This document shows positions 1 to 64,000 of a stretch of 64,000 nucleotides of DNA, piece by piece. The stretch's first letter is position 1. Every line of letters begins with the position of its first letter. The stretch comes from Felis catus (taxonomy: Eukaryota): NCBI RefSeq assembly GCF_018350175.1, contig NC_058368.1, positions 31,560,001 to 31,624,000 on the forward strand, written 5' to 3'. The notes beneath the pieces were generated by a model, which saw only the letters and a program-made list of their open reading frames with translations, had not been told where the DNA came from and made no database searches. The translations under genes and the position numbers were made by a program.

Positions 1-914
1 TCTTGAAAGCCCTAATCTCTATTTTGACATTGTCTAGATTCTGTAAGAACACAGATTTAGACCACTTGTTATGGTCAAAGGACTTTCTAGTAGACCTCTA
101 TCAATCCCAGTGGAGGTATCAACCCTTCTTCCTATAGAATTACTGAATTATTGCTATTATAGAATTATTCCTGTAGAAATGTGAAGATGAAAGAAATTTT
201 AGTACGAATGCAGTTCAGCCATTTCTGTTTACAATATAAGAAAACTAACACTCGGAAGAAAAAGAAACATTTCAATAGTGGAACTTATTTAACCTTTAAA
301 GGAACATTATGGAATTTATATTATTACCCTATTGTCAAAAATATAATGTTCAAAGTGTTTAAAAAATTTGCCATGGGTCTCTCAGCCAGATGTCAATGCA
401 TTTCAAATTCAAACATTATAATGGATCATTTCATTCTCAAGACCACAGCAATATGAGAAAATGTAGTGGATGCAAGGTTAAACTCTCCTGATACATTTTC
501 AGTAATTTTCAGAGCCTGTACAGGGGGATGTTTATTGCAGTAGATTAAAAAATATAATAGAAATAAATGATATATATATTATATATATCATAAAAGAAAA
601 TAATGTATAATGTTTGAATTTTCCTCCTATCCCTACCTCATCTCATACTCTTACCTTAGTGCAGAGATAGGGAAAAAAATTGCAAAAAGTTACCTTAGTC
701 ATAAAGAGTAAGATGTATTGTAATGGGATGTTTTTGATTACAAAGAACATCTGAGAGAGTTTTTAATTAAAATTCATTGTAATGACTAATGGAGCCATGG
801 GAACAAGAGAGATTGTGAAGACAGGCAGTAAATTGGAGAAGGTGGTGTGGTTTACAAGAGAACTGTGCTCCTATTCAAGTTTTCCCTTTAACTTGCTCTA
901 TGACCCTAAATAGT

Positions 915-1457
915 TATGGAGGACCAACCCAATGCAATAACGAAGGATTTTTAGCTCTTGTGTTTATGTCTTTGGGTAATCCTCTGCCTTTGGGGCCAGA
1001 CCAGGGGGGGTGGGGAGGGGGGAATCTGTGACTTGCTTCTAACTAACAGTATTTGCCAAAGGTGATGGGATGGATTTACACTGTATAAGATTTGGTTTTA
1101 ACAGACTGAAACAAGAGACTCTTCTTGTGGCTCAGTAAACTAAGTGGCCATGTTGGAGAATCACATGTGGCAGAGAACCATGGACAGCCTCTAAGAACAG
1201 GGGGAAAAAAAAGAAAAAATAAAACAAAACAAAACAGTGTCCTAGAAATATAGCTATGAGGAAATGAATTCTATCAACAACTTGAATGAGCTTGGGAGGA
1301 GAATCTACTCCAGTATAGCTTCTTAAGGAGAAGGCAGGCTGTGACACCCTGAGCAGAACACCCAGCTATGCTATGCCTATAGTCCTGACCTATGAAGACT
1401 GTGATATACAAAACACATTCACGGTCATTTGTTATGCAGCAACAGAAAACTAACACA
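915..1457 (+). mobile_element. MLT1 (MaLR) solo LTR, MLT1E/F-like
   Basis: Typical MLT1 motifs GTGACTTGCTTCTAAC, GGAAATGAATTCT..CAACAAC..GAATGAGCTTGG, and the terminal TTTGTTATGCAGCAACAGAAAACTAACACA. Confidence 0.8.
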
Positions 1458-1739
1458 GGGGTTTACCCTAATTTCTTTAGGACTGAGTGGAAACACTGCA
1501 TGCATTTTTAATACTTATTTTTTCTAAAATGTTTCTTGGTTGTAGGAGTCTAGAATTTAAAGGTTGTACTCTGAGAAGTCAATGCTGTCATTTAAGCAAG
1601 AAGATTGTGAGTCTGAAATAGAAATCCATGAAGGCATGTATGGTACAAGAACGAAAAAAGAAAGGGCTGAAGTTTAACTCTGTGTCACCTCCTATATGGG
1701 GTTTCTTATTTAATGACCTCTTTAAAGTAGTCTGAATAT

Positions 1740-1955
1740 GGAGTTCCTGGGTGGTTCAGTTAGTTAAGCACCCAACTTCAGCTCAGGTCATGATCTTGCA
1801 GTCCGTAAGTTCAAGCCCCACGTCAGGCTCTGTGCTGACGGCTCAGAGCCTGGAGACTGCTTCAGATTCTGTATCTCCCCCTCTCTCTGACCCTTCCTTG
1901 CTCATACTCTGTCATTCTCACTCTCAAAAATGAATAAATGTTAACAAAAATTTTT
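1740..1955 (+). mobile_element. CanSINE (SINEC_Fc-like)
   Basis: tRNA-derived head, CT tract, A tail; TSD AAAGTAGTCTGAA(T/C)A at 1724 and 1956. Confidence 0.95.
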
Positions 1956-2699
1956 AAAGTAGTCTGAACAGTTTCTCCTGGAGCCAATAGGCAGATTTCC
2001 TAAGTAGACACAGCTATCCATTATCCCTGAACTTTGGGAAAGTGTCCCAGAGACCTCAGGGAGATATGTCTGATCGCTCTGGTAGATGATCCTCCTAAAA
2101 CTGACAGAATACTGCATCCTTAAATACAGAGTTAAATGCATTTAACCTTCCTCCACCAACATTAGATTCAATCTTCAAATTCTAGGATAACTAGCAGTGC
2201 TTGTAGACTTGTTCAGGTCTCCTTAATGCTATAAACCAAACACAACAATCACTGTACATCCGAAACCATAAGAGACTGTATTCTGCTTTTACAAGGACTT
2301 CCTCCTACAAAGTTCACAAAGCTGAAGTACATTTTTTTTTTTTTTAGGTCATAGAACAAAACCAGAACGTGCAGTTTTAATTAATTTAAATAATCCTCAC
2401 TCCACGCTTACTATCTGGTCTATTGTTCAAAAAGATTGGAATAGGATGTGTTTTCCTACAATTAGGAATGATTCTTCTTCAAAAGCAAGGACTCACGAAA
2501 TAACAGTTTGCTGCTTTATGGCTACCATTTTATATTTTTATTATTATATTTTAATAACACATATATCTTATTTGTATTTTTAACCTGGCACACTTATGAT
2601 GCCTCAGCATCTCCCATGAAGAAAGTTGAGAAAACCAAACATTTTGTAGTTGAGAAACGTGAGCTACTATATACAATTTTCTGTTAAACTAACATGAGT

Positions 2700-2834
2700 G
2701 GGGCACCTTGGTGGCTTGGTCAGTTTAGTGCCTGAGTCTTGATCTCAGCTCAGGTCTTGATCTCAGGGTCATGAGTTCAATCACCATGTTGGGCTCTGCA
2801 CTGAGTGTGAGGTCTACTTAAAAACCACAATAGC
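2700..2834 (+). mobile_element. Short older CanSINE
   Basis: GGGCACC..GGTGGC head with A/B boxes and no CT tract; TSD AACATGAGTG at 2691 and 2835. Confidence 0.85.
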
Positions 2835-4260
2835 AACATGAGTGAAACATAAGCACCTACTCGTTAGGAATTTCTTTACTTTCAAGTAAGTATGCTAATT
2901 TAATAAAGACCTCTCACTAGGTCATTAAATGTTATCTAAATATCTTCTCTGCTTTCTTGCCTTTTCTGTTCTGCCCTCTTTTATCTTGCCATTCTGCCTC
3001 CAAACACGCTGGGCCTGAGTTCTTATAAAATGCATGTAATTTAAACTTTGCTTCTCTTTAATAATCTCTGGGGATGTTGGAAAAAGCAAAGTTTTATACA
3101 TATTAAAACTAAAATGTGAACTGCCAGTTTGGAATGTAGACAAGAATTGGTAAAGTTATGTGAGGGTAGGAAATGGGTTTCCTTCCTGAAAGTTTAATTT
3201 GGTGGTATTTTCTGGAAGGTGCCTGGAGCACTTGTTAACATTCATAACATGCTAACAAGATTTATTTTCATAGAGAATATAAATTGGGCAGGAGAAAGCT
3301 TTGTGAATGAACAACAGACTGGTATGGAGAAACGCAGGAATGTGGTTCTACCTACTGCCCTTCCTTTTTCAAACATACATGGACACCTTCATGCCTGAGC
3401 CCTTCATTTTCTCTCTTTCCTCTTTAGTTCTCTATTTCCCTTTCAGCCTCCATTTGTATTCCTTTTTCCCAAAGCCTTTTAGTATATACTTCAACACTAT
3501 ACAACACTGTACATTTCTGTCTATCCTAACAACCTTAGTAGTATCTTTTTTATTATTATTATTAATTCAACACATTTAAAATGATCATCATATACTATAG
3601 TTCCTTAACACTTAAATTCAGTGTCTCTATCAATCTGAATTATACTTTAAGCACAAATATTTCATCAAAATATATTTGTCATTTTATTTTTAGATATTTA
3701 TTATATGAAGCATATGTGTATGGGTGTGTGGTAAGATTAAAAACAATCAGATCACCATTACTGGATATTTCATTTATAACTTTCACTTAATTGCAAAGTT
3801 AATATTGTAAACATGTCTAATATTTGTGTGCCATTTATTATTTTCACGTCATTGTGTTTTTATGAACATTTCGCGAGCTTTGTTCTTTGAGTTCAGAGTA
3901 TTCACAGAGCACTGGGTCACTGATTATTTCTGATCAAGTCAACAAGTATCCTCATCTTCTGAAATAGTCTCAAGAGCTGAGCAGTGAATTCAGATCTGAA
4001 TCTCACTTTTATCTCCAGTTTCACCTTGTTGCTAGGAGTATTCAGCTTCATTTTCAGAAATTATATAAAAGAAAGCCAATTTCATGGGGAACTTTGCAGA
4101 GCCATGAATAGGACTCAAACATGAATTTCAGATTTTATATATTTCTTATGGTCTCAAGAACACATTCACTTGTTCCTGAAATTCCTGTTGTATAGGGAGT
4201 TTTTAGGGGACACGGTTTATTTTCAGCTGCTTAAGAAACTAACACTGAAGATGCAGATAG

Positions 4261-4495
4261 TTTATTTATTTATTTATTTATTTATTTATTTTCAACGTTT
4301 ATTTATTTTTGGGACAGAGAGAGACAGAGCATGAACGGGGAAGGGGCAGAGAGAGAGGGAGACACAGAATCGGAAACAGGCTCCAGGCTCTGAGCCATCA
4401 GCCCAGAGCCCGACGCGGGGCTCGAACTCACGGACCTCGAGATCGTGACCTGGCTGAAGTCAGACGCTTAACCGACTGCGCCACCCAGGCGCCCC
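4261..4495 (-). mobile_element. Young SINEC_Fc with a (TAAA)n tail
   Basis: Near-consensus with CpGs intact; TSD GATGCAGATA(G/C)TTTA. Confidence 0.97.
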
Positions 4496-4919
4496 TGATG
4501 CAGATACTTTATAATTGAGATACTTCTTGAGATTTGCACTTCAAAACATAGCCACACAAAATAAAGCACATTTTATAATCACTAACCACTTTTGAAATTG
4601 AGAATTCATTTTCTGGCAAGAGCTGTGTAATTTTTAAAAATCTATTATTTCTTCAAACCCAGGGCAGTTCAGCAAAGAGAAATAAGAATAGTTTTACAGT
4701 GCCATCTGTTTAATACACATGTTCAGTCTGAATCTAAATATCTGGCTTTCTGTAAACAATTGAACAAAGTTTCTTTTGATTCTTTGGAAAAAAATTTGTT
4801 TGTATCACTGTTGATCTTTTCCATTCAATTTCAAAATAATACATCTTCACTGAAGAAACCATGACTTTTGTAACAGTAAAAAGAGCAAAATAATATTTAT
4901 ATTAATTCCCATTTCACAG

Positions 4920-5140
4920 AGGCCAGATCATGGACCCAGAGCCAGACTGCCTGGATTATAATCTCAACTCCAGCCCTTACAAAATATCTAAATTTAGAGA
5001 AATTACCACACTAGCCTCAGTTTGCTCATCAATAAAATGGAGTTGGTAACAGTGCATAAATAACAATGTTATTTTGAGACTGAGTACTGAACTCCCTGAC
5101 ATACCATAAAACCCAGCGAGTGTTACTAATACCATTATTA
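4920..5140 (+). mobile_element. MIR fragment
   Basis: GAGCCAGACTGCCTGGATT and GCCTCAGTTTGCTCATCAATAAAATGG match the MIR core. Confidence 0.7.
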
Positions 5141-5321
5141 TTAAAATCAAATTACTTTTTAATTGCATAACGTTTTGTGATAATTTTATGATGTCATTTT
5201 AATTTTTTTCACATGGAAGTGAAAAAAAATACACTACGTTATTTAGGCTTATTGATAAATATGGTAGTAATTAAATATCTACAGATATACATCTAAGTTA
5301 AAGCAAAAGTCAGTAAGTATT

Positions 5322-5447
5322 GGGGCACCTGGGTTGCTCAGTTGGTGACAGCTCAGAGTCTGAAGACTGTTTCCCATTCTGTGTCTCCCTCTCTCTCTGC
5401 CCCTCCTCTGCTTGTGGTCTCTCTCAAAAATAAACATTAAAAAAAAA
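5322..5447 (+). mobile_element. Internally deleted CanSINE lacking the B-box region
   Basis: Head GGGGCACCTGGGTTGCTCAGTTGG joins directly to TGACAGCTCAGAG; TSD TCAGTAAGTAT on both sides. Confidence 0.9.
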
Positions 5448-6405
5448 TCAGTAAGTATCAGAATTTCCCATTTTTCCTTACACATATAAATACTTGTAGA
5501 GAACTTAAAGGTCCAGGCCTGTGTATCCCATAATGAAACAAGAGGCATTTATAACTCACTTTTTCTCCCACTAACAAAAGCAAATAAATACACATAAATG
5601 TGCATATCAACACAAATGTAAGTATAGATATTTCTCAATCTGCACTGTATTTTAGTTTATTTTTCCTCCGGTGTCTTTTTCAGTATCCTTCATAAGGAGT
5701 ATCTATTACAGCACACCCATTAGTTTATTTGTGCTAGCATTTATATGGGCTAGCATACTCAAGAGACTCTCAGAGTATCATCAAAGGGTAAATGACAAGT
5801 ATTTACTGGCTGTATTTATATGTCAATAAATGAATATCAGCCGTTAAATAATTTAAAAGAGGAAAATAGGAAAAAAGAATATGGAAGAGAAGGTAACTAT
5901 CATTCAAGGGTATGCTTTAGAAATAAGGAATTATCTAGGGAATACAATGTTATTTATAACTTAAAGCACATGGGGCATTTAAAAAACCAATATCTGAAAG
6001 GCATTAATCTATAATCATGCTAATACTTTACCATTCTTTGTTAAGAAATTACTGCAATGCTCCCCATATATGGTGATATCTAATGAGTCACTTCATACTT
6101 TACAATTATGAAAACACTTAATTTTAGTTTTAAATAGACTAAAGAACATAAAGAAATATCACTGTATTAAATTTTGTATGTAAACTGTAACCTAGATTTT
6201 TGGAGCAAACAAAAAGAGCTATACTTTCATCACCTAGTCTCTGTGCCTTAGTTTCATTATGTATAAAGAATCATATAAAATCATATTTAATGCCCTTTCC
6301 ATTGCCAAACTTCCAGTTCTACATGTTATTTTAAAATAAGCAAGAATTATATATTTTTTATGATACCTAATATGTTCTTTTTGAAATTTAATGAAGAGAT
6401 ACTGG

Positions 6406-7099
6406 CTTTTTTCCTACTACCGAGAGAGGGGTCCACACCCTCTTGTTCTGAGTTTCCCTCATAGCTTTCAGGGAAACTTTGACAATGTCCAGAGCCCTTG
6501 ATGTCCTACAGATGAAGGAGGAGGAAGTCCTGAAATTTCTTGCAGCCGGAACCCTCTTAGATGGCACCAACCCTGACTTCCGAACATGGGCCTACCATCG
6601 CTCCGTATAACATACTCTCCCCCACCCGTGTGGACCCGGCCATCCAGAGCAAACACAGGGAGCTCACCGGGCGAGCCTGAGGAGGCCGTGGCGCCAGGAA
6701 GTTCTGCGCATGTGCGGTCCTGGCTCCCGTGAACGCTTACGGGAAGTCTCGCGTGATCTCTACCTCCAAAGAAATCCTGAAGAGCCTGACGAGGAAGTGC
6801 AGGTAGTAGCCGGAGAGGGTGTGAGCAAGCGGGAATTTCAGGCTGGATGCACAACCCCAGCTGCAGCGACCGCTCTGACTCAGCGGGAGGTGGCGGTGGG
6901 GTCTGAAGGTGCACGTGGTGCCTGGTGCCGGCAGCCAGCCGGCAGTTCCATGCTGAGGCCTGGTCTGTAGCTTCCACTACCAGGCCAGAGTTGGGGGCGA
7001 ACTACTGACCGGTCTGAAGCTCTTCTTTCACAGACTCTAAACGCAAAGTGGACATAAGGTCGACGGAAAATAAACAGCTTGATAGAAAAGGAAAAAAAA
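6406..7099 (+). pseudogene. RPSA: Processed pseudogene of 40S ribosomal protein SA (uS2/laminin receptor), internally deleted
   Basis: Starts with a 5'TOP-like CTTTTTTCC and an RPSA-like 5'UTR. ATG 6485 reads [32 protein letters not shown] ([36 protein letters not shown]), then jumps out of frame to PTIALCNTDS-homologous sequence, with a stop at 6608-6610. ORF 6710-6970 aligns to RPSA [25 protein letters not shown]...QPEVADWSEG. No introns; AATAAA at 7069-7074; A-rich tail to about 7099. Confidence 0.95.
6545..7070. promoter_or_regulatory. CpG-island-like patch within the RPSA retrocopy (candidate promoter)
   Basis: About 32 CpGs hand-counted in 6541-7080 within a CpG-poor window. Motifs: ETS-like CAGGAAGT 6695-6702, NRF1-like TGCGCATGTGCG 6705-6716, TCTCGCGTGA 6747-6756, E-box CACGTG 6912-6917. 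Function is inferred only. Confidence 0.45.
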
Positions 7100-8507
7100 T
7101 CTAGAATCTTCGCTCTAAAGAAGAGAAAATAGACGGTAATTCTCTGGATATAGGCTCTGTAGGGTATGCTGTCAAATTTTAAATTCTTATCTTCATAATC
7201 ATGATTGTGAACAGCCTAAAGAAAGCGTGCAATACAGTATGTATTATTAATTGTAATATCTTGTAGAGTATAATTAATCTAAATTGATCTGTGATGAAGT
7301 CCTGAAATATATTGAGGGGTGAAATCAAGTTTGTTTCTTTCAAAATTAATAAGACCTTATTGGATGGGAGAGCTTTGGAATAATTTCTTTAAGAATACAT
7401 TTGGAAAAGACTTCATCAAATTTCCCTGATTAAATTAGATTTGGACTTTAAAATCATGATTTGAAATCATGAGCTTTCTGATGGATTTGAAAGAATTAAG
7501 ATTAATGTATCTATGAAAAATGGAATAGTCCTGAAGACTCTGGAGGGAAGCAGGCTATTTAAGTATTTTTTCTGCTTTGTTGGAGTCCTCAAAATAAATA
7601 TGGAAAAAAGCCAAACAATAAGAGGTGGAGGAGTTTCATTAGGATTAGGCACTGAAAGTTGTCAGCAGAGTCTGAAGTATCAGAATCTGTCCTTGCCAGA
7701 AAAATAATGACAAGAGCAGTTTAGACCTCTAAATAATCTACATATTTTGTGAAAAGAGAAGGGAATTAATATTAAAGTGAGTATTTTGTGAGATTGTAGG
7801 GAAGATTCTGTAGCAAGTTAAAAATGAGTTTGTCATAGGTAATAGGAAAGAGAAAAGAGATTTTGCAAAAGAAGGGGAAATAAAGGGTAAAGATATAACA
7901 AAAAAGTAAAGAAGATGTCAGGTGAGACATGCAAATATAGATAGGGGAAGCAATAAATTGACATAGAGTTTAAAAGAGAATCCACTGAAACAGAAGAGTG
8001 AAAAAATAATCCCCCATTATTTCAATGAAGGGCCAGAAAGTGGGCAAATAAAGGTGCTAAACTCTTGAACACATTAAAATAAATTTCCACGTTGTTTCTT
8101 ATGGTAGTTTTGAGAATAATTTTCACTAGTTGTTCCTTAATCCCAGGCAGTAATTTCTAAATTCTGGCAGGTAAATGTTTAACAATCCGGTAAAGTCTCT
8201 GATATCAGGTGGAGTTCTTAGCAAAATTGCAGGGTATGCTAAATGAGGATAATTAACAATTTACACTGAATTATAAGTAATCCTTTTGCTGACTGAAGGT
8301 GTTTGAGGAGACCAAGAACTGAAGACGTTTAACAAAGTAATGGGTGACTTCACCCAAGGCTCTGGCACAAATTCAAATTAAAGGAAACAAATAATACTCA
8401 TGCCTGAGGTAGCTGAGCTTATGCTAAACCGTCAGCATATGTCTGCAAAAACAAAATGGGAATGTAAATAAATAGATAACAAAATTTTGACATTAGACAT
8501 TCACTTA

Positions 8508-8720
8508 TTTTTTTTTAATGTTTTTATTTATTTTTGGGACAGAGAGAGACAGAGCATGAACGGGAGAAGGGCAGAGAGAGAAGGAGACACAGAGTCGGCA
8601 ACAGGCTCCAGGCTCTGAGCCATCAGCCCAGAGCCTGACGCGGGGCTCGAACTCACAGACCGTGAGATCGTGACCTGGCTGAAGTCGGACGCCCAACCGA
8701 CTGTGCCACCCAGGCGCCCC
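8508..8720 (-). mobile_element. SINEC_Fc
   Basis: Full-length; TSD ACATTCACTTA. Confidence 0.97.
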
Positions 8721-9079
8721 AACATTCACTTAATTTTTGATCAAAAAGAGTTTGTGAGTTCACTCTAATATAGAACTTTGAACCCATGATATCAATTTTG
8801 TCATTAAAATGAGAGTTTTACTCAGTGAAATCTGTCTCCCTAAAAATATGCACTATTAAATTATTAGAAATATAAGCTTAATAGGATAATGAAAATTTCT
8901 CAGGTTTGTAGCATTTCTACTATGTTCCATTTGGTGTTTATATCAGGAATAAAAATAAGTACTAGTATGTATTTTCAAGAAGGAAAATCCAAAATTATAA
9001 CTAATAAAAATCATTAATTGAATCAAATAGGAAATCAGTATTATATATGTATCAAATATGTTTTTATGTCTTAATGTCA

Positions 9080-9191
9080 CTTTTTCAAAGATTTTATTTT
9101 TTAAGTAATCTCTACACCCAATGTAGGGCTCGACCTCATGACCTCAAGATCAAGAGTCATAGGCTTCATTGACTGAGTGAGCCAGGCACCC
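9080..9191 (-). mobile_element. Short older CanSINE
   Basis: AAGTAATCTCTACACCCAATGTAGGGCTCGA...GAGCCAGGCACCC with a T-rich tail; degenerate TSD TAT(G/A)TCTTAAT. Confidence 0.85.
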
Positions 9192-9269
9192 TATATATCT
9201 TAATATTATATGAAGACTTTCTGTTGATGAGGAAAGAATGCCTAGGCCAACATTTCAGTGATGATTTAG

Positions 9270-9510
9270 CATCATAATGTAGAAAGGCAAATACATGGTT
9301 TGGAATAAGACAGAGCTGGGTTCAAATGCCAATTCTATTAGTTACTTTCTAGGTTAGGTTTGAAAAATTATTCCCTTCCTCCGAGATGTTTCTAAAATGT
9401 TGTCAAATGCCTAATCATAAGAGTGTTTTGAAGATTGTATTAAATTAGGTAGTGAATGTAACAATCTAGCATCCCACTATGCATGGAATAAACATTAAAA
9501 TGAAAAGTAT
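9270..9510 (+). mobile_element. MIR fragment
   Basis: GACAGAGCTGGGTTCAAAT and GTTTTGAAGATTGTATTAAA resemble MIR. Confidence 0.55.
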
Positions 9511-11704
9511 GATCATTATGATTTCATGAATGAGTAACGCCAGCCGCATTCCAATGTAATCTCACAACCTTCTTAGCCCCTCTTTTAAATATCCCAACAA
9601 GGAGGAAACATTTTCTTAGTGAACCTCAGGTCCCCCACTTGCACCCAGGCTCCACCAAAGTCTCTTGATGTCTGCCATTGCCTGAGGAACCCATGAAGTC
9701 CATCTCCAAAAACTTAGTCACACTTTGTATTGGTGATATTCATTTATTTGGCCAATTCTTGCAACTTCAAGGTTTCACAAACCTACCCAATGTTGTCAGC
9801 TGCATCCTTTAATCTTTGCTTTCCATTTAGCACTTCTCTTTTCTGAGATACTGTTGTTTTATAGGAGGAAAGTAAGCCATAAACTCTGTCAGTAAAAAAG
9901 GAAAGGTTAGAAGGATTCTCACCCAGCACCCATATCAGTTACCCTTCTTCCATTATCTGACTAAAAGTAGTTTTATCTCTTATCCTCATTTTGGTTCATT
10001 TCATGAAAATCTGAATTGCTATAAAATCTGTTTTTGTGTGTGTGATAAATATGATTTGACACATATAATTCTTTATATCAAATTAACTATGCAAGTTACA
10101 GATAACCAAAGGAAATGGGAAAGATAAGAAGTTTGTGATGGCATTATAAAATGTTATGAAATAAATGCAAATGTTGACAAAGTTAGACTTCCATGTACAA
10201 TATTTGCTTTATCATGTTTCTCTTTAAGGTGTGTACCATCTTACTGTGTTCTGTTTTGTTGTACTCCTCTCTTCCACAGTGTCTGATAAAGTGAAGAGGT
10301 TTGTGTTTTGTTGGAGCATGTGATTCTGCATACTTGTACTGAAGATGGCAGTGAATTTGTGGAAGCATATTGCAGATAACATGAGATTAACTATTTATTT
10401 CAACACACAGTGTCAGAATCCAACCTGTAACACATACAGTACGAGTTAAATTCCAGAGGGAGATCAATGATGAAAGGTAAAAGCATTTTGGAATCATTAA
10501 GCAAACCAATTCTACAAGAGTGTTCCTAGAAGGGGTTGGGGAATATTTATTTTTATAAAGTTTCTACTTTTTAAAAGTTATTTTCTTATGCCTGATTAGG
10601 CACAATTATCTTGTCCTTTCCTGAACTCCAAAAGCATTCCTATGTGTACAGTGTCATTAGCTGTTGATCATATGCTCTCCTGTGCTGGCACTTTACTCTC
10701 ATCTCACAATGTTAATTAACTTTTCAAGTTAGATTTAAAATTTTCTTAAGGCAGGGGCAATGTATTATATTAATTTATTCAATAAATAATCTTGATAAAG
10801 GAATAACTAGGGAATATTCAAATGATACTGAAGTAAAAGCACACAAAAATAAGGAAGTTAATCAAAAATCAAAACAAAAAAGCCATTAATACTGTTCTTT
10901 CAACTTATGCTCTATGAAGGTATCATGTTAAAGAATTTGAGCAAAGGGGAAGGTAGAAAGAGCATGATAATGGAGGCAGATATGACTCCACAAACCCTGG
11001 TTTTGTTGCTTGCTGATTGTGTAATAATAGGGTAATTATTAATTCTCTTACTGGTATGATATATAGACTACTAGCATAGTCTATATTTTTTACCCTCACT
11101 GGGAACTTGGTAACAAAAATATGAATTAAATTTCTCTCTCAAAACCCATTGACTATGTCTGAGCATATAGTAGATGGTAAATAAAAGCAAGTATTTTTTT
11201 CTACATGTTTACTTACTGTTCTGTAAGTCCTCATCATGGGGATGACTTAATGGGAAGAAATGATGCTTAAACAGAGATTTGGAACCTAGTAAAAATAAGA
11301 ATTTCTGGATTAATTTGTTCATTTCCATAATAATGAGATATTAACTAAATCTATTTGTTATATTCAACCTAACTCACATTTTACTTATCAAGATGATGTT
11401 TGGTGTTTTAAGTGGTACAGGTTATGGAATGAGGTAATTTTTGATTAACTAGAATCATTAAAGTCTACTGATTTTGAGTTTCACAACTCATTGACAGTAT
11501 AGTTCATTAACTGCTTGTTCCATAGAAGATCTATAGTCAATGAAGCATAATCTCCTACACACATACTTAGAAAATTGTACCCACCAGGAAGTGAGTTCCA
11601 GAGGTCCCATCAGTATCATTCATTCAGGATTGGCCTTCTAATAGTCAGATCAAGAGAATTAATAGATTAAGCCATGGATCCTTGAAAATTCCATTTGCTA
11701 AGCA

Positions 11705-11802
11705 AATAATTATTATTTTAATTATTTTAATTATTATTAATAATTAAAATATTATTTTAATTATTATTTTATTTAATTATTATTTTAATTAATTATCTAA
11801 TT
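11705..11802. repeat. AT-only degenerate (TAATTATT)n low-complexity tract
   Basis: About 98 bp almost entirely A/T, built from repeated TAATTATT(TT). Confidence 0.9.
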
Positions 11803-11922
11803 GTGCATTATGAAAATGATGGTGTTGCTCTATATAATTCTGTCATCTTTGTTATGATTCTATTTGAGGTATCCAGTGTGTCTAAGTTGGATTACATCAG
11901 TTATGTGCAAACATCTTTTACC

Positions 11923-12140
11923 ATTATTAAAGTTTGTTTATTTATCTTGAGAGAGAGAGAGAGAGAGACAGCACAGGTGTGGGAGGGGCAGAGAGAGGGA
12001 GGGAGAGAGAGAATCCCAAGCAGGCTCTGCACTTTCAGCATAGAACCCAACATAGGGCTTGAACTCACAAACCATGAGATCATGACCTGAACTGAAATTA
12101 AGAGTCAGATGCTTAACTGACTGAGCCACCTGGGCATCCC
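11923..12140 (-). mobile_element. CanSINE (SINEC_Fc2/3-like)
   Basis: GAATCCCAAGCAGGCTCTGCAC type; TSD AACATCTTTTACC. Confidence 0.95.
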
Positions 12141-12249
12141 AACATCTTTTACCTTCATTAACACTTTCTTCTATTCAGCATCATTTACTTCACCTCAGAG
12201 GAATGCCCCATTTCCCTTAGTAACTGTTCAAACAAATTCACTTTACTTT

Positions 12250-12671
12250 TAAGGTACTGAGAGTCTGACCTCAGCTCACCTCTTCAAGCTTCTCTCCTGA
12301 CCTCATCTCTGAGTGCCAGTTCCCACAAGCCTTATAAAATTCCTTCATTTCTTTACATGTGCTCTGTTATCTCTCTCCTTCAGGTTTTTCCATACTTCTG
12401 CTATGACATTCTTTCCCTCCAAAATTAACCTGGCTAACTTGTACTCATCATTCAAATGTCAGCTTAGACATAATTTTCTACACTAGGTGCTAACCCTTGC
12501 TTGACCCCATAATTCTGAGACAGATGTTGTTCTTATGAGCTCCCATAAAACACTGTTCTATGTCCACACTAGTGTGTAATTGCCTGTTTAATTGTCTGTA
12601 CCCCACACCAGATGGTAGAACACCTTGTTCACCCTTGAATCCCTAGTCAACAGCACAATGCCTAGCACAAT

Positions 12672-12705
<34 letters not shown>

Positions 12706-12720
12706 ATAGAATGGATGAGT
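12250..12720 (+). mobile_element. L2 3' end
   Basis: CCTGGCTAACT..TACTCATCATTCA...AGCACAATGCCTAGCACAATAG...GAATGGATGAG resembles the L2 terminus. Confidence 0.75.
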
Positions 12721-13559
12721 AAACTCACATAATTTTGGTTTGCTTATTTTACAGGGAGAGGAAAACCCTTGAATGGGAATGTGATTTTTAATTTTTACTT
12801 CTACAAGACAATCTAAGAGCAAATAAATATCACTTTATTGATTACACTTCTTACAAATGACTCAACTGTCCTTGTTTATATTGAACATCATTCCTAGGCT
12901 CAAAAATCATTTACAAGTAATAAAATAAGCAGAGACATAATTACGGCATAATGCTCAAATCTGATGAAGCTAGGAGATATTGGTAATTTAGACCTATATG
13001 AAGTGCAAAAGCAGATTAGTGAGGCCTGCAGAGGATAACACAGATGAGAAACAAATTGTTTCACATTGTAGAAATTAAAATCTTAGAAATTGGAAGGGAC
13101 AACTTTGGTGAAAGACAAGGGGGAGGTGGAGGGAGATGCTGAAAAGAGGGGGATTGTTTGAATGCTTTTTAATGGAGTGGATTGGGGGCCAGGTCCCCAA
13201 TGACCCTTAATGTGACCTGGATACTCACCCTTCATCTACCACCAGTCTTAGGCAATGGGTTTAAGAACCTGAACCCGAAAAGTTTCAGAGCAGAGGTAAA
13301 TAATAGGACAATATAGAAGAACTGAAATCACAATGAATTATGTGGCTGCAACTCTCACAAGTACCCAAAATGCATGTAGGGTTCTTTCCTGCTCTCCTTA
13401 TTTTCTTGCTTTTCCCCACACTCCCTCAACCTTGTCACAATAGAGTAGAGGATCCCTCTCTGGGGAAAGAGAATGGCTTTAAAAGATTGTCTTGCAGAAA
13501 CTACAGTGTGGGAGTGAGCCCCAAGGTAAAAACAGACAGTACAAATGATTTCACCACTT

Positions 13560-14520
13560 GACAAACTTGGTCCAGCCATGGGGAATATTTGCAGGCAGTT
13601 TTTCAGGTATTTAATCTTACATATGACTTTCTTTAAACAACCTTCTAAAATAAAGGGGGAAAAAAGCAAAAGAAGCCATGAGAGGCATTCAGCAGAGATA
13701 AATTTCAAAGAAAATTTGATCACCTATCAGAGAGATAAGACACTGCAATGTGAAACAAGGATATGCTATTAAAAGAAATAAAAGAAAATAAGAAATTTCA
13801 ATTGGTAATTATAATTATGGAAGCTGCAATTTTACAAAAATTCATTAGAGAGATTAGAAGTTAAAGTTGATCTTTCAAAGGATAAAAGAAAAGAAAAAGT
13901 TGAGAAATGAGGAAAAGTTAGAAGATTGAAGAAAAAATTGCTACATCTGATTAATGAGTTCCAAAGAGCACAGAAGGGAGGAGATTTCTAGTGAAATAGT
14001 ATGAGGACCTTTATTAGAACTCAAGAGTATAAAATTCTGGATGGAAATGGCCTACGAAGTCCAAATACAATGGACTGAAAAGTAGATGCATCATTAACAT
14101 AATTTTGAAATTTTAGATCACCAACACTCGCTAGTCAATTCTAGAATTTTGCAGGGTAAAAATAAGGTCATGGTAAATATTCAAGTATAGCATTAAATTA
14201 CTCAAAAACATTGGGAATCAAGTTTGGAGCACTGGCTTCAAAAGTCTAAGATGAAATCATTTTATCTTAAAACATTCAAATTACAAAAATCATAAGCCAA
14301 GGAAAAGAGTAAAATAAAAGTAATTTCAGACAACGAAACATCAAAATTTTATTCCTCACTCTCCCTTTCTTGGGAAGCTATTAGAAGATGTGCTTGACCA
14401 AAGCATGGAGACAAACCAGTAAATAGAAATGCAAGGGAGTTCCAAAATAACATGAAAGAGTGTAAAACTATAATAATAATAAATCAACAGATAATATAAA
14501 ATATTATGAATGTTTATCAG
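13560..14520 (+). mobile_element. Ancient L1/HAL1 ORF1-region relic
   Basis: A-rich purine strand; CCCTTTCTTGGGAAGCTATTAGAAGATGTGCT resembles old L1ME/HAL1 sequence. Confidence 0.5.
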
Positions 14521-16169
14521 CACATTGAAAATATTAATAAATAAGGAAATAAAAGCCAGCCCCTCTCCAAATAGTTTTTATAAGAGTTGAAAACAGTAGG
14601 CCCACAGGACAAAACTAATTTTTGTGTGTATATGGAACAAGAGAAATGGATAGCCGGGCTAATGCTGTGTTCTGTTATAAATTTGTGCTTATAATATGTG
14701 CAAGTATTAATAAATATAAAGTAAAATATAAAAATTAATTATAAACAAAATATCCTTATTATTTTCCATTGTGTTTTCAAAGGAGGCAGAAGTGATTGAA
14801 TGATAGAATATCTTCTAAGAAAACCACAAATCTGTGCATGTAATTGGAGTCCCAAGTACTCCATGCCTTGAAAAAACAGCATATTAACAAATAATAAAAA
14901 TTAAATTTTCCAGAATGCTTTTTATCTGTGATGTAGTTATTGACTGGTAAAGTTTATAAGCTTCTTTAACTTACTAATAAAATCTCCTTTGAATTGAATA
15001 ATGTACTTTTGATACAGAGATTCCCTTGAATTCTGGAAGATATAAATCTGATTCAAATTTGAAAACGTATTGAATGGATTTTAAACATAGCCAAACTAAA
15101 TCTTGAATTTTCATCTGTTAATGGTACATAATAATCTGAAGCTTTCACATTAATTCTAATGACTTAAGACAGGCTTATATTCAGAAGTCTGATTTTTACA
15201 TAACTTATCTTGGTTAAAATTCTGGGATATTTCTGTTAATCCAGAGCAGAGTACAATGGAGAGAATTTAAAGATGTAAACAACACTTTAAATCAGGAAAA
15301 CCAGTTATGTGTTCTAAACCAAGGCAAATTATATAAAGTTTACCTCTTCGTCCTCTTCAGCTCCTTGAAGGGCATTTGTGCGTTTGTAGTAAGGCACAAG
15401 GATCCCTTCTTTCACAGAAAATAACCATCCTATGATAGAATTATACCACATACATTTCAGGATGATTCCGTGTTTGAAATTGGAATATAACAAAGTCTAA
15501 TAGGTTAAGGCAAATTCACTCAAACCAAAGGAATTTTGGACTTCCTCTATTGCATCAATTTGTATTGTCAAAGAACAAGTTGAACCTATGTACTCTGTCC
15601 TGATTGAACCCTCCAACCCATTACTCTTTGCTCACTGAGTAAAGTATTTAATACTATAAAAGTGGCTTCTTGTATCTCAACATTACTTTAGAATGATGGC
15701 TGGTTTCTTCAAGTGTGTGACAGAGACAAAAGATAGTTCTGAATGGCAATTGCTTTAATAAATAACTCAGATAAATAGATTTCATAGAAGCTACCCTACC
15801 TAGGACAATGGTTTTTGCTATTTTTTTTTCTCCAGCATAATACTTCCATAAACTCAGCTAGAGTAATTTCCATTTAATTAGCAATTATTACCAGTTAAGA
15901 CACTTTATATTTTAGAATTGTATGTGGACTTTAGAGAACTGCAAGTTGTTGTTGTTACTGAGTTATTATTATAGCAGAAGAAACAGACAAATTAATGACA
16001 ATTCATAATGTATGGTGATGGTAATAATGATTTTATTATATCAAATATATGACAAACTCACCCTCCCAGCTTCATTATTTGAAAAGAATGTCCATGAAGA
16101 TGTTGGTATACCATGCTAAGGAGTTTGTATCTTATCCTTTTGTCTTGTCAGGAGAAAATGCAATGGAAA

Positions 16170-18400
16170 GGGTTAGGATTTGAGTTTATGCTCTAATTGT
16201 CTCTCAACTATCTGTTTTCCCCTTATTTCCTTTATTAATAGAATTTCCCTGTCCTTTTATCTGGGCTAACAGCTGAAAAGACTATAGAGGACAATATTTC
16301 CTTCTTCCTTCACACAGATATACCTGTAAAATTAAATTCTTGACAATGGAATATGAGCAAAAAGTGACGTGTGCAAGTTCTAAATCATGGCCTAAAAAAA
16401 CCAGTTGTTAACCTCTGCTCCCTTTCTTCCTTCCTGAGGATCTGAATGTTATTCTGGTCATGATCAGCCAGCTATAATTGTGTATGAGGGCTACACATGA
16501 GAGAAAAGTAGAGCAAGAAGACAGAGGGACTCTGCATCTGTGGAAAATTTTTGGAGAAGCAGCCTAATTCTTTCTGGACCATTCACCAACCCTGAACTGT
16601 TATGGTGAGAAAGATCTTAATATATTTTTTCTTTAAATTACTGTATTTGGTAGTCTATTAGTTGTAGAAATTTAGTTTCCATCCTGTGCAATAGGAAGAA
16701 AAATGGTACCTGGTAATTAGGTGATTTTATAATAAAATCCTAAAGTATATGGCATCAGTTTAATAATCTTAAGCTGAACAGCAAGGATATAGATGCCACA
16801 GTCTAGAAGGTTTTAGTTCTGGTTAGTAGTAAAAAACACTAAAGCATTCTATAACAATTTGGAAAGCAGATCATATTTCTATATAATCTACAGCTCTGGA
16901 AGTGGTTAGAAAATGTTAAAATATTCTTGGGTTTTTTGTTTGTTTTGTTTTGTTTTAGTCTTATAATGATTAGCAAGATATCATCATAAAATAATCAGAC
17001 TAAAGCAGAAATGGCAATGGATATAGTTCTTCAATGGAAGATTCTGCCATGGCCTGCACTATAAAGTGACTGGGAGTTTAATCATTAGAGGTTTTGCGGT
17101 GTTGGGATGATCAACTACTTTTCAACTGTAAACACCGGGGTTTATCAATGTGACCTCAAGCTTGTCTCACATCTTCTATTTAAATGTCCCTTGCTACGCA
17201 ATAGGAATTAACTCTGTAGTAAATATAAGATTCAGGAAGTTCCAGTTTTACAGAGCATCTTGTTTCAAGGGGCATCAAGGGAATCCTAAATAGCCTGAAA
17301 GAGAGTGGGATGTTCTGAACACAGAGGTATAAGGCTTAGGAAATATGTGTAGATGAAGTATTTGGCTAAGGGCACTTGCATATAGAACTAACTGGAAGCA
17401 TACATTTAGAAGCCTAAAAGATGAAGTATGTTGCCAAAGAAACTATGATTCTGGCCTGAAAAAGTCTATGTCTTTTCAACCCCTCCCACCCAAAAAAAGT
17501 TGGGGACACCAAATCTGTACCAGGACAAAGTTGGGTAGGCCTTGGCAGGGCACATTCTCCAATGGCAACTATAGAGATGGAGTGACAACTCACTGTCCAA
17601 GCAGCAACAACGCAGGTTGCAGATGGTCTTAGGAGCTGCCAGAGAATGATTTCTCACAATGTCTGCCAAGCAGAATTTGATAACTACTAGAGAACAGTGA
17701 CTGTTATGTGTTCCTCATTCTTTCAGTTTTCTGAGTAAAGGATTTAATGCAATTACTCTGCTCATACTCCACCATTGTAAATTAGGCATAATAGGAAGTA
17801 GATAAACCCATTTGTTGAAGTAAAGGATGCCATAATTTTAAGGAGCCACATCTAGGCCTGATGGAGTGGACTATTCCTCATCTAGAGATCGTGGATGGAC
17901 CTTGAGCTGAATGGCAAACATGGATAGGATGTTGGGATGTCTTCCTGGAATGTGTGTGTATGTGTATGTGTGTGTGTTTGTTGAGGATATGCTTAATATA
18001 TGAGAAGAAAGGTGCTTTTATGTTTATAGGAATTGGCTGAGGGAGAATTTTCCTTTTGAAATAAAATACTCGTCAACTAGAGATTGCATTCAGGTGTGGC
18101 CATGTGAGTACATTCTGGTCAATGGCAGGTGAAGGGAAGGTATGTGTACCCATTATAGGTCATGTCTGAAAGGGAAGCTGGTTACTCTTATTCTCTTTTT
18201 CTCCCTTCCTGAAATCAGAAATATACACAGTGGTGTGAATGAAATGACCTTCTAATGGATGGTGAACATCACATAGAAAGGTCCTGACTGGCTAGATTAC
18301 TCTGTACTACCCTGTTTCTTGAGAGAAGAGTGAGTTTTTATCTTATCCAAATTGCTGTGATTTCAGATCTTCTTAACAGTAGCCTCTTTTACTAATCCCA
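16170..18400 (+). mobile_element. MLT1J/I-like MaLR element: LTR (about 16170-16690), internal region, LTR (about 18020-18400)
   Basis: Two homologous LTR-like blocks (TTCTTGACAATGGAATATGAGCAAAAAGTG vs TTCTGGTCAATGGCAGGTGAAGGGAAGG). The internal part starts AATGGTACCTGG...CCTAAAGTATATGGCAT and contains GGAGCCACATCTAGGCCTGATGG. L2 pieces flank it. Confidence 0.7.
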
Positions 18401-19820
18401 GAGATGATAAATATGAGATTTACAGTTTAAGATGCTACCGCTGGCTGTGGACTGGATGACAGACTGGAAAGAGAGAATCCAATTAGATGTCTAGAAATAG
18501 CCCTTGTGAGAAATGATGGTATAAAAATATAACACAATGACAACAGCAATGAAGATGAAGAGAGTGCTTTGACAGATATTGGAGAAGTAAAAGTGACCAG
18601 ACATTTTTAACTAATTAAAGATGGAAGTTGAGAGATTAGAGTAAGTTTTAGATGAGTTCAAAAATTTTCAGTAAATGCCTACCATATGCCAGACACTGGT
18701 TATTTTCTGTGTGCAAAAATAAATAAATAAATAAATAATAAAAAAATAAAAATAAATGTAAAAAGCTTCATTGAAGACATTCATAATTTTGTTTACAAGA
18801 TAAGAACAAACACATATACACATGAAAAAACTTAAGGCAGTATTTGTTTAATTACAAGAGTCAAAGATAGTCTAGAAAGGTTATAAGCTTTCAGCAGAGA
18901 AACTCATTATAGGAGGAGAATTCATAAAGAATGTCCAACTTAAGCTATTCCTAAAATGATGAATCATATTAATATAGAAAAGAGAATAGATGGAAAAGAG
19001 AGGCTAGCTGTGTTATTAGTGGTTAATATTAGCTATTCCAAAAGTTCCAATTTGAAAATTTATATTTAATTTGTCATAGATATTGCCCATTTTTTAATCC
19101 ATCAGCTTTTGTTTTGAATAGTTTGATAAAGTTAAAGAAAATACTGTTATTCTAATTAATACATACACACATTCCATCTCTAAGTATCCAGATTTCCATA
19201 TTTTATCAAGTGTATAGGTTAAAAAGTAAATTATTTAATAGATGTGATGGGTTTAGGTTTAAGATTTAGCATGATATTTACCATCATCAAAGATTTCTGA
19301 AGGCAAAACTGTTATGTTTCCTTTACTCTAATCAGGATCTTGAAATCTTAATTACATTGTATTTTAAACACGTGATAATATATACCATTTATTGAATGCT
19401 TATTATGTTGCAGGTCCTGTTTAAATGACTTCATGTGTATTCGCTCACTTAATGGAGAAACATAGAAGGAAGGAAAGTAGGAAGGAAGGAGGAAAGGGAG
19501 GGAAGGAAAGAGGGAGGAATGGAGGGAGGGAGATCAGTAAAAGTGTATTTCATAACACTGTTTTTTTTTTTCAATTTTGTAAAAGTTGAGGATGACTGTT
19601 ATTCTTTGTATTCTATAAGCAGTTACACAATTGACATTGCTGAAATGTACATTCTGAAATGCTGCTAAGAGAGGAACATATTTATTGTGTTCAGTAACAT
19701 TTTTTAATCACCTTTCCCATTGCTGACTGCTTCCTCTAAGTCCCTCCTACAGTTTGCAGATGATCTGGTCTCTTGGTCTCTTTATAATCCCCCTCCCGAA
19801 CTCTACAGCTCCATCTGTAA

Positions 19821-20042
19821 TTTTTTTTTAAATTTTTTTTAAGTTTATTTATTTTTGAGACAGAGAGAGACAGAGCATGAACAGGGGAGGGCCAGAGAGA
19901 GAGGGAGACACAGAATTGGAAGCAGGCTCCAGGCTCTGAGCCATCAGCCCAGAGCCCGACACGGGGCTCGAACTCACGGACCGTGAGATCGTGACCTGAG
20001 CTGAAGTCGCACGCCTAACCAACTGAGCCACTCAGGCGCCCC
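19821..20042 (-). mobile_element. SINEC_Fc
   Basis: Full-length; TSD CTCCATCTGTAATTT. Confidence 0.97.
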
Positions 20043-20973
20043 CTCCATCTGTAATTTATCTGTATTCACCTTCTACTTCTCCCTCTGTCTACTTTTCTAT
20101 TTTTCTCTCTCCTGCCAGTTATGCTCTGCCCATACAAATATAAAATCTTTCTATATCTCCACTTCTCTAATTCAACCATTTCCCCCTTGGTGCTACCCCT
20201 CCCCCGGCCTATAATTTACTATACCAAATGCCAGGGTAAGCATCGGAAAGCAAATCTGACAGTGTTAGCATATACTTCAGAGGATTTGCAGAAAGGAAAA
20301 AAAGGCCAGTGAACATTTAGGAGTTAAATTTTGCATTTATTCCTCTCACAATTATAAGAGTGCTATGCAAAACTTCTGGAAATAAAACTCTTTTTATACC
20401 TTGAGGATTCAGTGTCCAGGGCATTCATAACATTAAAATAGTCTGACTATAGAAAGTTGTTAATAAATCCCTGAAGGTATATTCCATATTCTGGGAAACT
20501 GAGCACATACAATAGCAAGCAGTGTAATTCTATCTGGTTCCAGTAATTGCACCAATTTGTTTGAAAGATAGAAATGTGCCCTTTACTTTAAGAAAAACGA
20601 AATTGAACATCCATATCCAGTGCCTGTAGCCAATTGACTTTGTTCATGAGAAATTCTTTGCAAAATGTGATATTGCCCAAAGTATCAGCACTGTCCACTT
20701 TGCTTTTGTAAATGCTCATTTTTTAAGGTTTTTTTTCAGTTGAATTCCTTCCTCATTTGTTAATTTAGCAGACAGACATTTATGGCACCCCAAGATGTCC
20801 TATGCACTTTATCTGTTTCTAGGAATACAATAAGAATTAGCAATGGCTCTTACCTCAGTGAATTTACAGTCTACATGTATGTAAATATATAAGGATCACA
20901 ACATGTAACAGAAGCCTTAGTAGAAATATACATACATAAAGAAGATCCATTTTAGGAATAAGTATAGAGAACA

Positions 20974-21123
20974 GGGCATCTGGGTGGCTCAGTGAGTTGA
21001 GTGTCTGACTCTTTATTTTGCCTCAGGTCATGATCTCAGCGTTGCAGTTTCACACTGAGTGTGGATCTTGGTTAAGTTTCTCTTTCTCCATATCTTTGCC
21101 CCCCCCCAAAAAAATTTTTTTAA
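20974..21123 (+). mobile_element. Older CanSINE
   Basis: Degenerate head and CT tract; TSD AGGA(A/G)TAAGTATAG. Confidence 0.85.
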
Positions 21124-21379
21124 AGGAGTAAGTATAGGGGACCCAATGGAGAATTCCATGACCTGCTCTGTAACAATTCTAGCTCAAGAAAAGCTAGACT
21201 CAAAGGCAGTTTCTTAAATTACTTCATTTGGCAAGGTTGAACCCAAAAAAATCTTTGATACAATCCATATAAATTTTTAATACTGAAATAGAAAGTAGTT
21301 TTAAAAGGCAAGGGAAGAATTAAGCTAAAAATGTAGAAGAAAAGTATTCAAAAGTTTAAGTAAGAGACATCTCATCTCC

Positions 21380-21598
21380 TTTTTAAAGTTTTTTTTTAAC
21401 TTATTTATTTTGAGAGAGAGAGAGAGAAAGAGCACAAGTGGGGGAGGGGCATAAAGAGGGAGAGAGAGAGAATCCCAAGCAGACCCTGAACTGTCAGCAA
21501 AGAGCCTGATGTGGGGCTTGAAGTCATGAACCATGAGATCATGACCTGAGCCAAAATCTAGTGTTGGATGCTTAACCAACTGAAACACCAGGCACCCC
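21380..21598 (-). mobile_element. CanSINE (SINEC_Fc2/3-like)
   Basis: Full-length; degenerate TSD AGA(CA/TG)TCTCATCTC. Confidence 0.93.
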
Positions 21599-21917
21599 AA
21601 GATGTCTCATCTCTTATCACCAAACAAAAAGGTGTCCTCAAATTCTGCAGTCTTTTCCAACCTTTGACTTTGTGAAGCCTTTCCTCCAAACTGTAAAAAT
21701 GTTGCCTTTTCCTAGATAACTCTTCTTGAAATGCCTGTTCTATCATTCACTTTCTTTGTTGGCTCTTGCTGAGACTACTTTTCCATGCTTGTCATTAAAT
21801 ATAGTTTCATAGTCTGATGATAGTATCTATACCCATCCTTTTAAATACTATCTTTATGACTATGGAATCTATCAGTTGCTTCCTACCTCCTACCTGGGAA
21901 ATAGACCAACCCCTTAC

Positions 21918-22171
21918 TTTTTTTTTTTTTAAGAGAGGAAAGAGAGTGTGCTCATACATGAGCATGTGTGCATGCATATACCATACACACATGCACATGA
22001 ACAAGTAAGGGGTAGAGGGAGAGGGAGAGAGGATCTGAAGCAGGCTCCACACCCAGCATGGAGCCCAACGTGGGGTGTATGGGGCTCCATCCCACCACTG
22101 TGAAATCATGACCTGAGCCAAAATCAAGAGTCAGATGTCTTAATCGACTGAACCACCCAGGCACCGCCCCC
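21918..22171 (-). mobile_element. Older CanSINE
   Basis: GGGGCTCCATCCCACCACTGTGAAATCATGACCTGAGCC type; TSD CCCTTACTTTT. Confidence 0.9.
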
Positions 22172-22659
22172 CAGCCCTTACTTTTAAACATTTTACGTAT
22201 GTCTCCAATAGGATATTCATAAGGCATGTCCCTACCAACCTGTTAAAAAAGAAATCCAATTTCTCCTTGCTTCTATATGTTTTATAAAGGGTTTCTTTAA
22301 TAAATCTTTGATAACAACCAAATTTGTTTCCCCTCACTACAGTATATTGCATATTCCTCTGTCTTCCTTTCTCCCTAACACCAGCATTGTATAATCCAAC
22401 ATTGCCCTGCCTCTAATGAATTCCTTTCCTCTTGTGTGCACTCTGGTCTTAGCCTATTAATTTGTCCATGATCACTTATCCTCCAGATCCTCCCAGATGG
22501 TATTGTTAGACTGGTCTTACCACACCACAATGCAGATTGCATGACTCTCATATTGAAAAGAATTTAAAGACTCCTCATAGACTGTAAAATTAAATTAAAT
22601 TTATTCCTATAAGTGTTGTGTTTAAACATCTTTTTCATGATGCATATTGAAACACTTTT

Positions 22660-23755
22660 CTTTTTTTGAGTCCTGTGATGCCACATATTCTTGTTTTTTT
22701 CTACTGAATGTGTACACATTCTCTTTTTATTTTCTTCACACACTCTCTCCAGATTATCCCCATTATTCTCATGACATTTAAGTTATCCATATGCTAAGAG
22801 TTCCAAATGTATATCTCTAGCCTGATTCCTCTAGAAAGCACACATTTAACTGCCTACTTGTTATTTTTATTTCAATGTCTTACCAACATTTCAGAACTAA
22901 CTTCTCCAAAGAGAGCATTTTTTTTACCTCTGAAATCTGTGTTCCTCCCCAGATACTTCTTATCATAATAAATAACACCACTTTCCCACTTGCTGACATC
23001 AGAAATCCATATTTATTATTTGTTTTATTCTTCGATTTCATCCCCAAATGCAACTCATCAGCAGATTTATATTCGTATCTTCTGTCATCAATTCACTTTA
23101 GATCATCACCTGTTCTTGCTTGAAATATGACATCCTTCTAACTCTATGTTTTCATTCTTGTCACCTTCCACATTCTTCACAAGGCATCCAGAGGAATCAT
23201 ATTTGGATAGTGTCAACCTCTATTTATAATCCATTAATAGCTTCTATTGTGCATGGAGTAAAAATCAAATTTCTCAACATAATTTTTAGCCCTGCGTGAT
23301 CTTGGTCCTGCTTACCTCTTTGGCCTCATCTCAATGCTGTTCTCACCTACTACCCTAATCCCCTCTTTCACCAGATCCCAGATCGGTGAAACATTTGCAT
23401 ACATTTGCCTGTGCATAGTGCTCCATTTTACCCATTCTAAAATAAGTCCTTCTCTTCGTTCAGCTCTTATCATAAATATCTCATTATCAGAGAAATCTTT
23501 CCTGAAAAGGTAAATAAGATAGTCAACCTTTTCTTAGTATCTATTTTAGATGCCAGTTGGTTCCCTTGACACCCTTTATCACAGTTTGTAATTACTTAAT
23601 ATATTTATGTATTTATTTGCTTTTCTATTTCCCTACTCCATGTAAGCTCCCTGAGAACATATAGTTGGTCAGCCTGGAAGTCTAGGCCTGGAAGCTAATA
23701 TGGTACATGGCACAACATGGTGCATATTCAGAGACACCTGAATAAATGGATGAAA
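22660..23755 (+). mobile_element. L2 3' region
   Basis: TCCAAATGTATATCTCTAGCC...TCTCATTATCAGAGAAATCTTTCCTGA...GTAAGCTCCCTGAG...GAATAAATGGATGAA. Confidence 0.8.
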
Positions 23756-24864
23756 AACTCTATGTATCATCTCACTTGTCTACTTGATATTTTTCATATA
23801 TAAACATATTTTACTTCTAGTTTATTGGTTTTACTCTTCCTGTTTCCTTTGAAGTCCCATTATACTTTCAAAGCACCAAACTAATGGGACTTTCTTGAAA
23901 TGCCACTGTCCTTTCCCTAAAGTGCCAATTAACCAATTGTTTATAAAAGGAAGTCTTTCAACAAATGGAATATAATTTATTTCTCTGTGAAATCTCATAG
24001 CACTTGAGGAAAGGGATCTTTTCCTAAGGAATTCTCATAATACATTACTATGGGTATATGAATTGTGTCTGACAAATGTTATATCCTTTTATCCCATATC
24101 AGAATGCTATATTGTTCAACACTTGCTGAAGAGGAGTTTCTGGTATATATATGAAAACATTTGTATTTTAAAAGTCTAGCTTATAATAGTTAACTATTAA
24201 CCTGTTAATGTGTTATGTTGACTTTGGGTTAGGCATAGGGCACATTTGAGACACTTAAGCTTTAATATTCTTGGTTTTATTTAGAAGTATCAAAAGAAAA
24301 CATGAATAATTATTTCTTACATTTTTTATGAGTATGTATAAAACTTCTTAAGTTTTTTATGAGTATGTATAAAAACATAATTTATAGTTATTAGAGAATC
24401 TAAACCAAAAAATACCTGCTCCTGCAAGATTCCTGGGGTTAAAACCATGTTAATTTCAAGTGCCATTGAGTATCTATAGACCAGTGTTATGTTTGTGTGG
24501 ATTTTATCTTTTTAAGGGACTGGAATTAGAAGTGAATCCAGAATACATAGCCGTCAATAAGTAACTCCTCAGTTGCTTCCTTCATTTATTGCAATCCAGT
24601 ATAACACAAACCTTGAAAGTGGTAAGGATCCTAATTTGAGGTTAAGTTAAACATTTTTATTTTTTTAAACACAGGCATTATTAGAATTGTTTTTCCTGGA
24701 ATTTTTCCTGTGATGTAAACATGCTTATATTGTCTTCTAAAAAACGAGGCAATCCTAAAACCTTCAAATACAGAGATTGGGTGGATTTAATTTATGAAAT
24801 AGTGTGGTGCTTCATAACCCAGATCTAGTTACAACACTTTCTTCTATACATGAAAATCTGTTTT

Positions 24865-25083
24865 GGGGTGCCTTGGTGGCTCAGTTGGTTAAGCATCCAA
24901 CTTCGGCTCAGGGCATGATCTCACGGTCCATAGGTTCAAGCCCTGCCTTGGCTCTATGCCGACAGCTCTGGAGCCTGGACACTGCTTCAGATTCTGTGTC
25001 TCCCTCCCTCTGTGCCCCTCCCCATTCATGCTCTGTCTCTCTGTCTCTCTCAAAGATAACAAATAAATGTTAACAATTTTTTT
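24865..25083 (+). mobile_element. CanSINE (SINEC_Fc-like)
   Basis: Full-length; TSD AAAATCTGTTTTGG. Confidence 0.95.
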
Positions 25084-27294
25084 AAAAATCTGTTTTGGAA
25101 ATAGGGCTAAGAAATCTTTGCAATATAAATCATTTTTTAACTCAGATCTACATGTGTCATTATTTGGAGGGAACATATTTTTAGCTCTTTGTACATAAAA
25201 AATATTATAGGCAACTATCATGGTTAAACTAAAATTTTTGAGAGATGCCATAAGTCAAAGAAGAGTGACCATTTTTTTATGAGCTAATATTTGGCAATGT
25301 TTGCTTATGAAACAAGACATCTTAAAAGAACCCATCCTATGATCTCAGAATGCAGAATATGTTTCTTCTTCGTCCAAGGCTAATAACTAAAACCCTTCAT
25401 TACATAAGGTAAAATAAATCCGTGGTTCAACAATTTGATCCAAACATCTGGGTGAAGTCTTAGCTTTCTCTAATTTGCAAGTCTACTATTTGATTTAATT
25501 GCATGTTACTTTATCTTATTCTGTTTGTTTATTAGGACTTTCTTTTTTTTTGGATGCATGCAGTGATTACTAATTATATGTAACCTGTTGACTTCTAGTC
25601 TTTTAAATTCTTTATTAGTATTATTTTCTTGTGATTTATTTTTTGTCTTTATTAATTTTCTTTTACCCCTTATGATTTTTTGTGAGTTTTGCTTATAAGC
25701 ATCACTAGAAAACCTACATAATTATGCTTCTCATGTTTTTCATGGATGTACTTAAAAGCATAATCTAGAGTCATTCTAGAGAGCCTATACTGAAGGAAAT
25801 ACAGCAAATATGTTGCTTTTGTATTGTAACAATTGGGCAAAGTAATTGTTTCTCTACCTCTGTTTCTTCTACAAATGTGTTTTAAGTATCAGAATCTATA
25901 TCTGTCTGTCTAGGACACACCTGTGGTTGGAGACTAAGTGAGAAATCAATTGCTAAAGAAGTCCAAATATTCAGCAGGAAAGATGAAACTCTAATATTTG
26001 AAAGAGTCCGGAAGACAAGTAGCTTTTCTTATATTTTTATTGATTTAATAGTTCTGATATTATCATTTTTATGATATCCTTATATTTGTTTAAGGCTTCA
26101 ATACTCTTTGGTAAATTTGTTTTCAGGAATTTATCAATATCGCTGTTTTATAACCATAGCAGCTTTGTGTGCCTTTACAATATTCCCAACACTCTTCACT
26201 TCATTTTGGTCAAGGCTGCTAAAACATCAGATATATTGCTTTTCTAAAGCAATCTGTCTTCCATCTACAGTTTTCAGAATTAGTTTATTAATCCAGTGCA
26301 AGAGAGAGATGGCTTCCTGCAAGAGGAATGTGCAGTGGTAGAACATCTGCTGGGGGGTTAGGCAGGGGCCTGAGATTTGTGACTGTCTCAGGGTGACTGC
26401 ACGAGGGGGCAGGAGCGGGGGGTGGGGGGGGAGCAACATCTTGCCCCGACCCCATTGCTAATCTGCTGACTGTAGATCAGGGGTCTGGGCTACCGGAATG
26501 CAGAGAGGTGATTCACGCGTGTGGGAACTAATAGGTTTCACTGCAGTTACGGGATCTGGAATTTAAAACCAGGTCATTATATATTGTACAGAACCCTAAA
26601 TGTTTTGATTTTACAGAAGGAAGGCAGACTGAAATATATAAAAGCACAACATTTGAATGTAGTTTTCAATTCCATTTAAATTCCTCATTGGCAAAAGACC
26701 CTCAGTTTATTAATTTGTAAAATGTGTATAATAACATTTTTCCACATGGCTATTGGTAATAAATGAAGTGATAATAATTAACTGCTTGGCATTAATAAAG
26801 CACAGAGAAGGCTCTTATGAAAGGGACTCCATTATTGTTTTGATGTGGAGAGAATAACCTTGGATACTACCGCGGTAGGGATGTACCTTGATTTTTATTT
26901 TTTTTCTTTCCTGTAGGCTAGTGTACTAAGAAGAGTCTCATATGGTAGACTATTTACTAAAGAGGCTGGTAAGATGTTATTTTTTACTTTACTTTTCTTC
27001 TGAATATTCCACATGTGGAAATAATAGCAAAATGCAGACAAATAGGCATTGGGTCTTTGTCTACTTTGGATTTTCTATCAGTTAAAGTCAAAATCAGAAA
27101 TAGATGGCACACCAGAAAGAGGAATGTTACATACAAAGAAACCACATAGGATAGAGCCATAATCTGAGGCTAAAAGCAGTGTGGCTATTAGCACCTAGAG
27201 TCCCGAAGAAATGAGGGAAGGGACCCTAATTGGAGACATCATCTTGTAGAGATTCCTGGCTTGTAGAAGGGAGGAAAAATTAAAGTACACTAAT

Positions 27295-28000
27295 GTCTAC
27301 AATACAATCCAGCTATGGTTCTCGTTGGTATTTACCCAAATGAGTTGAAAATTTATGTTCACACAAAAATCTGTTCGTGGAATTTTATAGCAGCTTTAAT
27401 TCATAATTACGAAACTTGGAAGCCATCAGGATGTTTTTCAATAGGTGGATGGATAAATAAACCGTAGCCCATCCACAAATGGAGTATTATTCAGTGCTAA
27501 AAAGATTAGCTATTAAGCCATGAGAATACGTGAAGAAAACTTACATGCGAATTACTAAGTGAAAGAAGCCAACCTGCACAAGCTAAATCCTATGATTTCA
27601 ACTATAAGATGTTCTGGAAAAGGCAAAACTGGGGTGACAATAAAAAGATCCATGGTTGTCAAGGGTCAGGGAAAAGGAAGCGATGAATAAGCAGCACTTG
27701 GAGAATTTTTAGGGCAGTGAAACTATTGTGTATGATACTATAATAGTAGATCTATGTCATTATACACCTGTCCAAAGCCATAGAGTGTACAACCCCCTAA
27801 GATGAATTGTGAATTTTAGGTGATAATAATCTGTCAATGTAAGTTTATAGATTGTAACAAATGCGCTACTGTGGTGCAGAGTGTTGATAGTGGGGGAGGC
27901 TACTCGTTTGTGGGCAGGAGGTTTATGGGAACTCCCTTGTACTTTCTACTTAGTTTTGTTGTGAACCTAAAATTGCTCTAAAAATACAGTCTGCTTTTAA
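27295..28000 (+). mobile_element. L1MC1-like 3' end (5'-truncated L1)
   Basis: GGTATTTACCCAAATGAGTTGAAAA...TTTTAGGGCAGTGAAACT...GTGAACCTAAAATTGCTCTAAAAA; flanked by AAAGTACACTAAT at 27282 and 28001. Confidence 0.9.
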
Positions 28001-28015
28001 AAAGTACACTAATCT

Positions 28016-28231
28016 GGGGCACCTGGGTGGCTCAGTTGGTTAGGTGTCTGGCTTCGGCTCAGGTCATGGTCTCTCAGTCCATGAGTTCAAGCTCCACGTT
28101 GGGCTCTGTGTTGACAGCTCAGAGCCTGGAGCCTGCTTTGGATTCTGTGTCCCCTCCCTCTTTCTGTCCCGTCCCTACTCATGTTCTGTCTTGCTTTGTC
28201 TCTCAAAAATAAATGTTAAAAAAAAACATTA
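28016..28231 (+). mobile_element. CanSINE (SINEC_Fc-like)
   Basis: Full-length; TSD GTACACTAATCT. Confidence 0.95.
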
Positions 28232-28785
28232 AAACGTACACTAATCTTACTCTGCTCGATCACTCTGACTTCTTGCCTAGGGGTAAAACAACCATAAGCA
28301 ATTAGGGTATATGCACCTTGTTAATACAGTCTATGCAGTCCAGCCAATCAGTTCAGAGGGTAGGAGGAGAAGGAGGGAGAATAAATAAATCTGGAGGCAT
28401 AAATGGAAGGTATGTAGCACAGACTTCTTATGAATGTTGCGACTATTAACAAAATTTCCTGACAGTGTTTTCATAACAACATTCCTCATTATCAGTAAGT
28501 CAGAGCATTGCATTCAAGTTTGTTGGTAAAACTCAATATGTGTTGAGTGGCCTTGACAACACTGACTAAAGAAAAAAAAATCCCGTAGAAAATACCATTG
28601 GATTTTATATGCATTATATTCAAATCTAGCACAGAATTATAATAAAAATATTAATACATATTATAAAGAAGGTATAGTTCTAATAAATATTGGGATGACT
28701 CTTAATGTTTGTATGAAATCGGATGTTCAAGAGAAGAGCACAAATAAAGCCTAGTAAGAGAGGCTAAAGATGAACTTATCATTCT

Positions 28786-28978
28786 TCTTTTTTTTTAATG
28801 TTTATTTATTTTTGAGAGAGAGCACTAGCAGGGGAGGGGCAGAGAGAGAAGAGGAAGCATATCTGAAGTGGGCTCCATGCTGACAGCAGAGAGCCCAGTG
28901 AGGGGCTCAAACTTGTAAACTGTGAGATCATGACGTGAACCAACGTGTGCTTAATTGACTGAGCCACCCAGGCACCCC
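28786..28978 (-). mobile_element. CanSINE
   Basis: TSD GAA(C/T)TTATC(A/G)TTCTT. Confidence 0.93.
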
Positions 28979-31423
28979 TGAATTTATCGTTCTTAAAGTA
29001 ATGTATAAGAGTGACTAGAAAACTGGATGTTATGGGCACACCAGGGCATGAAGCACAGCTGTGACAATTTCTCACTAGATAATTCAGATAACACGTTTTT
29101 TTATCTAAAAAAAAAAAAAAAGAGAGGAATAATAATATCTACCTCAGAGGTATTATGGGATAATTTAAGTTAGATAATATGTATAAAATATTTAACACAC
29201 TACAATGGTCATAGAAATCCTTCAATAAATTTTGACCACAATAGTATTACTAAAATTACTATTAGTGTCAACATCATTAGATTTTTTTTTAATAAATTTA
29301 TTGCACTGTTGGATTTTCTAAATGTTCATGGATTTCAGCATTAGAACATGGGTGAAACAGTTGTAAAGAGTCCTATTTTATCTTTTGAGTATATTATTTA
29401 GTAGATAGCTTATGTGAAGAGCACATTTTGTGTCTTTTAAAGATAGTATTGGCCAGTCTGTACCTAGGGAATGCTGATCTTTATTATCTGTTTTATCACA
29501 TGCAAGGGAAGCATTGCTACTAAAATCTTTATATTGCTGCCAGTGTACTGGCACTGCAGTAAGAGAAGCAAAGAGCTTAATCGAAGGTCATTTACTCAAA
29601 TCATATTTGCTGTGTGGAATTTATTGCTAAAGAGAAAACCAAAGACAAATATAGAATTTGACATTTGAGAACCAGTATCAAAGCATGAAGTGTAGAAGAC
29701 CTATAGCTTTGAGATTCAAAACTATATGGAATTTTAACAGTAGCCGTCAAAATACTTTATTTCAATATGATATAAACATTTTGATTAATATTACTTTTCT
29801 GATCACAACACCATTTTGAAATAACAGCCTTGAACACTGCATAGATCCTCAGAGTCAAGTTTTATTATAATTAATAACAAAGAAAAATCATGAAAGATTC
29901 ATAATGCAAGTAATAGGTATTTAACACCCTTCTTAAATAACAATGTGGGGAATATAAACAGTTGTCATTCATTCAAACTTTCTCTGGGATACTTAAGGCC
30001 TCATGGATGTGTGCGTTACAGGGATACACACACTTATTTTTTATTGAAGCTGCTTTTAGAGGAAAACAGCAAAGTGAGAAAATGGTTATATCAGTAGCGG
30101 TGTTTTTTTTTAAAAAGAATAGGAGGTACCTATTGGAGGCAAAGAGCCAAATATGGAATGTTCTTTGTGCCATACTTTTCCTCTAGGACCCAATAGAAGG
30201 GGTATTTACCAAACTTGTTAACTTGATGTTAAGTGGACTGATATATCCTATTATTTAAACTGGAATATAAGAAATCCGCTGCATTTAAGTGTGGTGTGTT
30301 CCAGATTCTGAACAAAAGAAAAATCCATGAATTATACACATGGATATACAGAGAAATTCTAATTAGTGAATAAACAAGTGGGAGGGGCATTCTCATAAGA
30401 GACAGAAAAAATGATATTCTGTCATCTGTGGATTAAAATGACAACATCATTCCCTGAAGTTTTGACAGTGATATGATAAGGATATTGAGAAAATATGAAA
30501 TCTTAAATTGTGAAACTGAACATGGGAAGAAACACCTGCAAGTTCATGATTCTTTTGTGGGAGTAGGAAAATGAAATGGACGTGGGAAATACTGGGGTAA
30601 TTACAGGGACAAAACCAGCTAAGATTGTTTCAAACATTTTATGTCAGTTCTCACGACATTTTATTACATTTGTGGATTTTACGAAACATTTTATTGTTGT
30701 AGCGATTTTAGAATTTAACTCAGCCTTGGAATAATGAAGGGATATGCCAGATTCACAGATCCATGCAGCATAATATTATATAAAGCATTTTAAATTGGGG
30801 GGGAAAGGAGAGTAGTTCCAGAAATCCTTAAATGTCCAAATTTTTCATCAAGTCATAGACAAAGGACTTCAATTTATCTTTAGTGTTAATGATTTGGTTT
30901 TGGGGAAATAAATATGCCACAGGATGCTAATTTTAGTGAATTTACTAAGCATAGATCATGATACAAGAAAAAGATGGATTCATTTTACATTATAAAAAAA
31001 CACTACAGGAAAATATAACTGCAGAATTAGATCTATTTGCTAAGTATGCCATTGGATAAAAAGAATATTTCAGAGAAGACGGCTCCTAGTTGTTGCTTTT
31101 TGTTTTTGTTTTCTCTCTCCCTTTTTAGAGATATGCTGAGCAGAAACCTTTCTCTTGGGGAGCATTTTGCTTACTCCAGTGAAAATGAAGGCATGCCTGT
31201 TTAGCCCAGGAGGGGATACCACAGGCCACTGTAAAAATGTACCACATTGATACTAAAGTCCTGTGCTCTATCTAAACAGGGAAGACTCTACATGGATAAG
31301 ATGTTGACTGGAAGTCATAAGTCAATGATTAAAAAAATTAGAATGTGTAAATCCATCAAGTAACCTGTTTTTGTTTTTCTGAAGGATATTTTGACTAAAA
31401 TCACCATTCAGAGCACATTTATT

Positions 31424-31484
31424 TTCTTTTCTTCTTAAACTTTATTTATTTTGAGAGAGAGAGAAAGTGTGAGTTGAGGGTGGA

Positions 31485-31518
<34 letters not shown>

Positions 31519-31655
31519 AGAGAGGGAATCCCAAGCAGGCCCCATGCTGTCAGCACAGAGCCCAACACAGGACTCAACCTCAGGACCTGTGAAATCATGA
31601 TCTGAGCCAAAATCAAAAGTCTGAGGCTTAATCAGACAAAGCCACCCACGCGCCG
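31424..31655 (-). mobile_element. CanSINE with an expanded (GA)n tract
   Basis: TSD CAGAGCACATTTAT. Confidence 0.93.
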
Positions 31656-32042
31656 CAGAGCACATTTATCAAGCTAAGTATTTTTTACATGATTTTGTGT
31701 TTTTAAAATGTAGTGAAAATTGTCGTCAATTCAAATGGTACCTATTTTTGCAGAGAAATCCTGAAACAAAAGACAATTGTCTAGATTCTTGTTGGATTAG
31801 GTTGGAGTTGGAGTGGAATTGATTCAGCTGGGAACATCAACAAAGCTGGGAACTCCCCAGTTCCCATACTGAGACTACCTTAATGTCCTTCCATTTTCTA
31901 TTAATCTTGTACTTGTGACACATTTGTTACCTGACCTGTAGAGGTGCTAATTAAGAAAAACACCCCAAGATAAATTCATAAAAAATAAGGAATATTAAGA
32001 TATTTCTTTCATTGTAAAGAATACCTAAAGATTAGTTCTGAA

Positions 32043-32227
32043 ATTGGTGGTGGCGAGAATTGGGTGAGATGGGTAACGGGGATTAAGGAGTGCACTTGTG
32101 ATGAGCACCAAGTGTTGTATGGAAGATTTGAATCACTACTTTGTACACCTGAAACTAACATTACACTGTATGTTAACTAACTGGAATTTATATTTAAGAA
32201 AGAAAGAAAGAGAGAGAGAGGGAAGGA

Positions 32228-32292
<65 letters not shown>

Positions 32293-32384
32293 GAAGGAAG
32301 GAAGGAAGAAAGAAACTTTATACACAGTGTAGTTGCCATGAGTTAAGTATATGGCTATTAAAAAAAAAAAAAAGAAAGAAAAAC
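32043..32384 (+). mobile_element. Carnivore L1 3' end with a (GAAA)n tail and a probable 3' transduction
   Basis: GATTAAGGAGTGCACTTGTGATGAGCAC...TGTACACCTGAAACTAACATTACACTGTATGTTAACT matches a carnivore L1 3'UTR; TSD GATTAGTTCTGAA at 32030 and 32385. Confidence 0.9.
32197..32315 (+). repeat. Compound (GAAA)n/(GGAA)n/(GA)n microsatellite
   Basis: Directly visible; derived from the L1 tail. Confidence 0.98.
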
Positions 32385-33577
32385 GATTAGTTCTGAACTT
32401 TGCATGAACTGTTATTCCTATAGCCAGAAAATGCCAGAAAGTGTTAGATGGAATAGCATATCAGAGATAAGCTAGTTTTAAAATGTTTTTAAGAAATGGT
32501 ACATTATCTATCAAATCCTGAAAGTAAAAAAGTTTAACGGACCCTAGGACTGGGCTGAGATGGAGAGGTTAAAGACAGCAATCAAGTAGAAGGAACAATC
32601 AAGGCTTCCCTTATGCTCTTTTTCTTTCCCTGTAAGTTGTTTCCAGGAAAGGGCACAGGGAGAAAATGCTCCCAGTATCGAATCCTGATGTATAATTTAT
32701 CAAATCCACAGGGTAACTCAGTCAAAGATTTTATGTTTTTTCCTTTATGCAAGATTGCACTGTACATTTTGTTTAGTCTCTTAAACGGATAGGAAGAACT
32801 GAAGGCAAAAATGTTATATTGAATTTTCACTTAAAGTCACCAGATGCCCAAGGATTTCAATTAGTTGAATTTTCATTTTGTAGTATAGCGTTCCATCCTG
32901 AAGTTTTATCTTTATCCTGTGCTTCCTCTGGCATTGTTCTTCAAGTAGGCAGCATTATTTTAAATTATTTCCTTTCTTATTATAAGTTACACTTTAGTAA
33001 AATCAATCAAAAGAGTAAATTGTTTTCTTTCCATCTACTTGCATTAATGAGATAAAAAAAGAAACGAAAGGAAGAACTCATAATTGCTGTGTTTAGATAA
33101 AGAACATTCAGTATAATTGGAAAATAAAAGAAAAAAATTCTAGCCAAAAGTAGTCTGAAGTGGGGAACAATATCACTTCTTGAAGCAAAAAGTAGGTTCT
33201 GCAACAATTGATATGATGTTTTTTAAAAAGAATCTATTAATCATGTTGAGGGAGCAGTAGAGAAAAATTCTCCAAGGCAATACAAGGGAGTTTGAATTTT
33301 GCCTCAAGGATGGTCTCTTTGGGAAGACTTACCTGCATATACTATGAAGCAGACCAGAAGATGATACTGTATTTTCTTCTTAGTAGGTCGTGGCTAGAAG
33401 TAAGACATGAAATACAGACTAGCAAAACGTCATCTTGTTTTTATTAGTATGTGTGAATTGACACAAATCAGAATTTATACAGATTATTAATGCATCTAGT
33501 TACACAGGTGTAATATTTAATTATTACAGTGTGGCAGACATTGAAATAAATGTGGAAATAAAAGCATGAAAAGGTTT

Positions 33578-33976
33578 ATTTTTTTTTTAATTTTTAATAT
33601 CTATTTGAGAGAGAGAGAGAAAATGAACGGGGAGGGGCACAGAATCTGAATCAGGCTTCAGGCTCTGAGCTGTCAGCACAGAGCCTAACGCTGGGCTCAA
33701 ACCCATGAACTGTGAGACATGACCTAAGCCAAAATCAGATGTTTAACCTACTAAACCACCCAGGTGCCCCTTAAAATTTTGTTTAGGTTTATTTACCTAC
33801 TTTGAGAGAGACCAAGATAGCAAGAGCAGGGGAGGGGCAGAGCGACAGAGGGAAAGAGAATCTCAGTCAGGCTCTGTGCTGCAGAATCAGGGTTTGAACT
33901 CATGAAACTGTGACATCATGACCTGAGCTGAAACCCAGAGTCAATTGCTTGCCCAACTGAGCCACTCAGGTGCCCC
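33578..33976 (-). mobile_element. Two head-to-tail CanSINEs (33578-33770 and 33771-33976)
   Basis: Two complete heads; the pair is bounded by AAAAGGTTT on both sides. Confidence 0.92.
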
Positions 33977-35519
33977 CAAAAAAGGTTTTTTTTGGGAGAA
34001 GATAGTAGCATTGATCTTTCATAGATATATGTTCAGAAGAGGAGATAATATTTTACATAAGCTTGATTGCCTTATTACCTAAATGCATACTCTATTTTCT
34101 TGTATTTGTCTATGTAGTAACTAAAACAAACATTTGTAATTAGTTGTACCATCTGACACATTGAAGTTAAGATTGGCAATAGTAGCTGCAACTATTACAG
34201 GATAAAGTCCCATAAATGAAATAAAAGATGTTATTATACATGTGTGGGACTTTTAAAGACACTGGAATAAAATACTAAAAAGTAATTGCAATTTCAAATG
34301 TTTGCAAATAGGAAGTTTGGGAGTTTTGGCTAAGTAGGAATGTGCTTGAAAAGAAAGGGAATCCTAGAGAATTAAGACAAAAGTGAGACTATAAAAATAG
34401 ATAACCTTTTGGATAGCAAGCAAAGATGTCTGAGTGAAATTGATTTGCATGGATAGCGGCTGGATTTGCAACTTCCTCCATCTCTTACTGAATGTGGGGT
34501 TCTACTGAATAAGGCAGTTAGTTAGCAGGAAGCGATCCATGGTTCTCTACCTGTAGAGGAAAGTATTAAGAGTAAAATATTTGATAGATTCTTTAACACT
34601 CCCTGACTTAGTCAAATAAAGTTAATGAAAATTCAGGGGACTCTGACCTGGAAATAGGTTTTTCAGGAGCAAGTTATCTGGAATAGTCATTTGGCTATTT
34701 TGGAGAAAGAGATGTGGGCCTGCTTCATCTCCTCATCTCTACTTTGCATGTTTGGTAGATCTGTCATGATTGTGGAATGTAACAAGGTGTGAAGGTGCAA
34801 CCATTAATGCAGATTTTTTTTTTTAGTGAAAGGAAAAGGAAAGTGTATATAATAAGAAATAAATTGACATATTCCAGCATATGGTAATGTAAGATCTATA
34901 GGACAGATTTTGAGCAAGTTGGTTAGCACATGGGATCCTTTCAAATAGCAGCGGATTACCTGAAGACCCTTAAAATATTTGAAGTTGTTAATTTATTAGC
35001 TTCCCAATAGACTCCATAGTCATCCTATGTTCATAAAATTTTGAAACAACTGGATTCAGGTTTAACTGTTACTATACTATTATTATACTGTAACTAGTCA
35101 TGCCATTTAACATTTCTGAATATCTTCATTAGATTAGTATAATTTTCTGCCTGCTTTGACTACTGTAGGAATTAAATAAAATTATGTAATTAACTTTGAA
35201 AAATATAAAAATGTTACATAGTAATGATTAATATTCCTAAAATGTTATAAGTATTTTTGTTAACATTTTAACCTGTTCCTCCTTTACAAACAAGGGTATA
35301 CCAATGAGTATTTAAGGAAAAAAAATACATCTTATTGATATATGGGTGTATATGACATTGTATTTCTTATGTCTAAAATATCAGTGAATCTACAATCTGG
35401 ATGTGTTGGGTAGATTACAGATGAGAAAGCAATATGTTTATAACTTTCTTCAAAGATATATTTTGTGATTTATCTTTGTTTATGCATGTAGCTTTACTTA
35501 ATTAATATTTTTAATAACT

Positions 35520-35617
35520 TTCTATTTTTAAATCGTTTTAGTATTATAGGAAAGCTACAAAGATAATACAGACAGTTCCTATGTTAGGGTTCTCCAAAGA
35601 AACAAAAGCAGTAAGAG

Positions 35618-35658
<41 letters not shown>

Positions 35659-35820
35659 TGTATGCATTACTATTACATATTTTTCAAAACCAACATACTA
35701 ACATAGGTATATTACTATTAACTAAATTTCACACTTTATTTGAATCTTGCCATTTTTTCCACGGATGCTTTTTTAATTATTCTAGGATCCAATCTAGGAT
35801 GCTGCATTTCATTTAGAGTT
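35520..35820 (-). mobile_element. L1MC/MB 3'UTR relic containing an MLT2-like terminal fragment and (GT)n (35619-35661)
   Basis: CTAGGATCCAATCTAGGAT and TACTATTAACTAAA are L1 motifs; TGTTAGGGTTCTCCAAAGAAACA followed by (GT)n resembles an MLT2 end. Confidence 0.6.
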
Positions 35821-36084
35821 AATTCATTTTAATTTTGTAGTGTATTTAATTGTATGATTATGCTACAATTTGTTTATTCTTATACAAACGGCAATTATTC
35901 CCAAGTTTCACCTTTACAAATATAACTGTTTTTTATCAAAAATAAGATAAAATCCGTTATATGTATTCATAAAGCAGCCCTACTCTTTCTCCCATTTTCT
36001 CTCAATCTGTCCTATAGAAAAAAAAGAATCTGACTTGCTCCATAGCATTTTGTCTAATTCCTAGTCTTAACACCAGTTTCCTTT

Positions 36085-36290
36085 TCTTTTTTTCCATCTT
36101 TATTCAGGTATAATTGACCAATACAAATATAAGATATTTAAAGTGTACAAGATGATTTGATATACATATACCTTGTGAAAGGAGTCCCCCACTGAGTTAG
36201 TTAACATATACCACACCTCATATGTTCCTTTTTTTTTTCAGTGAACATTTAAGTTCTACTTTCTTAGAAAATTTCCAATATACATACAGT
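36085..36290 (-). mobile_element. L1MA9/carnivore-type L1 3' end
   Basis: TTTATTCAGGTATAATTGAC...TTTAAAGTGTACAAGATGATTTGATATAC...AGTTAGTTAACATA; degenerate TSD ACCAGT(T/C)TCC. Confidence 0.8.
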
Positions 36291-37599
36291 CTTACCAGTC
36301 TCCCTTTAATAACTAAAATGTATGATACAATATGATCATAAAATCCTTGAATATTATTCAAATTAAATAGACAGCTTTTCCTCCATCTGGGGTGAGCTTC
36401 AGACTTGGAAGTGTGCTGTGAAGCGTGGGCATGGTGAGGAGATGTCATTACAAGTGGATTTTTATTCTTGGAGATTGGCAAGGTGATGGGAGTTCAGGAT
36501 AAAGATATGTTAAGAAAAATTGTTCTAAACTTGGAAATAGGGCTAAAAGGTGGGCTGTATGTCATTTAAGGTCATATGTGGACATTGTTTAATGGACCTA
36601 AGGATTATCCAGAGAAATATATACTTTAACTCACTTTAAACAAAGTCCCAGACTTAGTGACATTACATGTTTACTTGTGTATTTTTGTCCAAGAAAGATG
36701 CAGATACTCTATTAAAAAAGATAACCCTAGAAATTATGATTTGTTGTTCGATAAGAAATCAGCAAGTTTTGTAAGTAACCAAGCAATCTTATTTTAGTAT
36801 TCATTGTCTGTAAACCTCAACTTCTCAAATGCTCTTTGAATCATCATAATGGTTTCCTCTTCAATTATATTTTCCCTAATACATGTTCCTTTTGTGTTTG
36901 AGTTATATGTTTAAACTTTTTGAAAATCAAACTTTTAACAGACAAAAGGACCCTGCTTTGTTTGTGGCACAGTATATAATCTGGCTTCTGCTTCCCTCTG
37001 GGTGTTGTAGATGCGTAGTTGCTAGTTGCTCTTTTTTAGGTGTGTGCTTTTTTTTTTTTTTTTTTTGTATTTTTAGAGATTCTCTTGTGGCAAGCTCTGA
37101 CTGATGCTACTTGGCAAATGATGTCTGTCATCTGGAAGGCTGTTTTTCACTCCTTTCTTCATATACAACTCTTTTCTTGGAATTCCACTGCCTTTGAAAA
37201 TTCGAGTGACCCAAAATGCATCATTACACAACCATTTGTAAAGTACAGAGTATTTTGAATGCAGCCAGCTAGGAAGACTATTCCAACCACATCTTTCTTC
37301 TTTACCCTTTCCTAAATGGTAACCAGACGTAAGAATCTATTGCTCCCAAACCTGAGAGAGTACTTGTTTAGCTCTCTAAGTGATTGGCTTGAAATCTCCT
37401 CACCTAGCTTGAGATAAGAGAAAGCATCCCTTTCACTTCCTCTCTATCTTTCCCCATGAGAACTTGTATCGGCATCTTTCTCTCTCTTTCTCTGAAGAAA
37501 TCTTCTCTGTCTCTTCAACATCCACTCATTTATAAGTGTTATCACCTTTACTTCTTCCATATTTCCTTGGCTGTCCTTGGCATTTGTACAGTTTGTACT

Positions 37600-38420
37600 G
37601 ATGCCTGCATAGTTTCAAATTATCTACTCTAGTACTATGAAATTTGTTTGATATTCTGAGTGAGAATCTATAAATTTATAATTTTGGATAACTGTAATCT
37701 TCATAATTTTAAATAATATCATTCATGAACATGGTATGTTTTTCCAGTTTTTAAAATCTTTTATTTGCTTTAGCATAATTTTATTTATAAAAGCCTTATA
37801 CATCATTTAGTAGCTTGGTTTGTTTATACCTTGTCATTTTAGGTTTTTAGGAGATATTTAAAACATTTTAATTTTTCAAATTATGATTGTAAATTGTTCT
37901 GACTTTTGAATATTGATTTTATACTAAACAACCTAGCTGTTCACTATTTTATTTCTAATGATTTCTAGATTCTGTAAGGTTTATCTGTCCTGTATAATTA
38001 ATGACAATTTTGCTTTATTTTTCTAATTTTATATCATTGTATTTCAATTCCTGGATTTATTGAAATTGGCCAGGTTCTGTTATCCTTCCTAACCACACAC
38101 ACAGTCTGTGAAATTAAATAGAAATTATAGTGAGGATAATTCTATTCATGATTTTATTGAAAATATATCTAAAGTAAGTATAAATGTGATGCCGGGTTTA
38201 GATTTGTATGTATGGGCCATTCCCTTAATTAGTTAAAAAACATTTTTAGTCTAGTATGCAGATAAGAAGTTTTTATTTGATTACAAATGGATTTTAATAG
38301 GTTTTTTTTTCTGAATGTAGTGGTATAATTATAAACTATTCCCTTATATCTTTCAATTCACTAAATTAATGACTGTTTTAATATTTTAAAACCTTGAATT
38401 CTTTCAGTAGAGCTTTCTTG
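37600..38420 (-). mobile_element. Ancient L1 ORF2 relic
   Basis: T-rich; ATTCATGAACATGGTATGTTTTTCCA and GACTTTTGAATATTGATTTTATA resemble the antisense L1 RT region. Confidence 0.65.
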
Positions 38421-38989
38421 ATGATCATATGCAGAAATACATTGGTAAATAAACATGAACAAAATGTGAACATATTTGTAGATAATGTACAAAATATTCT
38501 ATATAATGTGGAATCTACTTTTATTCAAACACTTGTTATGACATAGGTTGAGTACTCAATATTTGGATTTAAACTTGAATATTATGTATTAACAGCTTAG
38601 GTCCTTTTCCTGAATGCTTCCAAAAAGGATGGAATTGGTTTTGTTTTTTTTCTTTATGTGAATATTATGGTAATTAGATTCAGATAAATTATAAATATGC
38701 AATTTAGTTATATTATGGAAGCAAGATTTTATGAATTATTGTTATCCATGAAATGTGCTCTCAGAATAAACTTTGACCAAATCCTAAATGCAACAGTGTA
38801 TGCTAGGACAGCAAAACCAATACAAAACATCATTACTACCCACACATTATCTAAAACATAAGGCTTGAATATAATCCATAAAATTGTAAGATAGTTTCCT
38901 TTGTTACGCTTATTTACATGGATTTTAACAGAAGTGTAATGGCTTTACTCATAATTTTTCTTTGAAAATCTCTAAACATGTAGCATAGA

Positions 38990-40030
38990 ATCTATAATGG
39001 AAAAGATGGTAAAGGCTATGACAAGAGCAGAGCAGAAAAGATTTTTCAATTCAAAATTTCAATAATTATTTAAAAAGATGTTCAACCTCTTTATTAATCA
39101 GGGAAAAGCAAATGAGTGATAACAATTTCATTGGTCATATTGGCAAATAAATTAAAGATTAATAACATCCAAGCTGGTGAGGGTAATCAAAACAGGCACT
39201 CCTATACATTGCTGATTGGGATAACAGCAACCTTTTGGGAAACTAACCTGGCAGAATTTAAAAGTGAAATATACATTCCATTAAACTCAACATTCTCACT
39301 TTGAAATAAAAATACGAAAGAAAAACGCCATCATATGTTATGCCCAGAATTCGTGATCCCCAAAGACCACTAGGGAGCCGAGTCCGATGCAAAAGCAAAG
39401 AGCCTTTATTCCAGCTAGCTCGAGCTCAATCCCCTACCTGCACCAACGCAGCGGTGAGATACCAGGGAAAGAGAGCGAGTTTCAAAAGGACAAAGGTTTT
39501 ATTGGGGCCTGGGGGCAGTTGGTGAGGTAATGGCTATGGCCTCAGCCGATTGGCTGGGGAAGGGTCCTGGGGAAGGGTCCGAGTCCTGTTAGGCAGGTGA
39601 GGGAGGGTTTACTCAAGGGGAGGAGGTGTGGTCAAGGTGAAGGACACAGAACAAGATGGAGTCGGCTGGCGTAGGCCTGCCCTTTCACATACAAAGATTT
39701 CCTGCAGAATTCCTTGAAGTGATAAAAAAAAATAAAAGCATCTTAAATACCCACCAATAGGGAAATGACTAAAAAACTTATGGCATATTTATAAATATTT
39801 GATATTTTACAGTCATTAAGAAAAAATAAATCTCTGTATAAATATAATTTTCTACTAAAGAAGCAAGAAGCAAAGTTATGTTTGTGTATGTAGGTTTCCC
39901 TCTGCTTACATGGACAAACAAAATTACTTGGAAAGATGTGCTTTATACAGGTAATAATTTTTCCTTGTGGAGTGAGCAAGGGGAATGGAGAGATGAGAGT
40001 GAGTGCTGAATTTTATTATGTACTTCTTTG
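38990..40030 (+). mobile_element. L1ME-like ORF2 end/3'UTR relic hosting the ERV1 LTR
   Basis: AAAAGATGTTCAACCTC..TAATCAGGGAAAAGCAAAT and CACTCCTATACATTGCTG; the sequence continues past the LTR. Confidence 0.75.
39336..39687 (-). mobile_element. Solo LTR of a class I (gammaretrovirus-like) felid ERV
   Basis: 352 bp, TG...CA termini (minus strand begins TGAAAG), perfect 4-bp TSD CATA (39332-39335 and 39688-39691). On the minus strand, in the correct order: CCAAT (about 39549-39553), TATA-like AATAAAA (39497-39503), poly(A) signal AATAAA (39405-39410). CpGs retained. Confidence 0.93.
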
Positions 40031-43000
40031 TGTCATCTATTCCAATGAGCATCTTATGCCTTTGTAGCTTGAAAGGACAATCCAATAGAGCATAATTCTG
40101 GATTTTGACTGAAATATGCATACAACTGACAAATATTATAGTTTACAGGCTTAGTTTCTTGTGGAAAAGAAAGAAAATTTTCTCTTACGTTTCACAATTA
40201 ATTGAGTATCAGTCCAATAGCTGATATTGAGCTACTAAGTTTTATGAAATCTTCAAAATTGCTAGGGAACCTTCAGAGGCAAATAATCCTTCCTTTAAGG
40301 GCATTTTAGCTATTTGGATGAGAGTTAACAGATTGTAGCTGTTGGAACATTGTGATCTAGTCTGAGTGATAAAGTGAAGCACTATAGTTCATGGCAATAA
40401 ATGCCACCTGCAGTGACTTTATCAGTCAACTAATATTAAGAACATATTCGAGGGCACAGTATCATTTCTCAGTACTTGACATACTGACACAAAATATTTT
40501 CTAATGTTTATTAGCACCATATCACTTGATAAAAAAGGTGGTTTTGTTGGTTTCAGAAGTGCTTTTTCCCAACAACTGCTGCCTTTGACAGTGTAGAACT
40601 TGAGATTTTGTAAAAGTATAAATATAAAACCTTTAACTTGAGTTGTATGCGTTTACTGTATATTCCGTAAGTATTTGTGGTCTTATAATTTAATGTAGTG
40701 AGAGGTATATGCATTAAAACATGATTTTATTGTTTCAAAAAAAAGATATAAATCAGAATATTTAAAATATACTAATTGCATAAAACTGACCATCCTGATC
40801 AGGTGTTAATAGTATCTATATTGTCACTGCTTAATAACGTTCCAAATTGTTCAATACTGAGAGGAAATATGTACAATCCTCATTAAATTAAAATAAATCC
40901 CATAGGACAAAAATAACAAATACTTTGAAAAAAGGTGTTATCAAACCTATCTGTGTGTTCAAAAGCTTGAATGTAAATACATGGTGGTAATGATATCTTG
41001 AAAGACTTTTGGATCCTCATCCAATTTGAATATTGACTTTAGAAAGTGCTTGCTTCCCAAAGTCCCTGTGCATAGGCTGATTTTTTACACCACACTTCTC
41101 TTATTACTAATTAACTCCTGTAATGTAACTTGTTAAATGTATGTTTTGCTAGGTTATAGCAGCTCTTCGTATAATATTTCTCTCAGGGCTTCTGATTCCT
41201 TCCTATTCCTTTACCTATTATTTCTCTTATACCTCTAGCTCTCTTCATTAACATTTGCAGCACAGCTAGCGTGAACCTCTATCATTGGCTGACCATGTTC
41301 ATTCTAATATGCTCTTGTGCCAGAGATAAAGATTTTACCCTACAATTTTCATTAATATAAATAATTTTTATTTACTTCCACCAATTTACCCTATTTTTCT
41401 ATTCTGTCAGTTGCATAATGAGTTTTGATTGTATTCCAGTTTCTTTGATTATTCATATATTCCCTACTTTTCCTGGAGAAGATATAACTTATATACTCTT
41501 CTTTATTTGTATTGCATACTTGTATTTTGTGAAATATGCTTAGGTAATAACTAATTTTATAGTTGGTGAGTATAAACTAAGTTCAGAGCACAAGAAAATA
41601 CTTAAATATATATTTGGGTTCAATTAATTGACCCCATTCTAGAATGACAGTTCAAATAAAGGGGAAGCCCTTAGTTAACAAAAATGTTAATATCCGTTTT
41701 CAGGTTTAAATGAAAAAGTGAAGAGTCCTAAAATATATATATGTACTGTGGTTGATCTCCCTAGAAGCTGTTGCCTGAGATTAGACCATAATTTATTTAG
41801 CATTATTTTTAAGATATCCTAATTGATACGCCAATTATTATTTATATATTAGATGAAACTCTACAAATAAAAGCCTAAAACTATTCTAGCAAGTCCATTA
41901 GGAATCTGTTTTTCTTTTCTAGTTATAAGATATATGCATTTCAGTTTAATCAATTTACAAATGCAGTTCTGAGGCTACAAAAATAAAATACAGCCTCTAG
42001 TCATTGCTCCTCAAAGAAAGAACCCCTCAGGGCAAACTGTCAGTTTACACTGCAGTGGAAAAAAAAAAGTTTCAGAAGTATCAGCCTCCAAGTAATAAGC
42101 ACATAAGAAACTATAATGTAAAACCCATATCAGAGAATTATCTTGATTTGTGTGAGTAGTGCAGATACTATTACCTTAGGGGATCTGAAGTACGATTGAA
42201 ACAGAAAATGCAAAGTCTCAAATAGTGCCTCACAATAGTTTGCAACAAAGAAGCCTCGCTCAAGAGGGTCATAAACTGACTTTAATGGGAATCAGTAATT
42301 CATCTATTGCATGTTGAAACATCTAATTGTTGTTTATGTTGATGTAATTGCCATGGTGAAAGAGGGGGAAAAAAGCCGAAACCACATTTTCAGAATATTA
42401 GACTTTTCAGAATTTAGAGTGTCTTATTACATTAAAGATGAATAATAAATCGGTTTGACTGGCTACTAAATCACTTTTTAAAATTTTGCATGATAAAATA
42501 TGCTTTGTATTAAGAGACAACAGAAAGAAAGAAAGAACGATGGCAAACGATGAATGGTGCTCTCTGGAAGGCTGATTACCACTGATAGGTCTCTCTTTAT
42601 CTTCTCTGATTTTCTTATTCATAATTTAGGTTCATTTAAAAACACTTGGTGTTATGTTATTGAATCAAAATTATGACTGTCCAAACCAGATTGCATGGAT
42701 GGGAAGGAGAGTAGGGAACGTGACAATAGAACATCAGCAAATTCCTTTTCTAAATCATAGTCAAAAACTCTCATTAAATGTGAACTTCAATATAATAATT
42801 AGATGAAGCCTACTGTAAGGATGGAAACCAGGAAAGGATGATATCCACAACAAAATTAATGTTTATACGATTGGATTTATACTCAATGATAAAAAGTAAA
42901 ACTCCCTCAGAGAGAAGTTCAGAACACAAAATCCTGTTGTGAAGTTTCAAGAAACTTAAGACAACATGACTTAAAAAAAATCACGACACAAAATGTTTAG

Positions 43001-43157
43001 TTTGTAGCCCCAGTGATTTTACATGAGTTATGGTGATCTTTCCTCAAGTAACAAAGCATGGTATTAAATAGGACAAAGTATGTAATGAGTACAAGAAAAA
43101 AATTAAAATAAGAAGACTTGAATAAATTATTCTGTCTTTAAAGAAAAAGTAATCTAA

Positions 43158-43158
<1 letters not shown>

Positions 43159-43196
<38 letters not shown>
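43159..43196. repeat. (TA)n microsatellite
   Basis: About 19 perfect TA units. Confidence 0.98.
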
Positions 43197-43199
<3 letters not shown>

Positions 43200-43461
43200 C
43201 TCTTAGAATTATATAATTAATTAAACTTTTGACATTAATAGATATGTAAAGTAACATATAGACATATAAAATGACTTACATAGCTAGATAAAATGTTTTA
43301 TAAAAAGTTTTGCATATAAATAGAGGATACAGTTTTTCCACAAATCAGTAAATTAGACTGCCATTACATTCCAAATTAATATGGAAACAGTATTTAAAGA
43401 CCACATTTCTTGAGTTGCATTGCAATAAACTAGAATTCAATAGTGAACACTTAATTATAAA

Positions 43462-43673
43462 TTTTTTAATGTTTATTCATTTTTGAGAGAGAGAGAGACA
43501 AGAGCACAAACAGGGGAGGGGACAGAGAGAGAGAGGGAGACACAGAATCCGAAGCAGGCTCCAGGCTCCAGCTGTCAGCACCAAGCCCTATGCTGGGCTC
43601 GAACTCATGAACCGTGAGACCATGACCTGAGCCAAAGTCAGACACGTAATCAACCAAGGCACCCAGACGCCCC
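43462..43673 (-). mobile_element. CanSINE (SINEC_Fc-like)
   Basis: Long TSD ATAGTGAACA(C/G)TTAATTATAAA. Confidence 0.95.
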
Positions 43674-44879
43674 TATAGTGAACAGTTAATTATAAATCAC
43701 CAAAAGTTACTGAGCAGTATGTGTAGCTAAGTAGATTAGTAGCCAGGGAAAATTCAAAATATTTTAATATATTTTCATCAAATAAACTTCAAAACTTTCT
43801 GACTTTCTTTTTAGTTAGATCTACCTCTTAATGAACAAATAATTTCCATCCATATATAGCTTGAAAATACTGTAAAAGCAAGTTAATTTTATGATAGGTT
43901 TAAAGTTCTAATATTAGTGGAGAGCAAAAAAAAAGACGGAAACTATACATCGGTCTTATTTGTCTGCAGATTTTGAGGCCAGGGCAGTGGGGGGCCACTG
44001 CAGCTTGAATACTCCTCCCATTAGGGAAATGCCCCTGGCTGCTATGTGGAGGATAATAGGAGTACAAGGTTGTTGTGTATGGAGCATGAGGAAGCTATTG
44101 AAGTCATAGTGTCTGGGAACAAGATGGTATCAGTAGAAGTCATAAATTGTGGTTGGGTACTTGATATATTTTGAAGACAAAACTAATTTTCTTCTTTGAA
44201 TGATTGGCTATGGAGAGTTAGAAACATAAGCGGCAAATGGCTTTCCTTGTTTTATAAAATAATATCTAAGACCTCACTTGCCTGGCCCAACTCAGCTCCT
44301 CTTCTCCTGGCTCGGCATATAACAACCCAGCTTCAGTCACTTTTCACTTCCAAGGGTGTACTCTTACATTATTCCCCCAATGAGGGTTTTTAGCGTATTT
44401 CTCAAATGTTTGTCTTCATTTCTCGTTCTGGCTGTTTTTGTTGTTGTGATTGTTGTTAAATCACTGTAGGTCTCAGCTTAGATGTGCTATCAAATAATGA
44501 CTTCCCAGAGCATCATATTAGAGTACACTCCCCACTTACTCTTCTTCACCTTTTACCAAAATCATTATTGCAGCATATTTTTTTATTCCTTCACAATGCT
44601 TTAAATTTTGGGGTCATTTATTTCTAGTTTTGATTTGTTACCTTATTTTGGCTGTCTCACCGAATTTCAGTAAGTTCCATGAAGGCAGGAACTAATTGTG
44701 AATTAAATTCTAGCGCATATTGGGTACCTGCTAAGGGCTTGGCCTATATTGGCCCTCAGAAAACATGTAAATAAATGAATAAACCCAAACAAAATTGGAC
44801 AAACTGAACATCTATTCTTAATTAATAAAAAAAGTTAATTAGTAATAGAGTACTGCATTACTGTAAGTGATAGAGAACC

Positions 44880-45450
44880 TTTAGCTAGGGAAAGTTTTTA
44901 AAAATATGAATAAATGGAAAGAATCAGCATGCCACTAATTGAGAAAACACTTTTTTTATAAAGAGTTCAATTCTTTCCCAGTTATTTAATAAATCAAGAC
45001 AAAATCAATTCAAGCTCACCATGGGATATTTTCACCCCAAACTTGACAAATGATTCTGAGGTTAGTGTGAAAAATAAATGAACAAGAATTTATATCAGAT
45101 AATGAGAAAAAAGAGTATCATCAAGAGGCTTGCCAGAGAATAAAATATAGTACAAAAACATAATAATTAAAGTGTGACCTACTGGAAAAAACAATAAAAA
45201 TAAATAGACCATATTAGATGCATGTATATAATAGACAAAGGAAACTAAAATTTCTAGCAAATTTTTAGTGAAAAGTTCCTGGATTAATGGTTCACCTAAG
45301 TGAAAATGAATGTAGTTGGATACCTACTTATACCAAATACTAAAGGAAATTCTGAATGGATCTGAGAGTGAAATATGAAATGACTCAATCATTCAATAAA
45401 TCAAATGAGATTATTAATATGATTTGTCAGTGGGAAGAACCTTCTGTGCT
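44880..45450 (+). mobile_element. Ancient L1 ORF2 relic
   Basis: TGAATAAATGGAAAGAATCAGCATG, AACTTGACAAATGATTCTGA and TTGGATACCTACTTATACC resemble L1 ORF2. Confidence 0.65.
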
Positions 45451-45466
45451 CAAGAAAGGAAATTAT

Positions 45467-45690
45467 GGGGCGCCTGGGTGGCTCAGTCAGTTAAGCGTCC
45501 GGCTTCGGCTCAGGTCATGATCTCGCGGTCCGTGAGTTCAAGCCCTGCGTCGGGCTCTGTGCTGACAGGTCAGAGCCTGGAGCCTGCTTCGGTTTCTGTG
45601 TCTCCCTCTCTCTCTGCCCCTCCCCTGCTCATGCTCTGCCTCTCTATGTCTCAAAAATAAATAAAAACATTAAAAAAAATTTAAGAAAAA
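45467..45690 (+). mobile_element. SINEC_Fc
   Basis: TSD AAGAAA(G/A)GAAATTATG. Confidence 0.97.
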
Positions 45691-45849
45691 AGAAAAGAAA
45701 TTATGTACACACATACTATATATACATAAATATATATTTGTAGTCAAATATATTTTAATTTCACTATTGGAACATTTGTGAGTCAGTGTCACGTATAATA
45801 TGCAAACAAGACAGTAAGCAATATAAATACATATGACAAAGGATTAATT

Positions 45850-46062
45850 AAAAAAAATGTTTGTTTAGTTTTTGAGAGACAGAGACATACACAGAGTGTG
45901 AGCTGGGGAGGGGCAGAGAGAGAGGGAGACACAGAATCAGAAGCAGGCTCCAGGCTCTGAGCTGTCAGCACAAAGCCTGACGCCAGGCTTGAACTCACAA
46001 ACTGTGAGATCATCACCTAAGCTGAAGTCGGACACCCAACCAACTGAGCCACCCAGGCACCC
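45850..46062 (-). mobile_element. CanSINE (SINEC_Fc-like)
   Basis: TSD TGACAAAGGATTAATT. Confidence 0.96.
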
Positions 46063-46382
46063 TGACAAAGGATTAATTTTTAAAGGATATGAATTTCTTT
46101 TAATTTGAAGAAGACAAACTCCTCAAAATAAAGATGGATAGGTAATATGTATAAATGATTCAGAAAATTAGATTTAATTGTCAAATGTCTACACTGAAAG
46201 CACAATACTTAACTAATAAGTAATAAATTAAAGGGAGATATTTCTTTCATACAAAAGGATAAAATCAAAGATAATGAAATTATACCATTAATGAGAAGAT
46301 ATCAAATTATTCTTTGTAATTACTGACATATAACCAAGCTGTCTTCATATCTGAACTACGACTGTATTGAAAATGAGTCACT

Positions 46383-46613
46383 GGGATGCCTGGGTGGCTC
46401 AGGCGGTTAAGCGTCCGACTTCAGCTCAGGTCACGATCTCGCAGTCCGTGGGTTTGAGCCCCGCGTTGGGCTCTGGGCTGATGGCCCAGAGCCTGGAGCC
46501 TGCTTCCGATTCTCTATCTCCCTCTCTCTCTGCCCCTCCTCCGTTCATGCTCTGTCTCTCTGTCTCAAAAATAAATAAACGTTAAAAAAAAAATTAAAAA
46601 AAAAAAGAAAAAA
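46383..46613 (+). mobile_element. SINEC_Fc
   Basis: TSD GAAAATGAGTCACTG. Confidence 0.97.
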
Positions 46614-46988
46614 GAAAATGAGTCACTGAGTGTTAAAGAAACATTTCTTAGGCTACTTAGTAAGGAGAAACATTAATAAGTAGAAACAAAGTTCTTTTAA
46701 CAACACAACCAAGTTCTTAATCACTATGTTTTATAATTGTAAAATGTTTATAATTTTTCCCTGAGAACTCTATTATAATACACCAAAATATTAAACACGC
46801 TTATATCAAGAGAGAAGAATAGTAATTGTTGAAAGATAGGCATGTATTTCATTATGTCTATAAAAATTTTAGGATGCAATTTTTGTATTTATTATTATCT
46901 AAGCATTATAAATATAATTGCCTTGAGAATAAAAAGTAGATCTTCCCATGTATGGTCTCTACTATGAGTATCTTGAATGGTAGCAATA

Positions 46989-47190
46989 GGGGCGCCTGGG
47001 TGGCATAGTCGGTTAAGCGTCCTACTGCAGCCAGGTCACGATCTCGCGGTCCGTGAGTTCGAGCCCTGCGTCAGGCTCTGGGCTGATGGCTCAGAGCCTG
47101 GAGCCTGTTTCCGATTCTGTGTCTCCCTCTCTCTCTGCCCCTCCCCCGTTCATGCTCTGTCTCTCTCTGTCCCAAAAATAAATAAACGTT
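46989..47190 (+). mobile_element. Young SINEC_Fc without a poly(A) tail
   Basis: Body ends AATAAACGTT and runs directly into the TSD GAATGGTAGCAATA. Confidence 0.96.
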
Positions 47191-48329
47191 GAATGGTAGC
47201 AATACAGGTTTTTAATTTTTGATCCTTTACAATGTTATTGTTTAAACATTTTTCCATAATGAGCATATAATACTTTAAGACCTATTTAAAGAAAACTGAT
47301 ACATTTGAAATTTTATGTTTAAATTTGCATTTGTAGAAGAATGTGTAGGAGTCACTAAATTTTTGAGTACCACGTGCCACAGCCCAAGATAACTCCTGTA
47401 CAGGTTTAAATTTTTAGGAGCTATTTAAATAATTTTGGCTGCACCACAGGCACAGGAGAAGGGCGAGGAGTAGCAGCAAGAGCTTCACAAAAGTATTTAT
47501 TGACCTTTACAAGAGCAGAGACACCATCAGGTGAGTGGAGATCTGGCAGCTTCTAAGCATTTGCATCCCTGAGAATTACACCAAGATTGTGAGGGTTCAT
47601 TATGATGATTTTGACAGCTGTGTGAACTGCAGGAATCTCTTCATCACCCCACCTTTCATGTTTTAGCCTCATTCTTCTCTTGACTCTTCTATGCATCTTT
47701 AAGCTTGGCACTTGAAACTTTGAACTGGTAAAGCTTATTTTATTTTTCCAACCTTATATCTTATGACTGCAGAAAAAGAAACTGCTACGAGAGAAATAAT
47801 CTATGATGCCCCAAATATTCTATAAAAACTTTGCCTTTTCTCCTCTTGCTCCTGACATTCTAACAGTTTTTCAGTCAAGGTGTAATCCTATATTTGTTCG
47901 TTATTTCCTTCTGATTTCGATAACCTTCATTTATTTGCCATTCTAAAATGAGTATAATGTAATCCAATATATAAAATATTTAATACAAGACTCAGGAAGG
48001 TTGAAAATATTGTGGAAATATTGTGAAAACTTGTGAAACAAGTGAAACTTGTGAAAATATTCTTTTAAATGTGCTGGCAAATCTCACATTCAATGCACAT
48101 AATAGCAAAAACAGGCAAATGAAATATATAGGCACTAATTACTGTTATACTCTTATGCCTCCTTGATTTCTGTTTATGTCTTTTCAATTACATTTCTCAG
48201 GAATGGTCTTTACCTGCTGCCATACACTTCTTATATGCACACTCAATGGGTTACTCCAAACTAGATCAATTTATTTCCCTCATTCTAATTACAGTCCTGG
48301 AAAAAGTTAAGAGGAGACAGCTTTTCTAA

Positions 48330-49800
48330 ACTTTCCATTTTATGATGTGTCAGTAGAACTGAATACAGTTGGCTACTCCTTCCGTCTTTAAACTCATTCT
48401 TTCTTTGGACTTGGTGATACTTCTTTTATTATGGTTATTTGCTGCCACATTCAAAGGATAATTGTCTTCTCCACAACCTCTAAGGTTGATCCTTATCAAC
48501 CTGGATTCTCTCACAAGGGAGTTTCTTCAAAACACACAACTATGGTTTTCACCTAGAGGTCAAAGATTTGCAATTTTATCTTCAGCTGAGATTTCTTCTG
48601 GGAGCTCAACATTTGTATTTCCACTGTTCTCTTGATCTCACCACTTTAATGCTTCAAAATCTCCCCAAACTAACAAGCCAAGAATTGAAATAATGATCGT
48701 CCTCATTTCTCCCCCAGAGCCATTTCTCTTCCAGTGTATCCTGTCATAATAAATGATGGCAGATGCTCTCATGTGAGCCAGAAAGCAAAGGGTTGTCCAT
48801 GAGGACAACTTTTCCTTCTTTTCCACATGTCTGTAAGCAACGCTGTCCTGCTAAGGTTTTCTTCTGATTGTATGTGGAATTCATTTTTCCCATCCCTAAT
48901 ATTATGTCCAAACCTGTTACTCTTGCTCATGCCCTATTGCAATAGCCTTCAGTTATTTGGTTGCTTCTATTCTGGCCTCAGCTACTGTACTCTTCTCTCT
49001 TAGATATAATGCTGTTTTCACAATGTCTTCTCCAGTCAGACCTGGTGATGATAGTTGTGCAGGTTGTGTTTTGAACAACTTTACAGGGAATCCTTCACTC
49101 ATTATTCTGGTTTACATAACTGTTTGACAACTTCCCAGCAGATGTCAGCAAAATGTTCTTGAGAAAGGGCCCCTTTTCCTAATTTATACAAAATCACCCT
49201 TTGGGCTAGTAGCTGCATGTGTGTCCCTCACTCTCTTGCTTAAAGCCATTCAATTTCTCTTCATTTATTGAGGATTAGGTGTAACATACTAAACATGCAT
49301 GCAGTGGAAAGTTTCACACATGACCCTACCTTGCTCTCCTACTTTAATTTGTACCACACTCTCTTCATTCTCTTCAGCTCAGTCATCTTGGCCTTTTCCA
49401 ACTCCATGAAACATTACCTGCTCTGCGGTCACCTTACTTTTTCCCCTTCGCTTTCTGCTCGTGGAGTGCTCTTCCCTCTCCCTTCACCTAGTTTACTTGT
49501 AATCTTTCCATCTCAGCTCTACTTTCAGTTCGCCGGGGGGAATATTCTCCCATCTTCTATTTAGGTCAAATTTCTCTGTTATGTCCTCTGATTGATCCAT
49601 GAAACTCCCTGCTCATAATATTTAGCACAGTTAAGGAAATTTCAAAATTTTGTATGGCTTTTTGATTAACATAATACATTCCTTTATAAACTGGAACATT
49701 CATAAGGGTTAGTGACCGTGTCAGTTTTGTACAATACTGTATCCCTAATTCTACCCAGTTCCTTAACCCAAGTAGTTTGGGCCTCAATAAATATGAAAAG
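48330..49800 (+). mobile_element. L2 relic
   Basis: CTCCTTCCGTCTTTAAACTCATTCTTTCTTTGGACTT...CTATTGCAATAGCCT...GGCCTCAATAAATAT. Confidence 0.75.
49037..49219. mobile_element. MER91-like hAT (Tip100) MITE nested in the L2
   Basis: ATAGTTGTGCAGGTTGTG at the left end and TTTTCCTAATTTATACAAA...TGGGCTAG at the right end resemble MER91. Confidence 0.65.
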
Positions 49801-52800
49801 AAGGAAGGAAGGATCGAAGGAAGGAAAGGATCAAAGAATGGAGGAAAGAAGGAAGGAAGAGTCTACAATGTCTACCAACTATTGTTGGCATGACCAAAGT
49901 AGATGGATAATTAATTGTCTGGAAGGTTTTATTAGAAGTTTTCTGATAATAATGGCATTATTTAGAGGATGGATATTTATGTAAAACTTTAGAGTAGAAA
50001 GAACATAAATATGTAAAGGTTTCAATTTAATGGAGTTTACAAAGTAATTTTATGTTAAAAATATGAAAAATAATTGAGAATTCCTCACACAGATACGAAA
50101 TTGAAACTTTTCAATTATACATAATGTACTTCAAAGTTTTTTTTTTAAACATGTTATTGACAGTAGACTGGTTTTAACTACTTAACACATTAAATATGTT
50201 TCACACATTTTCCATTGAGTATACCTAATTTTTTTTTTTTTACATAAAGTTTCCTAAGAAGACTTTCATTAAAATTTTACACTTCGGTAACTGGAACATT
50301 AATAACAGCTGAAGATATCTTTTCATTATCCATTTTGGTTTCATAAAATTAGTAAGAATGTTATATTTGAATAATAGTTTGGTAGATGCTAATGAAATAA
50401 GAATTCAACCTGTCTATGACTTCATTTTTCATTATTATGATTAAGTAATGTGTTAAAAATAAATGTTACTCAAATTCATTATATAAGGTGATTTCCCTTT
50501 AGATTTAAAACCTGCAAAATTAGAAAGATGGAACAAATTTAGTAAAAGGATTAATAGGATTTTTGTTGGCCAACAAAATGGATGGCACATTCGTTCAGTC
50601 TTCCAATTGTTCAATAAATGTATATAAAATACATCTCTTTATATCTGTATATTTATATATAGATATAGTCTGTGCCATGTCATAGACTGGGTTATTTAGC
50701 ACTAATTGAGACATAATGTCTGTGGTCACATAGCTTACAGTTTCATGAAAGAGACATGAAAGACTGCCATAAGCAAGACAAAGGGCCGAAAACGTGAGAT
50801 AACTCCGTCTTAATATCCTTGGGAGTCTAAGTTACCTGTTAGAACCTAGAAAACCTTCAATGTCCTGGGATGATTTGTTTGTTTGGGGGGAGCATGCAAT
50901 TGCTGAGTAAAAGAACCTTCATAGAAAAAGGAGATAAATAGAAAAAGTTGATAAACAAATCTTAGTTCAAGGTGAGGGTAAATAAAAGACTTGAGAAAAA
51001 TGTAAACACTATATTCACATTTAAATACAGAAAGCAAAAGTCATATTTCTAAGCTAAATTCTCTTAAGTGAAAATTTTCTTAAGTGAAGTAGAAATCAGA
51101 AAGCAGACACTAGGGCTGAGATTGTCAGTAATCCAGAATATTTGTAACATTCCATTTAAAAATAAATGTGTCATTCCCTCACTACTGCTTCATGGTGATC
51201 AGAATTTATACTAGCAGGACTTAGTAGCGGGTTAGCAATAGGTTTTCTTTAGAGCCAGCAAGAAAAATTAAGCCACTCTTGAGAAAAGGATCCTCAAAGA
51301 ATATAGAAAGTAATGGTTGCTTTAAAAGGGAGTAAAAGGCAGTTTTGGCAAAGAAATAAGAAAGTATGTGTTCCCACCTTGGGGCTGAGAAGTCGCCCTT
51401 GGGTCTACTGGTATATAAATCCACAAGATTAGGAAATGCAAAGACAAATAGCTCCCTGAAGGCTATAAGGTTGAGAGTTGAAGGCTACAGCCAAGCTAAG
51501 AACTATTGATGAATGATTAGCAAGCCTCTTGCAAAAGATACACTAATTGACAGATAAGGAGAGAAATGGTTAATTTTTTTTTTTTTGATAGAATGGCATC
51601 TGCTGAGCCAGTGAGCACAAAAACAAGATAAAGGTCAATAAAATTGCAGTGCAATCCACCAATCATACAAATGTCAGATTTGGAAGACCAATGTTGTAAC
51701 TTTAAATTAAGTGCCAAAGAAAACTCTGAAATCAGCATACTTGAGTGTGATCTGTAAACTGACATAAATGTAATGCATGGATCTTAAATTATTTCAAGAG
51801 TCAATATATTTTGAAGATGTGTTATGCATATTATAAGTCATAAAAATAATCTTGAAACCCTGAAAGGTTTTATTTTAAAAAAAGCTAATCAAGTGAAAAT
51901 TTTAGAAATCCCACAGAAGACCATATACTAAAATTAACTAACATAACATTTATATGCTATATAATAGCATATATTTTAATTTGATAACACCCTTTAGGGT
52001 TAAATTCAGTGAGTTGAGTTTCAATGAAGGAGGTTGAGTTTTAGGGGGACTTGAAAGATTATGGCTAGAACTGTATTTGGAGATAGACACATGCATGGAC
52101 CTTATTCTGCAGTACTACATCAACATGACTTTTAGCTAAAAACAAGATACTCCACAAAAAGAAAATATTGCTTCCTCTTAAATAGTGAAAAAAGAAATCA
52201 CACACACAAAAAACAGCCCAAATCAACTGCCAAGATCTTATACTTAGAAAATGCAAAAACCACTTTCCTTTTGTTAGAAAAAAAAGTCACTCTAACACAT
52301 GTTCCCTTTAGAAGAGTCTCTGTTATGTGATTCTTACTGTCAACCTGTTGAAAAAATGAAATAGTGTATTTTCTCTTCTCCGATTGCATCATTCATTGGT
52401 TTGGGATTTTTTCAAGATGTGGAAGATAGTAGGGCATCATTTAAGTAATCACCTTTCTCAGACATGTTTATTGATGTCCTTTGATTTGTATTAATAGCAT
52501 CCAAATTGGAACTTTATTCATCATGAAACAAGCATCAACACAAACCTTTGCTACAGACCTGGTGTTTGATGTCCCTGAGTGGACCCAAATGCCTCCAACC
52601 TTTGTACTCAGCACACTGTATCTGCTCATTCCCTAAAGCAAAGGGGTTTTCTTGACCTCTAATTTATACCCCGCAGCCAACATGTATGGGGTCTTTACAC
52701 CTGTGTTTGCCTTTTCAAGCTCTCTCACTTGAGAGCACAAAATTTTCCAAAGAGCTTCAAGAACTGGTTGGGTATTACTTCTACCAAAGCACATTTTCTA

Positions 52801-53459
52801 AAACTTTTCAACAGGTGACTACCTTTACTATATTTAAGACTTGTATACTTTTATATATCTTTCACCAAGTGATGCCTTTGGATGCTCTGATCTGGAAGAC
52901 CATTCCCAAAAGAAGCCAGTCAATCCCACAACTAGGTTGATTTATCTCAGATTCAGCCTTAGTCTTCCTCAGATTATTCTATTTCCATACTATTTTGCCT
53001 CACAGGCAAGGTCACACAGGACACAATAATATGTGTCTAGGATTCAAAAACACTTGGGCCACGTTTCCATATTGAGTCTTTGTCTTGTAGTATTGTATAA
53101 TTTGTCTGTTTACAAATATGTTATGTCTCTACCAAGGGATATCTCTTTATCCCTTAGTATCCACATGATGTAAGAGACAATGCAGTGAGTATTTAATAAA
53201 CTATTAAAAAGATGAATGTCTGAAGTTGCACAGTAATGAAAATAACTTGGAAGAAATAAAATTAACTCTTTGTTATAAAAGTATTTAGGTAACCAGACCT
53301 ATTATATCTTCGAGTAATTACTGGTTTTTGAAGGGAAATACATGTGTCAAAGAGTTGTCCTTTTTCTTTCAGAGAATAGTTGTTTTTTCTTTTTATTAAA
53401 TCATTAATACATGTTTCATTTCATAACTCAGAGGAAAAAACTATCAGAATTTTATTTCT

Positions 53460-53682
53460 TTTTTTTTTAATTTTTTTTTCAACGTTTATTTATTTTTGGG
53501 ACAGAGAGAGACAGAGCATGAACGGGGGTGGGGCAGAGAGAGAGGGAGACACAGAATCAGAAACAGGCTCCAGGCTCTGAGCCATCAGCCCAGAGCCTGA
53601 CGCGGGGCTCGAACTCCCGGACCGCGAGATCGTGACCTGGCTGAAGTCGGACGCTTAACCGACTGCGCCACCCAGGCGCCCC
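53460..53682 (-). mobile_element. Young SINEC_Fc
   Basis: Near-consensus with CpGs intact; TSD CAGAATTTTATTTCT. Confidence 0.98.
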
Positions 53683-54219
53683 CAGAATTTTATTTCTATA
53701 TATTCATTCAGTCATTCTCTTTGCATGTTATATACATGTATATATATTCTGCATATTCTAATTTATAATCTGATTTTTAACATAAAAATAAAATCTATGT
53801 TTTTCCCTGTGTCAGTATTTCCACAGTGTAATTTATAACCTTTGCTTTCAAGTATTCTATATTTTATTTCACCAATAATTAACTAATCCCATATTCATGT
53901 ATTTTTAGATTTCTTAATCCTTCCACTTTCGTGAATAGTGCATTGATGAATGCCGCATAACACAAGCTTTGTCCAGAGCCTTATTCTCTTATAATAAATA
54001 GCTCTAAATGTATTGGTGGGTAAATGATAGGCATTTAAAAAAACCTTAATACATATTACTAAATATATAAATATGCTATCAATTTTAAAATCTGTAACAA
54101 TAGTTTTTATATCTTGCTTTCTGTCTTTCCCTCATCTACTTGTGCTGAGATATGTACATTTAAATTGATCGATTCTCAGATTATTGCCCACCATGATCAG
54201 TCATCAATTATAATTTGCT

Positions 54220-55145
54220 TTGTTTTAATTTTTCTTCTTTCCCCTCTATCCAGACTCCCCTGTCATATCTCCCTCCCTTACACAGATATGGTTTTGAATG
54301 TGTTTGATGTATGTCCTTAGATATACGCACCTCTAAAATATATCATGTTCCTTTGTCTTTGTATGTATTTTTGATTTACAGAAATGAGGTCTTGCTATGA
54401 AGCTCATTATTTTTTTAATCCAGTACTCTCAACAGTATGTTCTATGAGATCTACTGGTATGTCTGAGAGTACCTTTAAATTCATGCTTTTAACACTGCAT
54501 CCTTTACATTTGATTCTCTAGTTCCCTTAATGATAGGAGGCTGGGTTATCTCCAACCCCTTTGACCGGAAAGAGTGATGCAATAACTGTGCAAATACACT
54601 TTTTACAGACCAGTACAAATATGTTTTTAGGACAGATACCCATAATAGGGTAGTCATAGGTTTTAGTTAACTTGAATAGGTATAGTCATAGGTATAGTTA
54701 ACTTGAATAATTACACAGTTCTTTCCAGATAGATGATTGTCTAAGTATGCCTCACTCATTTATTTTATTTTATTTTTTTATTTTAGAGAGTGCACAAGTT
54801 AGGGAAAGGGGCAAAGAGAGCAAAAGAAAGAATCTTAAGCAGGCTCCACAGTCAACACAGAGCCCAGCATGGTTCTATCCTATGACCCTGGGATCAAGAG
54901 TGAGCTAAAATCAGGAGTGAGATGCTTAACTGACTGAGCCACCCAGGCGACCCACTATACTTCACTCCTCACTGCAAGATAGTCATAGTTCTTTTTCCCC
55001 CATCCTTATCAAAACTTGTTATCTGACCTTCCCTTCCTTGCCAAGTCTGTGTCCATAAAGTGGTATCCTATTGCCTTCTTATTTGCATTACTTTAATTGT
55101 TAGTGGGGATGAGCACTTCTTTATAAATGTGTTACTAATCTGATC
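54220..55145 (-). mobile_element. Old L1M 3'UTR/ORF2 end, interrupted by a SINE
   Basis: GTGGTATCCTATTG..TTTGCATTACTTTAATT..GATGAGCACTTCTT is antisense to the L1 ORF2 C-terminus. Confidence 0.7.
54757..54953 (-). mobile_element. Older CanSINE
   Basis: GAATCTTAAGCAGGCTCCACA type; degenerate TSD TAT(G/A)C(C/T)TCACTC. Confidence 0.9.
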
Positions 55146-55149
55146 TTCA

Positions 55150-56895
55150 GTGTCTGCTGACTCTTACAGCCTGAAGGCAGAGCATCTTGCATGGCAGCCT
55201 GGTCCTGTTACACAGCCTTGTCTTGTGCTGGGTCCCAATCAAAACGAGCAGACTTTCAGGCCACTTGCTAACTGGCTCAGAATATAATACCCAAATGAGG
55301 AATATGTTTCCTCCAATATTCAAAGAGGCCTACTAGCCACTGCCTCTTCTTTTTCTTATAGAAGGGGAACAGATGCAGCAACTTATGCTTCACCTTAGAA
55401 GAGATCCCACAATGCCCCACACCGCAGGCCTCCGGGAAATTTTACGAAGGTGAGAGTCCCCTGAATTTTTGTGGAATTTATTTCTCACCTTTTAACATGC
55501 AAATGTTGTAAGAATAAGTCTAGAGTAGTTGCTGCTTCTTGCTCATTATGCCTAATCAGCATAATATCATCAATACAACAGACTGGTATAATATCTTGGG
55601 AATGGGAAAAACAATCAGACTCCCTACAGACTAAATTATTACACAGGCCTGGAGATACCCTTGAGGGAGGACAATGGCGGTATATTGCTGGCCTTGCTAC
55701 CGAAGAGCAAACTGCTTCTTGTGCTCTTCAGCACCATACATCAAGGAAAACACATTCGCCAGATCAATGGCTTCATACCAGGTACCAGGGGATGTGTTAA
55801 TTTGCTGAAGCAATGAAGTCACATCTGGAATAGCAGCTGCAATTGGAGTCACCATTTGGTTAATTTTATAAAATTCCACTGTCATTCTACAGGATCCATC
55901 TGTTTTCTGCACAGGACAAATAAAGTAATTGGAATAGGGATATGGTGGGTATCAGCACCTCTTCATCTTTCAAGTCCTCAATGGTGGCATTAACTTCTGA
56001 AACGCTTCTATAAATGTGATATAGCTTTGGTTTACTATTTATCCCCAAAACGAAGCAGTTCTAGTGGTTCCCACATGGCGCTACCACAGCAGTCCTCACT
56101 TTGTAGGTAAAGGAGCCAATGTGTGGATTCTGGCAGTTGTTAAGTAAGTTCATTCCAATTATACATTCTGGAACTTGAGAAATAACCATAGGATGGGCTT
56201 GAAGATCCAGTGGACCCAGCGTAAGAGGAAACTGAGTTAAAATTCCATTCATCACTTGATCTCCATAAACTTTACTCTGAATAATCAACCACAATGACAT
56301 GGATCTCCTGGAATTAGTATCACTTCAGAGCCCATGTCCAGTAATTCTCAGAAAAATCTGGATATCCTTTTCCCCAGTTTGTAGTAAACCTACTAGAAGG
56401 CCATATTCCCCTTTCAAGAAGACTGGGAGAAAGATGAAGGGTATCCATTTTGAGCAGGGTAGCTGGATTCTTTCTCAAAGGAAGCTGGCCTTCTCTTCAT
56501 TTAAGTAGTTCTGGGTCTATAAACTGGTTCACATCTGGGTATTGTTTGAGGGAACATCGTTCTCTGTTTCAGTGATTCAGGTTACTCAGTTTAGACCTTT
56601 TCCATTACATTTTGTTAAGCAAGAATTTTATAGACTCCTTATCTCTCAATTATTCTGGTTACTGCTTTGACTTTACTGTCCATTCTGGTAACCAGACCCA
56701 CCTTGTCTCTGGTGATTGAGTTCTGCCCCTGGTCCCCTGCCACCCTGGCGTCAGTTATCCCCATTTTATATAAGGATCACTGTTCACTGGCAGTCAGATC
56801 CCACTGTAATTTCTGGCCTACAGAAAAGAGATAGCAAAAAGCTCTTCAAAGGTGCTGGGGCTCACTTCACAAATTATTTCTCAAAGTAACATGAA
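55150..56895 (-). mobile_element. ERV-L internal fragment (gag end, protease, reverse transcriptase), disrupted, no LTR seen
   Basis: ORF 55697-55912 [30 protein letters not shown]...YEAIDLAN is an ERV-L RT N-terminus; ORF 56061-56300 ...VISQVPECIIGMNLL..QNPHIGS is the ERV-L protease region. Confidence 0.92.
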
Positions 56896-56899
56896 AGAC

Positions 56900-57074
56900 A
56901 TCAAGGTGTCGGTAGGGCCACACTCCTTCTGGTGGCTCTAGGGGATCACCCATTCCTTCCTCTTATAGCTTTCCTTGGCTCATGGCCACATCTCTCTTCA
57001 ATCCATGTTTATATCACTTCCTCTTCTATGCATCTGTGTAAAATATCTCCCTCTGCCTCTCTCTCACTTGTAAG
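56900..57074 (-). mobile_element. MLT1C-like LTR, middle segment
   Basis: Reverse complement reads GAGAGAGGCAGAGGGAGAT...GTGGCCATGAGCCAAGGAA...CCTAGAGCC..GTGTGGCCCTACCGACACCTTGAT. Confidence 0.8.
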
Positions 57075-57525
57075 CTCCTATGCCAGTCAGTTTCACCATT
57101 TTGCTTAAAGCATGGCATTGTTGTTTTGCCTTAGTATTTGATAAGAAATGTTATCCATCTGTATTGTCTTTTCTTCTCATGAATAATATCTCATTTTCTG
57201 TTATATTCTTAATTGACTGTTGATGGTATAGAAAAACACAGATGGCTTCGTAAGTTAGTCTTGCATATAGACTATTTGCTAAATTTTCTCATAGTTCTAT
57301 AAATGTCTCTTGATCTAGTTGAATTTTCTATGTAGATAATCATATCATCTGCAAATAACAGCACTTTGACTTTTTATACCAATCCTTATAACTGTTATAT
57401 CTTACTAAAAAGATAGTTTTGCTGACTATAAGTTTTAATCCTGTGTTTATTAGTAATGGCAATAGTAAGAATTCTTACCTTGTTTCAGATGTCATGGGAA
57501 ATATTTCTAGCAGGTTTTCATTAAG
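57075..57525 (-). mobile_element. Old L1 ORF2 RT-domain relic
   Basis: TTTTCTATGTAGATAATCATATCATCTGCAAATAA is antisense to LFADDMIIYIEN. Confidence 0.85.
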
Positions 57526-57540
57526 AATCACGTTAGAAAA

Positions 57541-57759
57541 GGGGCTCCTGGGTGGCTTAGTCAGTTAAATATCTGACCTCGGCTCAGGTCATGGTCTCAC
57601 AGTCCATGAGTTTGAGCCCTACATCCTGCTCTGTGCTGACAGCTCAGAGCCTGGAGCCTGCTTCAGATTCTGTGTCTCCCTGTCTCTCTGTCCCTCCCCA
57701 CCTCATGCTCTCTCTCTCTCGCTCTCAAAAATAAATAAACATAAACAAATTTTTTTTTT
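57541..57759 (+). mobile_element. CanSINE (SINEC_Fc-like)
   Basis: Full-length; degenerate TSD AATCACGTTAGAAAA / AATCATGTAGACAA. Confidence 0.95.
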
Positions 57760-57767
57760 AATCATGT

Positions 57768-57995
57768 AGACAAACACATAGAAGCAGAGAGTATGATGGT
57801 AGTTAGTAAGGGCTGGACAGAGGGGAAAATGAAATGTAGATCAAAAGATACAATGTTTCAGTTTTACAAGATAAATTCTGGAGATCTGTACAAAATAGGG
57901 CCTACGGTTAATAATACTATATTACACATACTTAAAAATTTGTCAAAGAAGTAGATCTTATGTTAAATGCTCTTCCCGCAAAAGGAAAAGAAAAA
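57768..57995 (+). mobile_element. L1MA-type 3' end
   Basis: CATAGAAGCAGAGAGTA...TTCTGGAGATCTGTAC...GTTAATAATACT...GTAGATCTTATGTTAAATGCTCTT plus an A tail. Confidence 0.85.
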
Positions 57996-58259
57996 AATCA
58001 CGTTTGTTATTAATTTTTAATTTACACACTAGTTCAAGTTAAGAAAGTTTCTCTGTTCCTTTTTTTTTTTTTGGTTTCAAGCATATTAATCACATTATTA
58101 TATTTGTATATAGATTTTCTTTTTATTATGTGATTGGCATATTTCTTTGTGAGAGGTGAATTTAAAACTATAATGGTTCTTTTTCCCTCTCCAACTTTTT
58201 AGTTGTGTATTTATAAAATTGGGGGCTATATATTAACAATTTAAAGTTGTTGTAACTTC

Positions 58260-58485
58260 TTTTTTTTAATTTGTTTTAACATTTATTTATTTGTGAGAGA
58301 CAGAGAGAGAGCAAGAGTGCGGGAGGGGCAGAGACAGAGAGGGAAGCACAGAATCTGAAGCAGGCTCCAGGCTCTGAGCTGTCAGCACAGAGCCCGATGC
58401 AGGGCTCAAACTCACGAACTGAATCATGAGATCATGATCTGAGCTGAAGTCAGTCGCTCAACCAACTGAGCCACCCAGGTGCCCC
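58260..58485 (-). mobile_element. CanSINE (SINEC_Fc-like)
   Basis: TSD TAAAGTTGTTGTAA(C/T)TTCT. Confidence 0.96.
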
Positions 58486-58754
58486 ATAAAGTTGTTGTAA
58501 TTTCTGAATCCATTTTCTATTTACATGTATTTAAAGTAGTACTACTTGTGATACTTTTAACTTAAATAATATATCATTTGATATTAAAATTTCTATATTG
58601 AGTTATTTGGGGGCTTATATTTACCTGTTGTGTCTATAACAATTTAGTTTCAGAATTTTGTATCCTTTTTGGTTCAGTGAATTGTTTACAGACAACATAT
58701 TGCTAGATTTTCTTCCCCTATGTAATATCTCTTCTGATTGATGGGGTCATTCCA

Positions 58755-58920
58755 TGTAGTGGGCTGAATGATGGCCCACAAAAAGAGATTTTTTAGATTC
58801 ATACCTAGGACTTGTGAGTATTATTGTACATGGCAAAGATGTGATTAAGTTAAGGCTATTAAAAAGAGGTGCTTATCTTGGATTATCCAAGCAGGCCATG
58901 AATGAAATTTATAAATTATT
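58755..58920 (+). mobile_element. MLT1C-like LTR, 5' segment
   Basis: TGTAGTGGGCTGAATGATGGCCC...GATGTGATTAAGTTAAGG...TTATCTTGGATTATCC. Confidence 0.85.
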
Positions 58921-61425
58921 AAATTGTTTTGTGTCTGTTCACTCATATCCTTAATAGGAAAATTAGTGCCTAATTAGTCTTCCTCACAGCTTCTTGGTTG
59001 TGACAGTTAAGTGGTTAACTGGCCCCAAGCCATTTGTCTGCATCCCAACATGGCTCCACTTCCTCACCTAACCTTAGCTTAGGATCTTGAAAAACATAGG
59101 CTTACATATTAGATATAGAAATACTGATTACAGAAAGAAAAATCTTTAAATCTGAGGTTAATTTATATGACAATTCAGTCATGAAATACAAGAAAAAACT
59201 GGGGTAAATATGGAATGCATATATAAATACAACAATATGGTAAAATAGATATAGTAAAAGTAGTCAAAGTATAAAACACAGTATAAACATAGTAATCTAA
59301 GCAAACTAATATGAAATAAATGTATGTGATAAATTATCCATTACAATTACTTATGGTATTTCATAGAAGAAAAAGATTTGTTATAAACGCAAAAAGTAGC
59401 CATAAACCTCATTAACCAACACAGAATATGGCAACTTTATCAAAAATTATTAATAATATACTCTACATGTAACCACCACCAATTTCAGAAATGCCTTGGA
59501 GTAATTGTAGATAACAATTGTAACTGTATTATTGAATTTTTTTTAAATAAAATTATGATATGGCACCTGGATGAAGAGTAAAAATTAAAACCTACATGGT
59601 TGAGAAGTGATAGAATATTTTTTATTCTTGTTGGCTTTATTTCTTCTCAGTTATACAGAACAGTATAATTAAATAATAAAAACTATTAAAAGTACATTTT
59701 ATGGTGCCATAAAATTTATGCATTTCTTGGAATTTGAAATAATTAAACATATGTAGAGTACATGTTTTATCTCTAAGTAGATGAAAGCTTCATGAAAATA
59801 TAAGAGCTAAATTAATTGAAAACTGTTAAATTTAAATTAAAAATGTTTAATATGTCATAAAGGGATGGGAACATATGCCCACATTTATACAAGTCTGTGG
59901 AGTTCAAATCATAGTGAGATCTTAAAATGGCACACTTAAACATAATTTGGTAAGTATTCATAGATTTTTTTGATGTATATAGAAGTCTCAAATTTATAAA
60001 CATAGGTAAAACTAGCCAGAAAAATTATTACTAGGAATGCATTTGCAGAAAGTACTACTACAAATAAATAAATATACATATAAAGGTTTTATGTTCTTGG
60101 CAAATTTCGGTCTAAGCCATATGTAGCTAAAGCCATGTACATATTACTAAACATCCACCATATTCACTACTTTTTGAAACTTGCTAACACTTCTTCATTA
60201 AAATGGCTGTGTACTGTTATATTTTTTTTGCTTATTAATATAGTCAATATTTAAAATAACCCTGTAAAGTATCATCCACATTTTACAAATGAGGAAACGG
60301 TAAGAAAGAATTTAAATAACAAATCCAAATTCACACAAGTAGAAACGGTTTTAGCCCAGATTCAAACCTTGGTAATTTGGTAATTTGGTCCTAGAATGAA
60401 CACTTTTCATCATTTTGTGACATGGCTTTTGCAGGTTTTTAACAATTAGAGTCAGGTCTCCAGGAAAATGTTGATAGAGACAACGTTTGCAGTCCACACA
60501 CTCAGCATTTCTATCAAACCCCTCTGCTCCCATAACTCTAAATTGCTCTGAGGTTGCTGCCCTTTGTAATTACTCCCAGGGTAATAATTACTAAGAGAAG
60601 TATCACAGATTGCTACATTTGTATTTTAATAATCATGCTAGAGATGTACCAATGGATTCAAAGAAATAGATCTGAAATTGTTAAATTTGAAATAACAGGC
60701 AAGTCAATAGTGATGATGGAGTCAGGGGCTGGGCAGGTACATGACCGTAAGCAGGAGATCTTATTAATTTCCCATGAAATGCACCATAGTACTATTTAAT
60801 TTTTTTACCTATTTATATTATTAGGCTAGCCTTAAAAGTATAATGTTCTTGCATATTGTATGAATCCAGGTTCTTCAGAGAAACAAATCTAATAGTCTAG
60901 TCCAAGGATAGGAGAAGGCTGATGTCCCAGTTCAATCAGGCAGGAGGACAAGGAGGGGGGTAAATCCTTCATCCACTTTTTGTCCTCTTCAGCCCATCAT
61001 TGGATTAGATAATGCCCACTATTTGGGGGAGGATAATTTACTGAGTCTACTAATCATAATCATCATAATCATCACCAATCATAATAGAAATACCCTCACA
61101 GACACATCCAGAAATAATGTTTAATTTGGACACACTGTGGCCTAGTCACATAGACAAATAAAATTAACTATCATAAGTCCACCCCTTGTCAACCTGGAAC
61201 TCATATGAATCCCCTTAAACCATACTTTTTTCCAAATAAATAAAATAACAAGGTTATAATTCTGCCTACCACATTCCAACTATCCAGTGTTAACCAACAG
61301 TGAAATAACCCCTTCCCTAGAAGAGGAGGTAAATCCTTGAGTGATGTTTACTGAATTTGATATTCCTTAAGTTAAATAATGCAATGTAAAATTAACAGCA
61401 ATTAATTGCAATGATAGAAAGTTAA

Positions 61426-61642
61426 GGGGTACCTGGGTGGCTCAGTCGGTTGGGCGTCTGACTTCAGCTCAGGTCGCGATCTCACAGTCATGAGTTCCAG
61501 CCCCGTGTCAGGCTCTGTGCTGACAGCTCAGAGCCTGGAGCCTGCTTCAGATTCTGTGTCTCCCTCTCTCTCTGCCCCTCCCCTGCTCATGCTCTCTCTC
61601 TCTCTCTGTCTCAAAAAATAAAAACATTAAAAAAAAATTTTT
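61426..61642 (+). mobile_element. CanSINE (SINEC_Fc-like) inside the ERV-L
   Basis: Full-length; short TSD AAAGT(T/C)AA. Confidence 0.95.
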
Positions 61643-62506
61643 AAAAAGTCAATACATCTCATGTATCCCATGTCACATAATAAAAAACTAAGAGAGAAGG
61701 AAAACACTTATCTAATCTTTAGTGGTCACATGCTCAGAGCTGGTGTTGACAACTACCTTCTTCCACTACACACTCTGTATTCCCTTTGACTTCAACAAGC
61801 ACCTCAGCAAGTCTTGGTTCTTCACCGGGTATGGTGACCCAAACTTTCATTCCTGAAGAATCTGAGCCATTTAGAAGTATTGCCTTGGATTGAGTTGCTA
61901 TAACTTTCCAATGAGCTTAATTTAGGGCGTGGTAATACTAAGAGATGCCCTAAGGAATCTCTTGTATTCCAAATATTCTCTTCCCTACCTCCGCTGGGGA
62001 GTAGTAGTACAATTTTCCTTGGTAGTCAGAATCAGTCACCCCAGTGAGCACTGCAACTTCCTTCTTTGCCTGTTGATTCAGAGGCGTGAGAAACTCAAAC
62101 TGGCTGTGTGGCAGTCTTAACTTTTTAGTTGAACAGAATCATTGTGTCTCCTAGTAGAAGAATTCCTCCCTCTGGGACTAAGGATTTGGGGCCAGCAGAA
62201 CATAAATTCATAGGGAAAGCAATGCTGCTGCTTCAGGATGGAGTGGAACATAGACCAACGAATTCCATGAGCTCTGTGGCAGCACATACTGTGTGGTGAA
62301 GGGACTTCTCATGGTAATGTGGTGGCCCATGCTTAAGCATTCAGTCTATACTAAGGCCAGTAGAAGGCAAAGGCTGTTCCTCAAAAGGAGAAAAGTTTTT
62401 TGCTGAGGATGACAGGGCTTTGTTTCAAAATCCTAAAGTCCTATGCTTCAGTGCACTTAAAACAGTTTGCCAAAAGCTTCAAAAACATGACTATCTGCAA
62501 CTGACT

Positions 62507-62944
62507 CTTTTTTTTTTCAATATATGAAATTTATTGTCAAATTGGTTTCCATACAACACCCAGTGCTCATCCCAAAAGGTGCCCTCCTCAATACCCATCA
62601 CCCACCCTCCCCTCCCTCCCACTCCCCATCAACCCTCAGTTTGTTCTCAGTTTTTAAGAGTCTCTTATGCTTTGGCTCTCTCCCACTCTGACCTCTTTTT
62701 TTTTTTCCTTCCCCTCCCCCATGGGTTTCTGTTAGGTTTCTCAGGATCCACATAAGAGTAAAAACATATGGTATCTGTCTTTCTCTGTATGGCTTATTTC
62801 ACTTAGCGTTACACTCTCCATTTCCATCCACATTGCTACAAAGGGCCATAGTTCGTTCTTTCTCATTGCCATGTAGTACTCCATTGTGTACATAAACCAC
62901 AATTTCTTTATCCATTCATCAGTTGATGGACATTTAGGCTCTTT
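62507..62944 (-). mobile_element. Young felid L1 (L1_Fc-like) 3' end with ORF2 C-terminus, inside the ERV-L
   Basis: EPKCPSTDEWIKKLWFMYTMEYY...LSEISHTEKDRYHMFLLLCGS is an L1 ORF2p C-terminus, followed by a G-rich 3'UTR and poly(A). Confidence 0.95.
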
Positions 62945-64000
62945 TAAAGCACCATGAGTGTGTTGGATCTTATGGGCTAAGCTACAGAAAATCTTGTTTT
63001 GTTTCAGTGCCTTCTCTTTGTGGGCCCCCTTCAAAACTAGCAGATGTTCAGGTCCTTAGTAAATAGGCCAGGGTAACACACCCAAATGAGGAATATGTTG
63101 CCTCCAAAATGTAGAGATCCTTTTTGGTTGTAGGAGGGACCAGGTCCAACAACTTATCCTTCATTTTAGAAGATATATTTCAATATGACCCATACCACAG
63201 GGCTCCTGAGGTGAAAGTTCTCTGAACTTTTGTTGGATTTACTTCTCACCCTTTGGTATGCAAATATATCACTACTAACTCTAGCATAGTTACTACTTCT
63301 CTCTCACTAAGCCCAGACAGCAAGGTAATGGACCAGGGTGACATCCTGTGGAAGAGCAAGGTGATGAGAATCCTTGCCGACTAAAGTATGACAAAGGGCT
63401 AGTGATTTGATCTAACCCCAAGGTAAGACAGTGAAGGTATATTGCTGGCCTTGCCAGCTAAAAACAAACTGCTTCTGGCAGACCTTATAGACAGCGTGGA
63501 GAAAAAGGCACTTTTCAGATCAATAATTGCATAGTATGTACCAGGGGATGTGGTAATTTGCTTAAGCAATTAAACCACATCTGTATAGAAGCTGCAATTT
63601 GAGTCTCCACCTGGTTTAGTTTACAATAATCCAATGTCAATCTCCAAAATCCATCTGTCTTCTACACAAGCCAGTTAGGAGAGTTGAATGAGGAGATGGT
63701 GGGAATCACCACACATGCATCTTTCAACTCCTTGATGGTGGCAGTATTCTCAGCAATGGCCCCAAGACTATCGTATTACTTCTGTGGAGGCTGAGAATTC
63801 CTATAATCTGCTGTCTGCAAACTGGAGGTCCAAGAAAGCCAATAGTGCAATTCTAAAACAAAGGCCTGAGGACTATGGCAACCAAGGCTATTAATCCAAG
63901 TCCAGGAGCAGAAGATTAATGTCCCAGGCAGGGAGGAAGGAATCATGCCCACCCACGCTGGGGAAGCATTACTGAGTTCACCTGTTTGAATGTTAATCTC

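What the first reader, a model, noticed from the sequence alone, without database searches (positions are those of the whole stretch)
6545..7070. Old RPSA retrocopy that gained CpGs and promoter motifs instead of decaying
Seen: the copy is deleted, frameshifted and strongly diverged, yet has about 32 CpGs in 540 bp. Against the RPSA mRNA as I recall it, the 5' part has lost CpGs (TCCGGA>TCCAGA) while the 3' part shows many changes toward G/C (GACATTGCC>GACCCGGCC, GTCATGCCTGA>GTCTCGCGTGA, GTTGATGG>GTCGACGG). Within about 60 bp lie an ETS core (CAGGAAGT), an NRF1-like site (TGCGCATGTGCG) and TCTCGCGTGA, one mismatch from the BANP-bound TCTCGCGAGA element; an E-box follows at 6912. Established: methylated pseudogenes lose CpG, and ETS, NRF1 and BANP sites typify CpG-island promoters. 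Inference: former coding sequence has become a germline-unmethylated orphan island, possibly an exapted promoter, or it records GC-biased gene conversion at a recombination hotspot.
Basis: partly seen in the sequence, partly recalled or inferred. Interest (0 to 1): 0.75.

Follow-up and report, generated by a model that had tools for sequence, protein, structure and literature searches.

The report
Dead RPSA copy turned CpG island
A broken, intron-less copy of a ribosomal protein gene in cat DNA has been rewritten towards G and C in its back half and has built a small CpG island there, most likely because that spot stayed unmethylated and recombined often; whether it now works as a promoter is hinted at but not shown.

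Summary
Confirmed: 32 CpGs in 526 bp (o/e 0.67; non-SINE background 0.15) in a processed RPSA copy. Scored against the RPSA protein, the 3' part changed at 67 of 225 fixed codon sites and the 5' part at 4 of 58. In the 3' part, weak-to-strong changes were 33/100 and strong-to-weak 14/125 (GC* 0.75). Of 25 scorable CpGs, 17 cannot have been in the parent. A gene model from a more distant mammal marks the same insertion; the bias began before the split, and that copy has since drifted towards A/T. The motif claim is only partly right. The clustered ETS core and the NRF1-like site come from RPSA codons 180-186. The BANP-like site and the E-box are new, but the BANP-like site has one broken half. 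Four ChIP-seq runs (one study) and RNA libraries (two studies) hold the stretch above uniform cover, but antibody, tissue, strand and peak shape are unknown. Best reading: a germline-unmethylated spot under long GC-biased gene conversion. The process is known, and this scan noted four similar retrocopies in other genomes. Selected promoter function is unproven.

The parts
6389..6399 (+). Candidate left target-site duplication
   Evidence: 10 of 11 identical to 7116-7126; short, could be chance
6407..6484 (+). Probable 5'UTR-derived part of the copy
   Evidence: Likeness to the RPSA 5'UTR is recalled, not tested; lies between the candidate TSD and the ATG; 6407-6582 has GC 0.49, CpG o/e 0.28
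6485..6582 (+). RPSA codons 1-33, slowly and ordinarily decaying (internal control)
   Evidence: uS2 match E 7e-11; 4 of 58 codon-fixed sites changed, GC* 0.30 on 3 informative changes
6583..6591 (+). Junction of the internal deletion (about codons 34-141); an ETS-type core ends here on the minus strand (6576)
   Evidence: the distant orthologous model P0062 still has this region
6592..7018 (+). RPSA codons about 142-295 plus stop, fast-evolving and G/C-biased; body of the CpG island
   Evidence: 67 of 225 fixed sites changed, W>S 33/100, S>W 14/125; 6592-7075 has GC 0.60, 30 CpG, o/e 0.70
6695..6716 (+). ETS core plus NRF1-like site on RPSA codons 180-187; mostly inherited
   Evidence: EVLRM unchanged; decay products in other RPSA copies show that R184 and R186 were CGY codons; 11/12 to the recalled NRF1 consensus
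6747..6756 (+). BANP-like site (9/10), gained; present in felid ORFs, absent from the distant copy
   Evidence: three forced changes at 6749, 6750, 6753; V-S-R-D in felid ORFs against V-T-P-D in P0062/P0035; shuffle P 0.015
6793..6798 (+). Further ETS core made by E214V, seen in the window lineage but not in the Lynx ORF
6912..6917 (+). E-box, gained by two W>S changes; not beyond chance
   Evidence: forced changes at 6912 and 6915; shuffle P 0.13
7069..7099 (+). AATAAA and decayed poly(A) tail
   Evidence: AATAAA at 7069; A-rich run in the sequence
7116..7126 (+). Candidate right target-site duplication
7584..7634 (+). Unique flank that anchors orthology with gene model P0062
   Evidence: 14 of 17 aa identical to the P0062 tail, E 2.6e-5 (5e-11 for the tail alone)
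8218..8250 (+). Second flank anchor with P0062
   Evidence: 9 of 11 aa identical, in order, E 0.001 for the tail alone

Best explanation
An L1-made RPSA retrocopy inserted into AT-rich, apparently gene-poor DNA before felids split from the lineage of P0062. Its 3' coding part stayed unmethylated in the germline (inferred), probably helped by the NRF1-like and ETS sites and the small CpG cluster already written in codons 180-191 (inferred). The unmethylated patch acted for a long time as a PRDM9-independent recombination site (inferred). GC-biased gene conversion fixed A/T>G/C changes there (bias shown, cause inferred) and the new CpGs were not deaminated (shown), so a CpG island grew out of sequence that was not one. 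The process went on in the felid line and lapsed in the other lineage. Today it is an orphan island with probable promoter- or enhancer-like chromatin and some transcription, most likely as a by-product rather than under selection.
For: Rate: 67/225 against 4/58 fixed sites, P 1.5e-4. The excess is in W>S (33/100 against 1/31, P 4e-4), not in S>W (14/125 against 2/27, P 0.74). GC* is 0.75 (bootstrap 0.64-0.85); nulls of 0.35-0.50 are rejected at P 2e-8 to 3e-4. 17 of 25 scorable CpGs are impossible in the parent. 16 of 45 new C/G letters lie in CpG against 14.1 expected without decay; o/e 0.2-0.4 is rejected at P <= 7e-5. 32 other RPSA-like products pooled give W>S 108 and S>W 166, against 18 and 9 here (P 0.008), and 2 of 16 diverged ones keep both R184 and R191, which this copy keeps. 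Branches over codons 185-250: shared stem W>S 10.0 / S>W 2.5; distant copy 1.0 / 4.8; felid stem 7.8 / 6.3; window tip 2.5 / 0; stem against distant branch P 0.04. ChIP runs X2 and X8 and RNA runs X1 and X3 hold more of the stretch than uniform cover gives (P <= 0.007 in four simulated settings). [quoted passage not shown]
Against: No parent mRNA or orthologous DNA was obtained, so all polarity comes from protein constraints and ignores synonymous sites. The 5' control is small (58 sites). On the felid stem the bias is weak (7.8 to 6.3), and window lineage against distant branch is not significant (P 0.15). S>S and W>W changes are also raised (20/225 against 1/58, P 0.09), which gBGC alone does not predict and which points to a raised mutation rate as well. 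Control proteins were found by likeness to the query and include real RPSA genes; single controls reach GC* 0.6-0.7. Some felids show a deficit, not a peak, of recombination at PRDM9-independent hotspots (PMC11161765, abstract; species not seen). Methylation and recombination were not measured. X5, X4, X6 and X7 are only weakly above uniform cover (P 0.002-0.10), the number of runs that do not hold the stretch is unknown, and no listed ordinary transcriptome held more than 0.04 of it.
Confidence: 0.65

Rival explanations
1. Exapted promoter or enhancer under selection: the CpGs and motifs were fixed because the island drives a lncRNA or a distant gene.
For: ChIP and RNA holders above uniform cover. 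P0003 reads the motif block in another frame and is identical over 28 codons. The BANP-like site is kept in all felid ORFs seen. Three of five GGAAGT-type cores in the copy (6523, 6576, 6793) arose after insertion, two of them by changes that gBGC does not favour. Precedent: PPP1R26P1 in RB1 (PMC3839921, passages).
Against: The region evolves about four times faster than the 5' part. New CpGs are no more frequent than the context-free expectation (16 against 14.1), so no selection for CpG is seen. The BANP-like site breaks one TCTCG half-site, the unit the BEN domain prefers (PMC10206803, passages). Glu-rich codons make GGAAG common, so the shuffle P for ETS is inflated. No target gene: 0 of 298 ORFs scanned passed a Pfam cut-off.
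Confidence: 0.17
2. gBGC without lasting hypomethylation: successive PRDM9-directed hotspots pushed the sequence to G/C, the CpGs are simply young, and the island is methylated and inert.
For: Explains the W>S excess; some S>W changes occur on the felid stem (6.3); about 75% of 104 human non-murine intronic islands with sequence matches elsewhere, at least half of them in retrocopies, are methylated (PMC4122923, Discussion).
Against: The bias appears on three successive branches, too long for single PRDM9 alleles (recalled). New CpGs show no decay even against o/e 0.4. Inherited CpGs at R184 and R191 survive.
Confidence: 0.11
3. Chimeric source: the 3' part came from, or was converted by, another already GC-rich RPSA copy.
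For: Sharp 5'/3' contrast in the cat. P0043 and P0057 share a few derived residues with the stem.
Against: P0062 is one continuous copy whose divergence rises gradually, from 6/32 residues to 10/30, 11/30 and 25/66. About 25 further changes arose in place after the split. Shared residues in other hits are expected from a likeness-ranked search.
Confidence: 0.05
4. Ordinary young pseudogene whose CpGs are inherited.
For: 8 of 32 CpGs could be inherited and 7 could not be scored.
Against: 17 CpGs are impossible in the parent, and divergence at fixed sites is 30%.
Confidence: 0.02

Closest known systems
gBGC-made CpG islands at unmethylated, PRDM9-independent hotspots (PMC4350167, abstract; PMC11161765, section 8 and passages)
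   Same: W>S-driven acceleration, low CpG loss, location away from genes, lineage-dependent activity.
   Different: Here the lineage is a felid (felids keep PRDM9; recalled), the substrate is dead coding sequence whose starting state is known from the protein, and recombination itself was not measured.
Orphan CpG islands and their turnover (PMC11170920, passages)
   Same: Small non-genic island; the paper counts 77,199 in cat and names gBGC as a source.
   Different: Origin from a retrocopy's coding region with inherited factor sites; no histone mark identified here.
Retrocopy-derived islands that became promoters, e.g. PPP1R26P1/CpG85 in RB1 (PMC3839921, passages; PMC4122923, abstract and Discussion)
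   Same: Former coding sequence of a retrocopy forms the island.
   Different: Those islands are described as kept from the parent, and intergenic PPP1R26 copies decayed. Here most CpGs are new, the site seems intergenic, and no host transcript is known.
Retrocopy promoters (PMC4772013, passages)
   Same: Association of retrocopies with orphan islands and NRF1-type sites.
   Different: There the island lies upstream and drives the retrocopy; here it lies inside the 3' coding part of a broken copy.

Membership tests
Processed pseudogene of RPSA | Colinear homology to RPSA over many codons without introns | tested here: met
   aa 1-37 and 164-253; codons 142-295 in about 430 bp
Processed pseudogene of RPSA | Poly(A) signal, tail and target-site duplication | tested here: inconclusive
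   AATAAA 7069 and A-rich tail present; TSD candidate only 10/11
Processed pseudogene of RPSA | Coding capacity lost | tested here: met
   Deletion, frameshifts, 34 of 66 residues changed, frames differ among orthologous ORFs
CpG island (sequence definition) | At least 500 bp, GC 55% or more, o/e 0.65 or more (thresholds recalled) | tested here: met
   526 bp, GC 0.60, o/e 0.67; met narrowly
CpG island (functional) | Unmethylated in the germline | tested here: inconclusive
   Inferred from absence of CpG decay; no methylome available
gBGC tract | Local acceleration carried by W>S changes | tested here: met
   B about 1.3-1.7
gBGC tract | GC-conservative changes not raised | tested here: inconclusive
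   20/225 against 1/58, P 0.09
gBGC tract | Fixation bias in polymorphism data | not testable with these tools
   No cat SNP frequencies
PRDM9-independent hotspot | Measured recombination or DSBs without a PRDM9 motif | not testable with these tools
   Persistence over three branches is compatible
CpG-island promoter | TSS and H3K4me3 or open chromatin | tested here: inconclusive
   ChIP and RNA holders above uniform cover; antibody, tissue, strand and peak unknown
CpG-island promoter | Full BANP palindrome | tested here: not met
   9/10; one TCTCG half-site intact
Exapted element | Sequence constraint after exaptation | tested here: inconclusive
   Overall fast; motif block identical over 28 codons in P0003

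The most novel reading that the evidence does not exclude
RPSA coding sequence carries a hidden proto-promoter (ETS core, NRF1 site and four CpG-bearing Arg codons in codons 180-191). In this copy it escaped methylation, seeded a long-lived PRDM9-independent hotspot, and gBGC then built an island and further factor sites around it, giving felids an active promoter or enhancer that the orthologous copy in another mammal has lost. The many RPSA copies of mammals would then be a replicated natural experiment on how CpG islands are born.
Probability: 0.3. Interest if true: 0.72.

Novelty: new member of a known kind. Interest (0 to 1): 0.5.

Why it matters
How orphan CpG islands arise is open, and their ancestral state is usually unknown. 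Here it is known from an almost invariant protein, there is an internal control (the 5' part) and a sister copy that decays, so the order of events can be read: inherited factor sites, escape from methylation, biased conversion, new CpGs. It also bears on PRDM9-independent hotspots in felids. As a single locus of a known process, with similar cases noted elsewhere in this scan, it is a good example rather than a new kind of system.

Tried and rejected
No own genome is held. The parent mRNA was not found: viral scans gave 14 pattern matches and 0 confirmed and 0 matches; the metagenome scan gave 1 locus, a chance match in bacterial DNA. A search for longer relatives with alignment A1 found none among 8000 candidates. 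Host gene: 298 of the 483 ORFs of 45 aa or more were scanned against Pfam (two SINE ORFs and the 183 beyond 43.9 kb were not); 0 passed a cut-off and 2 had sub-threshold hits. Sensitivity is low, since the RPSA ORF itself had no hit. No read-level view of the locus was obtained, so peak shape, strand, start and splicing stay open. Runs X10-X12 (shares 0.14, 0.04, 0.04) are not used as evidence; X13-X24 are unindexed and unexamined. The P0062 tail looked like downstream exons, but its Trp/Gly spacing mimics the RPSA C-terminus, so I read it as a homology-driven model artefact: good for orthology, not for splicing. P0062 aa 99-137 is out of frame and was ignored. P0043 and P0057 were considered as older orthologues; not established. 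A protein role for the 86-119 aa ORF was rejected. Dropped before counts: sites within two columns of a gap and 6923-6958; P0027 (out of frame) and five cluster mates from the pooled control, which gave GC* 0.47 with all 38 rows in. Paper searches that found no description of this locus; the library lacks most subscription journals.

Full report
Observation. The stretch 6545-7070 holds 32 CpGs in 526 bp at 60% GC, o/e 0.67. Outside SINEs and the copy, the window is 33.6% GC with o/e 0.15, and the best 526-bp stretch has 13 CpGs. Translations match ribosomal protein uS2/RPSA at aa 1-37 and 164-253. A codon-degenerate alignment places a deletion of about codons 34-141 at 6583-6591 and follows the copy to the stop at 7018. 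AATAAA lies at 7069, followed by an A-rich tail, and there is a 10/11 candidate target-site duplication. It is a processed pseudogene.

Setting. No genome is held. An orthologous ORF is named from Lynx pardinus (VFV44043.1), and earlier notes of this scan call the genome cat and place the window 16.5 Mb after SOHLH2 and 18.3 Mb before COMMD6 (unchecked). With human coordinates recalled from memory, this points to the gene desert between OLFM4 and PCDH17; that is an inference. Of 483 ORFs of 45 aa or more, 298 were scanned against Pfam and none passed a cut-off; the test is insensitive.

Method. No RPSA mRNA could be fetched, so I used the protein. A 295-aa consensus of 18 mammalian RPSA-like proteins agrees with the PDB chain over aa 164-253 and over aa 1-37 except position 3, which was set from the PDB alignment. 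Only sites fixed by the amino acid were scored, so synonymous and UTR changes are invisible.

Direction and rate. In codons 1-33, 4 of 58 fixed sites changed; in the 3' part, 67 of 225 (P 1.5e-4). The difference lies in W>S changes (33/100 against 1/31, P 4e-4), not in S>W (14/125 against 2/27, P 0.74). GC* is 0.75 (bootstrap 0.64-0.85); nulls from 0.35 to 0.50 are rejected; the gap-free block 6694-6922 alone gives 20/61 and 7/78. Of the 32 CpGs, 17 are impossible under any RPSA codon, 8 are possible and 7 are not scorable. Of 45 new C or G letters, 16 lie in CpG against 14.1 expected with no decay and 2.8-5.6 at o/e 0.2-0.4: no decay, and no excess that would suggest selection for CpG. As controls, 32 other RPSA-like products give W>S 108 and S>W 166 by an amino-acid method that gives 18 and 9 here (P 0.008); 2 of 16 diverged ones keep both R184 and R191. 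These controls are biased by the search and include real genes; with all 38 rows the pooled GC* was 0.47, and some single rows reach 0.6-0.7.

History. P0062, a 281-aa model from an unnamed mammal, has a tail that matches unique window DNA at 7584-7634 (14/17 aa) and 8218-8250 (9/11 aa), in order, and shares 14 derived residues with the window in codons 185-250. It marks the same insertion, in a species more distant than the felid ORFs, and lacks the deletion. Parsimony over these 66 codons gives W>S 10.0 and S>W 2.5 before the split, 1.0 and 4.8 on the way to the distant copy, 7.8 and 6.3 on the felid stem, 2.5 and 0 on the window tip, and 0.7 changes in all to Lynx. Stem against distant branch gives P 0.04; window lineage against distant branch P 0.15. 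In codons 1-33 the two lineages changed equally (4 and 4 residues, 2 shared). The bias is therefore old and local, went on in felids, and lapsed in the other lineage.

Motifs. The ETS core at 6697 and most of the NRF1-like site lie on E181-V182-L183-R184-M185, unchanged from RPSA. In other RPSA copies R184 decays to C (5) or H (6) and R186 to C (11) or H (4) among 33 controls, so both were CGY codons and the parent already read as an NRF1-like site at least as good as this one (consensus recalled). The BANP-like site needs three forced changes and is seen in the felid ORFs only; it keeps one TCTCG half-site, the unit preferred in vitro (PMC10206803, passages); shuffle P 0.015. It also reads as an XRE or class C E-box (recalled), so its identity is loose. 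The E-box at 6912 is new but within chance (P 0.13). Three further ETS-type cores (6523, 6576, 6793) arose after insertion; Glu-rich codons make this easy.

Activity. Of 24 runs listed, 12 hold part of 6400-7150, from 4 studies. Four ChIP-seq runs of one study hold 0.86, 0.51, 0.32 and 0.31; five RNA libraries of two studies hold 0.94, 0.74, 0.51, 0.46 and 0.39. Assuming a 2.4-Gb genome, every letter being genomic and words needing two sightings, uniform cover reaches these shares with P <= 0.007 for X2, X8, X1 and X3, P <= 0.015 for X9, and 0.002-0.10 for X4-X7. This is a hint only: non-holders are not counted, antibody and tissue are unknown, GC-biased amplification or DNA carry-over could do the same, no ordinary transcriptome listed held more than 0.04, and no read-level view was obtained.

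Mechanism. Shown: local acceleration, W>S bias, CpG gain without decay, inheritance of the central motifs, persistence over branches. Inferred: germline hypomethylation, recombination at the unmethylated patch, gBGC as the cause (B about 1.3-1.7). S>S and W>W changes are also somewhat raised (20/225 against 1/58, P 0.09), which fits a raised mutation rate such as that reported at testis-active start sites (PMC13712754, abstract). Against: some felids lack recombination at such sites (PMC11161765, abstract; section 8 read; its figures and Dataset S1, which name the species, were not seen).

Known kinds. gBGC makes new islands away from genes and non-methylation attracts recombination (PMC4350167, abstract). 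Many orphan islands overlap gBGC tracts, notably in cat (PMC11170920, passages; Fig. S47 not seen). Retrocopy islands can become promoters (PMC3839921, passages) but are mostly methylated (PMC4122923, abstract and Discussion). Retrocopy promoters are usually external islands (PMC4772013, passages). Searches found no account of this locus. This scan noted four GC-gaining retrocopies in other genomes (unchecked). What sets this case apart is that most CpGs are new rather than kept, that a sister copy decays, and that candidate seed motifs come from coding sequence.

Verdict. Real; a new member of a known kind. gBGC at an unmethylated retrocopy 0.65; selected promoter 0.17; interest 0.5.

Noticed in passing
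window 39336-39687: GC-rich stretch with TG...CA ends, a 4-bp CATA direct repeat on both sides and a reverse polyadenylation-type signal; looks like a solo retroviral LTR (likeness recalled). It is the most CpG-rich non-SINE stretch outside the RPSA copy (13 CpG).
   Followed up: partly
window 4286-4496, 8523-8720, 45467-45665, 46388-46591, 46988-47193, 53473-53682: Young SINE copies (felid type, recalled) with 10-14 CpGs each; they account for the other CpG-rich 500-bp bins. 27 SINE-like intervals hold 117 of the window's 397 CpGs.
   Followed up: partly
window 6915-6950: Short slippage duplications in the GC-rich end differ between the window and the related ORFs P0002, P0003 and P0006, and a piece of the RPSA C-terminal repeat region is missing.
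   Followed up: partly
window 6830-6832: Codon 225 reads R in the window and G in the otherwise identical P0004 and in the Lynx ORF: a likely polymorphic or very recent CpG-creating change.
   Followed up: no
P0043, P0057: Other strongly diverged RPSA-derived ORFs with several of the same G/C-ward changes; either older orthologues or independent GC-gaining RPSA copies.
   Followed up: no
L001 1-3032: Chance pattern match in bacterial DNA that looks like type IV pilus assembly genes (recalled, not tested); unrelated.
   Followed up: no
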